DNA of 64,000 nt from an uncultured Phycisphaerales bacterium. GTDB taxonomy: Bacteria; Planctomycetota; Phycisphaerae; Tepidisphaerales; Tepidisphaeraceae. Shown piece by piece: positions 1 to 64,000 of this stretch (positions are counted from its first letter, which is position 1; every line of letters starts with the position of its first letter). The translations under genes and the position numbers were made by a program. The stretch spans positions 894,515-958,514 of the forward strand of contig CAWJPJ010000008.1 of assembly GCA_963844715.1 (NCBI GenBank). The letters run 5' to 3'. Under the pieces are notes generated by a model that saw nothing but the letters and a program-made list of their open reading frames with translations, ran no database searches and was not told where the DNA came from.

Positions 1-56
1 CCCATGATTGCCAATACCGCGCTCAATTCAATCAACGTGAAACCGGATTTTCTCAT
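1..56 (-). CDS. Pseudopilin (GspH-like), N-terminus only, runs off the window
   Basis: Reads MRKSGFTLIELSAVLAIMG, a prepilin G|FTLIE motif; its ATG overlaps the gspG stop (ATGA). Confidence 0.8.
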   Translation of the reverse strand, partial: MRKSGFTLIELSAVLAIM

Positions 57-472
57 GGCGCCGCCTTTGCCGTATCCGGCGCCGTGTCCAGATCGTCGCT
101 GCTGATATTGTCCGCCCCCTCCTTGCCACTGGCCCCCAGACAGAGCACTTCGTACGGACCGTTGCGGCCAGGCGCGTTGTACTGATACGAATGCCCCCAC
201 GGATCGTTGTGAACCTGTTCGATGTATTTCGGAGCCAGTACCGCCAGCCCCTCATCGTTTGTCGGATAACGCCCGTTTTCTGCGTAGAAAGCTGCCAAGG
301 CGCTCTTGAACGTACTCAAATCAGTGCGGGCGCGATTCTGCTTGGCTTTATCGAGGAAATGCCGCGTGCTCAGCGTCACCGCGCCGGCCAAAAGGCCGAT
401 GATCACGATGACGATCATGATCTCGATGAAGGTGAAAGCTCTTCGACCGATTATGCGATTAGCCGAGTACAT
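53..472 (-). CDS. gspG: Type II secretion major pseudopilin GspG
   Basis: AFTFIEIMIVIVIIGLLAG prepilin motif; GRYPT..EGL and DPWGH.YQY..PG motifs. Confidence 0.92.
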   Translation of the reverse strand: MYSANRIIGRRAFTFIEIMIVIVIIGLLAGAVTLSTRHFLDKAKQNRARTDLSTFKSALAAFYAENGRYPTNDEGLAVLAPKYIEQVHNDPWGHSYQYNAPGRNGPYEVLCLGASGKEGADNISSDDLDTAPDTAKAAP

Positions 473-1664
473 CGCCGGCCTCCAAAATAGGGAGCATGGT
501 CGCCAGGGCGATCGTCGCGACGATAGTGGCGAGCAAAAGAATCAAGACCGGCTCCAAAACGGAAGTGAGGCGTTGCGCCGCCGCCGCCACCTGATCGTCG
601 TAATCTCTGGCCAGTCGTCCCAGCATCTCCTCCAGCCGGCCGGATTCCTGGCCAACGGAAAAGACCTGTACGACGAGTGGCGGGAACGCCGCGGAGGCCC
701 GCAGAGCGGGAGCGATGTCTCGGCCGGCCGAAACTGCCGCCTCGCATCGCGCCAGCGCGTCCTGGAGTACGACATTGCGGGTGCTCTTTCGAGCGACCTG
801 TATCGCCCGCACAAAAACCACGCCGCTTTGGAGGAGGGTTTCCATGACCACAGCGATGCGGACCACCGCCGCCTTTTGGGCCAGGGTTCCGACCAATGGA
901 AGACGCAAGATAAGAAAATCCCATCCCCATCTGCCCCTCCGAGTTTGCAGGAGGAATGTCCACATAACGGCCGCGGCGACGGCAATCAAACCGACCAGCC
1001 ATCCCCGACTCACCAGGAAATCACTCGCGCCCTTGACGATCCGCGTGGGTAATGGCAAGGGCCGCCCCTCATCGAGGAGCGGTTGCAGGATCGAAGGGAC
1101 GACGTAGGTCATTAAAAAGATGCTCACGGCGACGGCGGTCAGGAGAACGATGCAGGGATACAACAAAGCCGTGCCGAGTTTGCCACGGAGTTGCTCGCGG
1201 CGCTCCCGGAACTTCGCCAGACGATCCAGGGCAACATCCAATGTTCCGGTGTCTTCGCCTACTTCCACGAGATTCAGGGATAGCTCATCAAAAATCGCCG
1301 GTTGACTGGCCATGGCCGCCGCCAAACTGCTGCCAGCCGATACGCGATCGCGCACAAGCAGTATGCTCGACCGAAATGAGCCGCGGTATTGGTTGGCGAT
1401 GGTTTGAAGGGCTTCGGTCAACGGCGCTCCAACTCCCAACAACGTCGAGAGTTCCCTGGCGAAGGAAGTGACTTTGTGACTTTCGCGATTGCGTCCTGCA
1501 AATCGGCGGACTTTGGCCGTGCGAACAGGGGAGAGGCGTTCAATGGTCAATCCGCGTTGGCGGAGAATGTCCCGCGCCTGCCTTGGCGTGTCGGCGGAGA
1601 GCGTACCGCTCAGATTGCCAGAAACGGTTGAGGGGTCAAAAGCTTTGTAGGCAAACACGGCCAC
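459..1664 (-). CDS. gspF: Type II secretion inner membrane platform protein GspF
   Basis: Two T2SSF repeats (ELSTLLGVGAPL, GEDTGTLD, GQESGRLEEML), LYP and LEP motifs, 401 aa. Confidence 0.92.
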   Translation of the reverse strand: MAVFAYKAFDPSTVSGNLSGTLSADTPRQARDILRQRGLTIERLSPVRTAKVRRFAGRNRESHKVTSFARELSTLLGVGAPLTEALQTIANQYRGSFRSSILLVRDRVSAGSSLAAAMASQPAIFDELSLNLVEVGEDTGTLDVALDRLAKFRERREQLRGKLGTALLYPCIVLLTAVAVSIFLMTYVVPSILQPLLDEGRPLPLPTRIVKGASDFLVSRGWLVGLIAVAAAVMWTFLLQTRRGRWGWDFLILRLPLVGTLAQKAAVVRIAVVMETLLQSGVVFVRAIQVARKSTRNVVLQDALARCEAAVSAGRDIAPALRASAAFPPLVVQVFSVGQESGRLEEMLGRLARDYDDQVAAAAQRLTSVLEPVLILLLATIVATIALATMLPILEAGDVLG

Positions 1665-1674
1665 GTTTATTTCT

Positions 1675-3333
1675 CTAGATGTCGAGGGCCTGACTGTCAG
1701 TTGTGCGCATCGTTACGCGTTCCACTTCGTCGATCGTTGTGACGCCAGCCACAATTTTGCCGATACCATCGTCGCGGAAGCTGCGCATGCCCGAGGATTG
1801 TGCTGCGGCTTTAAGCTCGCTCGCCGCGGCGCGATTCTGAATCTGCCGGCGAATCGATTCATCGACCATCATTAGCTCAAAAATACCGACGCGCCCGCGA
1901 TAGCCTGTATCTCGGCATTTGCCACATCCCTTGCCTCCGCGAAGCTCGACGCTTTCGTCCTCGGAGTTGAGCCAAGCTGTTTCGTCCGGTGCGGGACAAT
2001 GCGACTCCGAGCAAGCGGGACAAATCCGTCGCACCAGTCGTTGGGCTAATACTCCGGCGACAGAACTTGCGACCAGATACGGTTCCACGCCCAAATCCAA
2101 TAGTCGCATGACGGCACTGGCGGCGTCATTCGTATGTAGTGTCGAAAAGACCAGGTGACCCGTCAGCGCCGATTGGATTGCCATGGAGGCCGTTTCGCGA
2201 TCGCGGATCTCGCCGACCATGATGATATCCGGGTCCTGCGCAGTACGCTCCGCAGGCCGGAAGCAAAGGTCATCCCCTTCTTGTCAGTAACCTGGGTTTG
2301 GCTGATCCCTTCAAGTTGATACTCGATCGGATCTTCCAGCGTCAGCACGTTGTGCCGCCGGAAATCCATTTCCTTAAGGGCCGCGTACAACGTCGTCGTT
2401 TTGCCTGAACCTGTCGGGCCGGTGACCAATACTAGTCCATGATCCAGCCCAATCAGTTGCCGAAAGCGCGACAGGGTTGAACCGCCCATGCCGAGTTCGC
2501 CCAACTGGTACAGGCGAGTCGCTCTTGTCCAGTAATCGGATGACCACGCGCTCACCATGACTTGTGGGAAGTGACGCAAGGCGCAGGTCAATGGCGCGAT
2601 CCCCAACTTGTGCGGTCGCCCGTCCGTCCTGGGCAAGCCGCTTCTCGGCGATGTTCATGCGCCCCATCACTTTTAGGCGCCCGACTACTTCCTCCTGAAG
2701 GTGCTTGGGAAGCTCAAAGGCGTCAAACAGTACGCCATCGAGACGAAGGCGAACGGCCAGCGTCGTCTCAGTGGGCTGGATGTGAACATCCGATGCGCCG
2801 CTTTGGACGGCCTCAAAAAGTATCAGGTTCACAAGTTTCACGACCGGAGCGCGTCCGCCGCTGTCCAATAAATCTTCCCGGCCGGTCAGTTGCTCCAGTT
2901 CCTGAAGCACGCTGGCCCGATCCAGATGCTCGATCATTTGCCGGGCTTGCCCGCTGCGCTCTTGATAAGCCAAGTTGATTGCTGATTGAACCGCAGGGGA
3001 GGTGCAAATATCGGCGTTACATCGCGGCCGAGAAAGCGGGCGATGATATCGATCTGTTGCCAGCAATCGACATTGCTGATCGCTAGGACAAATGATTCGT
3101 CGGGTCCGACCAGTCCCATCAGGCCATGCTGTGCGCGCGAAGGCGATCGGTATGCGGCCGACGAACTCCGCGGACGTTGGGAATTCAGAAAGGCTCTCCA
3201 GATACCGCACACCCAGTTCTGAGGCGGTAGTTTTCAGATCTGGACGCGCCAGTGGTTCCGCCGGTGCCCCCAGTTCCAAGTGAATCGGGCGATGCTTTGA
3301 GGCTTTGGAACTCAATCGTTCCACGATCGACAT
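1675..3333 (-). CDS. gspE: Type II secretion ATPase GspE, split by frameshifts
   Basis: Fragments 2374-3333, 2163-2636 and 1675-2220 carry [42 protein letters not shown] and CxxC motifs. Confidence 0.9.
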
Positions 3334-3344
3334 AATCGCCCCTC

Positions 3345-5672
3345 TCAGCGAATGAGCAGCGGATCGCTCTGCGGGTAATCCGGCGGCAGTCCGGCGTCAC
3401 GCGTGTCCTGCTCCGAAAGGAATTTCAAATCCGCGAATTGGTCATCGCGCAGAATCGTTGGCTTGATGAACACAAAGAGCGTGGATTTGGAATTGGTTCG
3501 ATTCCGCTGCGATAGGAGATAATTCAAGATCGGAATGTCACCCAGGATCGGGACTGTCTGGCGACTGAAGCTGTCGTTGGTCGTGTTCAACCCACCGACG
3601 ATGACGGTGCTCCCATCCGGGATGGTGATTTTGCTCTGTACCGAATCCGTCTCTCGTGGAGGGGGCACGCCGTTGGACGATTGGCCGGAGAAGCTATTCA
3701 GGGTGATGACGTACTCCAGTTGCAGGTGGTCGCCTTCGCTGATGTGGGGGGTGAGGGTAATGGTCGTGCCCGCCGAGGCGTATCCCGCGAAACTGGTTGT
3801 CGCCACCGTGGTGGAAGCATTCACGCTCGTGAAAGGCTGCTCGTCTACGCTGGTCAATGTGCCGGTTGCATTATCGTTCACGAGAATCCGAGGCGACGAA
3901 AGCACCGTGGCGTGACTGTCGGTTTGTAGTGCCTGGATAACGACTTGCGCCACCTGCGACCCGATCAACGTTCCGTTGAATCCCGCCGCCGGCGTGAGGG
4001 CCAGAGCGCCCGTGGTTGGGTCGGGCGTGCTGAGGCCAAAGGAGTTGAAAGTCACAATTTTGGTTCCCCCTACACTGGCCCCACCGAGCTCAACTCCGAA
4101 GGAGCGGCTGTACGCGCTGTCAATCGTTACCAGGGTGCATTCCAAAAGCACCTGCGGTCTTCGCTTGTCGAGCGATTTGATGAGTCCCTCATACAAGCGC
4201 TGCGTCGCCGCATCGGCTTCAACGATGATCGTGTTGGTATTTGGGTCCGCCGTGATCTTGGCATTTGCCGTATGGACCCCAACCAATGGTTGCAACGAAT
4301 TGAGTGATGAGCCCCCGATACTTCCCGTGGCGGGGGAGACATTTTCTGAAAGATTCGGAGCGGACGTTACGCCTGAGGAAGGAGTTTGAAGATCATCGTG
4401 ATAAGCTGGAGCGGAGCTTTGCGAGCCTGGCTGATCCAGTGGCGGGGACCCGGCTTGCGGCGGCGATGTTGGTGCCGAGTTCTGTCCACCGGCGCCCTCG
4501 CCTTCTTCTTCCTGGCCGCCCTCCAGGGCGCGAATGGTAGCCAAGACATCCGCGGCGGTTGTGTTAGTCAGTTTATAAAAACGGATCGGACTGGCCGCCT
4601 CGGTCGCCGGCACATCCAACTGATCTATTAGCTCGACGACTTTTTGCTGAATGGCGTGAGTAGTAGTGACTATGAGCATTCCGGAATCTTTTTCGATTGC
4701 CGACTGGTAGAGGCGTTTGATTTCGAGAGGATCGATCGTCTCTCGTACCAAGCGATCCAGGCGATCCGGAGAGAGGGAGCGGAGCGTATACACCCGGGTC
4801 TCAAGGGGCAATGGAACATCGAGGGCGGCTGCCGTCGCTTCGGCTTCGGAAACCTTGTCGGGCGGTCCAATCAAAATGAGTTGATTCGTGTGCGCGTCTT
4901 GCAAGACTTGCACCGACGAAATGACGGACTCGGAAGGTCCTGTCAAAGCTTTGTCGCGAGCGGCGAGAATCTGCTGAAGCTGAGTGCTGGCGCTGGCAAC
5001 GTCCAAGTTCCGAACCGAAATGAACCGGGTTGCAACCGCTGCAGGAGGCTGGTCTATTAGCTCGATCAGCTTCGCTATCTGTTGTACCGTGGACGCGTAG
5101 TCGCTGACGATTAGTAAGTGCTGCTCGGGCAAGGGGATGGTATTGCCGCCGCTTTGAGTGAGAAACGGCTTGACGACGCTATCGGCGCGCTGCGGATCCG
5201 CATAGCGGAGGGTGAAGATTTGCGTAACGGCGACTGCGGGCAAAATGCCCGGCGTCATCGGGCGTCTTGTCGGGGCCGCAACACTTTTTAAGTTTGCCGC
5301 CAAAGTAATTCTCTTCCAGCCCGGTTGGTCTCCGTCGACGACAACTAATCCTTTCATTTTCAAGGCGCTTTCCAACAGGCCAAGAAGCGAATCCTTAGAA
5401 ATCTGAGCTGGCGCCACAATCGTGATGTGCTGAGCTACGTCTTGCTCGTCGTACAAAAAGTTAATGCCGAGACGATCACCCACATATTGAATGAGAACTT
5501 TAAGCTCGAGGTTCGGCGGGAAATCCAGGGCAATCATCTCGGTTGGAGACTGCGCAACTGGTTGCTCCCCCCGAACTTGTTGACAGGAGAAGGCAATGGC
5601 GGTCAGCGCAAAGCAGAGGCCAAGCACATGTACTAATCGAATGCTCCCGCGCCATTCGTGTAGGCCAGCCAT
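3345..5672 (-). CDS. gspD: Type II secretion secretin GspD
   Basis: Signal peptide, N-domains, C-terminal secretin domain (QVLLE...SSPRILVNDN...VPILGDIPIL...LFVFIKPTI). Confidence 0.9.
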   Translation of the reverse strand: MAGLHEWRGSIRLVHVLGLCFALTAIAFSCQQVRGEQPVAQSPTEMIALDFPPNLELKVLIQYVGDRLGINFLYDEQDVAQHITIVAPAQISKDSLLGLLESALKMKGLVVVDGDQPGWKRITLAANLKSVAAPTRRPMTPGILPAVAVTQIFTLRYADPQRADSVVKPFLTQSGGNTIPLPEQHLLIVSDYASTVQQIAKLIELIDQPPAAVATRFISVRNLDVASASTQLQQILAARDKALTGPSESVISSVQVLQDAHTNQLILIGPPDKVSEAEATAAALDVPLPLETRVYTLRSLSPDRLDRLVRETIDPLEIKRLYQSAIEKDSGMLIVTTTHAIQQKVVELIDQLDVPATEAASPIRFYKLTNTTAADVLATIRALEGGQEEEGEGAGGQNSAPTSPPQAGSPPLDQPGSQSSAPAYHDDLQTPSSGVTSAPNLSENVSPATGSIGGSSLNSLQPLVGVHTANAKITADPNTNTIIVEADAATQRLYEGLIKSLDKRRPQVLLECTLVTIDSAYSRSFGVELGGASVGGTKIVTFNSFGLSTPDPTTGALALTPAAGFNGTLIGSQVAQVVIQALQTDSHATVLSSPRILVNDNATGTLTSVDEQPFTSVNASTTVATTSFAGYASAGTTITLTPHISEGDHLQLEYVITLNSFSGQSSNGVPPPRETDSVQSKITIPDGSTVIVGGLNTTNDSFSRQTVPILGDIPILNYLLSQRNRTNSKSTLFVFIKPTILRDDQFADLKFLSEQDTRDAGLPPDYPQSDPLLIR

Positions 5673-6087
5673 TCACATTCCTTTTTAGCTTCAACAATAA
5701 AAATGTTTGTGATCAGTTGTGTACCCACTTCGTGTCGGCCAAGTCAATCAAAATCCGGAGAGGTGATCGTGTAGCCTTCGCAGTAAGAATTGTCGTCTCA
5801 ACAAAATTTTTTGTTGACTTTCTTGTTGATGCATTGGCATAGTGGCGCCACACAAGAGGGCTATACGCGCACCAGGACGCGGAGGTATGTTCTAAAGCCC
5901 CACATGATCCAGGGAGGCTGTGATCGTTTGCATGATAAATCGGGTTAATGTGGTTGTTTAAAACAATTGAATAGTTTCCAAGAGATTTGCTGAGGCAAGG
6001 GCGAGAGTGTTGCGCACTTGCAGTATTTGGATTTTAATTGGCAGGCAGCCGCAGGGATGTTCCGCGGCACATAAGCGAGATAATCCC

Positions 6088-7777
6088 ATGAAATTCGCAG
6101 AAAAGCGCCTCCTTCTTGTCGTTTTGCATTTGACGACGATGTCTTCGATGGCCGGACTAGCCAGCGGCCAAACGACATCGCCCTCCAACGGCCCAACGAC
6201 TTTGCCCTCCGCACCAGTTCTTGCACAAATGCCCGCGAACTGGCAGCAGCTTTCTGTCACGAATCTGATGCCGGTGGTTCAGGCGTACTATAAGGCAAAC
6301 GGGCACTTGACGATCGCGCAGTGCAGTGCGCGGAGGTTGCGCAATCGGTGTGGAGTCAATATTTAAGCACTGACCAAGAATTCCAGCAGGCATGGGCCAC
6401 CGATCAAGATAGTCTGACCGTGATTGTCAGTTATGTGGCCAAGGATCTTCCTCCAGCCTCGGTATCTGCGTTGGCGACCAGATTCACCGGTATCGCCGCG
6501 AATTCGAGCGCAATTGCGCCGCTTAAATTCCGCTATGTAAAACATTTGTTTCTTGCGCTATCGAGCCTTGCGCCGACCCCTCGGTCGGACAGCAGATGGA
6601 AACCGGATGGATTGGTGCATGGTCCCAACAGCAGTCACTGTCAGCGAATAACATTGGACATATGGGACAGGCGATACTAAGCGATACGGCACCGGAGACT
6701 GCGGCTGCCCGCAGCGCGATAGTAACGTTGGCTTGGAGTAATTTTCTGAGCAACACGACATTTGTGTTAACTGCGAAATTTTCCGACGTCATGCGGTTAG
6801 TAGCGGTGTTTGGAAGCCAACTGAGCGCAACACAACAACAACAATTGATTGCACCAATCCTTCAAAGATGCTCCAGCTCGACGCCTGATTTAGCACTTGT
6901 GTCAATTCAGCACATGAATGCAACGGTAGTCGCCCCTCTACGATCGATTGGTGCTACGGACGTTCAACTTGCCTCTTTGATTGCAGCTTGGGCCGTTGCG
7001 CGGGACCAGAGAACCGCCTACACGGTGGATGACGGAGGGCCGGTGAGGCAAACTGTCAGTTTTAATTCATTTGGCAAGGGGTCGACGGCTCAAGCCGCCT
7101 TTTTTGCAGCAATTGCGGCACAGGTTCAGGCTGACGGCGGAATGATTGGCCCCAATACTGCGTATCTACTTTCATTTTGCGCGACCGCAAGCAATCAGCT
7201 TCCGGCGTGGATGTCACAGTTAAATTCGCAACTCCAGGCGACCAACGTGGCTGGAGACAGCGAGGCACTATTGCTCTTGTCCCAAGCCGACGCAATTGAT
7301 CCAGTGGGAAACTCGTTGGCCGTCAATGCCGCGGCTCAGCAGGCGCTGCAGCAAGCTTTGGCCAGCGCCCAGTCACCAAAGGTACAAGTCGCGTGCTGCG
7401 AAGGCCTGGTGCACAGACTGGTGATGGCGAAGAACTACACGCAGGCACAGAGTTACTTGACGTCATTGCAGGCTCAGCTGACTGATCCGTCCGCCCTGGC
7501 GAACGTCAACACGTTGACTGCATTCGTTGCGGAGTCAGCTGCGCGTGACGCGAATCAAGCTGCGCAGCAAGCTCAATTGGCTGCCCTAGGTGCGGCGCAT
7601 GGCCCGACTCTCCGCCTGCAAGGTCGGCTTGCGTACTTACAGTCGAAACTGGCCGCCGCCCAAGCGCAACAGGCTCCCTCAGCGGAAATCCAAGCATTGT
7701 CAGCTTCGATTGCTAACATCCAAGAACAACTTGCAGCGTTGCCGGTCATACCACCCACGACGAGCCCATCTCAGTGA
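6088..7777 (+). CDS. Secreted Ala/Gln-rich helical protein of unknown function (paralog A), frameshifted
   Basis: Signal peptide MKFAEKRLLLVVLHLTTMSSMAGLASG; pieces 6088-6366, 6321-6680 and 6596-7777; colinear similarity to 8861-10512. Confidence 0.65.
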
Positions 7778-7841
7778 GGAGAAACTGCGGAAAGCGGATC
7801 AAATGCCGACAGGACATGGTCTCCATCGCGAGCAAAAGCGT

Positions 7842-8772
7842 ATGAGAAGAAAATTTCCATATTCCAACGTCGTTTTCCTAATGGCGATTTTCGCAGTAGC
7901 GCGCTCTGTTTTGGCGGTACCATTTTTGGTGGTGGATTTCAGCGTCAATGGCTCGCGCGGAGGCTCTGCGGGAGAAACCATCGGTTGGCAATTGTGCAAA
8001 TCGGACTTACAGAAAGGCAATGGTTCGCACGAAACAACGACTTTCAGTAATGACCAGATCAAGCGCGTCTTCGGTGGCAACACTCCGTTGTCGAAAAGCG
8101 TAGCGCCTACGGGTCGGTTGGCATTCGCGCTAACTTCGGTAGACCTCTCGTTCCTAAATGGGCAGCCGACGATCTTAAACGATGGCGCGAGTATTAGATT
8201 TAGCGACCGCGGATCAATGGATTCCGGTGGCAAGGTGGGAGCATTGTACCATTCTTTCATAGTCGCGACCGCTGGGTCGGCAATGATTGATGGCCAGGAC
8301 CCGGGCCTAATAGTCGCCGACGACGGTGCAAATCACCGAATGCTCATCCAAATTTCTGGCCTAAAGGCGAATAGCAGTTACGTGTTTACGTTTTATGCCT
8401 ACGACGAAGCCGCGCGGCAGAGCGTTTGTGTGTTTACGAATGTGACTGGGGATCCGTTACGTCACCTCAATGCTGCGGACGCGTCCGCAAATAGAAATTA
8501 CAAAGTTGGAATGCCCAATGTATCTGTCCTATTCAACCCTGGACTCGGTGAACATGACGACGGCACTCAGTATGCGCACAGATGGCCAATACGTGTGGGT
8601 TAACGGTGCCGCGCCGACGACCACGGAACAATACGCGGTTTCACTCGCAGCAAACAGCGACGCCACTGGGAAAGTAATCTTTGCAGAGACGACGGTGGTA
8701 GGGCTGTACGGCCGCTACCAACCATGTCCGGTCCTTAACAGAATTGAGATCGACGCTGGCGCAGCGAACTGA
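7842..8772 (+). CDS. Secreted protein, probably beta-rich, unknown function, frameshifted
   Basis: Signal peptide MRRKFPYSNVVFLMAIFAVARSVLA; continues in ORF 8470-8772. Confidence 0.55.
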
Positions 8773-8860
8773 CCGAAGTTACATGCCGCCGCAGGGCGGA
8801 CTCTGCGTACGAACTAGCCTCGATGCGTGAATGGCGACACGGTATGGCTGGAGGTGAAAT

Positions 8861-10512
8861 ATGCCAATTTCAAAGCATTCCCTGTCGCTGGCAGTAGTGA
8901 TCTTTGGAGCGAGCGTTACGGTGCGAGCAGCCGATATCTCTTCTGCCGACGCATTACCGAAGGACTGGCAGCAGTTACCAATTTCGCAGCTTGATCGAAT
9001 CGTACGTGAATTCGATTTTCAAAACCCGGGGCGGCAGAACATTGTCCGACGCGAAGAGCGCAGCAACGTTGATCGCCAACCGATATTTTTCGGATGCTCA
9101 GACTCTAGAAGCCACCCTAGCACAAGACCGTTATGGCGCGTTGTTGCTATCGGCGGATTTGGTGCCGGATTTGCCGATCGACGTGGCATACGGACTGGGA
9201 GACATGCTTCTCGCCGCCACGGCAGACCAAAATGCCATAAAATCTGTGAGTTTTTCGGAACTCAATAGTGTATACGACACATGTAGATTTTTGAGAAAGT
9301 CGCAAGGCGGCTTGGGGGATGTTGCTGCGTTGTGGGTGAATTCTTCGGGCCAATGGAAAACCCTAGGAACAGCGGAGCTCTTAGACCTCGGCGAAATGAT
9401 ATACCTGGTCAATGATCCGAAGGTCGAAAACGCGAAAAGTCTGATTCTTGCCAAGGCGTGGAGCGAATCGCTTGGGAAAGTGTCTTTTTATGCGATCGCC
9501 GACAACACAACGTTGATCCGATCGATGAGGATATTTGGAATTCAACTCGACGCCGCCGCACGCGAGTTTGTCGTGCGGAATGCGGTCGGTCGGTTTCAAA
9601 ACAACGATGAATTGCTATCGGCGATTACGACTCCACAGATGATCCACTTGGTTGCCGCTTTGCGTCGAATCGGGGCTACCGACGACGAAACCGCGACGAC
9701 GTTAGCTGGTTGGGCTCGGGCGAGGGACGCACGTCCCCTTTATAGCGTCGATGAGTTCGATCCCGCACGGAGATATGAAAGCTTCTCGGAAATGTTTGAG
9801 GGGGCAGATCGACCGGTGGATTTTGCGAAAAAAGTCAGAAGCTATTTGTTTGTTGATTCGAATATTCTGGGCCCGACATGCGCCAGAGTTCTTGGCTACG
9901 TCTCGACAACGATCGGTGATTTACCCCAATGGCGCGAAACATTGGAAGCGCGATCTTAGGTCGCCTCAGCTTGCCGGAGATGAGCGCGCGAATCTGCTCT
10001 TGGCAAAGGCCGAAGCGGACGAAATCACCAATCCAGTAAGTCTGGATTCTGACGGGAAGGAGCTGGCGCTAGCCGCGTTCTCGACGGCCCAAAGCGATCG
10101 CATGCGGTTCGCAGCAATTTATTGGCTCACCCATCGCTATACCCTGGCCGGACGTGATGCCGACGCACGAGCGTGCGTTGAAAATGCGTTTTTGGAAATT
10201 CATGATCGATCGTATTTGCATCAACTGCAAGTGCTAAACGAGCAAATGGCGACTCTATCCGACATGTTGGGCAGAGCGAGACAACATTTGGCAGACAAAG
10301 CAAAGATACGCTTGCAAGGCGAGTTGGAATTCCTTCAAAATGAACTGGTGTCGGCAGCAAAACGATGGTCGTCCCAGTGTCGAAATCTCGACTTTAAAAG
10401 CACAAATTCAGAATTTGCAGCAGCGTATCGTTATGCAAATGCCGTAGACGTTAAGAGCTTAGTAGGAACATTGGAACAATGTACTGGGGTTGAATATGCG
10501 CCACGCTCATGA
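8861..10512 (+). CDS. Secreted helical protein of unknown function (paralog B), frameshifted
   Basis: GGAGG RBS; signal peptide MPISKHSLSLAVVIFGASVTVRA; pieces 8861-, 8904-9959 and 9751-10512; shares motifs with 6088-7777. Confidence 0.65.
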
Positions 10513-13500
10513 TGACTTGACTGGTTCAAATCATTCTTGCCGGCGTTCTCCGGCCATCGGTGTTGTATTGGCATGGGTCTGCTTTGTTACTGCTTCTACG
10601 GCGCCCTTCTTGCAAAGTCGCGCGATTGCAGCAGCCGGCGGCGGGCCTGAGTGGTCGCCCTGCGAGCCGGCCATTAGTTCCTATCCGCCATTCGGATGGT
10701 GGGGCCCGGGTGGTGGGAATTGTGGGAACGGGTGCTGCGTGGGGAGTGGCGGCGGGGGGGGTGGCGGGGCCGGTGGCGGCACTGCGGGGCCTTTGTCGGC
10801 GAATCCGATCAAATACTCATCTGGGCAAATAATCCTGACTCGCGATGACATTCCCAGTCCATTTGGGGGACCCTTTGGACTGTCGATGACCTATGACAAT
10901 CAAGGCACCGATAGCCCATATCGAAGTGACCCTCATTTAATCACCTACCAAGGCCCATGCGGAGCGGATTGGTATCCGAGCTCATTTCCGACGATTGCGC
11001 GCGATAGCGGTGACATTGGGCTTGACGGCTCAACCGTGTGGTACCGGCAGCATTACTGCGTCGAGGTGCACGCGAATCAGGGCGTCCTACTGATGCCAAA
11101 TCCCATGCGCCGTGCAGTCGCCTTCTGGAATTTGGTTCAACATGTGGACGCCAAAGCTCGCTCTTCCGGGAGTACAGATTTCAGTCGACTGGGACGAGCC
11201 GCATTCCCAAATCGTCTACAAGGAGGTAACCCCGGAGAAAACGACAGTTTGGAAATTCAACGATTTTCAGCAACCATCAAATCCGAAGGGGACCTTCTTA
11301 TCCTATTCCGATTCCACGGGGATCTCGTACTCAGTCGCGAGTTACAACTACGGGATCCCCCAGGAGCTGATCGCAAGCTATACGAGCCCCGATGGCTCGA
11401 AAACGATCTACTATTCGCTGTACTTCACCATGACCACCGATGGAACGATGCGCGTGGCGAACATTACCCTCAGTTCCTCGCCTGACACGAGCACGTGGAC
11501 GCCGATCAGGTCGGTGAACTATTCCTATTATAAGGATGGAGATACGACCCACGGAATGCAGCAAGATTTGGAATACGCCACGATTTGCGACGGATTGAAT
11601 CGTCCGATCGATACCTACTACTATCGTTATTACACGTCCGGAGCGTATTTAGGGTATGGCACCGGTCCTGGATATGTGGGCTCCATAAAGTTTGTGTTGA
11701 ATCCTCGTTCGTACGCCCGTCTCGTCGCCGCTTACCCAAGTACAAATATCGACACATTGTCGGATACCACGGTTCAGCAATACGCAGACATGTATTTCTC
11801 CTACGACAATCAAGCTCGGGTCGTACAGGAACAAGTGCAGGGAACCAGTTGTTCGTGCGGCGGTGGCAGCAGCGAGATCGGAATCTTCAACTACACCTAC
11901 ACGATCAACACAAACTCGGGTTATTCGGATGGATACAACACGTGGAAATATAAGACCGTCGAGACTCTTCCCGACAACGCAACCGCGAATACGCTTTACT
12001 TCAATTATCAAGGCCAACTGATGTTGAAGGTGTTTTCGTCAGGGGGCCAGAATTGGGCCACCTATAACCAATATGACAGCAACGGAAATCTGATAATGGA
12101 AGCTGAGCCCTCGGCGGTGGTAGACCCAACGAAATCCCCGTACAGCGACACATACGATGCGCACTTTGATCTGCTCGACAAGCAGACCAGCGGTGCTTAC
12201 CAGTATCTCAATCAGAATTCGGGCCTAATTCACATTTATGATTACTGCACCTCCACCACACCATCTGCGGGTCCGACGACACCGGGCACTGTGCTCGGCT
12301 ATCTCGAAGATGAACAGGTGCAGCAGGGGCAGCAAGGGTCGCCCATTGAGGTTCGAAGCCAGTTGTACTTTGCGCACCCCTCGGACTTGGCGACTGCCAA
12401 CGACGGCCAAGGGCCGCCGGCCTATCCAATCGCCAGTAAAACCGAATATAACAGTGCCTCACCAAGTGGGAGCGGCGGTCAGGTGACTACCTATTGGTAC
12501 ACGTGGCAAACGCTGGGCGGTTTGAATACCACTATGCCGGCCACCAGGAGCACCACGAGGCCCACAATTTCATCGGCCGAAAACGGTCCCGGCACGAGCG
12601 ACATTTCAACAGAAGTCTACGATACGAATGGCTTAGTCGAATGGACCCAAGACCCCGACGGGCATCTGAATTTCCTTGCGCACGACCTTGGAACGCGAGC
12701 CGTAGTCACGCAAATCATCGACGTAAACACCAGCAGCGGAACTCAGCCCAGCGACTATGTTGCGCCGCCGACATCGCTAGGATGGAGCACGTCCAGCGGA
12801 CTGAATCTGGTTACATCAATGACTGTGGATGGTCTGGGAAGAACTACAAGCATTACGGATCCAAACGAAAACACGACGTACACAGTTTATAACGACTACC
12901 AGCAGAACGACGGAACTGTCTACGAAGTGCGCAATTATCCTGGCTGGAGCAGCGGTCAGACTACCGGGCCCGTGCGAGTCCAGAAGGAAATTCGTCCGAC
13001 CAGTTATGCATCCACTTACAACAACACAGCGGTGCTTCTTGAATCTTTAACCATGGCGCCGTCAAGCCCTACCACGAGTGGCGGCATACCTACCGGACAA
13101 GAGGGAATATCAAACGTGCAGGCGCTTTTGCGCCAAATCATGGATCAATACGCCAACAGGCCTGTTTACGCGGATCAATACTACAGTTTTGCCAGCGGCG
13201 GAAGCACGCTTTCATACAGTACGTCACCGACAATCGGCGTACAGGACACAAACTACTATCGTACTAGCTACTATTACGACGCTCTCGGCAGGCGCTATAA
13301 GAGCGTCAGCGATTCGGGCACGATAACAAATCGCGCGATTGATCCTATGGGGCGCACGACGAGCATTTGGATCGGCACCAACGACTCAGGCTGGACTGAG
13401 GCGAGTGGCAACAGCGGTTCATCAAACATGACGATGGTTTCGTCCAGCCAGTATGACGGGGGCGGCGTCGGCGACAGTACGCTCACCCAAATTACAAACT

Positions 13501-16500
13501 ATGTCGACTCGACTTCCTCCGACAATCGAGTCACTCAAAACTGGTACGATTGGCGAGATCGCCTGGTTGGGAGCAAGCTTGGCGTCGCGTCGAGCGAATC
13601 CGACGGAACTCATCGGCCGATCACGTTTAATGTACTGGACAATCTCGGTCGGATTATCGAACGCGATCGCTATGATGGAGACGGGTGGACTCCAACCGTT
13701 TCCAGTGGTGCGGTGAGCATCCCGTCGGGAGATACTGGAAATCTCCGCAGTAAAGTCGTCGTTGCCCACGATGATCAGAATAGGGTATATCAGACAGAAC
13801 AGTACAGTGTCGATCAATCGAGCGGAGCCGTTTCCTCGACGGCGCTGGTGTCAAATGTGTTCTACGACCACCGCGGGAACCTCATCGAGACGTCCAATCC
13901 AGGTGGGCTGGTTACCAAGTCGGTCTTTGACGGCGCGGGTCGCATCATCCGAGGGTATAAAACCGACGGAGGAAGCGGGTCCGGGTGGTCTAACGCATCG
14001 GTTGTCAGCGGGGACAATATTCTGGAGGAAAAGCTCAGCCAGTACGACGGGGATGGGAACGTCCTCTTGGCAACGACCGAACAGCACTTCCACAACGACA
14101 CCAATACGGGTGAGCTTGGCAATATAACAACAACGCCGCTTGCGCGCATTAGCTACGTCGCGAACTATTACGACGCAGCCAATCGTCTTATCGACAGTGC
14201 CAACATCGGTACCAACGGCGGCAGCGCTTACACATATTCATCTTCGATCCCGGCGCGATCGAACACGGTGCTTGTGACTACTTACGCCTTCAATGCCGCG
14301 GGCTGGACCTCGACGGTAACTGATCCACGCGGAATTAAGACGGCCAATGTCTACGACAACATGGGCAGGGTAACGCAGAAAGTCGAAAACTACGACGGCA
14401 CCACTTCTCTGCCTCTATCGGCGTCGTCTGTGGGCACGTCCGGCAACCGCGCCACGAACTGGACGTATGACCAGCTTGGGCACGTTCTGACGATAACGGC
14501 GGTCATGCCGACGGGGACCAACAGCCAGACCACGCAGTATAACTACGACGTGACTACCACCGGCGGGAGTACGATTAATTCCAATGACCTTCTGGCTTCG
14601 GTGCAGTACCCGGACACCAGCACCGGAAGCGCCGGTTCCGGATCTACAAATTCGCAGACCTTCACATACAACGCCCAGGGTCAGCAGCTGACCTTTACGG
14701 ACCAGAACGGATCAGTACACACGTACTCCTATGACCTCCTGGGCAGAAGGACAGTGGATTCGGTCGGGACCCTTGGAAGCGGGGTGGACGGCAGTATCGT
14801 TGCCCAAACGATGAGCTACGATACCGGCGGCAGGCCGTATCAGTTGACCAGCTATTCCAATATCGACCTGGCCAGTTCCCACATCGTGAACCAGGTGGAG
14901 GACGTGTATAATGGCCTCGGTCAATTGACCAATGAATACCAGGAGCACGGCGGGGCTGTAAACACCTCTTCCAGCTTGCAGGTTAAGTATGCCTGGAACC
15001 TCATGTCCAGTGGCGCCAACAACAGCCGGCTAAACACAGTGACCTATCCAAATGGTCGGGTACTTCATTACTACTGCGGTCTTCACGCCACTGGACAACG
15101 CGATCAGCCGGGTGGATTTGCTTTCGGATGACGATGGGTCAGGCGGGATCGGCACCGGCCTGGAGCAATACAGTTACCTGGGCTTAAACACGATTGCCGA
15201 GCGGGATCATTACGAGATTGGGGTGGGTCTTACGTATATCAGCCAGACTGGAAGCACAGGAGATGCGGGGGACCCGTACATTGGGCTGGACCGGTTCGGA
15301 AGAGTGGTGGATCAAAACTGGTGGTACAACAACGAGGGGACCACATATAGCACGGACCGGTTCCAGTACGGGTATGACCCGGGCGGAAACGCGCGTTTTC
15401 AAAAATAACACGGTCGTTTCCGCATTGAGCGAATTGTATCACCAGAACAGCTCCTCGAGCGGTGATGATGCAACCGCGTACGACAGTATCAACCGGCTGG
15501 TTGGGTTTGCGAGGGGTGCGCTGTCGGCGTCGAGTCACAACGGCGGGGTTCTGGACACGGTAGCGTCGCCGTCGACTTCTTCGAAATGGAACTTGGACAC
15601 CCTGGGAAACTGGGTGGGCGATGGTTCGTCTTCCACGAGCACGACGATCGCTGGGGTGAAACTGAATCGAGGCTACAACTGCAAAAATGAATTAACAGCC
15701 GCCCAGAGCGCCACTCTGGCTTTCGATAATAATGGCAATACGACAGCGGATCAGAATGGCAACACCTACGTCTACGATGTCTGGAACCGATGCGTAATCG
15801 TGAAGAACTCCGGCGGGACAACCATCGCAAGTTACAGTTACGATCCGCACGGTTGGCGAGTGGCGGAATCTCACGGGTCAACCACAACGAATTGCTATTT
15901 CTCCAAGGACTGGCAGGTGCTGGAGGAGAGACAGGGCACGACCGTTGAGGACCAATATGTTTGGAGCCTCGCTTACGTCGATGGCCTCGTGCTAAGAGAT
16001 GACCAGTTCACGGGCGGCGGTTATCGGCGGCTCTACGTTCAGCAGGACGCCAACTGGAACGTTACCGCGGTCACGGACGACAACGCGACGATGCTCGAAC
16101 GGTTTGTGTACGACCCGTACGGAAATGTCACGGTGCTTAACGCTGCGGGTACGAGCGCGGTGACAGATGCGTATGATTGGATGTACCTCCATCAAGGAGG
16201 TCGCCTTGACCCCGTGACAGGATTGTACAACTTCGACCACCGGGATTACGGTCCGGGGCTGGGCCGATGGTATGAGCAGGATCCCATTGGCTGCATCGCC
16301 ATGATGACTGCGGTTACAGATGCGTATAGGTGGCAGTACCTTCATCAGGGGGCAAGGCTGGATGCAGCGACGAACAACTACATCTTCCGGCACCGGGATG
16401 TTTTACCAATGCTCGGGAGATGGGCGGAGCAGGAGCCGTTCGGGGCGAAGTACGTTGACGGGATGAACCTTTATCTATTTGAAAGTAGCAATCCCGCCAC

Positions 16501-16744
16501 GAAACTTGATCCTTTGGGGCTTTACGATATCAACGACTGCGAGCACGACTGCGACCAAGTTGCGAAAAAACTACCCCAAGGTATGCGGGCGGCGTATCTG
16601 AATGGTTGCTACAAATGCTGTGGCGAAGCCGGCACCTCGAAGGAGATGCAGGATTGTGCAAAAAAACCGCACTGCGATGGGGGTGTCGGAATTGAGCCCC
16701 CACCCGAACCCCCGGAGATGGCGGCACCCGGTGCGGCACGATGA
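10490..16744 (+). CDS. Large RHS/YD-repeat polymorphic toxin with N-terminal hydrophobic signal and Cys-rich C-terminal tip, frameshifted
   Basis: NPIKYSSG start of the RHS N-region; many YD repeats in 11112-15131; LDRFGRVVDQ; core end ERFVYDPYG...GRWxxQDP...MNLY...NP...DPLGL. Confidence 0.88.
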
Positions 16745-16830
16745 ACTGACAACTCGGTACGATACTTGGCCTATTTGCAGGAGCCGATATGTCCATTGGA
16801 TTCGCAGTACGCGTGAAGCCCAAGAAACGG

Positions 16831-17467
16831 ATGGATCGCATTTTTGTAGGAATCGACCCGTTGCTGAAGAGGTGCGGCATCTGCGCATTAGGAGCGATGG
16901 CAGCGTTTAGCGTCGCGTCCTGCTGTGGCCATCACGACCTTATCGGCGCAAACAGCGGCTCCAGAACTCAAGAACGCGATATGGCGATGAGTCCCATTGC
17001 CCAAGCCGCAGCACAAGGCGACACGGCACGCGTCAAGAGGTTGTTGGACGAAGGGGACAAGTTGAGCGATCAAACGTTTGGCGCAAAATGACGCTGCTCT
17101 CCGCGGCGGCGAGTGGTGGCCATGTCGAAACCGTTTCTTATTTGCTTGGGTTGGGTTTAAATCCAAATATTCCGGACCGGACTGGATCGACGGCGTTGCA
17201 TTTCGCCGTGCTCGCGGACTCGCCTGAGACGGTTAATGTATTGTTGCGCACGGCGCGAATCCTAACGCGCCAAATTTGGACGGAGATACATCGCTCCACT
17301 CCGCCGCGGTTGCGGGGAGTCTTATTGAAGCACGGATGCTTCTCGCGCACGGTGCTGACCCGCACGTAAAGGATCTGCAAGGTGAGACTGCCGCTGATAC
17401 CGCAAAGAGGGAGGGTCACCCGGAAGTGGCTGACTATATCGCACGCGCTATGGAACGTGGGGGGTAA
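16831..17467 (+). CDS. Ankyrin-repeat protein, probable lipoprotein and cognate RHS immunity, frameshifted
   Basis: TLLSAAASGGH, GSTALHFA, GDTSLHSAA and GETAADTA ankyrin repeats; hydrophobic stretch ending VAS-C lipobox; directly downstream of the RHS tip. Confidence 0.75.
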
Positions 17468-17487
17468 TCGATTGGCGGCAAAGCTCG

Positions 17488-17802
17488 ACGACGACGGACC
17501 TTTACTACTCCAATCAATGGCAAGTGTTGGAAGAGCGGCAGGGTTCAACGAGTACCGCAACCGTTTTGGACCTATACATCTCGAGCATTGCCTACGTGGA
17601 TGGGCTGGTTCTCCGTGACAGCGGCTCCGGCCTGGGTACTCGGATCTATGCGCTGCAAGATGCCGATTGGAATACGACAGGGCTGATTGACACCAACGCC
17701 AATATGTTAGAGCGGTTTGTCTACGATCCATATGGGAAAAAGACCGTCCTCAATGCGGCTGGGACCAGCATAGTAGCGGATGCCTACAACTGGCCGTATT
17801 TG
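17488..17802 (+). pseudogene. Orphan RHS core fragment, truncated
   Basis: YYSNQWQVLEERQ...YVDGLVLRD...QDADWN...ERFVYDPYG...DAYNWPYL, homologous to ~15880-16190; no start; ends at an IS66-like terminus. Confidence 0.8.
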
Positions 17803-17870
17803 GTGAGCGCTATCTGAACCCCATCTATTTTCTTTCGCGCAGGTCTGGAGAGACTGGCGGGATGAACCAG
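17803..17870 (+). mobile_element. Relic left end of a second IS66-family element
   Basis: GTGAGCGCTATCTGAACCCCATC matches the IS66 IRL at 17/23 positions and is followed, like the real IRL, by a T-rich tract and then ATGAAC. Confidence 0.65.
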
Positions 17871-18224
17871 AACGATTCTGCGGATTTGGAATCAGATGCG
17901 AAGCCAGCCAAGGAGGATGCCTCAGGGCGCCATGACCAACCTCCCGCCCAAACGGCGCGGAATCACATTGCTCCCAGCGAGCACAGAGCCCACCGGGGAA
18001 CTGCGATGATCGCATGAATTCTCTTCATATAACTTCTCTTTACGCGCGGTTAGCCAGGCGCTTCAGATGGTGCAGGATAGCTGGTCCATTCGTGGAACTT
18101 CCGCCTGCCGAACCGACCAGTTCCGTCGGCCCTGGAGCGCCGTTCACGCGGCTGCGGCATAAGAGCCGACAGCTTGAAGACTGTCGTGGAAACCAATGGA
18201 GAAATAGCAGTTACGGCATGAAAG

Positions 18225-18241
18225 ATCAAGTAATACTTGAT
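18225..18241. promoter_or_regulatory. Palindrome upstream of abiEi, candidate autoregulatory operator
   Basis: ATCAAGTA-A-TACTTGAT perfect inverted repeat ~35 bp before the start; also present in copy 2 (~40739-40755). Confidence 0.5.
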
Positions 18242-18276
18242 TTTGTCTGCCTAAACATGCAACAATACCTCAGTTT

Positions 18277-19099
18277 ATGTCGATGGAACAAAGTATGAGG
18301 CCAAGTCACTTCTTTGCCCAGCACGCTGTCTTCTCCGCGGCGGAGTTCGCCCATGCTCACAAGGGTACCGCCGTCAGCCGCGATTCCACGTTGGCGTATC
18401 ACGAGAAGCATGGACATCTGCTGCGCATGCGCCGTGGGCTTTACGTCACCGTCCCACCGGGCACATCCCCACAGAAGGTCGCCGTCGATTCTTACGCCTT
18501 GACCGCCCGGCTCGCGCGCCGATGCGGTTCTCGGCTATCACACCGCACTAGCCTTCCACGGCAAGGCTTATTCGGTCCATCAGCGCTTCGAATACCTGAC
18601 TGCCACCGCATCGCGCCCGTTCCGCTTCCGCGGACAGGAATTCCGGCCGGTCCAATTTCCTAAAGCACTGCGTGAGGCGGGGAAAACACTGTGGGGCGTG
18701 AAGACCGCCGAACGCAGCGGCGTGGATCTCCGCGTCACTTCCCTGGAGCGCACATTCGTCGATGTTCTGGATCGCCCGGACCTCAGCGGCGGATGGGAGG
18801 AGGCATGGCGATCGCTGGCTTCCGTCGAATTCTTCGACCTTGACCGTGTCTTGGAATATACGGTGTTGCTCGGCAGCGCCACGATCGCCGCCAAGGTGGG
18901 ACTGTTCCTTTCTCAGCACCGGGAGAAACTGACCGTCGAGGAATCCCATCTTGCAACTTTGCGAAAACGGAAGCCTCGCGCCCCGCATTATCTGGAGCCG
19001 GCGCAACGCGGCAACGGCGACGACACGAAATTGGTCAGTGAGTGGAATTTGATCGTACCCAGGGCGATGGTCGAGCGCGCGTGGGAGCAAGTCGCATGA
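18277..19099 (+). CDS. abiEi: Type IV TA antitoxin AbiEi (copy 1, one frameshift at ~18515)
   Basis: wHTH LLRMRRGLY, LGYHTAL.FHG and VTSLERTFVDVLDRPDLSGG; intact in copy 2. Confidence 0.8.
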
Positions 19100-19560
19100 C
19101 CATTTCACAAAAGCGACTCATGGCCGAGGCGACCGCCACCGGCTTTCGTCCCGAGATTCTGGAGAAGGTCATCCACCTTCTGAATCTGCTGGAGAATTTC
19201 CGCGCGCATCCATTCCTCAATAATCGCTTCGCACTCAAAGGAGGAACTGCTCTCAATCTTTTCTTATTCAACGTGCCACGGCTCTCCGTTGACATCGACC
19301 TGAACTACATCGGCAGCGCGAATCGCGACATCATGCTGGAGGAGAAACCGAAGTTGGAGAAGGCTTTGACCGATGTTTTCGCGCGCGAGGGTTTCACGGT
19401 CACACGACAGCCTGCCGAACACGCTGGCGGCAAGTGGCGGCTTGGCTATCCGAGTGTCGTCACCGCCGGAGGAAATCTCGAAGTCGATGTGAATTTCATG
19501 CTTCGAATCCCACTCTGGGCGCCAATAGTCCAGAACTCCAAAGCCGTGGGCTCTTATTCC
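19096..19560 (+). pseudogene. abiEii: AbiEii nucleotidyltransferase toxin, 5' part, interrupted by IS66
   Basis: LKGGTALN...RLSVDIDL motif; joins in frame to 25279-25782 when the IS and one TSD are removed (969 nt). Confidence 0.85.
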
Positions 19561-19906
19561 GTGTCCGCTGGATAAACCGCATCCTACCCCGACGGATCGC
19601 TCACGATTCACCGGCCGCTGCGCTCAACGCGCGGAGAGCACTCAGTTTTTGCGTGAGATTAGTTCCTGCGTGGAGTTGGACGCGGCTTTTCTGGAATCGA
19701 GAAGTTCGGTTGCTCGCTGTTGCACTTCGTCGAGTGTCAAATTCTCGATTGGCGAAGAGATCCACCAGTCGTTGTCGGCCACGTCGGTTGTCAGCAGGCG
19801 CGCAAAACCGGCCACTGAGGGGCGCCACCAAAACCGGCCATTTTGAAGCACAGGAGATTCGATCATTACCGTTGGTTCCCGGTTCTAACCGGGAGACGAC
19901 GGCACG

Positions 19907-21439
19907 ATGGCGAATCAGCTCAAAATGGCGGAAGTTCAAGCAATTCTTTCACTTGCACGCAATGGTTGGTCCAACCGGCACATCGCCCGCCAGCTTGGCG
20001 TTCACCGCGAGACGGTTGGACGCCATCTCCGGCTGGCGGCGCGGGAAGATTCAAAACCGGCCAGCGCGCCCTCGGCTCGGAGGGCGCGCGCCACCGGGTT
20101 GGTCGGCGCCGCCAGCGCCTGGCGTGAAGTGATCGTTCAGAAGCTGGGCATGGGGCTGACCGCCCAGCGGATTTACCAGGACCTCTGCTCCGATCACGGT
20201 TATGCCGGCAGCTATTACAGTGTTCGCCGGCTGGTTGGGAAGTTGACCTCGGCGGCGCCAACGCCATTCCGGCGGATGGAGTGCGAGCCGGGCGCCGAGG
20301 CCCAGGTCGATTTTGGACGGGGCGCGCCCATCGTCGGTTCCGACGGCAAGAGGAGAAGCACCTGGGTCTTCCGCATCGTGCTGAGCCACAGCCGCAAGGG
20401 GTACGCCGAGGCGGTGCACCGTCAGACCACCGATGACTTTCTGCGTTGCCTGGAGAATGCGTTCGCGCACTTCGGCGGATTGCCGCGGACGCTGGTGATC
20501 GACAATCTTCGGGCGGCGGTGAAGCGGGCGGACTGGTTCGACCCGGAGTTGTGTCCCAAGGTCCGCTCGTTTGCCGAGCATTACGGAATCGCCATTCTGC
20601 CGACCAAGCCCTACACGCCCCGGCACAAGGGGAAGATCGAACGGGGCATCGGCTATGTGAAGGGCAACGCCCTCAAGGGACGGACCTTCAGTTCTCTGGC
20701 CGATCAGAACCAGCATCTTCAGGCCTGGGAAGCGACCGTCGCCGATACGCGCATCCATGGAACAACGCGCCGGCAGGTGAAGGAAGTGTTCCAGCAGGCG
20801 GAGCAGCCGGCGCTCTTGCCGTTGCCGGCGGCGAGATTCGATCTGTTTGCCGAAGCGTTGCGCAGCGTCAGCCGGGACGGACACGTGCAGGTCAAAGGCG
20901 CGTATTACTCGGTCCCACCGGAGTTTTTGGGCCGGCAGCTTTCGGCGCGCTGGGATGGGCGCCTGATCCGCTTGCTGGATCAGAAGATGCACCCCGTCGC
21001 GGTGCACGTGCAGCGTCCGCCGGGGACCTTCTCCACGCTGGATGCCCATATCCTGCCGGAGAAGATCAGCGGGATCGAAAAAGGAACGGCCTGGCTCCTG
21101 CGCCGGGTCGAATCCATCGGACCGCACGCCACGCAGTGGGCGCGGTCCATGCTCCAGAATCGCGGCATCGAGGGCGTGCGCGTGCTCCTGGGCCTTATGT
21201 CCCTGACGAACAAGCATTCCCGCCGCGTCATCGAGCAGGCCTGCCAAGTCGCCCAGGGGCATGGGGCGTATCACCTCCGTTCATTGCGCCAACTCCTCGA
21301 ACAACAGAATCCGCCCGCCCTTCAGCGGAACTTCGAGTTCGTCCAAGAACATCCGATCATCCGCGACCTGGGCGACTACGGCCGATTCGTGCGACAGGCC
21401 ATTACCCAACAACCACCTTCACAGGAGTCCATTCCATGA
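19907..21439 (+). CDS. istA: IS21 transposase IstA
   Basis: N-terminal HTH, EAQVDFG, VIDNLRAAV and KGKIERGI DDE motifs. Confidence 0.95.
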   Translation: MANQLKMAEVQAILSLARNGWSNRHIARQLGVHRETVGRHLRLAAREDSKPASAPSARRARATGLVGAASAWREVIVQKLGMGLTAQRIYQDLCSDHGYAGSYYSVRRLVGKLTSAAPTPFRRMECEPGAEAQVDFGRGAPIVGSDGKRRSTWVFRIVLSHSRKGYAEAVHRQTTDDFLRCLENAFAHFGGLPRTLVIDNLRAAVKRADWFDPELCPKVRSFAEHYGIAILPTKPYTPRHKGKIERGIGYVKGNALKGRTFSSLADQNQHLQAWEATVADTRIHGTTRRQVKEVFQQAEQPALLPLPAARFDLFAEALRSVSRDGHVQVKGAYYSVPPEFLGRQLSARWDGRLIRLLDQKMHPVAVHVQRPPGTFSTLDAHILPEKISGIEKGTAWLLRRVESIGPHATQWARSMLQNRGIEGVRVLLGLMSLTNKHSRRVIEQACQVAQGHGAYHLRSLRQLLEQQNPPALQRNFEFVQEHPIIRDLGDYGRFVRQAITQQPPSQESIP

Positions 21440-22356
21440 GACCTTCATTGTTACAGACGCTCAAACAGCTTCGGCTTTCGGGCCTGGCCCAGAGCCTTGA
21501 AGTCCGATTGAGCGAGGCGGCTGGCAATCGGCTCGATCACGCCGAGTTTTTGGAACTGATTCTCCAGGACGAACTGAACGTGCGGTCCAGCCGATTGGTG
21601 AGCCGCCGCGTCAAGGCCGCCCTGTTCGGCGAAGTCAAAAACCTCGACGAGTTCGACTTCTCCTTCAATCCCTCCATCAAACGCAAGCAGATCCACGACC
21701 TGGCCGGCTGTCAGTTCATCCGCGAAAAAGCCGACGTGCTTCTATTGGGCCCACCCGGCGTCGGCAAAACGTTCCTGGTCCAGGCCATCGGGCATCAGGC
21801 GATCAAAGCCGGACACCTGGTTCTGTACCGCTCCATCTTCGATCTGGCCCGCGACTTCCTCGGCGACGACGAACTCGGCCAGCAGGACAAAACGCTGAAT
21901 CGTTATCTCAAACCCGACCTGCTCATCATCGACGACATGGGAATGCGACAACTTCCGCGTCGCTCCGGCGAATGCCTGCTGGAGATCATCATGCGCCGCC
22001 ATGAGAACCGCTCGACGATGATGACCAGCAACCGGCCGCTGGAAGACTGGGCCAAGCTGATCGGCGACGTCCCGGCGGCCACGGCGATCCTCGACCGCTT
22101 CCTTCAGCACGCCACCCTCCTCAACATCACCGGCAAAAGTTATCGTTTGCGCCACGGCGGCACGGGGAGGCCGTGGAGGCGAAGCCTTCCACAAAGGCAA
22201 ATTCAAAAGGACGGCGGAGTACCGCCGACGATGGAGGGTGCTCCCCTCCGGAAGACACCGTGGCAGAAAGCACGGTCTCTTCTTGTGCTGGGGCGCCCGC
22301 CGATCAGGCGTCCTGATGCGCGGCTGATAACTCAACAGAAAGTTGCATGGAACTGA
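21436..22356 (+). CDS. istB: IS21 helper ATPase IstB
   Basis: MRPSLLQTLKQLRLSG start overlaps the istA stop; GPPGVGKT, LLIIDDMG, TSNRP, AILDR and GKSYR. Confidence 0.93.
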   Translation: MRPSLLQTLKQLRLSGLAQSLEVRLSEAAGNRLDHAEFLELILQDELNVRSSRLVSRRVKAALFGEVKNLDEFDFSFNPSIKRKQIHDLAGCQFIREKADVLLLGPPGVGKTFLVQAIGHQAIKAGHLVLYRSIFDLARDFLGDDELGQQDKTLNRYLKPDLLIIDDMGMRQLPRRSGECLLEIIMRRHENRSTMMTSNRPLEDWAKLIGDVPAATAILDRFLQHATLLNITGKSYRLRHGGTGRPWRRSLPQRQIQKDGGVPPTMEGAPLRKTPWQKARSLLVLGRPPIRRPDARLITQQKVAWN

Positions 22357-22857
22357 ACGGATGATGTATACGAAGCGTCACAATACTGGCCGGTTTTGAG
22401 CGCCCATTGATGGCCGGTTTTCGCGCGCCCCGCGACACGTCGGTGATGCAGGCGACGCGAGCGCCGTAATAGGTGTTGGCCGGTTCAAATACCGTGGTCG
22501 CACCGGCGGCGACGGCCTGCTTGTAGGTGGCGTCGGCGTCGTCAACACGGAGATACATCGTCGACGGCTTTGCCTTCCAAGGGGGCGGGGCTTCGTGGAC
22601 CATCACCATGGAATCACCGATCAGAACTTCCGCATGAAGCAGGGAGCCATCGGGTTTTACAAGCCTGCCTTTTTCGATTGCACCAAAGGCTTTTTTCAGA
22701 AACTCAAGTAGCTGGGTACAGTTGGGAAGTTTCAGGTACGGGGTGATAGAGTGATATCCGTCGGGGATGGTTTTGGGTTTCATGGGCGGACCTGAATTGA
22801 AAGGGTATCCTTCGAGGGGAGTGTCCGCAATTGCGTCAGCGATACACCGCACCGATT

Positions 22858-24465
22858 CTACCCTGACGGAGATGGATTTCGCCGCTTCCAGTTATCCGGC
22901 AACCATTGGCTGATTTGGCTGGTCGGCGTCGTCGGCAAGTTCGCGATCAATTGTGTGAGATAGCGTTGCGGATCAACGCCGTGGCGGCGACACGTGCTGG
23001 TCATGCTGCTGAGGATCGCCGCAGTCTGGCCGCCGCGCTCGTTCGCAACGAACAAACTATTTTTGCGATTAAGCGCGATTCGCTTCATTTCTTGTTCTGT
23101 CTGGTTGTTGTCAATCGGCACGGCGCCGTCCGTCGTGAACACCTTCAGCTCCGTCCATTGGTTCAGCAGGTATCCCACTGCCTCGGACATCGGGTGCTTG
23201 GGCAACAATTGATCGCGCCAGGCGAAGAGCCGATCTTTCAACGATGACAGGATCGGGATCGATTCAGACTGACGCAACGCCAGTCGCACCGCCATGTCCA
23301 GGAGTTTGCCGCGATCTTCTACGGCGTACAGCCGCTTGATCCACCCCACGGCCTCGGTGGCGATCTGCGGATGCGATTTTTCCGCATCGACGAATTTGCG
23401 TCTTCCGTGAGCCCAACATCCAGCACGGGTGATGTCATTGCCCACCACCACGCCGTCATAGCCACCGTAAGCATCCGCCAGCAGGGTTTGCCGGTAATCC
23501 TTCAGGAACGTCGCCGGGCCGTTTCGGCTCCGGCTCAGTGTGAAATTGAACACGTTGTACGGATGGTGCTCATCACCCATGTAGACCCACATCCTGGCCT
23601 GCTTGGTCTTCCCCGGCCAAAGCATCGGCATCACCGTGTCATCGGTGCCGATCACGTGCGATTGCAGCACACGTTGAATCATCAGGTCGTACAGTGGACG
23701 CAGCAGGTCGGCCGCGTCGCCGCACCAAACGCTCTGCGTCGCGCGGTTAATCTCAAAGCCGTTGCGCGCGAAGATGTTTTGTAGCCGGTACAGCGGAAGG
23801 TAATCGCTAAATTTTGAGGTCACAACGTAGGCCAGCAGCCCCGGACCGGCCATGCCCTTGTCGATCGGCTGCGCGGGCTTGTCCGCCAGCGCAATCTGGG
23901 GATTCTCGGCGTTCTGTTCACAGTGATTGCAGGCATACTTGATTCGCACGTTCTCGATCCGCTCGAATCGGCCGGGAATGAATTCAACCTGCCAACTCGA
24001 TTCCTCGCCGATCTTCTGTCGTGTCTTCCCGCAGCACGGGCAAGGCTTGTCAGCTTCGGCCAGGTCATGCACCTTCCGGGTGACCGGCAGGTGATCGAAG
24101 GCGGCCAGATTCCGACGGCCGCGGCGAACCCGCCGAACTGTCTTGACCTCCGCATCAGGAACGTCAGCCGGCAGTTCCGCCGGATTCACCGGCCTCGCTT
24201 CCAGGTCCGTGGCGAACTCCAGCAGCAATTGGGCCACGTCGCCAAGCGTCTGGAGCCGATCGGCACGCGGACCGTAATACCACTTCTTCAGCCGCAGCAG
24301 TTCCATCTCAAGACGGAGCTTCTCGATCTCGATTTGCTGGTTGGCCCGTGACAAATCTGCGATGCGCTGGTCGCGTGTGCGAAGCTGGTCGTCGCGTTCA
24401 ACCAATAGCCGTTTGAGAATCACGGGATCATCGGGCAGGCTCGCGATGGTAGAGACATCATCCAT
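22858..24465 (-). CDS. tnpC: IS66 transposase TnpC
   Basis: Leucine zipper, CPCCG Zn motif, GTDDT, ADAYGGY, CWAHGRRKF and IDNNQTE. Confidence 0.95.
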   Translation of the reverse strand: MDDVSTIASLPDDPVILKRLLVERDDQLRTRDQRIADLSRANQQIEIEKLRLEMELLRLKKWYYGPRADRLQTLGDVAQLLLEFATDLEARPVNPAELPADVPDAEVKTVRRVRRGRRNLAAFDHLPVTRKVHDLAEADKPCPCCGKTRQKIGEESSWQVEFIPGRFERIENVRIKYACNHCEQNAENPQIALADKPAQPIDKGMAGPGLLAYVVTSKFSDYLPLYRLQNIFARNGFEINRATQSVWCGDAADLLRPLYDLMIQRVLQSHVIGTDDTVMPMLWPGKTKQARMWVYMGDEHHPYNVFNFTLSRSRNGPATFLKDYRQTLLADAYGGYDGVVVGNDITRAGCWAHGRRKFVDAEKSHPQIATEAVGWIKRLYAVEDRGKLLDMAVRLALRQSESIPILSSLKDRLFAWRDQLLPKHPMSEAVGYLLNQWTELKVFTTDGAVPIDNNQTEQEMKRIALNRKNSLFVANERGGQTAAILSSMTSTCRRHGVDPQRYLTQLIANLPTTPTSQISQWLPDNWKRRNPSPSG

Positions 24466-24503
24466 GACGATGCTATCAATACGCGCCCAATCAAAAATTG
24501 TTT

Positions 24504-24890
24504 TTACGCTGGAACTTTTTTCCGTGAATATCTCTTTACCCGCTTCACGCTCCGCAGATCGATGCCGTCCAGCATCATCGCCAATTCGCTGGCACGCAGT
24601 TCCACGGACCTTTTATCGCCGTCGATTCGCGGCAGCTTGAACGTGCCTTCTTCCAGGCGCTTATACCACAACGCCCAGCCGTCTCGGTCAAAGTAAAGGA
24701 TTTTCAACCGATCACCATGACGGCCGCGAAAGAGAAACAGATGTCCGTCCAGAGGATTCTGCTCCGTCACCGCCCCGGCCAGTTCCGCCAGACGATCAAA
24801 TCCGCAACGCATGTCCGCCGGTGCCGTCGCCAGCCAGATGCGCGTCGAGGTTGAATCGTCCAAGGATGAAAGCGTCGGCAGGCCAATCAC
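24504..24890 (-). CDS. tnpB: IS66 accessory protein TnpB
   Basis: DMRCGFDRL, LFLFRG, LKILYFD and KRLEEGTF. Confidence 0.93.
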   Translation of the reverse strand: MIGLPTLSSLDDSTSTRIWLATAPADMRCGFDRLAELAGAVTEQNPLDGHLFLFRGRHGDRLKILYFDRDGWALWYKRLEEGTFKLPRIDGDKRSVELRASELAMMLDGIDLRSVKRVKRYSRKKVPA

Positions 24891-25210
24891 GCGACACTCT
24901 CCAAGGCGCGGACCACCTCAACCAAAAGATCACGGTCGAACCCGCGCCGCACCAGCAGACGACGCTCGCCGCGCAGGCAAATCTCGATCGCTTCAGACGC
25001 CGAAGTTTTCGCAGATTTCACCTCGACGAACACAGGCGCCGACGAACGATTCCGCTTCCTTGGCGAGCGCAATCGCCGTTTCCAAGCATAGAAGGCGCTG
25101 TCTTTGATCCCGCGATCGCGACAATAGGCTGCCACGGTCAGCCCGCTAAATCGCTGTCCGTCAATGATCTGGCGCCACTCTTCCGGGCTTGGGCGCTGTG
25201 CTTTGTTCAT
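24887..25210 (-). CDS. tnpA: IS66 accessory protein TnpA
   Basis: WRQII...SGLTVAAYC...FYAWKRRL HTH. Confidence 0.9.
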   Translation of the reverse strand: MNKAQRPSPEEWRQIIDGQRFSGLTVAAYCRDRGIKDSAFYAWKRRLRSPRKRNRSSAPVFVEVKSAKTSASEAIEICLRGERRLLVRRGFDRDLLVEVVRALESVA

Positions 25211-25278
25211 GCCGCGTCAGTGTGCCGACAGCCAGCCCAAGAAAAAAGATGCAGTTTACATATCGCACACCTTATTCC

Positions 25279-25782
25279 GCCATCGGCATTCCCATTCTCG
25301 ACCGGCACGAACTGGCTGCTGGCAAATTCGCCGCTCTGGTGGCCCGTCACGCCAGCCGCGATCTATTCGATGCGCATCAAATGCTCGCCACACAGACCTT
25401 CGAACCGGAGAAACTGCGGCTGGGATTTGTCCTCTATGGAGCGATGAATCGGAAAGACTGGCGCACGGTGAGCGTTACCGATGTCGCCTTTGATGAGCGA
25501 GAACTCCAGGAGCAACTCATTCCACTGCTCAGCGATTCGGCGATTCAATCACTCGGCGCAGGCGTTCAATGGGCTGTCCGGATCGTGGATGAATGCCGAA
25601 CGTCGCTTGCTATTGTGTTGCCGCTCCGACCGCCGGAATTGGAATTTCTCGAACGGATCAATCAGCATGGCGAAATCCGGCCGGACCTGCTCACCTCCGA
25701 TCCCGCCATGACAGGAAAAATTTTGCAACACCCCCAGCTCCTCTGGAAGGCATTGAACGTCAACCAGCACAAGAAGACGTAG
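25279..25782 (+). pseudogene. abiEii: AbiEii toxin, 3' part
   Basis: ELAAGKFAAL..R.ASRDLFD motif; in frame with 19096-19560. Confidence 0.85.
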
Positions 25783-25968
25783 CGGCGCCTTCGTCGGGGT
25801 ATTTGCCCGACGAAGACACTCATTTTCCTGTACACAAAACTGTACACACTTTTTTGAGAAACATGGCAAATAAGGGTATCATGGAGCCTCACGGCCCAGG
25901 GTTGTAAATCCCTGGGGATGTCAGAAGTTCCAGCTATCGTCAGCACTTGCGGTTTTTGAGCGGATTAC

Positions 25969-26012
25969 GCTCATAACCCGGAGGTCGGAGGTTCGAATCC
26001 TCCCCCCGCTAC
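25969..26012 (+). pseudogene. 3' half of tRNA-Met(CAT), attachment site
   Basis: GCTCATAACCCGGAGGTCGGAGGTTCGAATCCTCCCCCCGCTA gives anticodon loop, T-arm and acceptor 3' strand; no 5' half upstream. Confidence 0.85.
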
Positions 26013-26021
26013 TTCCCTTAC

Positions 26022-26066
26022 TCAGGCAGAGCCAACAACTTATGTGGCTCTGCCTGATTTTATTTT
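26022..26066 (+). terminator. Intrinsic terminator after the tRNA fragment
   Basis: TCAGGCAGAGCCA / TGGCTCTGCCTGA 13-bp stem followed by TTTTATTTT. Confidence 0.7.
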
Positions 26067-26083
26067 AGGGGCACGTTTCGTCG

Positions 26084-26102
26084 CTTCCCCTAAACTTCCC
26101 CT
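26084..26102 (+). repeat. Putative integrase arm-type site pair (left)
   Basis: CTTCCCCT-AAA-CTTCCCCT, identical at 47979-47997. Confidence 0.7.
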
Positions 26103-26182
26103 GTGGATGTGCACTTCATGCAGAGCCGGTACTCGTTGCGGCTTTGTTTCGAGCGCGTTGGCGCTCGAGGAGGTATGCGTCC

Positions 26183-27316
26183 ATGGCCAGTCTTCTCAAA
26201 CGCGGAAGCAAGTTCTATATTCGCGTGTATGTCAATGGGAAAGCGAAGGATATCGCGACCAAAACGACCAACATCAAGATCGCGGAAAAGCTGTTGCAGA
26301 AGGTGGAATACGAGAATGCCACCGGCCAGCTTGCCACGGCAACCAGAACGCCGCTGGCCAAGCTGCTTGAGGATTTCGTCGCCCATCTCAGCGCAAACCA
26401 TCGGCAAAAGTCGGTCAAGAATGATCTCTCCCGGCTGCGGATGATCTTTGGTCCGCTGACGCCAGCCTTGGAACTTGCCACCAAAAAGGACAATTTGACA
26501 GGGGAAGTTCAGGGGAAGCCGCAAGAGCCGGAAGCCGCGGAACCGCCCCGTGTGGTGGCCGAATATGCCGAACAAATCAATCCACCGCTGATCAACCGTT
26601 ACCTGGATCACCGCGCGGCGGTGGTCGGCCCGAAAACTCTGAACGCCGACCGTGAAATTCTCTACCGGCTGTTCCGGTACGCCATCGAGCATCACGGCCT
26701 GGTCTATCCCGATCCACGCCTCAAGAATCCGGTGGATGGCGTTCGTCCCCGAAAGCTCCTGGCGCATGACATCCGATTTCTCAACCCTGAGCAGATTAAA
26801 GTGCAGTTGGAAGCCGTAAAGGATAAATCGGCACTGCATGCCGCCGTTGCGATTTTGATCTACGCTGGCCTTCGCCGCGAAGAGGCGTTGTGGCTCACGC
26901 GCGAGGATCTGGACCGCAAAGCGGGCTTGATTCGCATCCGGGCCAAAACGATCGACGGCCAATTTTGGCAACCGAAGACTGGGCGAAATCGCTCCGTACC
27001 GATCAGCACCGCGCTCGCTGCGGTCTTGGACAAATACAAACCATCGGCAGCCGGGCCTTGGTTGCTGCCAAGTCCCGAAGGCGTCCGATGGGACCCGGAT
27101 AATTTCAGCCATAAGCTTGCTGACGAGAATGCGAAGGCAAAGCTGCCGTGGACGTGTTTGGATTTTCGGCACACGTTTGGTTCGATGCTGGCCCAGCGCG
27201 GCATCAGCCTGTACAAAATCAGCGCGATGATGGGAAACTCGCCGGAGATTTGCCGCCGCCACTATGCGGCGCTCATCCCGGACCAGTTTGTCGGCGACGT
27301 GAATTTCGCGGCCTGA
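26183..27316 (+). CDS. Tyrosine recombinase/integrase
   Basis: GGAGG RBS; YAGLRREE, PKT, DFRHTF, MGNS and RRHYA catalytic-type motifs; next to the att site. Confidence 0.92.
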   Translation: MASLLKRGSKFYIRVYVNGKAKDIATKTTNIKIAEKLLQKVEYENATGQLATATRTPLAKLLEDFVAHLSANHRQKSVKNDLSRLRMIFGPLTPALELATKKDNLTGEVQGKPQEPEAAEPPRVVAEYAEQINPPLINRYLDHRAAVVGPKTLNADREILYRLFRYAIEHHGLVYPDPRLKNPVDGVRPRKLLAHDIRFLNPEQIKVQLEAVKDKSALHAAVAILIYAGLRREEALWLTREDLDRKAGLIRIRAKTIDGQFWQPKTGRNRSVPISTALAAVLDKYKPSAAGPWLLPSPEGVRWDPDNFSHKLADENAKAKLPWTCLDFRHTFGSMLAQRGISLYKISAMMGNSPEICRRHYAALIPDQFVGDVNFAA

Positions 27317-27368
27317 GTGCAGTGCGTCAAAGCTGAACGCGCGCACCGCGAGGACGGACCGGTTTGTG

Positions 27369-27950
27369 ATGGCGAAGGAACATCCCAATTTCCCGCGACT
27401 GCTGGAGGCGATGAAAGTCGCCGCTGGTCGCGCTCGGCCATGGGCGGGCACTATCTTTCGCTCCGCGCCGCCGAAATGGGCCACCGGCAAGGAAATGCTC
27501 ACCGGCGTTGGGAGCATGAAGTCCGGCGCTCGGTTTAACGCGCCCGGTAGCTTCCCCGCCATTTACGGCAGCACGACGCCAGAACTGGCCATGATTGAAT
27601 CGTTGGCCTATCAGCGCCGCGCCAATCTTCCGTTGGAGCGGGCAATGCCATTAGTGTTCAAAGCCATCTCGGTCGATGTCCAGCGGTGTGTGGACCTAAC
27701 CGAAGCCGTGGTACTCGCCGATATCGGTCTGACACTCGATCAGATTCGGACCGAAACTTGGTGGCTGGCTCGGGCTCGCGGCGAGGAATCTTTGACTCAA
27801 GCGATTGGCCGGGCCGCTCACGACTACGGCATCCAGTCGCTCATGGCCGCATCAGCGCACGCCGTGGATCAGGGCCTCAACGTCATTGTATTACCGGACC
27901 ACCTCAAGCCGCCCAGCCGCGTAGCAGTGCTTCGACGCCCCACGAAATAA
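27369..27950 (+). CDS. RES-domain toxin
   Basis: GARFN, IYGS..PELAMIE, TQAIG and AASA...NVIVL motifs. Confidence 0.85.
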   Translation: MAKEHPNFPRLLEAMKVAAGRARPWAGTIFRSAPPKWATGKEMLTGVGSMKSGARFNAPGSFPAIYGSTTPELAMIESLAYQRRANLPLERAMPLVFKAISVDVQRCVDLTEAVVLADIGLTLDQIRTETWWLARARGEESLTQAIGRAAHDYGIQSLMAASAHAVDQGLNVIVLPDHLKPPSRVAVLRRPTK

Positions 27951-28051
27951 TGGCCTCAATCGTCGATATGAATCCATACACGCACATTTGCGTGTTACCG
28001 TGCTTGACTTTTTGCACGATATAGGCAAGGATGTCTTAAGAGGTGACGATC

Positions 28052-28441
28052 ATGGCCACGGCGATAAAGCACTCTCGCGTTCATTCGAAGGTACACAAGC
28101 CGGTTTCCGGTCAGTCCGCCGGCGTCGAGGTGCGCGATTTGCGACGACGCCACGCGCTATCCCAGGGCCTTCTGGCTCGACTGCTTGACGTATCGCTGCG
28201 CACGGTCTCCGGTTTGGAATCCGGATCGGTCGTCCCGGCACAGCTTCGGCGAAACTTGGTGCAGGTGAATCGCCTCTGTGGTGCGTTGGCCGAAGCAATG
28301 GAATCCAGCTACGTCGGCCGCTGGTTGGATGAGCCAAACGAAATGCTTGCCGGCCTTAAACCGGTTGAAGCGGTCGAGCGAGGTCAGATCGACTTGGTAT
28401 GGCAGGTGGTCGAGGGATTGCGTTCAGGGTCGCAGCTATAG
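28052..28441 (+). CDS. Xre/MbcA/ParS-type antitoxin
   Basis: Xre HTH (LSQGLLARLLDVSLRTVSGLE) plus C-terminal WLDEPNEML.G.KP motif. Confidence 0.85.
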   Translation: MATAIKHSRVHSKVHKPVSGQSAGVEVRDLRRRHALSQGLLARLLDVSLRTVSGLESGSVVPAQLRRNLVQVNRLCGALAEAMESSYVGRWLDEPNEMLAGLKPVEAVERGQIDLVWQVVEGLRSGSQL

Positions 28442-28483
28442 CGCCTGCGCCTGTCGCTCGTGTGGATAACTTCCCATCTAACG

Positions 28484-28513
28484 CGAAGACCCCGCTCGAA
28501 CGCGGGGTCTTCG
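28484..28513. terminator. Hairpin terminator between convergent genes
   Basis: CGAAGACCCCGC / GCGGGGTCTTCG 12-bp stem. Confidence 0.6.
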
Positions 28514-28545
28514 TTTCCCTTACTCAGACAGAACAAAGAAATCAT

Positions 28546-28791
28546 CTATGGTTCACGGCACCTCCTTTCGTAATCTTCGATATCCTTGAGCAGGTATCGC
28601 ACGATGCCGTGCTTTCCATGCCCAAGGCAAAATGCTTTCACGCCCGCGGCCTCCAGATTTCGCCGCACGGTACTTCGATCACAGGCCCACCGATCGGCAA
28701 CCGCCTTCAGGGAAACGTATCTTCCGCTGACCGTCTCGCTCTTCGATTGAGGTGATTTGGCCGACTCAGGCCATGCCAATTGATTGCTCAT
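28546..28791 (-). CDS. Small HTH protein, excisionase/AlpA-like
   Basis: YVSLKAVADRWACDRSTVRR...VRYLLKDIEDY. Confidence 0.65.
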   Translation of the reverse strand: MSNQLAWPESAKSPQSKSETVSGRYVSLKAVADRWACDRSTVRRNLEAAGVKAFCLGHGKHGIVRYLLKDIEDYERRCREP

Positions 28792-29044
28792 GGGTATTTC
28801 TGCCTTCTTAGGTCACAAAGGCTGACAGCATTGATCGTCTTCGACCGCCACCCGGACCTTCGCCGCTCTCCTCACAACCGGAGTTAGCATATTGTTCGGT
28901 ATTGTCGAAGTCAACGGTTTATTTGACTTTATTCTTCCTGACGGGCAGTGTTCGCTTTCGCGGCGCGCATTCACTGTTAGCGACACAGCGTTTGGCATAT
29001 TTAACCCCTTGCATACCGATGCATTAAGCCATAGAATGTGCCTT

Positions 29045-29296
29045 ATGGCCACTTCTCGCCAAACCCGCGGCGCTTCCAAACCGGAACCATCCCCCAAAAC
29101 GGTGCAAAGGACTTATCGGTTTGACAACAAGACTTTTGCTGCGTTTGAAGATGACTGCGCTCAGCATTTATCTAATCCGAAGCGGGTCATAGAAGCTCTG
29201 ATCCTCCACTGGTTGGACGCGAGTGCCGAAGAGCGTGCCGCAATGGCTCAAATACATCGCCAGCGGATCGGGGCTGGTTCTCAGGACGAAGAATGA
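29045..29296 (+). CDS. Small putative ribbon-helix-helix regulator
   Basis: VQRTYRFD alternating strand followed by two helices. Confidence 0.45.
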   Translation: MATSRQTRGASKPEPSPKTVQRTYRFDNKTFAAFEDDCAQHLSNPKRVIEALILHWLDASAEERAAMAQIHRQRIGAGSQDEE

Positions 29297-29688
29297 GCCG
29301 CTTCGCATGAGAGTCTCGATTCGCAACGGTGTGGCCGTTCGCCTTTGGTGATGCCGCGTCCAAAGGCCCCAGTGCGGTTGATTTCTAATAGCTGGGGCGA
29401 ATCCCGTCCACGGCGTTGCATTCTCAACTCTTTGTCTATCCCCCTCTACGAAATTAGCGTCTCGCCAACTACTGCATCTTGATGCGGACGTTTCGTTGCG
29501 CCCGGCGATCGCGCCACTCCACGGCGTCTCGCTGATTCGGACGCTCGAACAAATTCAAACGAACCAAACAAAATACGAACTTTATTCTTGACTCGGATGT
29601 TCGGCATGTGTACGGTATTGTCCATACCGATTAAGTCATCGAATTATTCGATGCGGATCGGTAGTGCTTAATCAATAGGAGTCATGCC

Positions 29689-30030
29689 ATGAAAAGCCGA
29701 ATTCTGCATCGATCCTCGCTGCTGGTGCCGACACTCGTCGGGGCAGCGATGTCCATCGCAATTCCAAACACCGCTCGCGCCGCGGCCGCCAACGGTGGCC
29801 AGCCGCTCCCGTGGGAGGGTCCATTGAACCAAGTGCTGGCCAGCTTCACGGGTCCGGTGGCTAAGGCGCTGTGCATCCTGGCCATCGTGGTCATCGGATT
29901 CGGTTTCGCCTTCAGCGAAGGCGGCGGACTCCGTCGCATCCTCGGTCTGCTGCTGGGCGTTTCGATTGCGGTCACGGCCACCAGCTTCGGCGTGACGTTC
30001 TTCGGTTTCGATGGCGGCGCTGGCTGGTAA
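29689..30030 (+). CDS. trbC: Conjugal pilin TrbC/VirB2
   Basis: LPWEGPL...TGPVAK motif and two hydrophobic segments; AGGAG RBS. Confidence 0.88.
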   Translation: MKSRILHRSSLLVPTLVGAAMSIAIPNTARAAAANGGQPLPWEGPLNQVLASFTGPVAKALCILAIVVIGFGFAFSEGGGLRRILGLLLGVSIAVTATSFGVTFFGFDGGAGW

Positions 30031-30073
30031 TGGTTCGACGAGCTCACCGCCGGTGGAAACGCTCAGCAGGAGA

Positions 30074-30349
30074 ATGGCTATGTCGCGCCCCGAAGAAATC
30101 GAAGGTTACGAAGTGCCGCTCCATGTGGCCCTGACCCAGCCGATACTCATGGGCGGCGCGCCGCGGACATTCGCCATTCTCAACGGCACCGTCGCCCTGG
30201 TGGTCGGAATGGGTTTGCACCTGTGGTGGCTTGGATTTCCAGCGGGCGCGGGTCTGCACATGGCGGCGGTGCTAATGAGCAAACGCGACCCGCACTGGTT
30301 TGACATTTTTCGGCGTCATGTCCGTCAGCCGACGCATTTGGATTCGTGA
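30074..30349 (+). CDS. trbD: TrbD/VirB3
   Basis: VPLHVALTQPILMGGAPR...KRDP. Confidence 0.88.
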   Translation: MAMSRPEEIEGYEVPLHVALTQPILMGGAPRTFAILNGTVALVVGMGLHLWWLGFPAGAGLHMAAVLMSKRDPHWFDIFRRHVRQPTHLDS

Positions 30350-30389
30350 CCCCCCCTAATCCCCCTGACCTCCGTTGGGAGATACGTTC

Positions 30390-31519
30390 ATGTGGAACCT
30401 CGGCGAATATAGCAAACATCCGCAGCGCCTCGCTGACCATCTGCCTTGGGCAACGCTCATCGCGCCTGGCGTGATGCTCAATAAAGATGGCAGCTTACAG
30501 AAAACCATCGCGTTTCGCGGTCCCGATCTGGACAGTTCAACGCCTTACGAACTCGTTGCGGCACGCGCCCGGATGAACAACGTGCTCCGTCGCCTCGGTT
30601 CTCACTGGTGCGTGCATGTGGAGGCGTCAAGGCGATTGGCGCATGTCCATCCGGCCAGCGACTTCCCCAATCCCGTCGCGGCAATGATCGATCAGGAACG
30701 CCGCGATTCTTTCACGGCGGATGCCCTTCACTTTGAAAGCCAGTGTTTCATCACCTTCACCTATCTGCCGCCGGCGGAAGGTATGACGCGGCTGGGCGAT
30801 TTCTTCATCGACCGGCCCAACAACAAAGTGGATGGGCGCGTTTCTTACCGGGCCCACTTCGATCATTTCCTGGGACAGGTGGATCAGATCGTGAACCTTA
30901 TGGCTTCCTTCATGCCCGAAGTCCATCCGCTGGATGATGGCGCGACACTCACCTACCTGCATTCGTGCATTTCGGATCGGCGGTTGACGGTCGCCGTGCC
31001 GGACGTTCCGTTCTATCTGGACGAAATGATTACCGATCGGCCCTTGGCAGGCGGCCTTTCGCCGCGTCTCGGACGGCTCTTTCTCAAAACCGTCTCGGTC
31101 CGCGCTTATGTCAATCGCACGCTTCCCTGCCTGCTGGACCGCCTGAACGAACTACCGATCGAATACCGGTGGATCGGACGCTACCTGCCGATGGACAAAA
31201 CCGATGCCACGCGCCAACTGAACAAACTGCGCCGCCAGTGGTTCGCCAAGCGCAAGGGGATGGTAACCCTGCTGAAAGAAGCCATCACCAAACAGGAATC
31301 CAAGCTGGAGGATTCCGACAGCTTGAACAAGTCCGAAGATGTCGATGCCGCCCTACAGGAACTCGGCGGCGATCACTGCTCGTTCGGGGACTTCACGCTG
31401 ACTATCACGGTCTGGGATGAAGATGAGCAAACCGCGACGGAAAAGGCGCGGGCGGTTCAACAAGTCGTCGATGGCGTGGGCCTCGTTACTGAGATCGAAG
31501 ATTTCAACGCGGTGGCGGC
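30390..31519 (+). pseudogene. trbE: TrbE/VirB4, 3'-truncated with the ATPase domain missing
   Basis: LADHLPWA, NKDGS.Q, FRGPDLDS and WFAKRK; homology stops at EDFNAV and no Walker A is present. Confidence 0.85.
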
Positions 31520-34289
31520 ATCGCCAGCGGGCCTCGCTCCTCTGGCAGCGCAAGCGTTTCCCACAACGCTACCCTGCGCAATTTGGGAAGCGACGCGAAG
31601 GCGTCGGCCTCGGATAGTTTTGCAACGGCAGAAACCGGAAGCTCAGTCGCCGCGTGGGAATCGTCGATTGAGCGAAACGGGCCGTGCTGGTGCCGGCGCT
31701 CGACAATTTGTTGCGCGTGGGCTGCTTGCAATCCCTTTATCATGCGTAAGCCAAGCCGCACGGCTGGACCACCGATTCCCCAAGTCCTTTTGTCTGCCGT
31801 GGGCACAGATGCCGACGAATTGGCGGGACTCTCCAAGCTGCAATCCCAATCGCTCCGGTTCACTTCGACCGCTCGCACTTCCACGCCATGTTCTCGTGCG
31901 TCTCGCACGATCTGTGCCGGCGCATAAAATCCCATTGGCTGGCTGTTGAGCAGTGCGCAGCAGAAGGCCGCCGGGTGATACCGTTTGATCCACGCGCTGG
32001 CGTAGACAAGCAGTGCGAAAGAAGCGGCGTGGCTTTCGGGAAAGCCGTATTCGCCAAACCCCTTGATCTGGTTGAAGCAGCGCTCGGCGAAATCGCGCTC
32101 GTATCCGTTGGCCAGCATTCCATCAATCATCTTCTGCTGAAACTTTTCGATACTGCCCGCGTGCCGCCACGCGGCCATTGCGCGGCGCAATTGGTCGGCT
32201 TCTCCGGCTGTGAATCCCGCCGCGACCATCGCCATTTTCATCGCCTGCTCTTGAAAGAGTGGAACACCGAGCGTCTTGCCAAGTACCGCCTCCAATTCGG
32301 GCTTGGGAAAACTTACCGGCTCAATCCCGTCCCGGCGGCGCAAGTAGGGATGAACCATATCGCCCTGGATCGGGCCGGGTCTGACAATCGCGACCTCAAT
32401 CACCAAGTCATAGAATTTGCTCGGGCGCAGCCGCGGGAGCATGGACATCTGCGCCCGGCTTTCGATCTGAAAGACGCCGATGGTGTCGGCGTCGCTGACC
32501 ATCACGTAAACGCCGGGGTCTTCGGGCGGAATCGTGTGAAGCTCAATCGGCGGTTGTGTCGGATGGGTATCATTGATGAGCTTCATCCCCTTGGCCAGCG
32601 CCGTCAACATCCCCAGCGCCAGCACGTCCACTTTGAGAATGCCGATGGCGTCGATGTCGTCCTTGTCCCACTCGATAACCGTGCGGTCCGCCATGCTGGC
32701 GTTTTCGATGGGGACCAACTCGCACAACGGCCCGCGCGTCATGACCATGCCGCCGACGTGCTGGCTAAGGTGACGAGGAAATCCAAGCAGTTCGCGCGTC
32801 AGCGCCACCACCAGTCGTACAGTGCGGTCGGTGGGGTCCAATCCCGCTTCTCGAACCTGTTCATCCAGCGGCGCGCCGCTGGACCAGCCCTCCAGGCGCT
32901 TGGCGAGCGCGTCCACCGCGTCAAGGCCCAATCCCATTGCCTTGCCTACGTCCCTCACTGCGGAACGACCGCGATAGCTGATGACTTCCGCCGTCATGCC
33001 CGCGCGCTCGCGGCCATATTTCTCATAGAGATATTGGATCACTTCCTCGCGGCGTTCATGCTCATAGTCAACGTCGATGTCGGGTGGCTCGTCGCGGGCG
33101 GCACTGACGAATCGCTCAAAGAGCACGTCAATCCGGTTGGGATCAACGGAGGTGACGCCCAGGCAATAGCAGACGGCGGAATTCGCGGCGGAGCCGCGCC
33201 CTGACAAAGAATCCCGCGCGAGCGGGCGAAGCGAACCAGATCGAAAACCGTGAGGAAGTACGGCTCGATCTTCAATTCTTCGATCAGCGTCAATTCATGG
33301 ACGATCTGCCGGCGAACTTTTTCAGGAATGCCCTGCGGATAGCGAACGGCGGCGCCAGCCCAAGTGAGTTCCGCCAGATACGATGCCGGCGTTTTGCCAG
33401 CCGGTACGATCTCATCCGGGTATTCATAGCGCAGCTCATCAAGCGAGAACGCGCAGCGTTCGGCGATCTCGACCGTTCTTCGCAGCGCGGCCGGAAGGTC
33501 GCCGAACAAGTGGTGCATGTCTTCCGGCGGCTTGATGAACCGTTCACCGTTGGGGAAGAGACGAAATCCCGCGTCCTGAATCGTACAGCCGTGGCGAACA
33601 CAAGTGAGCACATCCTGGAGCGTTTGCCGGTGCTCATCGTGATAGTGGACCTGATTGGTGGCAAGAAGCGGAACCCCGTAGGTGCGGCTCATCGATTCGG
33701 CATGGCGCAACATCATTCGGTCCAACGGCCCATACACACGCGACGCCGCGATGGACAATCCTCGACCGAAGGCATCCCTCAATGCCGCTGCGGCGGTGTC
33801 GATCGCGGCTGGATCGGGTTCGCCGATTTGTGGATCAATGGACCGGCAAACCAGCGCCGCTAAAAGACCCGTTGGCACCGAAAGCAAATCTTGAAGATAG
33901 AGAATGCAGGAACCTTTTTCAGCCCGGCGTTTTCCCGTGGTCAGCAGACGGCACAAGCTGGCATAGCCAGCGCGATTCTCGACCCACACCAGAACGTCGG
34001 GCGCATCGACGAAGCGCAGACGCGCTCCGACACAAAGTTTGATTGCGGCTTCCTTCGCGGCCTGGTGCGCGCGGACGACGCCAGCAATGCTGTTTATATC
34101 TGTGACGGCAATGGCGGTATATCCAAGCTCGGCGGCGCGATAGACCAATTCATCGGGATGCGACGCACCGCGCAGGAATGAAAAGTTTGTCGTGACGTCC
34201 AGTTCCGCGTAGGGACAGGACGATGCGCCGCGCGCCGACGTTGGCGGCGGAACGACGGGACGATGTTTGGGATTGGCCGCTTCGGGCAT
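31504..34289 (-). pseudogene. dnaE2: Error-prone DNA polymerase DnaE2/ImuC, C-terminally truncated, frameshift at ~33200
   Basis: YAEL..TNFSFLRGASHP, GRGSAANS, PPDIDVD, GFPRHLSQHVGG and YGFPESH; ends shortly after RRVALW. Confidence 0.9.
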
Positions 34290-34304
34290 AGAGAGTTTCC
34301 GCCA

Positions 34305-35631
34305 TCACTCGAATATCCCGTGCAAAAACCATCGTCCCGATTGCGCGACACGAAAGATCCAATACCGATCACCGGCGGCATCCAGAACGTCGAAGTAGTC
34401 GCGCGTCTTCCACCGCCCGTTCCACCATTGGCCGGTGATTCGCTCCGGTCCCCGGATGTGGTCGAGCCGATGGACTTCGCCGTAGTCAGTGAATGAGACA
34501 GGTTCGCCATCGCGGCTCTCCGATGGCCTGACAATGACTTTGATGGAACGCGGCTGGCGCAGCAGCCGGAGCGGACGAAGAAGATCAACCGCGCTGCGCC
34601 GCCCGGGCGCATCCGCCTTACCGGCAGTGTCCCGGCATCGACTGGCGTTTTCAGGGAGATTGGATTCGAGCAATTCTCCCCACTCCACGCCACGATCTAG
34701 CCGTGCGCGCAGCCGTTCGACCAAATGATCCAGTTCGGCCGCGTCGCGTTCTTCTTCTCCACCGATCAACGCGGTCTGCTCGTCGCCCAGCCGTTCCGCC
34801 GCAACGACAGCCAACGTCGCGGCGACAAACCCCTCGCTGGCTTGCAGATTTTCAATCGCGCAACAAATCAGCTTCATCAGTGCTGATTCGTTGCGACACG
34901 GGCGCACCAACCGGATCACTTTTTCGACAGGCGAGGCATACGGCTGGCGGAATGTTAGGCGCAGCTCCCGTGCCCCCTGGCTACGCTCGGTAAGCTGCAC
35001 GGCGATTTGCCTTGTAAGCTCCTGCACCGCGAAATGAATCGCGTCGAGCGATTCAATAGCACCTTCAAATTCGAGTGTCGCCCGAATGGGCGAGCGATGG
35101 ACCAAGTACGTTAGCGGCTCATGCACTGCGCCGGTCGCCTGGTCAATCCGCATCAGGATCGCCGGTCCGAAGCGAATAGCGAGGTCGTTGCGAGAAAGTT
35201 GAAGCAGTGAGCCAATCGTCTGCACGCCCAAAGCGGATAAGACGCCAACCGTCTTGCTATCCAGCCGCAACGCCTCCGGCGGTAGCGGCGACAGTGCGAG
35301 AAGCACCTGGTCATTCGTGATGAGGTGCGAACCGTTCTTGCCAAACGCGGCCAGCGCCCAAGCCGCTCCGGGAGTCGGCGCGATCGTCACTGTGGCGGTT
35401 ACGCGCAGCGAAGCGAGCGCTTGGGCGACACGACGGCGAAAGTTCTCAAGGCCACCGTACAAACGCTCCAGACCTGTCGCATCGAGAAAAAGGGATGACG
35501 GAGGATAAACGCACACGCCTGGGCTGAATCGCATCAGCCAGTATCCCATCGCTTCGAGGGAGCGCAGGTCCGCCGCCGGCGTCGCCGGAAGATCCAACAG
35601 CGCCGCATGACGTGCTCTTGCCGCCGCCAAC
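34305..35631 (-). pseudogene. imuB: ImuB (inactive Y-family polymerase), N-terminally truncated
   Basis: LFLDATG, IAPTPGAAWALA, GPERI...WW...RDYF and WFLHGIF; homology begins abruptly at LAAARA. Confidence 0.85.
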
Positions 35632-36366
35632 CGAGCTATTCGGCAGCGAATTGAAATTCGACCAGACATCGAACGAACCCCCGGAGACGATTCTCCGAAC
35701 TGCACGCACCCAGGGCGATCTGACTGGTGAAGGTGACCGACAGTGTGATTACATCGTTCGGAAAGTGGTACCACATACCGGCGGATGGGGCAGGATGCGG
35801 TGTCATGTCCTAGTTTCCCGAGACCAGCCTGCCAAACAGATTAACAAAGCGTTTTTTGAAACGATCCGTGGAGCCGTGCGCCAACTATTCGTCGAGGATG
35901 TAAGCAAAGGAGAGATTCCGTACAAGTATTTGAGGGACCTCCTGGCGCTGTTTGATGAGCCCAAGGGATCGAGGGAGGAGACTGGCTTCCCAGGAAGCCG
36001 CGAGGCGTTGATACTGTTACCGTTCGACCAACATACAGCGTTTGGCAGGATGGTTGGGCTTTTCAAGGACGCCCGTGATGAGCAGATATCTAGCCACGAT
36101 CTTATCGTGGAGTGCGCAAACCCATGGCAGCATCGCTTTCCCACGGCTTTTGGGGCGTTTCACACTCTGGAAGATCGCGTCAGCAGTCCACAGGCGTTCC
36201 CACTGGATTGGGCCACTGACTACGATCACTCGGCAGTTGATCGTGCATTTGGTCAACTGGAAAATGCGTTGCTTGGGCTAACCGAGGAGCAGACGGACGG
36301 TTCCCTAGGCTATTTCATGCTTCCTGTATATTTCGGAAGCCTCCCGCTCTTTTCGCTCGCTTTGAA
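35612..36366 (+). pseudogene. First gene of the GTPase operon, 5' piece (5'-truncated, interrupted by composite transposon)
   Basis: Joins in frame to 41187-41907 across TSD GCTTTGAA (..FSLALK|YPVLF..). Confidence 0.7.
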
Positions 36367-36426
36367 GTGTGCGATATGTAAACTGCATCTTTTTTCTTGG
36401 GCTGGCTGTCGGCACACTGACGCGGC

Positions 36427-36750
36427 ATGAACAAAGCACAGCGCCCAAGCCCGGAAGAGTGGCGCCAGATCATTGACGGACAGCGATTTAGCGGGCTGAC
36501 CGTGGCAGCCTATTGTCGCGATCGCGGGATCAAAGACAGCGCCTTCTATGCTTGGAAACGGCGATTGCGCTCGCCAAGGAAGCGGAATCGTTCGTCGGCG
36601 CCTGTGTTCGTCGAGGTGAAATCTGCGAAAACTTCGGCGTCTGAAGCGATCGAGATTTGCCTGCGCGGCGAGCGTCGTCTGCTGGTGCGGCGCGGGTTCG
36701 ACCGTGATCTTTTGGTTGAGGTGGTCCGCGCCTTGGAGAGTGTCGCGTGA
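36427..36750 (+). CDS. tnpA: IS66 TnpA
   Basis: Identical translation to 24887-25210. Confidence 0.9.
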   Translation: MNKAQRPSPEEWRQIIDGQRFSGLTVAAYCRDRGIKDSAFYAWKRRLRSPRKRNRSSAPVFVEVKSAKTSASEAIEICLRGERRLLVRRGFDRDLLVEVVRALESVA

Positions 36751-37133
36751 TTGGCCTGCCGACGCTTTCATCCTTGGACGATTCAACCTCGACGCGCATC
36801 TGGCTGGCGACGGCACCGGCGGACATGCGTTGCGGATTTGATCGTCTGGCGGAACTGGCCGGGGCGGTGACGGAGCAGAATCCTCTGGACGGACATCTGT
36901 TTCTCTTTCGCGGCCGTCATGGTGATCGGTTGAAAATCCTTTACTTTGACCGAGACGGCTGGGCGTTGTGGTATAAGCGCCTGGAAGAAGGCACGTTCAA
37001 GCTGCCGCGAATCGACGGCGATAAAAGGTCCGTGGAACTGCGTGCCAGCGAATTGGCGATGATGCTGGACGGCATCGATCTGCGGAGCGTGAAGCGGGTA
37101 AAGAGATATTCACGGAAAAAAGTTCCAGCGTAA
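36747..37133 (+). CDS. tnpB: IS66 TnpB
   Basis: Identical translation to 24504-24890. Confidence 0.93.
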   Translation: MIGLPTLSSLDDSTSTRIWLATAPADMRCGFDRLAELAGAVTEQNPLDGHLFLFRGRHGDRLKILYFDRDGWALWYKRLEEGTFKLPRIDGDKRSVELRASELAMMLDGIDLRSVKRVKRYSRKKVPA

Positions 37134-37171
37134 AAACAATTTTCGATTGGGCGCGTATTGATAGCATCGTC

Positions 37172-38779
37172 ATGGATGATGTCTCTACCATCGCGAGCCT
37201 GCCCGATGATCCCGTGATTCTCAAACGGCTATTGGTTGAACGCGACGACCAGCTTCGCACACGCGACCAGCGCATCGCAGATTTGTCACGGGCCAACCAG
37301 CAAATCGAGATCGAGAAGCTCCGTCTTGAGATGGAACTGCTGCGGCTGAAGAAGTGGTATTACGGTCCGCGTGCCGATCGGCTCCAGACGCTTGGCGACG
37401 TGGCCCAATTGCTGCTGGAGTTCGCCACGGACCTGGAAGCGAGGCCGGTGAATCCGGCGGAACTGCCGGCTGACGTTCCTGATGCGGAGGTCAAGACAGT
37501 TCGGCGGGTTCGCCGCGGCCGTCGGAATCTGGCCGCCTTCGATCACCTGCCGGTCACCCGGAAGGTGCATGACCTGGCCGAAGCTGACAAGCCTTGCCCG
37601 TGCTGCGGGAAGACACGACAGAAGATCGGCGAGGAATCGAGTTGGCAGGTTGAATTCATTCCCGGCCGATTCGAGCGGATCGAGAACGTGCGAATCAAGT
37701 ATGCCTGCAATCACTGTGAACAGAACGCCGAGAATCCCCAGATTGCGCTGGCGGACAAGCCCGCGCAGCCGATCGACAAGGGCATGGCCGGTCCGGGGCT
37801 GCTGGCCTACGTTGTGACCTCAAAATTTAGCGATTACCTTCCGCTGTACCGGCTACAAAACATCTTCGTGCGCAACGGCTTTGAGATTAACCGCGCGACG
37901 CAGAGCGTTTGGTGCGGCGACGCGGCCGACCTGCTGCGTCCACTGTACGACCTGATGATTCAACGTGTGCTGCAATCGCACGTGATCGGCACCGATGACA
38001 CGGTGATGCCGATGCTTTGGCCGGGGAAGACCAAGCAGGCCAGGATGTGGGTCTACATGGGTGATGAGCACCATCCGTACAACGTGTTCAATTTCACACT
38101 GAGCCGGAGCCGAAACGGCCCGGCGACGTTCCTGAAGGATTACCGGCAAACCCTGCTGGCGGATGCTTACGGTGGCTATGACGGCGTGGTGGTGGGCAAT
38201 GACATCACCCGTGCTGGATGTTGGGCTCACGGAAGACGCAAATTCGTCGATGCGGAAAAATCGCATCCGCAGATCGCCACCGAGGCCGTGGGGTGGATCA
38301 AGCGGCTGTACGCCGTAGAAGATCGCGGCAAACTCCTGGACATGGCGGTGCGACTGGCGTTGCGTCAGTCTGAATCGATCCCGATCCTGTCATCGTTGAA
38401 AGATCGGCTCTTCGCCTGGCGCGATCAATTGTTGCCCAAGCACCCGATGTCCGAGGCAGTGGGATACCTGCTGAACCAATGGACGGAGCTGAAGGTGTTC
38501 ACGACGGACGGCGCCGTGCCGATTGACAACAACCAGACAGAACAAGAAATGAAGCGAATCGCGCTTAATCGCAAAAATAGTTTGTTCGTTGCGAACGAGC
38601 GCGGCGGCCAGACTGCGGCGATCCTCAGCAGCATGACCAGCACGTGTCGCCGCCACGGCGTTGATCCGCAACGCTATCTCACACAATTGATCGCGAACTT
38701 GCCGACGACGCCGACCAGCCAAATCAGCCAATGGTTGCCGGATAACTGGAAGCGGCGAAATCCATCTCCGTCAGGGTAG
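37172..38779 (+). CDS. tnpC: IS66 transposase TnpC
   Basis: Same as 22858-24465 except one A/V difference. Confidence 0.95.
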   Translation: MDDVSTIASLPDDPVILKRLLVERDDQLRTRDQRIADLSRANQQIEIEKLRLEMELLRLKKWYYGPRADRLQTLGDVAQLLLEFATDLEARPVNPAELPADVPDAEVKTVRRVRRGRRNLAAFDHLPVTRKVHDLAEADKPCPCCGKTRQKIGEESSWQVEFIPGRFERIENVRIKYACNHCEQNAENPQIALADKPAQPIDKGMAGPGLLAYVVTSKFSDYLPLYRLQNIFVRNGFEINRATQSVWCGDAADLLRPLYDLMIQRVLQSHVIGTDDTVMPMLWPGKTKQARMWVYMGDEHHPYNVFNFTLSRSRNGPATFLKDYRQTLLADAYGGYDGVVVGNDITRAGCWAHGRRKFVDAEKSHPQIATEAVGWIKRLYAVEDRGKLLDMAVRLALRQSESIPILSSLKDRLFAWRDQLLPKHPMSEAVGYLLNQWTELKVFTTDGAVPIDNNQTEQEMKRIALNRKNSLFVANERGGQTAAILSSMTSTCRRHGVDPQRYLTQLIANLPTTPTSQISQWLPDNWKRRNPSPSG

Positions 38780-38853
38780 AATCGGTGCGGTGTATCGCTG
38801 ACGCAATTGCGGACACTCCCCTCGAAGGATACCCTTTCAATTCAGGTCCGCCC

Positions 38854-39339
38854 ATGAAACCCAAAACCATCCCCGACGGATATCACTCTATCACCCCGTA
38901 CCTGAAACTTCCCAACTGTACCCAGCTACTTGAGTTTCTGAAAAAAGCCTTTGGTGCAATCGAAAAAGGCAGGCTTGTAAAACCCGATGGCTCCCTGCTT
39001 CATGCGGAAGTTCTGATCGGTGATTCCATGGTGATGGTCCACGAAGCCCCGCCCCCTTGGAAGGCAAAGCCGTCGACGATGTATCTCCGTGTTGACGACG
39101 CCGACGCCACCTACAAGCAGGCCGTCGCCGCCGGTGCGACCACGGTATTTGAACCGGCCAACACCTATTACGGCGCTCGCGTCGCCTGCATCACCGACGT
39201 GGCCGACAACGACTGGTGGATCTCTTCGCCAATCGAGAATTTGACACTCGACGAAGTGCAACAGCGAGCAACCGAACTTCTCGATTCCAGAAAAGCCGCG
39301 TCCAACTCCACGCAGGAACTAATCTCACGCAAAAACTGA
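38854..39339 (+). CDS. VOC/glyoxalase (PhnB-like) family protein, IS66 passenger
   Basis: IPDGYHSITPYL, HAEVLIGDS, YLRVDDADA and YG.R...D...N.WWI motifs. Confidence 0.85.
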   Translation: MKPKTIPDGYHSITPYLKLPNCTQLLEFLKKAFGAIEKGRLVKPDGSLLHAEVLIGDSMVMVHEAPPPWKAKPSTMYLRVDDADATYKQAVAAGATTVFEPANTYYGARVACITDVADNDWWISSPIENLTLDEVQQRATELLDSRKAASNSTQELISRKN

Positions 39340-39420
39340 GTGCTCTCCGCGCGTCGAGCGCAGCGGCCGGTGAATCGTGAGCGATCCGTCGGGGTAGGAT
39401 GCGGTTTATCCAGCGGACAC

Positions 39421-39885
39421 GGAATAAGAGCCCACGGCTTTGGAGTTCTGGACTATTGGCGCCCAGAGTGGGATTCGAAGCATGAAATTCACATCGACTT
39501 CGAGATTTCCTCCGGCGGTGACGACACTCGGATAGCCAAGCCGCCACTTGCCGCCAGCGTGTTCGGCAGGCTGTCGTGTGACCGTGAAACCCTCGCGCGC
39601 GAAAACATCGGTCAAAGCCTTCTCCAACTTCGGTTTCTCCTCCAGCATGATGTCGCGATTCGCGCTGCCGATGTAGTTCAGGTCGATGTCAACGGAGAGC
39701 CGTGGCACGTTGAATAAGAAAAGATTGAGAGCAGTTCCTCCTTTGAGCGCGAAGCGATTATTGAGGAATGGATGCGCGCGGAAATTCTCCAGCAGATTCA
39801 GAAGGTGGATGACCTTCTCCAGAATCTCGGGACGAAAGCCGGTGGCGGTCGCCTCGGCCATGAGTCGCTTTTGTGAAATGGTCAT
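39421..39885 (-). pseudogene. abiEii: AbiEii 5' fragment (copy 2, no 3' part)
   Basis: Copy of 19096-19560. Confidence 0.85.
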
Positions 39886-40703
39886 GCGACTTGCTCCCAC
39901 GCGCACTCGACCATCGCCCTGGGTACGATCAAATTCCACTCACTGACCAATTTCGTGTCGTCGCCGTTGCCGCGTCGCGCCGGCTCCAGATAATGCGGGG
40001 CGCGAGGCTTCCGTTTTCGCAAAGTTGCAAGATGGGATTCCTCGACGGTCAGTTTCTCCCGGTGCTGAGAAAGGAACAGTCCCACCTTGGCGGCGATCGT
40101 GGCGCTGCCGAGCAACACCGTATATTCCAAGACACGGTCAAGGTCGAAGAATTCGACGGAAGCCAGCGATCGCCATGCCTCCTCCCATCCGCCGCTGAGG
40201 TCCGGGCGATCCAGAACATCGACGAATGTGCGCTCCAGGGAAGTGACGCGGAGATCCACGCCGCTGCGTTCGGCGGTCTTCACGCCCCACAGTGTTTTCC
40301 CCGCCTCACGCAGTGCTTTAGGAAATTGGACCGGCCGGAATTCCTGTCCGCGGAAGCGGAACGGGCGCGATGCGGTGGCAGTCAGGTATTCGAAGCGCTG
40401 ATGGACCGAATAAGCCTTGCCGTGGAAGGCTAGTGCGGTGTGATAGCCGAGAACCGCATCGGGCGCGAGCCGGGCGGTCAAGGCGTAAGAATCGACGGCG
40501 ACCTTCTGTGGGGATGTGCCCGGTGGGACGGTGACGTAAAGCCCACGGCGCATGCGCAGCAGATGTCCATGCTTCTCGTGATACGCCAACGTGGAATCGC
40601 GGCTGACGGCGGTACCCTTGTGAGCATGGGCGAACTCCGCCGCGGAGAAGACAGCGTGCTGGGCAAAGAAGTGACTTGGCCTCATACTTTGTTCCATCGA
40701 CAT
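39882..40703 (-). CDS. abiEi: AbiEi antitoxin (copy 2, intact, 273 aa)
   Basis: Single ORF with the AbiEi motifs. Confidence 0.85.
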   Translation of the reverse strand: MSMEQSMRPSHFFAQHAVFSAAEFAHAHKGTAVSRDSTLAYHEKHGHLLRMRRGLYVTVPPGTSPQKVAVDSYALTARLAPDAVLGYHTALAFHGKAYSVHQRFEYLTATASRPFRFRGQEFRPVQFPKALREAGKTLWGVKTAERSGVDLRVTSLERTFVDVLDRPDLSGGWEEAWRSLASVEFFDLDRVLEYTVLLGSATIAAKVGLFLSQHREKLTVEESHLATLRKRKPRAPHYLEPARRGNGDDTKLVSEWNLIVPRAMVECAWEQVA

Positions 40704-41186
40704 AAACTGAGGTATTGTTGCATGTTTAGGCAGACAAAATCAAGTATTACTTGATCTTTCATGCCGTAACTGCTATTTCTCCATTGGTTTCCACGACAGT
40801 CTTCAAGCTGTCGGCTCTTATGCCGCAGCCGCGTGAACGGCGACTCCAGGGCCGACGGAACTGGTCGGTTCGGCAGGCGGAAGTTCCACGAATGGACCAG
40901 CTATCCTGCACCATCTGAAGCGCCTGGCTAACCGCGCGCTAAAGAGAAGTTATATGAAGAGAATTCATGCGATCATCGCAGTTCCCCGGTGGGCTCTGTG
41001 CTCGCTGGGAGCAATGTGATTCCGCGCCGTTTGGGCGGGAGGTTGGTCATGGCGCCCTGAGGCATCCTCCTTGGCTGGCTTCGCATCTGATTCCAAATCC
41101 GCAGAATCGTTCTGGTTCATCCCGCCAGTCTCTCCAGACCGCGCCAAAGAAAATAGATGGGGTTCAGATAGCGCTCACGCTTTGAA

Positions 41187-41907
41187 GTACCCGGTCCTTT
41201 TCAACGTGCGTTCCACGGGCTTTGATGTGTACTTCTCCACGCTATCGAATCTACTTCAGGCAATCAAAGTTGCACTGACGAACGACTTCATCAAATACCA
41301 GATTATGCGCCCGTGGATTTCTGCAACATTTGCGAACCCACTCGCGCAGATAGGCGGTGACGTGATGATCGCTGACCCAGTTACAAATCACCTTACCACC
41401 ATCGAGCAAATGCTTTTCGGAAGCCAAAGAGCGGCGCCAGTCAACGCCGCGTCAAGTTCCTTTGAGAATCGAGAAGGTGGTGTGCTAAACAAGGACTGGA
41501 AATCTTGGTTGATGGGCATTCCGTCCTACCCGATCAAGAACCTTCGCGTCGTTAAGGCGGAGAACGAACGCCTGTGGAAGATCTGGGAATGGGAGCGGGA
41601 GCACTTCCAAATGGATCATGCGTTACGGTTATCCGTTTGGTTCCAGGAAGGCCGTTTCTTCGAAGAGGGGCATGAGTGTTTTGACAAGAAGCTACATTTG
41701 TCCGCACTTTCAGAGATGCTCAAGCACGTGGGGTTTGATGGTGTCGAAGGCGCAGACGGCAAGCCCTTGGTTGCCTGGTTAGCTGAAAATGAAGTCTCAA
41801 TGGAACAGACAATCGATGTGTCCGCCGTTGATGCCGGGCTTCGTTTAAGAAGTGGTGGTCGCGAGTTGGGAACCGCCGTGGATCGCCGTTTGAGAGGGTT
41901 GTCATGA
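41187..41907 (+). pseudogene. First gene of the GTPase operon, 3' piece
   Basis: Continues 35612-36366; its stop overlaps the next ATG (ATGA). Confidence 0.7.
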
Positions 41908-43136
41908 CGGTCGAAATTGATCAACTCCAGAATCAGCGCATTGGCGATTACGAACTCGGAGAGTGCGTTGAATTTCAGGGTGACAACGCCGTTTACATGG
42001 CTCGCAAGGTCGTCACGCGAGGGGTTGGACTCTACTCTTCTTTACCCATTCCCGGCGTGTCGCACGTCGGGGAATCCTCGATTCAATCCGTGCATGCGAG
42101 CATTCGTCGACTTGACCGTTCGACCGTCGCGACTGCTACCGCGGATGAGTTAGCCCGCTGGCAGACCGTCCGCCATCGTGCGATTCCACCTGTCGTCGAT
42201 GTTGCTTACGAGGAGCTGCCCGATCTGGGCCTCATCAGCCTCATCGCATATCAGCCAAGACAAGAGCCAGCTTCAACAGAGGATGTACTGGCTTCGCTGC
42301 TGTACATTCATTCCCTGGGATTAAGTCACGGGGATCTGCGGCGTTGGCTTGATGAACGGACACCGTTACCGCCAATTCCCGGCTCGAACCCATGGCAGGA
42401 CGTCGAGGACTTGGCTGAGTTTATGGGACATCAGCTTGACATAAGGGTCCGATCGTCTCTCCACACGATTGGCGAATTGCTAGTCGCCTACCGGCGAAAG
42501 CAAGCGTTCGCTCCATCCAGCACGCCGGTGACGGGCTCAATCGAGCACCGGGATAGCTTAGTGCGCTACACCTACCCGCTTGTTCCGGGACACCGATTGT
42601 TGGTCGTTGTGTTGCCGGAACACTCTCTTGTCTCGATTGGTGTCATGGTTCCTTCGGAAAGCATCGATGCCATTGGCCGTTTGTCAGCGTCAAGCCGTTC
42701 TGGAGTGGTCGAGCTGTCGCCCGGCGTTCGGTGCGGGATAGCGGTCGAGAGCCACGGAATTGTCACTGTAATTGACGTCGTCCTTGTTGGGGACCGATGT
42801 GGAGTTACGCGGTTCGACGCTTGGATCGAGGGGGCTTGGCTGTTCGCTACTTGGAACTGGCCCACCGACACGGAAGTCAAAACGATCCGAGTGCTGATCG
42901 GCGAAGCTGATGTGCAGGATTCTTTGACCGGGAGAACTCGGGGCGAGCCTGTAACATTCGCCCGACACAAGCAGCACCCACGATTTGAAACGCGGATCGC
43001 GAACTTTGCTAACACGCTTGCGATTAGGTTGCTCGATGAACGCACCGGTCGCGTTCTCGCGCAGTCTACGGCCACACGGAAGGCACCGTCGCGTTCTCGA
43101 AGACGGTCCTTTTCTAGTGAGCGCTTGTCCGAATGA
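41904..43136 (+). CDS. Degenerate Ser/Thr kinase-like N-terminus plus beta-rich WxWP domain
   Basis: RIGDYELGE...VYMAR and LLYIHSLGLSHGDL kinase-like remnants; TWNWP motif. Confidence 0.5.
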   Translation: MTVEIDQLQNQRIGDYELGECVEFQGDNAVYMARKVVTRGVGLYSSLPIPGVSHVGESSIQSVHASIRRLDRSTVATATADELARWQTVRHRAIPPVVDVAYEELPDLGLISLIAYQPRQEPASTEDVLASLLYIHSLGLSHGDLRRWLDERTPLPPIPGSNPWQDVEDLAEFMGHQLDIRVRSSLHTIGELLVAYRRKQAFAPSSTPVTGSIEHRDSLVRYTYPLVPGHRLLVVVLPEHSLVSIGVMVPSESIDAIGRLSASSRSGVVELSPGVRCGIAVESHGIVTVIDVVLVGDRCGVTRFDAWIEGAWLFATWNWPTDTEVKTIRVLIGEADVQDSLTGRTRGEPVTFARHKQHPRFETRIANFANTLAIRLLDERTGRVLAQSTATRKAPSRSRRRSFSSERLSE

Positions 43137-43172
43137 AAGGCTTGATGGCGTATTGCAGGTGGAGAGAACCTC

Positions 43173-44460
43173 ATGGCCAAGAAAACCAACTGCCCGGGCT
43201 GCTCACAGCGGATTGATCTCAAGAGCATCCGAACACACGACGCATTAGCAGCCGGATTACAGACTGAGCGTGACCTGCTCCGGCTTCGGCCCGTGCGACG
43301 TTTTTTCTGTCACCTCTGCGGCCATGAGTTCACGCATGCTGAAGCAACGGGCGGTTTACAGGGCAGTCACATTGCAATTCTTGGCGCCAGGGCCGCTGGA
43401 AAGAGCACTTACATCCCCGTCATGCTGCATCAGCTTGAACGTCAACTCATGACGGGGCTGAAGGGATTTTCGATCTTCCCGATATCCACCACGGAACCCG
43501 GAATCCCTACCGAAGTTTCAACTGATGCTGCGGCCTCTTGCCCGGCCGCAGGTGGTGTACGGCGCAGCACGACGGATCTCATCTCGCAGCGATATCGCAT
43601 GCTGCGCGAAGAAGGAGCGCCCTTGCCGGCGGCGACAGGTGGTGTTCGCTCTCAACCCGAACAGATGGCCCCACTCCGTTTTCGTCTCGACTTCGCGCAC
43701 AGATTGCTCGGCTGGCTAGGGCGCACACGCCCCAGCGAATTGAGCGTCTACGATTTCGCGGGCGAGGACTACAGCGATGAAGTCTGGTTCGAGCAACTCA
43801 ATCGCTATTTGCCATTCTCAACAGGGATAGTGGTGCTTATTGATTGCGCTTCTTTGGACGGAGTGAAGAATCTCATGCACGGCCGCGCGGATTCTCAGAA
43901 TTCCGAAAACGAAGCACAACTCCTGCTGAACAACTTGATCATGACGCTTGAGCGCGCACGAATTAAGCCCGGGTTTCAAATGTCGAATTCCGGTCACGGT
44001 GGTCTTAACCAAGTCGGATCGACTCCTGAAGATAGCCGGTTTTTCGCAAAATGTTTCTGCTTTCGTTGAGAACGGTCATATGGATGTTCATGAGCAAATC
44101 TGCGCCCTGAATCAGACGAGTGTGCAGGTTGAAACATTCCTTAAGGACATCGGCGACGGCTGGCTCGTAGAGCTTTGGAAGCGGCATTTTCATCACGTCG
44201 GGTTTTTCGCGGTGTCGGCGCTTGGACAGGAGCCCAAAGGAATTATGGGCGACCAGCGAATTGGCAACTTGGTTCCAAAGCGTGTGCTGGACCCAATTTT
44301 GTGGATATGGCGGCAGCACGGTCTGGTTCCTATTCCCTGGAGTTATCATGTCAAACGATTCTTGCGAGCTGCATCAAGTCACCTACGCAAACTGCCAGCC
44401 GGGTTTCGGTCGCACCCGACGGGGAGGATACGATGTACGCGCTTGGACAGCGGGCATTGA
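43173..44460 (+). CDS. Zn-ribbon plus TRAFAC GTPase (double-GTPase type), frameshift at ~43975
   Basis: CPGC/CHLC; G1 GARAAGKS, G3 DFAGE, G4 TKSD, G5 SALG; RVLDPILW tail. Confidence 0.8.
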
Positions 44461-46631
44461 TTCGCGTTGGCTCGACGAAATGCCTGCCTTCAGCGCGCTG
44501 GCCTGGCGCCGACCGCGTTGGACGGGAGGCGCGCGCTGCACTGGTCGAACGGCCGTTTGGGCGGGCACTGGTGCGCGTCGTTCCATCTGTTGATGCGACT
44601 GGCTCGCGCGGCGCGACCTTCGCGCACGCAATCGTAGGCCCCACGGCAAGTCTCACAGCACGGGAAGCGCTTTCGCTCTTGGCTACGCATCCGTGGAAAG
44701 ATAATGATGATGAAATAGGGGAGCTTCCAAGCGTGCCGCTCGGCTCTGCTGGAGTTGAGGAATGTAATTCGATTGAGACATTTGAGGGCCAAACAGAAGC
44801 GTCGCTTTTCATGAGCCTCTTGCACGCGGCGCTCGGAAGAGCCGCGCCATGCACCATGTTCGAGGCCGATCATGAGCTGGCCAGTCGTATATTTCGTTGC
44901 ATCATGTCGTTGCTTCCTAAAGCGTGGCGGGCCGAGCTCACTTGGTCAACCTGGGAGAATCGTCCGGGCGACCGATCGATCCGCCTTGCGGCATTTCGCT
45001 CCAGCGACAATGACATTGTGAGACAACTGGCCCGAAACGGTCAAGTGCGTCTGGCCCGAGACATACACCCGACTGGTCGGTTTGTGGCAGCAATTCAATC
45101 CTGCGTGCAGGAGCGAGCGATGGACCGGCTTACGCATCTGCTTAGCGCCGCAGACGCAGACGGCCTTACGACGATCGAAGAACTCGATGTGTTGGCAGGC
45201 GCCGTCGATGCTGCATGGCAGCCCACAATCGCCGAATTGCAAGTTCTCGACTCCGCGCTCATGCTCCGCAATCGTCTGAGTCCGCTTCGATATGTACATG
45301 CGGTGATGAGCAACATGCTCACCACTGAGAAACCGCTTATGAATCTGACGGCGTGCATTCAAAGCAATGACGCGGCGAGCGACCTTCTGCGCGACTCAAT
45401 GATGGAACTCGGCCGGCAAAACGCGGCGGTCGGCAAAGTATGCGAGCTTGGCCAGGTTTTGAGCAAGGCAGTTGAGTCAGGGTGCAACTCGACATGCCAG
45501 ATGGCGGAAGATATTCTCGAAGCGGCCGAGAAGCCTTCAATGCTGAGTCCAGATGTTGCGGCGATGCTTCTCTACGCTGCGACTGCGACGCCAGAGGGAA
45601 ACGGGGGACATTTTGATATTGGACGCCTTCGGCCCATCCGTCCGACGTTGATCGAGTCCATTTGCCGAACCGCAGGAAGTCCGCTGTATCAATTGCGATT
45701 GCTGTTGAAAGTAAACGCCGCTGAACCTTCGACATCGGCGATCATTGCATCATCTATCGTCCGTAGCCCGCAGCTACTCGATGCTTGGGCTAAAGCCAAC
45801 TCCGCACATCAACCCGATTTACTTCTTCGGGAATTAGCGGCACGATTGCCCAACGGGCTTCTTGGTGCCGCCACACCGCAGGACGCAATCGCATTCAGCC
45901 GATTCGTTGAAATCGACGCCGCTGTCGGCCGACTTGATACGCTCCGCGCCTCGATCATCCTAATTGGGCAAAGCCTTGAACCATCCGCAGAGTTGGTTCA
46001 ACGGATCGCGCTAGCGGCGTTTCACGCCAACGGGAAGATGCCCGACTCCTACCGCACTCTCTTGGAAGCGCACATTGGCAAACTTGAGCCGACGCTGCGA
46101 AAACGCATCGCCGGTCGGCTAAAGGCGGACGACGTCTTATTCGGTAGCCGCATTTCAAGCGAATCGCTCCGCGAGTTGCCACTGTTGCTTGCTGATTTAT
46201 CAGTCCCAACTCGTGAGTGGGTCCGACGCACCTGGTGGTCCCAAGCCGCTACCGCCGCAATCCAGACTGGCAAGCCATATGCAGACGATCTTGTTTTTGG
46301 GCTTGGATGCACTTTGGGCGAGAGCCCGTTGACGTTGCTTCGCGCGCTGGCCGATTCCAGCAGTCAGGGCTCGAACGGTGTCTTCGTTTGCCGCTTATTT
46401 CGACTGTTGGCTATATATGCTAGTCGGTGTCCGCGCGCGGAATATGTGACTGTCAGCGACCTTTTGCAGCGGTTTACGCACCAGCACCGCGTAAGTTTGT
46501 CCGATCAACCGCACATGGAGCGTTTATTGAATGAGTTGCCCGAGGCAGCATGGCGCTTGGCAGCCCTAGTGTTGCGGGAGCGCCGACCACGGCGCGCGTG
46601 GTTCGGGCTTGGACGCGAGGTAGCAGTATGA
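44348..46631 (+). CDS. GTPase-associated protein 1 (GAP1-N2-like) with helical C-terminus, frameshift at ~44505
   Basis: N-terminus QVTYANCQPGFG..GGYDVRA in frame 44222, then D.TG.RG.TFAHA and LLP..R.ELTWSTW in frame 44175. Confidence 0.7.
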
Positions 46632-47848
46632 GTCATGCCATCACCAACTCGGCAAATGCCAGAGGTGCGTTGCCTATTCGCAATCTCTCTGGGAACCAAC
46701 GCATATGGATGCTTCATGCGCGGACTTACAGAGCGGTTATGCTGGTCTGCACGGCAGCTTTCATTGCCTTGCCTGCCGCTTGCGCGGTGGTTTGGCTTCT
46801 TGGGGGCGCGGCGATTGTTGTCGGCTCACTTGCACTCGTTCTCGTTGTCGTTGTGACTTATATTTTGCTCATTGGCGGGGTCATCGCTGCGCTATTGGGG
46901 CTTTTCGGCGGAGGAGAAGGCGCGCCCATTGTAATCCTCGGAGTGATTGCTGGGGTCCTTGGTTTTGCCCTCAAGACCCCTGTCGATAGTTGGCAACACG
47001 AATGGCCCAATGTCTGCAATCAATTGATTGACCAAATGCAAACGTACTCTCTAATCCTTCTGAAGGATTATTTTGTCGGCCAGCATGTTTATGGACTCGC
47101 ATGGGTTCCCCTGTGTGCTCTTTCCGCTGCGGGGCTTGTGCTGCTGTCACCCGTGTGCGTCGTCAATTCTATCGCTCGCGCCCGACGGCGCTGGAAGGGT
47201 GTGCAATACGTGTGCACACAATGTGACCGCAATCAAGTATTGTCGCATCAATGCCCGAAATGTCAGACGTTAATCGAGGGCTTGGCCGCAAGTTCCAAGG
47301 GACTCTTCCATGCGTCGTGTCCGTCATGTGGATGCAGCATTCCAACGGTTGGGATAAGCGGGCTCGGGCGAGTCAAGCGATGTTGCAAGCATTGTGGACA
47401 CGGTTCGCATCCGGCAGGATGGGGGAATTGTCGTGAAACAACGGTCCTCAAGGTGGACTTGGATCAGGACGCGCCAAGTGAAAGTGCCGCTCCGGAGGTT
47501 CGCAAAGGTAAGAGCCAGCTCACTTATGTCTACCATGTCACAAGTGGCGACCTATTGAAGGAAGTCGAATTCAGGTCACGCCAAGTAGTTGCGAATGTGG
47601 ACAAGGTCGTGTTGAGCTTGGATCAGTGCAGGCCCGCGCATCGGCTTACGCAAATAATTTCCAATTTGATCACCGCGATCGAGATCGCGCAGAAGCGACC
47701 GGCAAACCGCCGCTCACCCATTCCGACTTTCGTTGTCGGCCGCGCCCACGAGCAACTCCACTCACGACCGGATTGGCAGGCGCTAAGGCAACTGCTTGAC
47801 CGCCGCTTCTGCCGCGTCGCATGGTCGAACTCCTTTTGCGTTTCCTGA
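46628..47848 (+). CDS. Membrane protein with multi-CxxC Zn ribbons and a degenerate GTPase-like tail
   Basis: Several TM segments, then CTQC, CPKC, CPSC and CKHC; tail resembles the neighbouring GTPase (ISNLITAIE...PIPTFVV) without a P-loop. Confidence 0.65.
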   Translation: MSHAITNSANARGALPIRNLSGNQRIWMLHARTYRAVMLVCTAAFIALPAACAVVWLLGGAAIVVGSLALVLVVVVTYILLIGGVIAALLGLFGGGEGAPIVILGVIAGVLGFALKTPVDSWQHEWPNVCNQLIDQMQTYSLILLKDYFVGQHVYGLAWVPLCALSAAGLVLLSPVCVVNSIARARRRWKGVQYVCTQCDRNQVLSHQCPKCQTLIEGLAASSKGLFHASCPSCGCSIPTVGISGLGRVKRCCKHCGHGSHPAGWGNCRETTVLKVDLDQDAPSESAAPEVRKGKSQLTYVYHVTSGDLLKEVEFRSRQVVANVDKVVLSLDQCRPAHRLTQIISNLITAIEIAQKRPANRRSPIPTFVVGRAHEQLHSRPDWQALRQLLDRRFCRVAWSNSFCVS

Positions 47849-47978
47849 CATCCATCCAAGAGCAGGTTTTGGCTGGAAGGGAACGGAGCATTAGGCCGGT
47901 TCACCCGCCGGTCTCGCTATGGATGTTGGCGATCTCTGGATTTCTCATAGCTCAAGCGGCAATGTGCGTCACCTTAGA

Positions 47979-47997
47979 CTTCCCCTAAACTTCCCCT
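47979..47997 (+). repeat. Putative integrase arm-type site pair (right)
   Basis: CTTCCCCTAAACTTCCCCT identical to 26084-26102. Confidence 0.7.
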
Positions 47998-48129
47998 TTT
48001 TTGTGCGGAACGTGCTTGCCTTGCCGCTCATGCAGAGTACAATCTCAGCGGTGTTAAGGCTCTGCCTACACGGGAATTAGATGTAAATCCCGGGTGCGAC
48101 GAGATTTGCTGTTTTTGAGGCAAATCTGA

Positions 48130-48161
48130 CTCATAACCATACGGTCAAATCCACGAATCCT
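48130..48161 (+). other. Right att site, degenerate tRNA-Met 3' half
   Basis: CTCATAACC-n4-GGTC-n8-GAATCCT with the same spacing as 25970-26001. Confidence 0.7.
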
Positions 48162-48427
48162 GATTCTCCTTTCGAAAACGAAGTTTCTCCGTCTCAAATC
48201 CAAACCCGCATAGGGGAAGAATGGGGGAAACCTGTCGAAGCAGCTAATTGAGACATATCAGAACTGTCATAAGCGCCTTCAGTTACAATTGAATTGAGAG
48301 ACGCGGCGATGTTCGACCATCGGGTTCTCAACCCGGCAGTAGCGAAAGATGCTGTGATGCGCTCGCCGTCGGCGAACGATGCTTCCTCGATGAGGAAGGG
48401 ATTGGCTTTTCGAAAACTCTACGTCTG

Positions 48428-49647
48428 CTACGCGATCGACCCGAGCGGACGGGCGCTGATCGGCAAAGGTTTCAGCGGTTTGTTTTGAAGGATGAGCGGC
48501 ACGTCGACCACTCGCCGGAAGAGCAAGCGGAAGGTTGAACCGACTCCGACCCGCGAATCGACGGTGAGAGTGCCTCCCAATAATTTAGCTGCCTGCGATG
48601 CAATGGCGAGGCCCAGTCCCACGCCAGATTCGCCGTGAACGTCTCCTCTTTTGAATGCCTCAAAAACCGTCTCCAAGAGCGCGGGCTCAATTCCAGGCCC
48701 CTCATCCAGTACCCACAGCACCGGACCATCTGACTGAGCGTCTTTTCCGAATCCAACGCGGATATCTCCACGGCTGATGTATTTTACGGCGTTGCCCACG
48801 AGATTTTGAAGCACCAAGGTGAGCAACTCGCCATCTGATTCGACAACCGTGCCAGGGCGCATCTCGACAATGAGCCGCGCTCCTTTGGCGTCAGCCTCGC
48901 GCGAGAATTGCCCGAGTATTTTTGTCGCCAGTGCATGTAAATCGACGGGCGACAGCGTTATCGCTTTGCCGGATTTCCGGAGTCGTTCGTGGTCCAGTAG
49001 TCGACGCATGCCCATGACCGTGTCATGGATGCATTGCTCGCGTGGTCAAGCGACTCTTCCGCTTCTGGGAAGCCGCCTGCCCGGTTCAAATCCAATCGGA
49101 GCGCTTGCAGTGTGAGCGTTACACTATTCAGGTTGTTGTTGAGGTCGTGAGAGAGGAACGAGAGAAACTTCAACTCCGTCTCGGCAGCAACGCGAAGTTG
49201 ATTCTTCTGTTGGTCCACGAGGGCAATTACGGATCGCTGGAGCATCACGTCGATAGCGGCGTGGAGTGCCGCGGATTCCATGGCTTCCATCCGCCGGTTT
49301 AGCGCCTGTTCAATGTGCAATACAGTGATGGCCCTGAGCAGCCGATCCTCCTGCATGACCTCGACCACGTCGAGGTTCAGCCTGAAACGTGAAAGGCCCT
49401 GGGACGGTGCGCGGCTTACAAGCTCTCGAATCACGTCCGGGTCATCCGACGCAAGGGCTTGAGCGATCGCGAGCAATAGCTGGGGCGTAGAATTCTTTAA
49501 TTCGTCGGATGTGAGATGCTGCATCTGCGGCATCGCCGCTCGCACAGCGGCGTCCCAATCCAGCGTTATCTGGTCCGCGCCAGCGCGCAGGATTCTTGCC
49601 AACTCGGGGAATGGGCGATGCGTGAGTTGTGCCAGCAGTGGATTCAT
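48428..49647 (-). CDS. Cytoplasmic sensor histidine kinase (RsbRD-N-like + HisKA + HATPase), frameshift at ~49035
   Basis: FLSHDLNNNL H-box; NLVGNAVKY, DEGPGI and GVGLGL boxes. Confidence 0.85.
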
Positions 49648-49883
49648 CGTTTTGCCTCCTTGCGGGAACGCAACACACCTGCTGCAGTGGGATTTCTCGC
49701 CCAGTCGGATGGTTGGCGGCCTCGCGTGGTGCCCGGAGGGCCGGGTATCTTGTACACTGTTTTAAATGGGCCGTCTGTCCGTTAGCGGACGGTGTCAAGT
49801 AAAATCTTCTGCTACCGTCAAAATCCTTAGAGCCGGGCTATTCCATGCCGCCGACGTGTAACTACTTACTGGAGCGAAGCTAA

Positions 49884-50590
49884 GTGACGATCGCAGCCCG
49901 CACGGGCAACAAAATTTTGGACCGCCTGCCAGAGCAGGATTTTCATCGAGTTTTCTCTCAATTGGAAAAAATTGCGCCCGATGTTGGCGAGGTCGTGGCC
50001 TATCCGGACAAAGAGCCAAGGCGCGTTCACTTCCCAATCTCGGGCGTGCTTTCTTCGATGGTGGTCCTTGAAGACGGGTCGATGATCGAGGCATCCACAA
50101 TCGGAAACGAGGGCATGGACGGCCTCTATCTTATGGCTGATCCACTGGCCAACCCCTACCGCATCAACGTTCAGGTACAAGGCGACATGCTCTGTATGTC
50201 GGCGTCAGCGTTCCGGCGTGCGTTGTCCGAGAGCCACGCGCTGACGCAACTTTTGCTCAGATACGCGATGGTGCTGATCCAGCGGGGCATCAAAATGGAG
50301 CGTGCATTCAACACCACACGATCGAGGAACGAATGTGCAGATGGTTGCTTGAAACGGCTCACCGCAAGGGGGAAGATCATTTCGGCCTAACCCAGGAATT
50401 TCTGAGCGACATGCTCGGCGTCCGCCGACAGAGCGTAAATTTGACAGCGCACATCCTCCAACAGGTCGGCCTGATCAAATATCACCGGGGCGAGTTGACG
50501 ATTCTTGACAGGGCCGGTTTGGAAGAATCTTCCTGCGAGTGTTTTCGTGTCACCAGCCAGATGTACGAACGCATGATGAGGCTTACGTGA
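49884..50590 (+). CDS. Crp/Fnr family transcriptional regulator, frameshift at ~50288
   Basis: VHFPISG, IGNEG, LTQEFLSDMLGVRRQSV and YHRG..ILDR..LE. Confidence 0.88.
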
Positions 50591-51074
50591 ATATCGCCTT
50601 GGGATGCGATCATCGCGGATACGCCGCCAAGCGGGAACTATTGCCGCAATTGCGAACTCTCGGCTATCAAGTAGAGGACTTTGGTTGCCCTACCTCTTCC
50701 GGCGTCGATTACGCGGACATCGCCTATCCCTTGGCGTTGGCGGTTGCCGCGGGGCAATGTGAGCTTGGAATTCTGATCGGGTGCAACGGGATGGGCATGA
50801 ACATGGTCGCGAATAAAGTCCCGGGCGTGCGCACCGCGTCGGCAGACGATGAATTCGCTGCGCACGCGCCCGTGAAAAGTATCACTGCAATATCATCTGC
50901 TTTGGCGCGGATGTCGTCGGCGGGAATGAGATTCGAAAAATCGTGGAGGTGTTTTTGCAGGCAACGGTCTCCCCACGCCATGCACGACAAGTTACAAAAA
51001 TGAGGGAGATCGAGGAAATGGTGGCCAAAGTTTATGTCGCAAAGCACAATCAACCGTTCGTGTCGCTCGTTTGA
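50587..51074 (+). CDS. rpiB: RpiB/LacA/LacB family sugar-phosphate isomerase, frameshift at ~50865
   Basis: IALGCDHRG, VDY.D, GILIGCNGMGM..ANKVPGVR and NIICFG. Confidence 0.8.
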
Positions 51075-51081
51075 GACGACG

Positions 51082-51462
51082 ATGAAGACTCAAGGCGAAA
51101 TCGAAAGCGCGATTTCGGAAGGCATCGGGCGTTTTGAACAGGAATACATGGGCCGTGGCCCCAAGGACGTTCACGCGCACTTGATCGGCGATCTGCTTGT
51201 CGTCCGGCTCAAGGGTGTTTTGACAGCAGCCGAGCAGCACCTCGTCAAGACGCTACCAAGTGAAAAGGGCCGGGATCTTCTCAAGCAGGTGCGCAGCCAT
51301 TTGATCGAAATAGCGCGACCGCAGTTGGCGGCGATGATCGAGGGCATCGCGGGCGCCACGGTTGTGAGCCTGCACCATGACATCAGTACAGTGACCGGTG
51401 AAGAAGTAATTCTCTTCACCCTTTCAAGTTCGCCGCTTTGCCGCGAGGTGAAGAAGAGATAG
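51082..51462 (+). CDS. DUF2294 / MpsC family protein
   Basis: MKTQGEIESAIS...EYMGRGP...VLTAAE...SLHHDISTVTGE. Confidence 0.85.
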   Translation: MKTQGEIESAISEGIGRFEQEYMGRGPKDVHAHLIGDLLVVRLKGVLTAAEQHLVKTLPSEKGRDLLKQVRSHLIEIARPQLAAMIEGIAGATVVSLHHDISTVTGEEVILFTLSSSPLCREVKKR

Positions 51463-51570
51463 ACAATTCGATAAATCGACATTGTCCATTGCTATTAGCC
51501 GTTGGCACGCGTACCGTGTGACGTTGCGCAGGAAGTGTTCGTGCCTGTGCGTATTTGAAATATAAAGTCG

Positions 51571-51675
51571 TCGGACGACTAAATAGACGGCATCCCGGTC
51601 TCCGGGCGGCCGGTTGCAGAGTAAGCCGACGTGGTTCCGCACCGTAAGGGTGTTGAACCACGTCGGTTCTTTTTT
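51571..51675 (+). promoter_or_regulatory. Structured leader RNA/attenuator, copy 1
   Basis: TCGGACGACTAAATAGA-hairpin-GTTGCAGAGTAAGCCGACGT, then a 14-bp terminator stem and T tract, 28 nt before a DUF2294 gene. Confidence 0.75.
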
Positions 51676-51703
51676 GGCTTAAACGAAGTCGGAAACGTAC
51701 GTA

Positions 51704-52111
51704 ATGCCTAATTCCACGCAAACAATGGCTGAAGAGATTGGCCAGGTCGCAGCAGCGTTTCAGCAGCAAAGAACCGGCATCGAGCCCAAATCCGTGCATG
51801 TCGTGCTTAGAGGAGACACCTTGGTGGTGACACTGCAGGGCGCACTGTCGCTGGCCGAGCAGGCTTTAGCGCAGAGTGCCGAAGGCGCGGCGGAAGTACA
51901 AGAGCTTCATCGTCAGTTGTTTCTCACGGCGTTCGACAGGCTCCGAGCGGAAATCAGGCGGATCACGGGGTTAAACGTGTGTGAAGCGGCCGAAGTCGAA
52001 TCAGCGGCTGGGGCAGCAATTCAGGTTCTCGCCAGTGGAACGATGGTTCAAGTATTCCAACTTTCCGGAAAGTTGCCCCCCGGAGATTTCAGCTCTGGGG
52101 ACAAACTGTGA
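51704..52111 (+). CDS. Second DUF2294 / MpsC-like protein
   Basis: QQRTG.EPKSV.V...TLVVTL.GALS.AE..L pattern, colinear with 51082-51462. Confidence 0.75.
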   Translation: MPNSTQTMAEEIGQVAAAFQQQRTGIEPKSVHVVLRGDTLVVTLQGALSLAEQALAQSAEGAAEVQELHRQLFLTAFDRLRAEIRRITGLNVCEAAEVESAAGAAIQVLASGTMVQVFQLSGKLPPGDFSSGDKL

Positions 52112-52213
52112 AGCCACGGTCTCTGGAGTTGCGATAAAAGTGCCAGTGATTGTCAATTTTAGTTTTACGGACCCAAGGCAATTTCGCTTCTGGGCCGAAG
52201 ACTTTTTAAGGAA

Positions 52214-52842
52214 ATGGACATGTTAAGTAAGAACTCGGTTATCGCGTTATTCGATCAACACACTCAAGCCGAAAACGCAGTGAAGGAACTGCAGCAGGCG
52301 GGCTTCGACATGAAGTCGCTGTCTATCGTCGGAAAGGATTACCACACCGACGAGCACGTCGTCGGATATTACACGACCGCCGATCGCATGCAGTATTGGG
52401 GCAAAAATGGCGCATTCTGGGGCGGAATCTGGGGCCTGCTCTTTGGGTCAGCCCTCTTTGTCATCCCGGGTATCGGTCCGATTGTGGCAGCCGGGCCGGT
52501 GATCGCGTGGATCGTCGCCGCTCTCGAAGGTGCGGTCGTTGTTGGTGGCCTCAGCGCTCTTGCGCCGGGCTCTACAGCATCGGCATTCCGAAGAAAAGCA
52601 TTTTGCAATACGAAACTTCGCTGAAGGCAGGGAAGTTTATGCTGCTGGTGCATGGAACCCCTGAGGAAATGAGTCGAGCTTCGACGATCCTCAAAACCAC
52701 CGGGGCATCGGAATGCCAAGAGCACATGGCGGATGCACCGGTTGCCGCGCTGTTTGATCGACGTGATTCTCACCCATGCACATCCGGAAGCGATTCGGAG
52801 CACGATTGCCGGATCGCTTCCGCGACATTAGGAGCGTTATGA
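52214..52842 (+). CDS. General stress protein (YflT/17M-like, DUF1269-like), frameshift at ~52562
   Basis: AENAVKELQQAGFDMKSLSIVGKD, GAFWGGIWG and IPGIGP. Confidence 0.75.
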
Positions 52843-55348
52843 CCACATCAACGATGTCCAAACCTCCTGCGTCGACGGCACGCCCCCACGAACTGGCCCG
52901 GTTGCTTCAGCAATACGGATGCGGGCCAATTCATTTCACCGGCACGGATGGATTTTACGAGAGGCACCTCGTCTTCGACGCCGTGAAAGATTTGGCCACC
53001 ACCAGCCCGCGTGAACACTTCGAGGCAGTCGCCCGCTCGGTTCGCGATGTTCTCTCGCAACGCTGGGTGGCCACGGAGATGACCTATGAGCGCGAGAATC
53101 CAAAGCGCCTTTATTATCTCTCCCTGGAATTCCTGATAGGCCGTTCGCTTGGCAACAATATTGCAAACCTCCTTCTCGGCCCTCTGGCAAACCAGTTCGC
53201 GGCGTTGAAGAAGCTCGATTGGCTGGAACTGATCGAAAAGGAGCCAGATGCCGGATTGGGTAACGGCGGATTGGGTCGGCTGGCCGCCTGCTTTCTGGAT
53301 TCTTTAGCCACGATGCAGCTTCCGGCCATGGGTTACGGACTCCGTTATGAGTACGGCATTTTCAGACAATCCATCAAGAACGGATGGCAGCAGGAAAGCC
53401 CAGATAATTGGCTGCGTCGCCCGGACCCATGGGAAGTCGCCCGCCTGGATCAATATGTCACCGTGAACCTGAACTGTTCGTTCAAAATGACCGGAGGAAA
53501 CTTACACGCCATTCCGGGCACGCAATCCAATCTGATCGGTGTTCCCTATGACCGGCCGGTTGTCGGATACGACGGCAAGACCATCAATACGCTCCGCCTT
53601 TGGGCCGCGACAAGTTCGGAATATTTTGATTTCCAGAGATTCAGCGGCGGCGATTTCGTCGGCGCGTTGGCGGAGATGCTGTCGGCGGAATCGCTGACCC
53701 GCGTCCTTTATCCTGATGATTCGACCAGCCGTGGGAAGAGCCTGCGGTTTGTACAGGAGTATTTCCTCGTCGCCTGTTCGCTGGCCGATCTTGTCCGCCG
53801 CTTTCGCAAAAACAATTCCGATTGGACCCAGTTGCCCGAGCATGTCGCCATTCAGCTCAACGACACGCATCCATCGCTGTCCGTGCCTGAATTGATGCGA
53901 ATATTGCTCGATGATGCCCATTTGGGATGGGACGAAGCCTGGGACATTACGAAGCAGACGCTTGCCTATACGAACCACACCTTGTTGCCCGAAGCTTTGG
54001 AAAAATGGCCTGTCGAATGGTTCAAGAAGCTCCTGCCGCGCAACCTGGAAATCATTTTCGAGATTAACCGGCGACTGCTCGATGATGTGCGTGCAAAATT
54101 TCCAGGCGACGAGCGCCGCGTGGAACGCATAAGTCTTGTGGACGAGACGGACGGCCGCCATATCCGCATGGCTAACCTGGCCATCGTTGGCTCGCATAGC
54201 ACCAACGGCGTTTCTGCGATTCACTCCGGCTTGCTCCGAACCACAACCGTGAAGGATTTGGCCGACATGTTTCCGGAACGATTCAACAACAAGACCAACG
54301 GCGTGACCCCGCGTCGCTGGCTGCTGCTGTCGAACCCATCCCTGGCGCACGTGATCAGCGATGCGATCGGTGATGGCTGGATCACTGACCTCGATCAATT
54401 GCAGAAACTTAAGCCCCTGGCGAATGACAACGGCTTTGCTCATGCATTTCTAAAGGCCAAACGCGAGTCCAAAGCGCGGTTTTCTGATTGGCTCAAAGCT
54501 AGAACGGGGCAAGCCGTTGATCCCGATACCATTTTCGACTGCCAAATCAAACGCATCCATGAATACAAACGGCAATTGCTCAACGCGCTTCGCATCGTAG
54601 TGCTTTACAACCGGCTGCGCGCAATCCGGAACTCAATATGCCGTCAAGGACGTTTTTCTTCGCTGGCAAGGCAGCGCCGGCGTATCACCTGGCAAAGGTG
54701 ATAATCAAGTTCATCAATAACCTTGCGAGTGTCATTGATAGCGACCCGGCTATGCGAGGTAAGCTCAAAGTTGTTTTCCTGTCGGAGTATTCTGTCACGC
54801 TGGCCGAGCGACTGATTCCAGCGGGCGATGTCTCCAACCAGATTTCAACGGCGGGCTACGAGGCCAGCGGCACAAGCAATATGAAGTTCATGATGAATGG
54901 AGCTCTTACGCTGGGCACGCGCGATGGCGCCACCATCGAAATGGCTCAGGAGGCTGGCACGGACAATTTCTTTCTTTTTGGTCTGACGGCTCAAGAGGTG
55001 GCTGATAGCCGAAGCTGGTACAACCCATTTTGGCATTATGAAAATGAGCCGGAGACGCGTGCCGCGCTGGATCTGATCTTTTCCAACCATTTCAACCGTG
55101 ATGAACCTGGCATCTTCGAGGAACTGCGGAGCGCTCTTCTAACGGGCGGCGATCACTATATGCACCTGGCTGATCTGAAATCCTACCTGAGCGCCGACCA
55201 AGCACTGATCGAATTGTACGGCAAGCGGGATGCCTCGGCGCGGAAAGCAATATTGAACGTAGCCGCGTCTGGGAGATTCTCCAGCGACCGAACAATAACG
55301 CAATATGCTTCGGAAATCTGGAACCTGAAACCATGCCCAGTGGCATAA
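52839..55348 (+). CDS. glgP: Glycogen/alpha-glucan phosphorylase, frameshift at ~54620
   Basis: LGNGGLGRLAAC, QLNDTHP, TNHTL, KRIHEYKRQ and EASGTSNMK. Confidence 0.93.
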
Positions 55349-55360
55349 AGCAGACTCACA

Positions 55361-57016
55361 ATGATGATTTCTCCACTCGCGGGTAAACCGGCTCCCAAAG
55401 AACTGCTGGTGGATTTGGCGCTCCTTGAACGGGAGTATAACGATCGGAAGCCAGATTTAGCTGATTCCACCCAATGGGTCAGCTTCGGTACGAGCGGTCA
55501 TCGCGGCTCGTCACTGCGCGGAACGTTTAACGAAGCCCATATCCTGGCAATCACGCAGGCGATTTGCGATTACCGGCGAGGCCGGAATATCAGCGGCCCG
55601 CTTTACATGGGTAAGGACACGCATGCGCTATCTGCGCTAGCCCAGCGCACGGCCTTGGAAGTTCTGGCGGCAAACGATGTCGAGACCTTCATCCAGCCAG
55701 AGGATGGCGTAACGCCAGTTCCGGTCATTTCGCACGCAATTCTCGTTTACAATCGCAGCAGGAAACAACGTCTCGCCGACGGCATCGCGGTCACGCCTTC
55801 ACACAATCCGCCGGAAGACGGCGGGTTCAAATACAACTCAACAGATGGCGGTCCGGCCGATACCGACGTGACCGGCTGGATCCAGACTCGCGCCAACGAT
55901 TTGTTGCGCAGCAACAATGCCGGCGTGAAGCGCGTCACCTATGCTGCCGCCCTGAAGGCGGCGACGACGCATACCGAAGATTTCATTCTTCCCTATGTCA
56001 ACGACCTACGGAACGTCATCGACATGGAAGTGATCCGCGAGGCGGGTCTAAAATTGGGAGTCGATCCGTTGGGGGGATCGTCGCTGCCTTATTGGGAGCG
56101 CGTTGGTTCTATTTACAATCTCGATCTAACGGTCGTCAACAAGACAATTGACCCGCGGTTTGCGTTCATGACAGTGGACCACGACGGGCAAATCAGGATG
56201 GACTGTTCCAGCCCGTACGCGATGGCCAGACTCGTTGGGCTCAAAGATAAATACCGCGTCGCCTTCGCCAATGACCCCGACGCCGATCGCCATGGTATTG
56301 TTGCACCGTCCGTCGGTTTGATGAATCCCAACCATTATCTCGCCGTTGCGATTGGCTATTTGGCATCCCATCGCCCGCGCTGGCGGGGTAATGCGCTGGT
56401 GGGCAAGACTGTGGTCAGCAGCAGCATCATCGACCGGGTGGTGAGCAAGCTGAATCGACAGCTCTACGAAGTTCCCGTTGGCTTTAAATGGTTTTCGCCG
56501 GGACTTTTCGACGGGACTCTCTGTTTTGGCGGCGAGGAAAGTGCCGGTGCGAGTTTCCTGCGACTGGACGGCGCGGTTTGGACAACGGACAAGGACGGCC
56601 CCATCATGGATTTGCTTGCGGCTGAAATCACCGCGCGCACCGGCCGAGACCCGGGCGAGCATTTTCGTGATCTGACAGCCGAGTTTGGCACACCTTATTA
56701 CACGCGTATCGATGCACCCGCGTCGCCGCAGCAGAAGGCGAGTCTTGCCAAGCTGTCGGCCGAAGCGGTGAAAGAATCAAGTTTGGCGGGCGATCCTATC
56801 ACCGCAAAGTTGACGCGCGCTCCTGGCAACAACGCCTCAATCGGTGGTTTGAAAGTTTCGACCGCGAGCGGCTGGTTTGCGGCCCGTCCGTCCGGCACAG
56901 AAAACATCTACAAGATTTACGCCGAAAGCTTCCGCGACCAGAAGCATCTGAAATCCATTGTGGATGAAGCTCAGCAGATTGTAAGCGGCGCGATCGCCGG
57001 ACCGGCGAAGGGTTGA
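55361..57016 (+). CDS. pgm: Phosphoglucomutase, alpha-D-glucose-phosphate specific
   Basis: [27 protein letters not shown] and RPSGTE. Confidence 0.95.
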
Positions 57017-57028
57017 TCGGAGTTGCTG

Positions 57029-58733
57029 ATGCCGAACCAACACCGTCAAATTCCTGTCCTGCCTTTCCGCCCGCGCGTCCATCCCATTGCGGACAAAGTT
57101 TTCCGTTCCTATCCCGTGGGGCGGCAGAGTTTCTCCCGCGCTTGCCAGGGGAATGTTCTCTCGCTCAGGATTACCACAACAAAGCCTCTGGCGCAGAACG
57201 TACGTGCTATCCTGGCGACAACATTGAATTCGGCTGACGGTAGGTCATGGACAAAGGTGCCGTTCGAGCGCGAAAATGATCGCACCCTTTTATGCTGCAT
57301 CACGCCTAACCACCCCGGTTTGCATTCCTTCCGTGCCGAGTTCTCGCTAGACGGCGGCACCAGGTGGCTCGGCGATACCGTGCCAGACGCCTGGATTTTG
57401 ATCGATCCACCTCAGGTAGACGCGCTGTGCATTTATACCCTAATTCCCAATGTCTCCGGCACGCTCGCAAATTGGAAAGCTGACCTCAAGCGGATCGGCG
57501 ATATGGGCTTCAACGCAATCCATCTATTGCCCATAACCACGATGGACGATTCCGAAAGCCCCTATTCGGCGAAAGACCTCTTCAAAGTTGACCGCAGCTA
57601 CTTGAGCACAGGATCACGGGACGATGACCTCTCGCAGTTAGAAGACTTCGTCGCAGAAGCCAAGCGACTTGGGATTCGGCTTGTCTTTGATTTGGTTCTC
57701 AATCATGTAGGAGTCCATAGCACGATGGCGCTGCAGGCACCGGACTGGATTGTTCCCGATCAGAATGAGCCGGACGGACTGAAGCGCGAGATTTTGGTGC
57801 GATCAGGGGTGGCGCAACTGGAATGATTTGGTCTTGATCAATTATGAGCATCCATCGGAAGCGGTCCGCGCAGAAATATGGTCGTACATGACCGATTATG
57901 CCTTGTTCTGGGCGAAATACGCCAACGACACCGGAGGCTTTGTACGTTTTGACAACCTCCACAGCAGCGATCCCGCCTTTGTTGCTGCGCTCACCACGTC
58001 ATTGCATGCTGAATATCCAGAAGCTGGCATTCTTGCCGAGTATTTCACTGATGAAAGCACGCTGCTTCGGAATGGGCCAGAATGGGGATTGAATTTGAAT
58101 CTGGCCACGCCCTGGAATTTCAAATTCGTCCCTCAACTTCGCGACTATCTGAAATACATGCACCGGGTTTCGGAGCACATCCGATACTTCATGCCGATCA
58201 CCTCACACGACTGCGGCTCACCAGCACAAGAATTCGGCACCGCGGACTCGACGGTCCCTCGCTACGCAGTCGCGGCCCTGCTTGGCACTGGAGCCACCGG
58301 AGTTCCGCAGGGAGTGGAATTCGGCGAGAAAGAGCGGATCGACTTTATCGGCAGAAAGCCGAGAATGTCATATCCCGAAAGACCAAGGTTTGCCCAATTC
58401 ATCCGTCAGGTCAATGAGATTGTCGCGAAATATCCGGCATTCCGACGGGGTGAAAACTGCTGGTTTGTGGATAACGGCCATTCCGCAGTCATAGCGGCAT
58501 TTCGACGGGATTCAGACGCGCAGACATCAGGCTTTCTTGTCGTCTGCAATTTCGATACCGCTGGTCCGCAGCATATCACGATCGAACTTGGGCCCTTGTT
58601 GAAAAGAGACGGACCCTTCAAGTGCATCGAATTGTTGAGCGGCGACACTCGGATTGTGATGCATCCGCACATGGAGCTTGCACTTCCGGCATGTGGCGTC
58701 GAGGTGCTGAACTTTCCCGGAAAGGAAAATTGA
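57029..58733 (+). CDS. GH13 enzyme resembling the glucanotransferase domain of glycogen debranching enzyme, frameshift at ~57790
   Basis: GFNAIHLLP, SESPYS, DLVLNH, RFDNLHS, LAEYFT and TSHD. Confidence 0.78.
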
Positions 58734-58833
58734 AACCTAGAAATATTATTTTGCTGGTTCACGGTTGGGATCGCCTATACTATGACATGCAAGTTGGCTG
58801 ATCCCTCTGCTCCGTGCAGAACAGCGAAAATCT

Positions 58834-58938
58834 TCGGATGACTAAATAAAGAGTAATCTGGCCGAACCGCCAGAGGACTCGTTAACGAGTAAGCCGACGT
58901 AATTGAACACTCCCGTGTTCAGTTGTGTCGGCTTTTTT
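58834..58938 (+). promoter_or_regulatory. Structured leader RNA/attenuator, copy 2
   Basis: TCGGATGACTAAATAAA-hairpin-GTTAACGAGTAAGCCGACGT, then a 20-bp terminator stem and T tract, ~40 nt before the SPFH gene. Confidence 0.75.
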
Positions 58939-58977
58939 GTTTGCGCAACAGGCGTTTAACGCCTGGAGAACCTCAAA

Positions 58978-59909
58978 ATGAGAACTCCCAGTCCTTTCGC
59001 GGCACTGATCTTTGTCGTAATCCTCGCCATTGGGGGAGGTTTGGCGTTCGCCGCCTACAGCGCCGCAGCGCCGAAAAGAGCATATGTATCGGGATCATTG
59101 CATTTGTGATTGCTGTCGTCGCCGCTCGCTCAATCAGGGTCGCCGATCAGTGGGATAAAGCCGTGATTCTGCGGTTGGGCCAGTTCCACTCACTAAAAGG
59201 TCCGGGGCTTTTCTTCATAATACCTATTGTCGATGCGATTCCCTACTGGATCGATACCCGCGTAATCACAACCGGCTTCAAAGCTGAAAAGACGCTGACT
59301 AAGGACACCGTCCCGGTGGACGTCGACGCAGTGCTGTTTTGGAAAGTCATCGACCCCAAAAAGTCGGCGCTGGGCGTAGCGGATTATCGGAGCGCCATAA
59401 GCTGGGCATCGCAGACCGCGCTCCGCGATGTGATTGGAAAAACGATGCTTTCAGACATGCTGGAAGGCCGCGACAAAATCAGCGCGGTGCTGCAGAAGAT
59501 CATTGACGAACGCACCGAACCATGGGGCATCAATGTTATTTCTGTAGAGGTGAAGGACGTCTTGATTCCCCAAGCCCTTGAGAATGCCATGTCCATGCAG
59601 GCCCAGGCCGAACGAGAGCGCCAAGCCCGTGTGATTTTGGGAGATTCGGAACGGCAGGTAGCGGAGAAATTCGCTGAAGCGTCCAAGAGCTACCAGCATA
59701 ATCCGGTCGCATTTCATCTCCGGGCAATGAACATGCTTTACGAGGGGTTGAAGCAGAATTCCACCATCGTGATCGTTCCCAGCACTGCCGTCGAAAGCAT
59801 GCAGTTAGGCGGACTTGCTGGATTGACCGCCCTGACTATGGGAATCGGTCAGGACGGCGGTGGCAATGGAAAGCCGGTGCCACCCAATGAACCTGCATTG
59901 ATCCGATAG
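58978..59909 (+). CDS. SPFH/slipin (band 7) protein, frameshift at ~59070
   Basis: AVILRLG...GPGLFFIIP, LTKD.V.VDVDAV and AERERQAR; GGAG RBS. Confidence 0.88.
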
Positions 59910-59995
59910 CGGTCGTTGGATGGACCCGGCGGACCTCGTCCGTCACGGACTCGCTTGAGGCAACGTGACGCAAACTCTCGTGAAAGGAACTCATT

Positions 59996-60157
59996 ATGTC
60001 CATTCTATTCATCATAATTATCATCCTCGTGATCATGAGCTTCGGCGGTGGGTACTATAGGCCGGCTTATCGAACGCATGGGATTTCACTTGGAACGATC
60101 CTCTTAATCGTACTGGTCTTATGGCTTTTCGGCGTGTTTGGCAGCCGGCCGTTTTAG
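59996..60157 (+). CDS. Small 53-aa two-TM membrane protein (DUF3309-like), absent from the ORF track
   Basis: GAAAGGA RBS; MSILFIIIIILVIMSFGGGYYRPAYRTHGISLGTILLIVLVLWLFGVFGSRPF. Confidence 0.7.
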   Translation: MSILFIIIIILVIMSFGGGYYRPAYRTHGISLGTILLIVLVLWLFGVFGSRPF

Positions 60158-62676
60158 GTGTTGTTAGGCCCCCCACGGAATTCTTCTGTTGGAGCCGACA
60201 GGAAAGACAATGCCCAGCATGCACGCAAGGAGATACCGTCATTCACACGCTAAATAAAATTTCGCTCGATAAAATCGTGCCTCAGGAAAATGCCCCAGGC
60301 GCCCCCGGGATTCCGCCACGTTGGACTTGCAGCGCAAAAACGGGCGTGGGCACTGCCCTCAGCAACAAGAGCCTTGTCTGGTTCACGCTGAGCCATGGAA
60401 TTTTCAACGAAATATTTTATCCCCGTATCGATCAAGCGTGCGTCCGCGACATGGGATTGATAGTCACGGACGGAGCGGATTTCTTCTCCGAGGAAAAGAG
60501 CGACACCAAGTCTGAGGTTCATTGGCTGGCTGAGGGCGTCCCAGCATTCCGACTGGTCAATACGTGCCGCGCCGGCCGATACCGCATCGAAAAGCAAGTC
60601 GTGACTGATCCGCAGCGAAACACAGTTCTGCAACGCATCCAGTTCACCGCAATGCAAGACCATCTTTCCGATTATCGGTTGCATGTGCTGCTGGCGCCGC
60701 ATCTGGGAAACCACGGCGATGGCAACAATGCCTGGGTGGATGAGTTTGAAGGCTTGCCGCTTCTGTTTGCCCAGCGTGACGGATATGCGTTGGCACTGGC
60801 CTGTTCCGCGCCATTACTGAAGCGATCCGTCGGTTATGTCGGTTCTTCCGACGGCTGGCAGGATCTAATGGCGCACAAGCAGATGACCTGGGAATACACG
60901 CAGGCTCGGAACGGGAACGTGGCTTTGACTGCCGAAATCGATCTTCTTCACCCCAAGGGACATTGCGAACTGGCCTTGGGCTTTGGCAAGAACTCTCAAG
61001 AAGCGGCGGAGAACGCAATCGCCAGTCTTCGCGAAGGTTTTGACAACATCAAGCACGAATACATTGCCGGATGGCAGTTTTGGAAGAAGTCGGTGATGTC
61101 GACAAAAAAGGACCGTTTCCATGCGGGCGATCTTTTCCCGATCAGCCTCGCCGTCTTGCGAACCCATGAATCCAAGACGGCCTCGGGCGGTCTCATCGCC
61201 AGCCTCGCCATCCCATGGGGATCAAGCAAGGGGGACGGCGATCAGGGCGGTTATCACCTTGTCTGGGCACGCGACATGGTGGAAACGGCGGGCGCGTTGC
61301 TCGCTAGCGGCGCACATGATGACACGCGCCGGGCACTCACGTTTTTGCAGTCAACCCAGCAGCCGGACGGCCACTGGCCTCAAAATATGTGGGTGGATGG
61401 CACACCTTACTGGAACGGAATTCAACTCGATGAGACTGCGCTGCCTGTTTTGCTGGTGGACCTGGCCCACCGTGAGAAGGCGATATCTGACGCCGACATG
61501 CAATCGTTTTGGCCGATGGTGCAACGTGCCGCCGGCTATCTGGCGCGCAATGGCCCCGTGAGTCCGCAGGATCGCTGGGAGGAAGATCCGGGGTATTCGC
61601 CTTTTTCCGTCGCCGCGGAAATAGCCGCCATCCTCGTCGCTGCGGATATGGCCGCTTTGAACAATGAACCCGCCATGGCAACGTATCTCCGCGAAATCGC
61701 GGACGTTTGGCACACCTCCATCGATCGCTGGATGTACGCCTCGGCAACGGATTGGTGCAAAAAGTTCGATGTGGAAGGCTATTACCTGAGAATCGCCTCC
61801 GCGAACCCGGGCGAAGGGGAACGTTTCCAGAATTTTGTCCGCGTCAAGAATGTCACTGCCGCCGAAGACACCCGTATGGCCAAGCATCTGGTAAGTCCCG
61901 ACGCCCTGGCACTGGTGCGTTTTGGTTTGCGCACCGCGGATGACCCGCGCATTCTCGGCACGGTAAAAGTCATCGATTGTTTACTTAAAGTGGAGACGCC
62001 CACCGGTCCCAGTTGGCACCGATATAACGATGACGGGTATGGCGAACATAAAGACGGCGCGCCCTTTGACGGAACAGGCATCGGCCGCGCGTGGCCGCTA
62101 CTCACGGGTGAGCGTGCTCACTATGAACTCTTGGCAAATCGGGCTGAGTTTGCAAAGGGACTGTTGGACACGATGGAATCGTTTGCCAACGAAGGAAGCC
62201 TTATCTCAGAACAAATCTGGGACTCGCCCGACCTGCCGGAACATGATTTGTTTCTCGGCAAGCCCTCCGGTTCCGCCATGCCGTTGGTTTGGGCTCATGC
62301 AGAGTACATCAAGCTCCGGCGCTCCTTGCGGGACGGACACGTTTTCGACCTGCCACCGCAAACCGTACAACGTTATTTAATCGACAAAACTATATCCCCG
62401 CGCATGGTGTGGAGGTTCAACCACAAGCTCCGCTCCATGCCCGCGAGAAAATCACTCCGTGTCGAAACTCTGGCGCCCGTGGTGATTCATTGGAGTGTGG
62501 ATGACTGGAAAACGCATGAGGACACTAAGTCGCGCGATGTCGGCCTGGGCCTTCACGTTGCGGATCTAGCAACGCAATCACTCCCGGACGGAAAAGAAAT
62601 CAAATTCACTTTCTACTGGCCCGCCGCGGGTCACTGGGAAGGAACCGACTTTATCGTTCGCATCGACTCGCTATGA
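60121..62676 (+). CDS. GH15 glucoamylase / glucan 1,4-alpha-glucosidase (true start likely ~60240-60280)
   Basis: APGAPG..PRW, GYHLVWARD, QDRWEE, RYNDDGYG, WPLLTGER and PLVWAHAEY. Confidence 0.9.
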   Translation: MAFRRVWQPAVLGVVRPPTEFFCWSRQERQCPACTQGDTVIHTLNKISLDKIVPQENAPGAPGIPPRWTCSAKTGVGTALSNKSLVWFTLSHGIFNEIFYPRIDQACVRDMGLIVTDGADFFSEEKSDTKSEVHWLAEGVPAFRLVNTCRAGRYRIEKQVVTDPQRNTVLQRIQFTAMQDHLSDYRLHVLLAPHLGNHGDGNNAWVDEFEGLPLLFAQRDGYALALACSAPLLKRSVGYVGSSDGWQDLMAHKQMTWEYTQARNGNVALTAEIDLLHPKGHCELALGFGKNSQEAAENAIASLREGFDNIKHEYIAGWQFWKKSVMSTKKDRFHAGDLFPISLAVLRTHESKTASGGLIASLAIPWGSSKGDGDQGGYHLVWARDMVETAGALLASGAHDDTRRALTFLQSTQQPDGHWPQNMWVDGTPYWNGIQLDETALPVLLVDLAHREKAISDADMQSFWPMVQRAAGYLARNGPVSPQDRWEEDPGYSPFSVAAEIAAILVAADMAALNNEPAMATYLREIADVWHTSIDRWMYASATDWCKKFDVEGYYLRIASANPGEGERFQNFVRVKNVTAAEDTRMAKHLVSPDALALVRFGLRTADDPRILGTVKVIDCLLKVETPTGPSWHRYNDDGYGEHKDGAPFDGTGIGRAWPLLTGERAHYELLANRAEFAKGLLDTMESFANEGSLISEQIWDSPDLPEHDLFLGKPSGSAMPLVWAHAEYIKLRRSLRDGHVFDLPPQTVQRYLIDKTISPRMVWRFNHKLRSMPARKSLRVETLAPVVIHWSVDDWKTHEDTKSRDVGLGLHVADLATQSLPDGKEIKFTFYWPAAGHWEGTDFIVRIDSL

Positions 62677-62703
62677 GGCGACGGGATTGTAGCTGTTAAA
62701 GCG

Positions 62704-64000
62704 GTGAAGCTCATGCTCTTGAAAACCGATACCAAGGCGAACGCCAACCGCTTTGTCTACCTTGCCACTGCCGTGGCGGCTCTAGGCGGTATGCTTTTCG
62801 GTTATGACGTCGGTGTCATTTCCGGAGCGATCCTTTTCGTCAAGAAAGATTTCTCCCTTTCTCCCGGCCTCGAAGAAGTTGTCATCAGCTCTGTCTTGTT
62901 CGGATCGTTAATCGGCGCGATTGCCGGAGGGGTGCTGGCCGACCGCTGGGGCCGCCGAAGACTGCTGATCATTACTGCGAGCGTCTTTGGGATCGGTGCC
63001 ATTGGAGCGGCTCTGTCGCCGGACACCGGGTGGCTGATCGTTGCCAGGATTCTTGCGGGCGCTGCCATCGGGGTCGCTTCTTTTGTCGCCCCGCTTTACA
63101 TATCAGAAATCGCGCCAGTGGCTATCCGCGGAAAGCTCGTTTCGATCAACCAAGTCGCGTTGACCAGCGGCATCGTCATCTCCTATCTGATCGATTACGC
63201 GTTTGCAGGTGTCGGGGCTTGGCGGTGGATGTTCGCGATGGCCGTCGTTCCGGCCGCAGCATTTGGAGTCGGATTGCTCTTCATTCCCGAGAGCCCCCGC
63301 TGGCTTGTCGGACGCGGACTGGCGGACAAGGCTTGCGCCGTACTCGCACGAATCCGCACACCTGATCAGGTCGAGGCGGAATTCGCCAGATTCAGCAGAG
63401 CACTCAGCAACAAAAAGAGAACTGGGCAGAATTGCTCAGTCCCGCCTTACGACCGGCAATGATTGTCGGTGTCGGGCTGGCCATCGCCCAACAAATCACC
63501 GGCATTAATACCGTCATTTATTATGCGCCGACGATTTTCAAGTTTGCCGGCTTGTCTTCCGCGTCGGTGGCCATTCTCGCCAGCGTCGGTGTCGGGGTCG
63601 TTAACGTCATCCTGACCGTCGTAGCAATGCAACTGATCGATCGAGTCGGCCGCCGTCCGCTTTTATTGATCAGCCTCGCCGGAATGTCGCTAAGTCTAAT
63701 CGTACTCGGACTGGCGTTTAAGCTTCCCCAATTGTCCGCCAGTCTAGGATGGATCGCAGTGACCAGCCTGATGCTGTACGTCGGTTCGTTCGCCGTCGGC
63801 CTGGGCCCAGTGTTTTGGCTAGTCCTTTCCGAGATTTATCCGCTCCGCATCCGGGGCCGGGCCATGAGCGTCGGCACGGTCGCTAATTGGATCGCCAATT
63901 TAATCGTTGCGCTGTCGTTTTTGACACTTACGCATCTGATGGGTAAAGCCGCTACGTTCTGGCTGTACGGAATCGTGAGTATTGGAGCGTGGCTCTTCGC
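62704..64000 (+). CDS. Sugar porter family MFS transporter, frameshift at ~63385, runs off the window
   Basis: LFGYDVG, DRWGRR, PLYISEIAP, PESPRWL, QQITGIN..IYYAP and DRVGRR. Confidence 0.92.

What the first reader, a model, noticed from the sequence alone, without database searches (positions are those of the whole stretch)
51571..58938. Repeated structured leader RNA with an antiterminator/terminator switch: candidate new riboswitch or protein-controlled attenuator
Seen: two intergenic leaders (51571-51675 and 58834-58938) share the layout TCGGAYGACTAAATARA - hairpin - GTTnnnGAGTAAGCCGACGT - terminator - T tract. The middle hairpins differ in sequence but have the same shape, a 4-bp stem, a 2x2 internal loop and a 5-6 bp stem (CGGC-AT-CCCGG/CCGGG-CG-GCCG vs GAGT-AA-TCTGGC/GCCAGA-GG-ACTC). 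The conserved 5' TCGG and ACT can pair with the 3' CCGA and AGT, framing two conserved internal loops. That same CCGA is the left arm of the terminator, so the two folds exclude each other. Inference: a ligand- or protein-stabilised antiterminator controls the DUF2294-stress-glgP-pgm-GH13 and SPFH-GH15-sugar porter operons. I do not recognise it as a known RNA family.
Basis: partly seen in the sequence, partly recalled or inferred. Interest (0 to 1): 0.9.

Follow-up and report, generated by a model that had tools for sequence, protein, structure and literature searches.

The report
Planctomycete stress-gene leader RNA switch
Two copies of an uncatalogued, strongly conserved folded RNA sit in front of glycogen- and stress-related operons and are built so that one fold blocks a transcription stop signal, and across planctomycete bacteria this RNA travels with a small protein of unknown function (DUF2294) that may operate it.

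Summary
Both leaders (51571-51675, 58834-58938, + strand) have the described layout. No Rfam 15 family matches them.

The element is a real RNA family. A model built from the two copies found it in 16 of 61 related genomes, with up to 15 copies per genome. A motif scan of about 185,000 species genomes found at least 136 stretches. Every listed title but one contig names Planctomycetota.

P3, P4 and the terminator covary. P1 and P2 are almost invariant, so their pairing is compatible but not proven.

Nearly every copy (121 of 126) is followed by a terminator whose left arm contains the P1 3' strand. 84 of 126 copies have a recognised same-strand gene downstream. The reverse-strand control gave 5 of 116.

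The regulated genes look like a general-stress set: DUF2294, CsrA-like, CsbD, YflT, BON, Hsp20, Dps, ice-binding-like and desaturases.

The RNA co-occurs with DUF2294: 14 genomes have both, 2+2 have one, 43 have neither. A highly conserved "type 1" DUF2294 gene lies beside the RNA but is never behind it (0 of 31). A "type 2" gene is behind it (15 of 18). The window shows type 1, then leader, then type 2.

Best reading: a terminate-by-default ON switch. The effector is unresolved: DUF2294 type 1 (about 0.4) or a direct ligand (about 0.35).

The scan noted this RNA before in three other genomes.

The parts
51034..51462 (+). DUF2294/MpsC 'type 1' gene. The likely start is ATG 51082. It is not preceded by the RNA and is the candidate trans-acting partner.
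   Evidence: Pfam PF10057, E 1.3e-37. It is 62-82% identical to 26 type-1 genes from other planctomycete lineages. The RNA is never upstream on the same strand of type-1 genes, 0 of 31.
51489..51517 (+). Promoter-like site of leader 1: TTGCTA, 17 nt, TACCGT.
   Evidence: Pattern TTGNNN-N16-18-TANNNT. It occurs upstream of 79 of 125 copies, against 1 of 119 controls. The -10 end lies mostly 50-54 nt before UCGG; here it is 53 nt. The stricter consensus scan did not call it.
51526..51550 (+). 5' hairpin (P0) between the presumed transcript start and the rod.
   Evidence: A 7-bp stem, -11.0 kcal/mol. Similar GGAGC..GCUCC-type hairpins occur in many copies (listing). The family-wide excess over shuffles is modest: -9.9 against -7.8 kcal/mol.
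51571..51629 (+). Leader copy 1, antiterminator rod: P1 UCGG/CCGA, P2 ACU/AGU, P2b UA/UG, P3, P4, with conserved internal loops.
   Evidence: Model R1 scores it 90.2 bits.
51624..51675 (+). Intrinsic terminator of copy 1. Its left arm contains the P1 3' strand. T tract at 51670-75.
   Evidence: fold. In one search the terminator state is -58.0 kcal/mol and the P1+P2-enforced state is -48.8 kcal/mol.
51704..52111 (+). DUF2294/MpsC 'type 2' gene, the first gene behind leader 1.
   Evidence: PF10057, E 1.9e-16. Type-2 genes have the RNA upstream on the same strand in 15 of 18 cases.
52214..58733 (+). Rest of operon 1. It holds YflT-domain protein (52214-52624), glycogen phosphorylase in two frames (52776-54701 and 54638-55348), phosphoglucomutase (55361-57016) and a GH13-like/debranching-type protein in two ORFs (57023-57826 and 57828-58733).
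58751..58781 (+). Promoter-like site of leader 2: TTGCTG, 19 nt, TATACT.
   Evidence: Read by eye. The -10 end lies 52 nt before UCGG, which is the family's modal distance. Neither the 16-18 nt pattern nor the consensus scan matched it.
58834..58897 (+). Leader copy 2, antiterminator rod.
   Evidence: Model R1 scores it 98.5 bits.
58891..58938 (+). Intrinsic terminator of copy 2: a 20-bp stem followed by a T tract.
   Evidence: 58891-58934, 20 pairs. In one search the energies are -47.5 (terminator state) against -37.8 kcal/mol.
58978..64000 (+). Operon 2. It holds an SPFH/Band-7 protein (ATG 58978 to 59909), a GH15 glucodextranase-like protein (60121-62676) and an MFS sugar porter in two frames (62704-63462 and 63432 to the window end).

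Best explanation
Each leader is a cis-acting transcription attenuator that terminates by default.

A sigma-70-like promoter about 50 nt upstream starts a transcript. The transcript first forms a rod: P1 UCGG/CCGA, P2 ACU/AGU, P2b, P3 and P4, separated by invariant purine-rich internal loops. As the polymerase moves on, a much stronger terminator hairpin can form. It takes over the CCGA(CG) strand of P1 and stops transcription at the U tract. If the rod is held closed, the leftover hairpin ends 12-15 nt before the U tract. The polymerase then reads into the operon. This makes it an ON switch.

The factor that holds the rod closed is most likely the 'type 1' DUF2294/MpsC protein encoded directly upstream (51082-51462). 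It may act in response to a stress signal. The 'type 2' paralogue behind the leader (51704-52111) would be a feedback component.

Across Planctomycetota the same switch precedes a general-stress-type gene set. In this window that set includes glycogen breakdown (glgP, pgm, GH13-like) and SPFH, GH15 and a sugar porter.

Shown: anatomy, conservation, covariation of P3, P4 and the terminator, leader position, and linkage with DUF2294. Inferred: P1/P2 pairing, the ON logic and the identity of the effector.
For: Family and structure:
- R1 found matches with best E below 1e-8 in 16 of 61 related genomes, with 1-15 matches each.
- At least 136 stretches were found in genome contigs.
- On A4, 96.9% of cells pair and 10 of 18 pairs show double changes; 0 of 500 shuffles reach this.
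- RNAalifold on an independent MAFFT alignment of 119 full elements predicts P2-P4 plus the terminator. 25 of 31 pairs have compensatory changes.

Switch:
- 121 of 126 copies have a T run within 80 nt, and the terminator's left arm always starts at CCGACG.
- Changes in the shared strand are compensated in the terminator's right arm: L111 CCGU/ACGG; L110 and L019 CCGG/CCGG.
- The terminator state is 9-10 kcal/mol more stable than the P1+P2 state in both window copies.

Leader position:
- 84 of 126 copies have same-strand Pfam genes, at a median of 105 nt after the rod.
- The reverse-strand control gave 5 of 116.
- Own promoter motif: 79 of 125 against 1 of 119.
- One locus has two complete units in tandem (L101).

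DUF2294 link:
- RNA and PF10057 co-occur: 14 genomes have both, 2 have the RNA only, 2 have the protein only and 43 have neither, of 61.
- Type 1 is 62-82% identical across the phylum.
- Type 1 has the RNA divergent or directly downstream within 700 nt in 28 of 31 cases, and never upstream.
- Type 2 has the RNA upstream in 15 of 18 cases.
- DUF2294 is the commonest first regulated gene, 19 of 84.
- The two RNA-positive genomes without DUF2294 carry only lower-scoring copies (62.6, 39.2 and 43.7 bits), at least two of them deviant: L017 has a C-C mismatch in P2 and L019 lacks a U tract.
Against: - No evidence that DUF2294 binds RNA. The confident model of type 1 (pLDDT 90.5) has no clear fold relative. 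Foldseek gave no hit at E <= 0.001. The best VIA Z was 6.5, below the tool's stated noise level of 7-8.
- The protein is not basic overall, by my count from the sequence.
- Pfam's name for the family refers to a membrane-potential system, not to RNA.
- 2 of 16 RNA-positive genomes (95% and 99% complete) show no DUF2294.
- 2 genomes have type-1-like DUF2294 with no RNA within 2 kb.
- P1 and P2 barely covary. There are 2 compensatory events (L015:229 G-C, L111:2281 A-U). Against them stand mismatches in L017, L060:4838, L036:5244 and L074:5545 and in 7 cells of 22 further copies.
- The window's own promoter hexamers are weak and a consensus scan does not call them.
- RNA data are contigs only and cannot show termination or read-through.
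Confidence: 0.42

Rival explanations
1. A true riboswitch. The rod is an aptamer that directly binds a small molecule or ion that rises under stress, such as an alarmone, a second messenger, or a monovalent ion or osmolyte. Binding closes P1/P2 and prevents termination. DUF2294 genes are then simply the most common regulated genes, and perhaps handle the same ligand.
For: - The anatomy is typical of small terminator-coupled riboswitches: invariant internal-loop nucleotides framed by covarying helices.
- P1 is shared with the terminator.
- Many copies per genome, up to 15.
- One tandem pair.
- Conservation spans several planctomycete classes.
- Two genomes have the RNA without DUF2294.
- The most common downstream gene is a protein of unknown function, as with many orphan riboswitches.
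Against: - The regulon is very mixed: 43 different first-gene families in 84 copies.
- The very tight physical and phyletic link to an unregulated, highly conserved type-1 DUF2294 gene needs a separate explanation.
- The terminator sequence itself is unusually conserved, unlike most riboswitch expression platforms (recalled knowledge).
- No ligand can be named or tested here.
Confidence: 0.35
2. CsrA-controlled attenuator. CsrA, or the RNA-linked CsrA-like paralogue, binds the conserved GGA in UCGGAUGACU and shifts the balance between rod and terminator. For example, the GGA could be presented in the alternative 5' hairpin AGUC-loop-GACU.
For: - GGA lies in the invariant 5' strand; UCGGA occurs in 118 of 125 copies.
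- An alternative hairpin pairing the 5' flank with GACU can form 3 or more of 4 pairs in 84 of 125 copies.
- CsrA-like genes follow the RNA in 9 of 126 copies.
- Low-scoring CsrA paralogues sit in RNA clusters of 4 genomes.
- The window operon is glycogen metabolism, the classic CsrA target in E. coli (recalled knowledge).
Against: - CsrA occurs in 60 of 61 genomes whether or not the RNA is present.
- The window's genome has the RNA but only two canonical CsrA genes, on other contigs.
- There is only one invariant GGA. In the two window copies it is not cleanly placed in a loop.
- No GGA overlaps the ribosome-binding sites.
Confidence: 0.07
3. A factor-free kinetic or temperature sensor. The rod forms first during transcription. 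Whether the terminator displaces it depends on temperature, elongation speed or ionic conditions, so cold or osmotic stress alone gives read-through.
For: - Regulated genes include ice-binding-like proteins (6), fatty-acid desaturases (3), Hsp20 and Hsp70.
- The terminator state is only about 9-10 kcal/mol better than the rod state, so kinetics could decide.
Against: - Invariance of unpaired loop nucleotides across a phylum points to specific recognition, not to bulk thermodynamics.
- It does not explain the DUF2294 linkage.
Confidence: 0.06
4. An independent small RNA gene: promoter, 5' hairpin, rod, terminator. It would act in trans or sponge a protein, and its position before genes would be incidental.
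For: - It has its own promoter-like site and a strong terminator, so a discrete RNA of about 150 nt would be the default product.
- 42 of 126 copies had no Pfam-recognised same-strand ORF within 700 nt.
Against: - There is a strong same-strand bias of downstream genes at short distance: 84 of 126 against 5 of 116.
- The overlap of P1 with the terminator is conserved.
- There is a tandem arrangement before one gene.
- Many of the 42 copies have unannotated ORFs or truncated loci; 7 have under 400 nt of downstream sequence.
Confidence: 0.06

Closest known systems
Terminator-coupled ON riboswitches built as short rods or hairpins with conserved internal loops, such as the guanidine-I (ykkC), Na+ (DUF1646 motif) and Li+ (nhaA-I) classes (recalled knowledge; these Rfam families were among those scanned)
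   Same: It lies in a 5' leader. Conserved loop nucleotides are framed by covarying helices. The 3' strand of the closing helix doubles as the left arm of an intrinsic terminator. Termination is the default and read-through occurs when the helix is held.
   Different: There is no sequence or structure match to any Rfam 15 model. Ligand binding is untested. The terminator sequence is conserved as well. The element is tied to an adjacent unregulated protein gene.
Protein-dependent antitermination at RAT hairpins (BglG/SacY/LicT) and by ANTAR regulators (recalled knowledge)
   Same: An antiterminator hairpin overlaps a terminator and is stabilised by a dedicated protein. That protein's gene lies next to its targets. 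Several target leaders occur per genome.
   Different: No CAT/PRD or ANTAR domain protein appears in the regulated or neighbouring genes. The RNA is one long rod, not a RAT palindrome and not the two hexaloop hairpins of ANTAR sites. The candidate protein (DUF2294) has no known RNA-binding activity.
c-di-GMP-I (GEMM-I) type second-messenger riboswitches (recalled knowledge)
   Same: There are many copies per genome in front of a functionally mixed regulon, with occasional tandem units.
   Different: The architecture is unrelated and there is no Rfam match. No link to cyclic-nucleotide enzymes was seen in the gene lists.
Rhodopirellula-1 motif (Weinberg et al. 2010, PMC2864571), the only planctomycete-associated candidate RNA found in the literature searches
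   Same: It is a candidate cis-regulatory RNA reported from Planctomycetes.
   Different: Its alignment in the paper's supplement shows AACAA..CGGAU..GAAC..; a different consensus and shape. It is not this RNA.

Membership tests
Any Rfam 15 family | Covariance-model score at or above the family's gathering score | tested here: not met
   There were 0 matches at gathering score over the whole window. In permissive scans of both leaders the best hit was ar7 at 17.1 bits against a cut-off of 60, and copy 2 gave no hit at all.
Riboswitch (as a kind) | A conserved structured domain in the 5' leader of the regulated genes | tested here: met
Riboswitch (as a kind) | An expression platform whose structure excludes the sensor's closing helix | tested here: met
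   CCGA(CG) is shared by P1 and the terminator in every aligned copy. The evidence is computational only.
Riboswitch (as a kind) | Direct, protein-free binding of a small ligand | not testable with these tools
   Needs in-line probing, ITC or in vitro termination assays.
BglG/LicT-RAT or ANTAR antitermination | A cognate CAT/PRD or ANTAR protein gene, and the RAT palindrome or dual hexaloop hairpins | tested here: not met
   No such Pfam domains occur among 13 window proteins and 298 downstream ORFs. The RNA is a single rod with a variable 3-9 nt apical loop. The RAT and ANTAR consensus features are recalled, not scanned with a dedicated model.
CsrA-bound leaders | Two or more GGA motifs in loops or single strands, usually overlapping the ribosome-binding site | tested here: inconclusive
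   There is one invariant GGA in the 5' strand. A second GGA-like GGGAGG lies inside paired P4/P3 and is missing in window copy 1. None overlaps the ribosome-binding site. CsrA is present in 60 of 61 genomes regardless of the RNA.
Intrinsic terminator | A GC-rich hairpin directly followed by a U tract | tested here: met
   121 of 126 copies. Covariation in 14 of 16 terminator pairs. Copy 2 was called by the scan tool with 20 pairs.
Pfam PF10057 (MpsC/DUF2294) for the flanking proteins | HMM score above the curated cut-off of 23 bits | tested here: met
   128.7 bits for ORF 51034-51462 and 60.5 bits for 51704-52111.

The most novel reading that the evidence does not exclude
The type-1 DUF2294/MpsC protein is a signal-sensing RNA-binding antiterminator, which would be a protein class not known to bind RNA. 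It clamps this rod and, with the leader-controlled type-2 paralogue as feedback, forms the master switch of a planctomycete general stress response. That response would operate after transcription initiation, rather than through an alternative sigma factor.
Probability: 0.3. Interest if true: 0.9.

Novelty: new member of a known kind. Interest (0 to 1): 0.8.

Why it matters
Planctomycetota are poorly understood in gene regulation. No riboswitch-like element specific to them was found in Rfam 15 or in the literature searched here.

This RNA marks a whole regulon, up to 15 operons per genome. The regulon covers desiccation-, cold-, osmotic- and starvation-type genes and carbon-reserve mobilisation in soil and peat planctomycetes.

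If the RNA binds a ligand directly, it is a new riboswitch class whose ligand would reveal the stress signal of the phylum. If it is operated by DUF2294, it gives a first molecular function to a widespread domain of unknown function and defines a new antiterminator protein family.

Both possibilities can be tested directly with short RNAs and a 126-residue protein.

Tried and rejected
- **Rfam.** The gathering-score scan and the permissive scans gave nothing usable.
- **Literature.** Five full-text searches found no description of this RNA: Planctomycetes+riboswitch+motif; DUF2294; Planctomycetota/structured RNA/terminator; CsbD+riboswitch candidate; MpsC (swamped by unrelated abbreviations).
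  - Weinberg 2010 (PMC2864571): passages and the supplement alignment were seen. Rhodopirellula-1 is a different motif.
  - Weinberg 2017 (PMC5737381): a term search of the main text gave no hits. Its supplements were not read.
  - Narunsky 2024 (PMC11109978): one passage was seen, on an unrelated Streptococcus motif.
- **Complex prediction, type 1 with type 2 DUF2294.** No answer: scores 0.19 and 0.14 against a mark of 0.32. This is not used as evidence either way.
- **Structure of type 1.** Neither Foldseek PDB nor the VIA-align wide search gave a match above noise. Weak rows to TRAPP/Bet3, V4R, PoxR sensor, H-NOX, YslB and RbfA chains are only a hint. The PDB sequence search found only a chance hit. 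The ESM Atlas gave nothing.
- **RNA-seq.** Only assembled contigs of three runs were available.
  - One metatranscriptome contig (212 nt, no differences) covers 51677-51888. It begins just after the T tract.
  - A contig of a run of unrecorded type covers 51529-51679.
  - Contigs cannot show ends or levels, so nothing follows about termination.
- **Search for a diverged RNA beside the two DUF2294 genes of RNA-negative genomes.** Nothing was found above 9 bits.
- **Weak R1 hits set aside.** The G016 hit is a tandem GACTCGTCGGAC repeat (L021). The G027 hit (23 bits) is doubtful.
It could not be run. The count of structure pairs and RNAalifold were used instead.

Full report
**1. Observation**

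Searches show both leaders exactly as described.
- Copy 1 spans 51571-51675 and copy 2 spans 58834-58938, both on the + strand.
- They share UCGGAYGACUAAAUARA at the 5' side and GUUnnnGAGUAAGCCGACGU at the 3' side.
- Between these lies a hairpin of the same shape but different sequence. In copy 1 it is CGGC-AU-CCCGG/CCGGG-CG-GCCG. In copy 2 it is GAGU-AA-UCUGGC/GCCAGA-GG-ACUC.
- Three of four P3 pairs and two of five P4 pairs differ on both sides between the copies and still pair.
- The conserved words occur nowhere else in the window. The combined motif occurs only twice in the 4.55-Mb assembly.
- Cut before the terminator, both RNAs fold into the proposed rod: -30.2 and -25.0 kcal/mol, with 1 and 0 of 200 shuffles as stable.
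- Full length, both fold into P3/P4 plus a long terminator, with z of -6.3 and -6.9.

**2. Not a catalogued RNA**

- Rfam 15 gave no match at gathering scores over the whole window.
- Permissive scans of each leader gave only noise. The best hit was ar7 at 17 bits against a cut-off of 60, and it merely aligns the terminator.
- Five full-text literature searches found no description.
- The one planctomycete-associated candidate in Weinberg 2010, Rhodopirellula-1, has a different consensus in the paper's supplementary alignment.
- This scan's own notebook holds three earlier AI reports of what is evidently the same RNA in other genomes. I treated them as leads and re-tested their claims.

**3. 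A real, widespread family**

- I built a covariance model from the two window copies alone (R1). It found matches with best E below 1e-8 in 16 of 61 related genomes. Each had 1 to 15 matches, often several within a few kb. Two further genomes had only weak hits. One of those is a tandem repeat (L021).
In the listed rows every title names a planctomycete lineage: Pirellulales, Planctomycetaceae, Gemmataceae, Isosphaeraceae, Thermoguttaceae, Phycisphaerae, Tepidisphaeraceae and Candidatus Kuenenia. The exception is one contig labelled 'uncultured delta proteobacterium'.
- The distribution is patchy. In an even sample of the phylum, 5 of 151 genomes, the window's own included, had a match at E <= 1e-6. 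Only 33 candidates per genome were scored, so this is a lower bound. In the window's own family, 11 of 36 genomes had strong matches.

**4. Structure**

- On the 107 model-aligned matches (A4), 96.9% of cells form standard pairs. 10 of 18 pairs show changes on both sides, and no shuffle or slid register comes close.
- That alignment is fitted to the model, and its source scan fixed the P1 and P2 words. I therefore also aligned 119 whole elements with MAFFT, from -62 to +50, leaving out the unpublished genome (A6).
- RNAalifold on A6 predicts P2, P2b, P3, P4 and the terminator. There are 31 pairs, and 25 have at least one compensatory change.
- P1 is absent from that minimum-energy consensus because its 3' strand is used by the terminator. 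This is what a switch requires.
- P1 and P2 themselves are nearly invariant. In A6 the P2 pairs are A-U in 117 of 119, C-G in 117 and U-A in 115.
  - I found two compensatory events in P2: L015:229 G-C and L111:2281 A-U.
  - There are several U-G wobbles.
  - Mismatches occur in divergent, low-scoring copies: L017, L060:4838, L036:5244 and L074:5545, and 7 cells among 22 further model-found copies.
  - So P1/P2 pairing rests on conserved complementarity, not on covariation. These nucleotides seem constrained as sequence, as expected for a recognition surface.

**5. The terminator and the switch**

- Of 126 non-redundant forward copies, 121 have a run of four or more T within 80 nt. Two of the five exceptions are cut by the end of the locus.
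- The left arm of the terminator always begins at (G)CCGACG, which is the P1 3' strand plus two bases.
- Rare changes in this shared strand are compensated in the terminator's right arm: CCGU with ACGG in L111:2281, and CCGG with CCGG in L110:5931 and L019. P1 tolerates them as U-U or U-G.
- In both window copies the terminator state is 9-10 kcal/mol more stable than a state with P1 and P2 enforced: -58.0 against -48.8, and -47.5 against -37.8. In the enforced state the remaining hairpin ends 12-15 nt before the U tract. Termination is thus the default, and holding the rod closed would give read-through. This step is inferred.
- The terminator's sequence is itself unusually conserved. I cannot explain this.

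**6. Leader position**

- I called same-strand ORFs of 60 aa or more that start within 700 nt after each copy. There were 301 references; 298 were scanned once duplicates were dropped. I ran them against Pfam.
- 84 of 126 copies have at least one recognised same-strand gene. It starts a median of 105 nt after the rod.
- As a control I scanned the longest reverse-strand ORF of each copy. 5 of 116 had a hit. One of these is PF10712 on the antisense strand of an Hsp70 gene, which I recall to be a known artefact family.
- Upstream, 79 of 125 copies have TTGNNN-N16-18-TANNNT, against 1 of 119 control stretches. The -10 end lies mostly 50-54 nt before UCGG.
  - The window has TTGCTA-17-TACCGT at 51489-51517, with 53 nt to UCGG.
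  - By eye, it also has TTGCTG-19-TATACT at 58751-58781, with 52 nt to UCGG.
  - Both are weak, and the consensus scan tool does not call them.
- A 5' hairpin often lies between the presumed start and the rod. In copy 1 it is 51526-51550. Its family-wide support is modest.
- One locus has two complete rod-terminator units in tandem before one gene (L101).

**7. What is regulated**

- The first recognised genes behind the RNA are:
  - DUF2294/MpsC: 19
  - CsrA-like: 5
  - ice-binding-like: 5
  - Transgly_assoc: 4
  - Hsp20, BON and YflT: 3 each
  - CsbD, DUF1328, DUF3309, PRC-barrel, phosphoketolase and fatty-acid desaturase: 2 each
  - singletons, including Hsp70, ECF sigma, DUF883, class-I aldolase, P-type ATPase, ArsD and SPFH. 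Dps/ferritin occurs once, as the second gene behind CsbD.
- By recalled knowledge, CsbD and YflT are sigma-B general stress proteins of Bacillus. OsmY (BON), Dps, ElaB (DUF883) and YmgE (Transgly_assoc) belong to the RpoS regulon of E. coli. The set therefore reads as a general stress, dormancy or desiccation regulon.
- In the window, leader 1 precedes DUF2294 type 2, YflT, glycogen phosphorylase, phosphoglucomutase and a GH13-like protein. Leader 2 precedes SPFH, a GH15 glucodextranase-like enzyme and a sugar porter. Together these fit the mobilisation of a glucan reserve.

**8. The DUF2294 link**

PF10057 is found in 16. 14 genomes have both RNA and protein. 2 have the RNA only (G012, G057). 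2 have the protein only (G044, G046). 43 have neither.
- These genomes are related to one another, so this is not a statistical test. But the pattern is patchy across at least 14 genera and matches genome by genome.
- CsrA (PF02599) is in 60 of 61 genomes and so does not discriminate. Low-scoring CsrA paralogues do sit in RNA clusters of four genomes.
- The DUF2294 proteins split cleanly into two types.
  - Type 1 includes window ORF 51034-51462, with a likely start at 51082. It is 62-82% identical to 26 counterparts from across the phylum.
  - Type 2 (51704-52111) is about 25% identical to type 1.
- Position rules:
  - Of 31 distinct type-1 genes, none has the RNA upstream on its own strand.
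  - 26 type-1 genes are transcribed divergently from an RNA-led unit within 700 nt. 10 are followed by an RNA on the same strand. 28 have one or both.
  - Of 18 type-2 genes, 15 have the RNA upstream on the same strand. Two of the other three are ORFs whose longest start runs over the RNA (L048, L111). One of the 18 comes from the unpublished genome G004.
- The window shows the core arrangement: type 1, then 107 nt, then leader 1, then 70 nt, then type 2.
- The two RNA-positive genomes without DUF2294 carry only lower-scoring copies (62.6, 39.2 and 43.7 bits). At least two of these are deviant: L017 has a C-C mismatch in P2 and L019 lacks a U tract.
- The two DUF2294-only genomes have no RNA within 2 kb of the gene.

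**9. Effector**

- An unregulated, extremely conserved small protein gene sits next to its presumed targets. A paralogue lies under their control. This is the layout of a dedicated regulator with feedback, and it is why I rank type-1 DUF2294 first as the factor that holds the rod.
- There is no direct evidence.
  - The confident structure model (pLDDT 90.5; helix, two strands, two helices, two strands) has no significant fold neighbour.
  - No PDB sequence relative was found.
  - The protein is not notably basic.
  - The weak rows to V4R, PoxR, H-NOX and Bet3-type sensor folds and to RbfA are below the noise level stated by the tool.
- A direct ligand remains almost as likely. Small rods with invariant loops, many copies per genome and a tandem unit are all riboswitch-like.
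- CsrA, a factor-free kinetic or thermal sensor, and a free-standing sRNA are minor rivals.

**10. Limits**

- Everything is computational.
- ORF calls are crude: the longest ORF was taken and only Pfam confirmed them.
- The co-occurrence table was read off two tool tables by hand.
- G004 is unpublished. It is one of the 61 genomes, and it contributes 2 of the 126 copies.
- RNA data were contigs only.
- Supplements of the 2017 and 2024 RNA-discovery papers were not read and could hold an unnamed candidate.

**Verdict**

This is an undescribed RNA family, confined in these scans to Planctomycetota. It uses a known mechanism type, a terminator/antiterminator leader. It has an unusual, testable tie to DUF2294.

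Noticed in passing
window 52776-55348, 57023-58733, 62704-64000: Three genes of the two operons are split between reading frames: glycogen phosphorylase (52776-54701 / 54638-55348), the GH13-like gene (57023-57826 / 57828-58733) and the MFS sugar porter (62704-63462 / 63432-end). In an 8-contig, 85%-complete assembly these may be sequencing indels rather than pseudogenes. The second GH13-like ORF has no Pfam match.
   Followed up: no
L091-L093 (contig CAVYRM010000002.1): Three or more copies of the RNA lie on a contig whose record title says 'uncultured delta proteobacterium'. This is the only non-planctomycete label among the listed hits. It could be a mislabelled bin or a transfer.
   Followed up: no
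A6 columns 239-303 (all loci); window 51624-51668 and 58891-58934: The terminator hairpin is conserved in sequence and length across classes (GACGUGG-UYGAAYACC-loop-GGUGUUC-CCACGUC), not only in pairing. This is unusual for an expression platform and is unexplained.
   Followed up: partly
L036, L079, L094, L101, L111: Ice-binding-like (PF11999) secreted proteins, some with PEP-CTERM or Calx-beta, recur behind the RNA (6 of 126 copies). So do fatty-acid desaturases (3). This hints at cold or freezing stress in soil and peat planctomycetes.
   Followed up: no
L006, L008, L007, L009 (G030, G002, G036, G019) and window 51034-52111: In the window's family there is a conserved core locus. A 'type B' RNA (GGGUAA.../...CGCAA) is divergent from the type-1 DUF2294 gene. 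A 'type A' RNA (GGCA.../GUUGCAGAG/...CGUGG) follows that gene. The window keeps the type A copy there and has its type B copy 7 kb downstream.
   Followed up: partly
L084:3067-4239 (-): The only strong reverse-strand Pfam hit opposite a regulated gene is PF10712 (NAD-GH) on the antisense strand of an Hsp70 gene. I recall this to be an artefact family.
   Followed up: no
window 51677-51888: A 212-nt contig from a wood-decay metatranscriptome is identical to the stretch that begins right after leader 1's T tract. So this organism, or a near-identical strain, is present in that RNA library. Contigs cannot show transcript ends.
   Followed up: partly
L168:3240-3311 (+) (G044): A very weak look-alike (8.7 bits; UCGG..GAC..CCGACG) lies about 880 nt from the lone type-1-like DUF2294 gene of an RNA-negative genome. 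It is possibly a diverged relic but is more likely chance.
   Followed up: no
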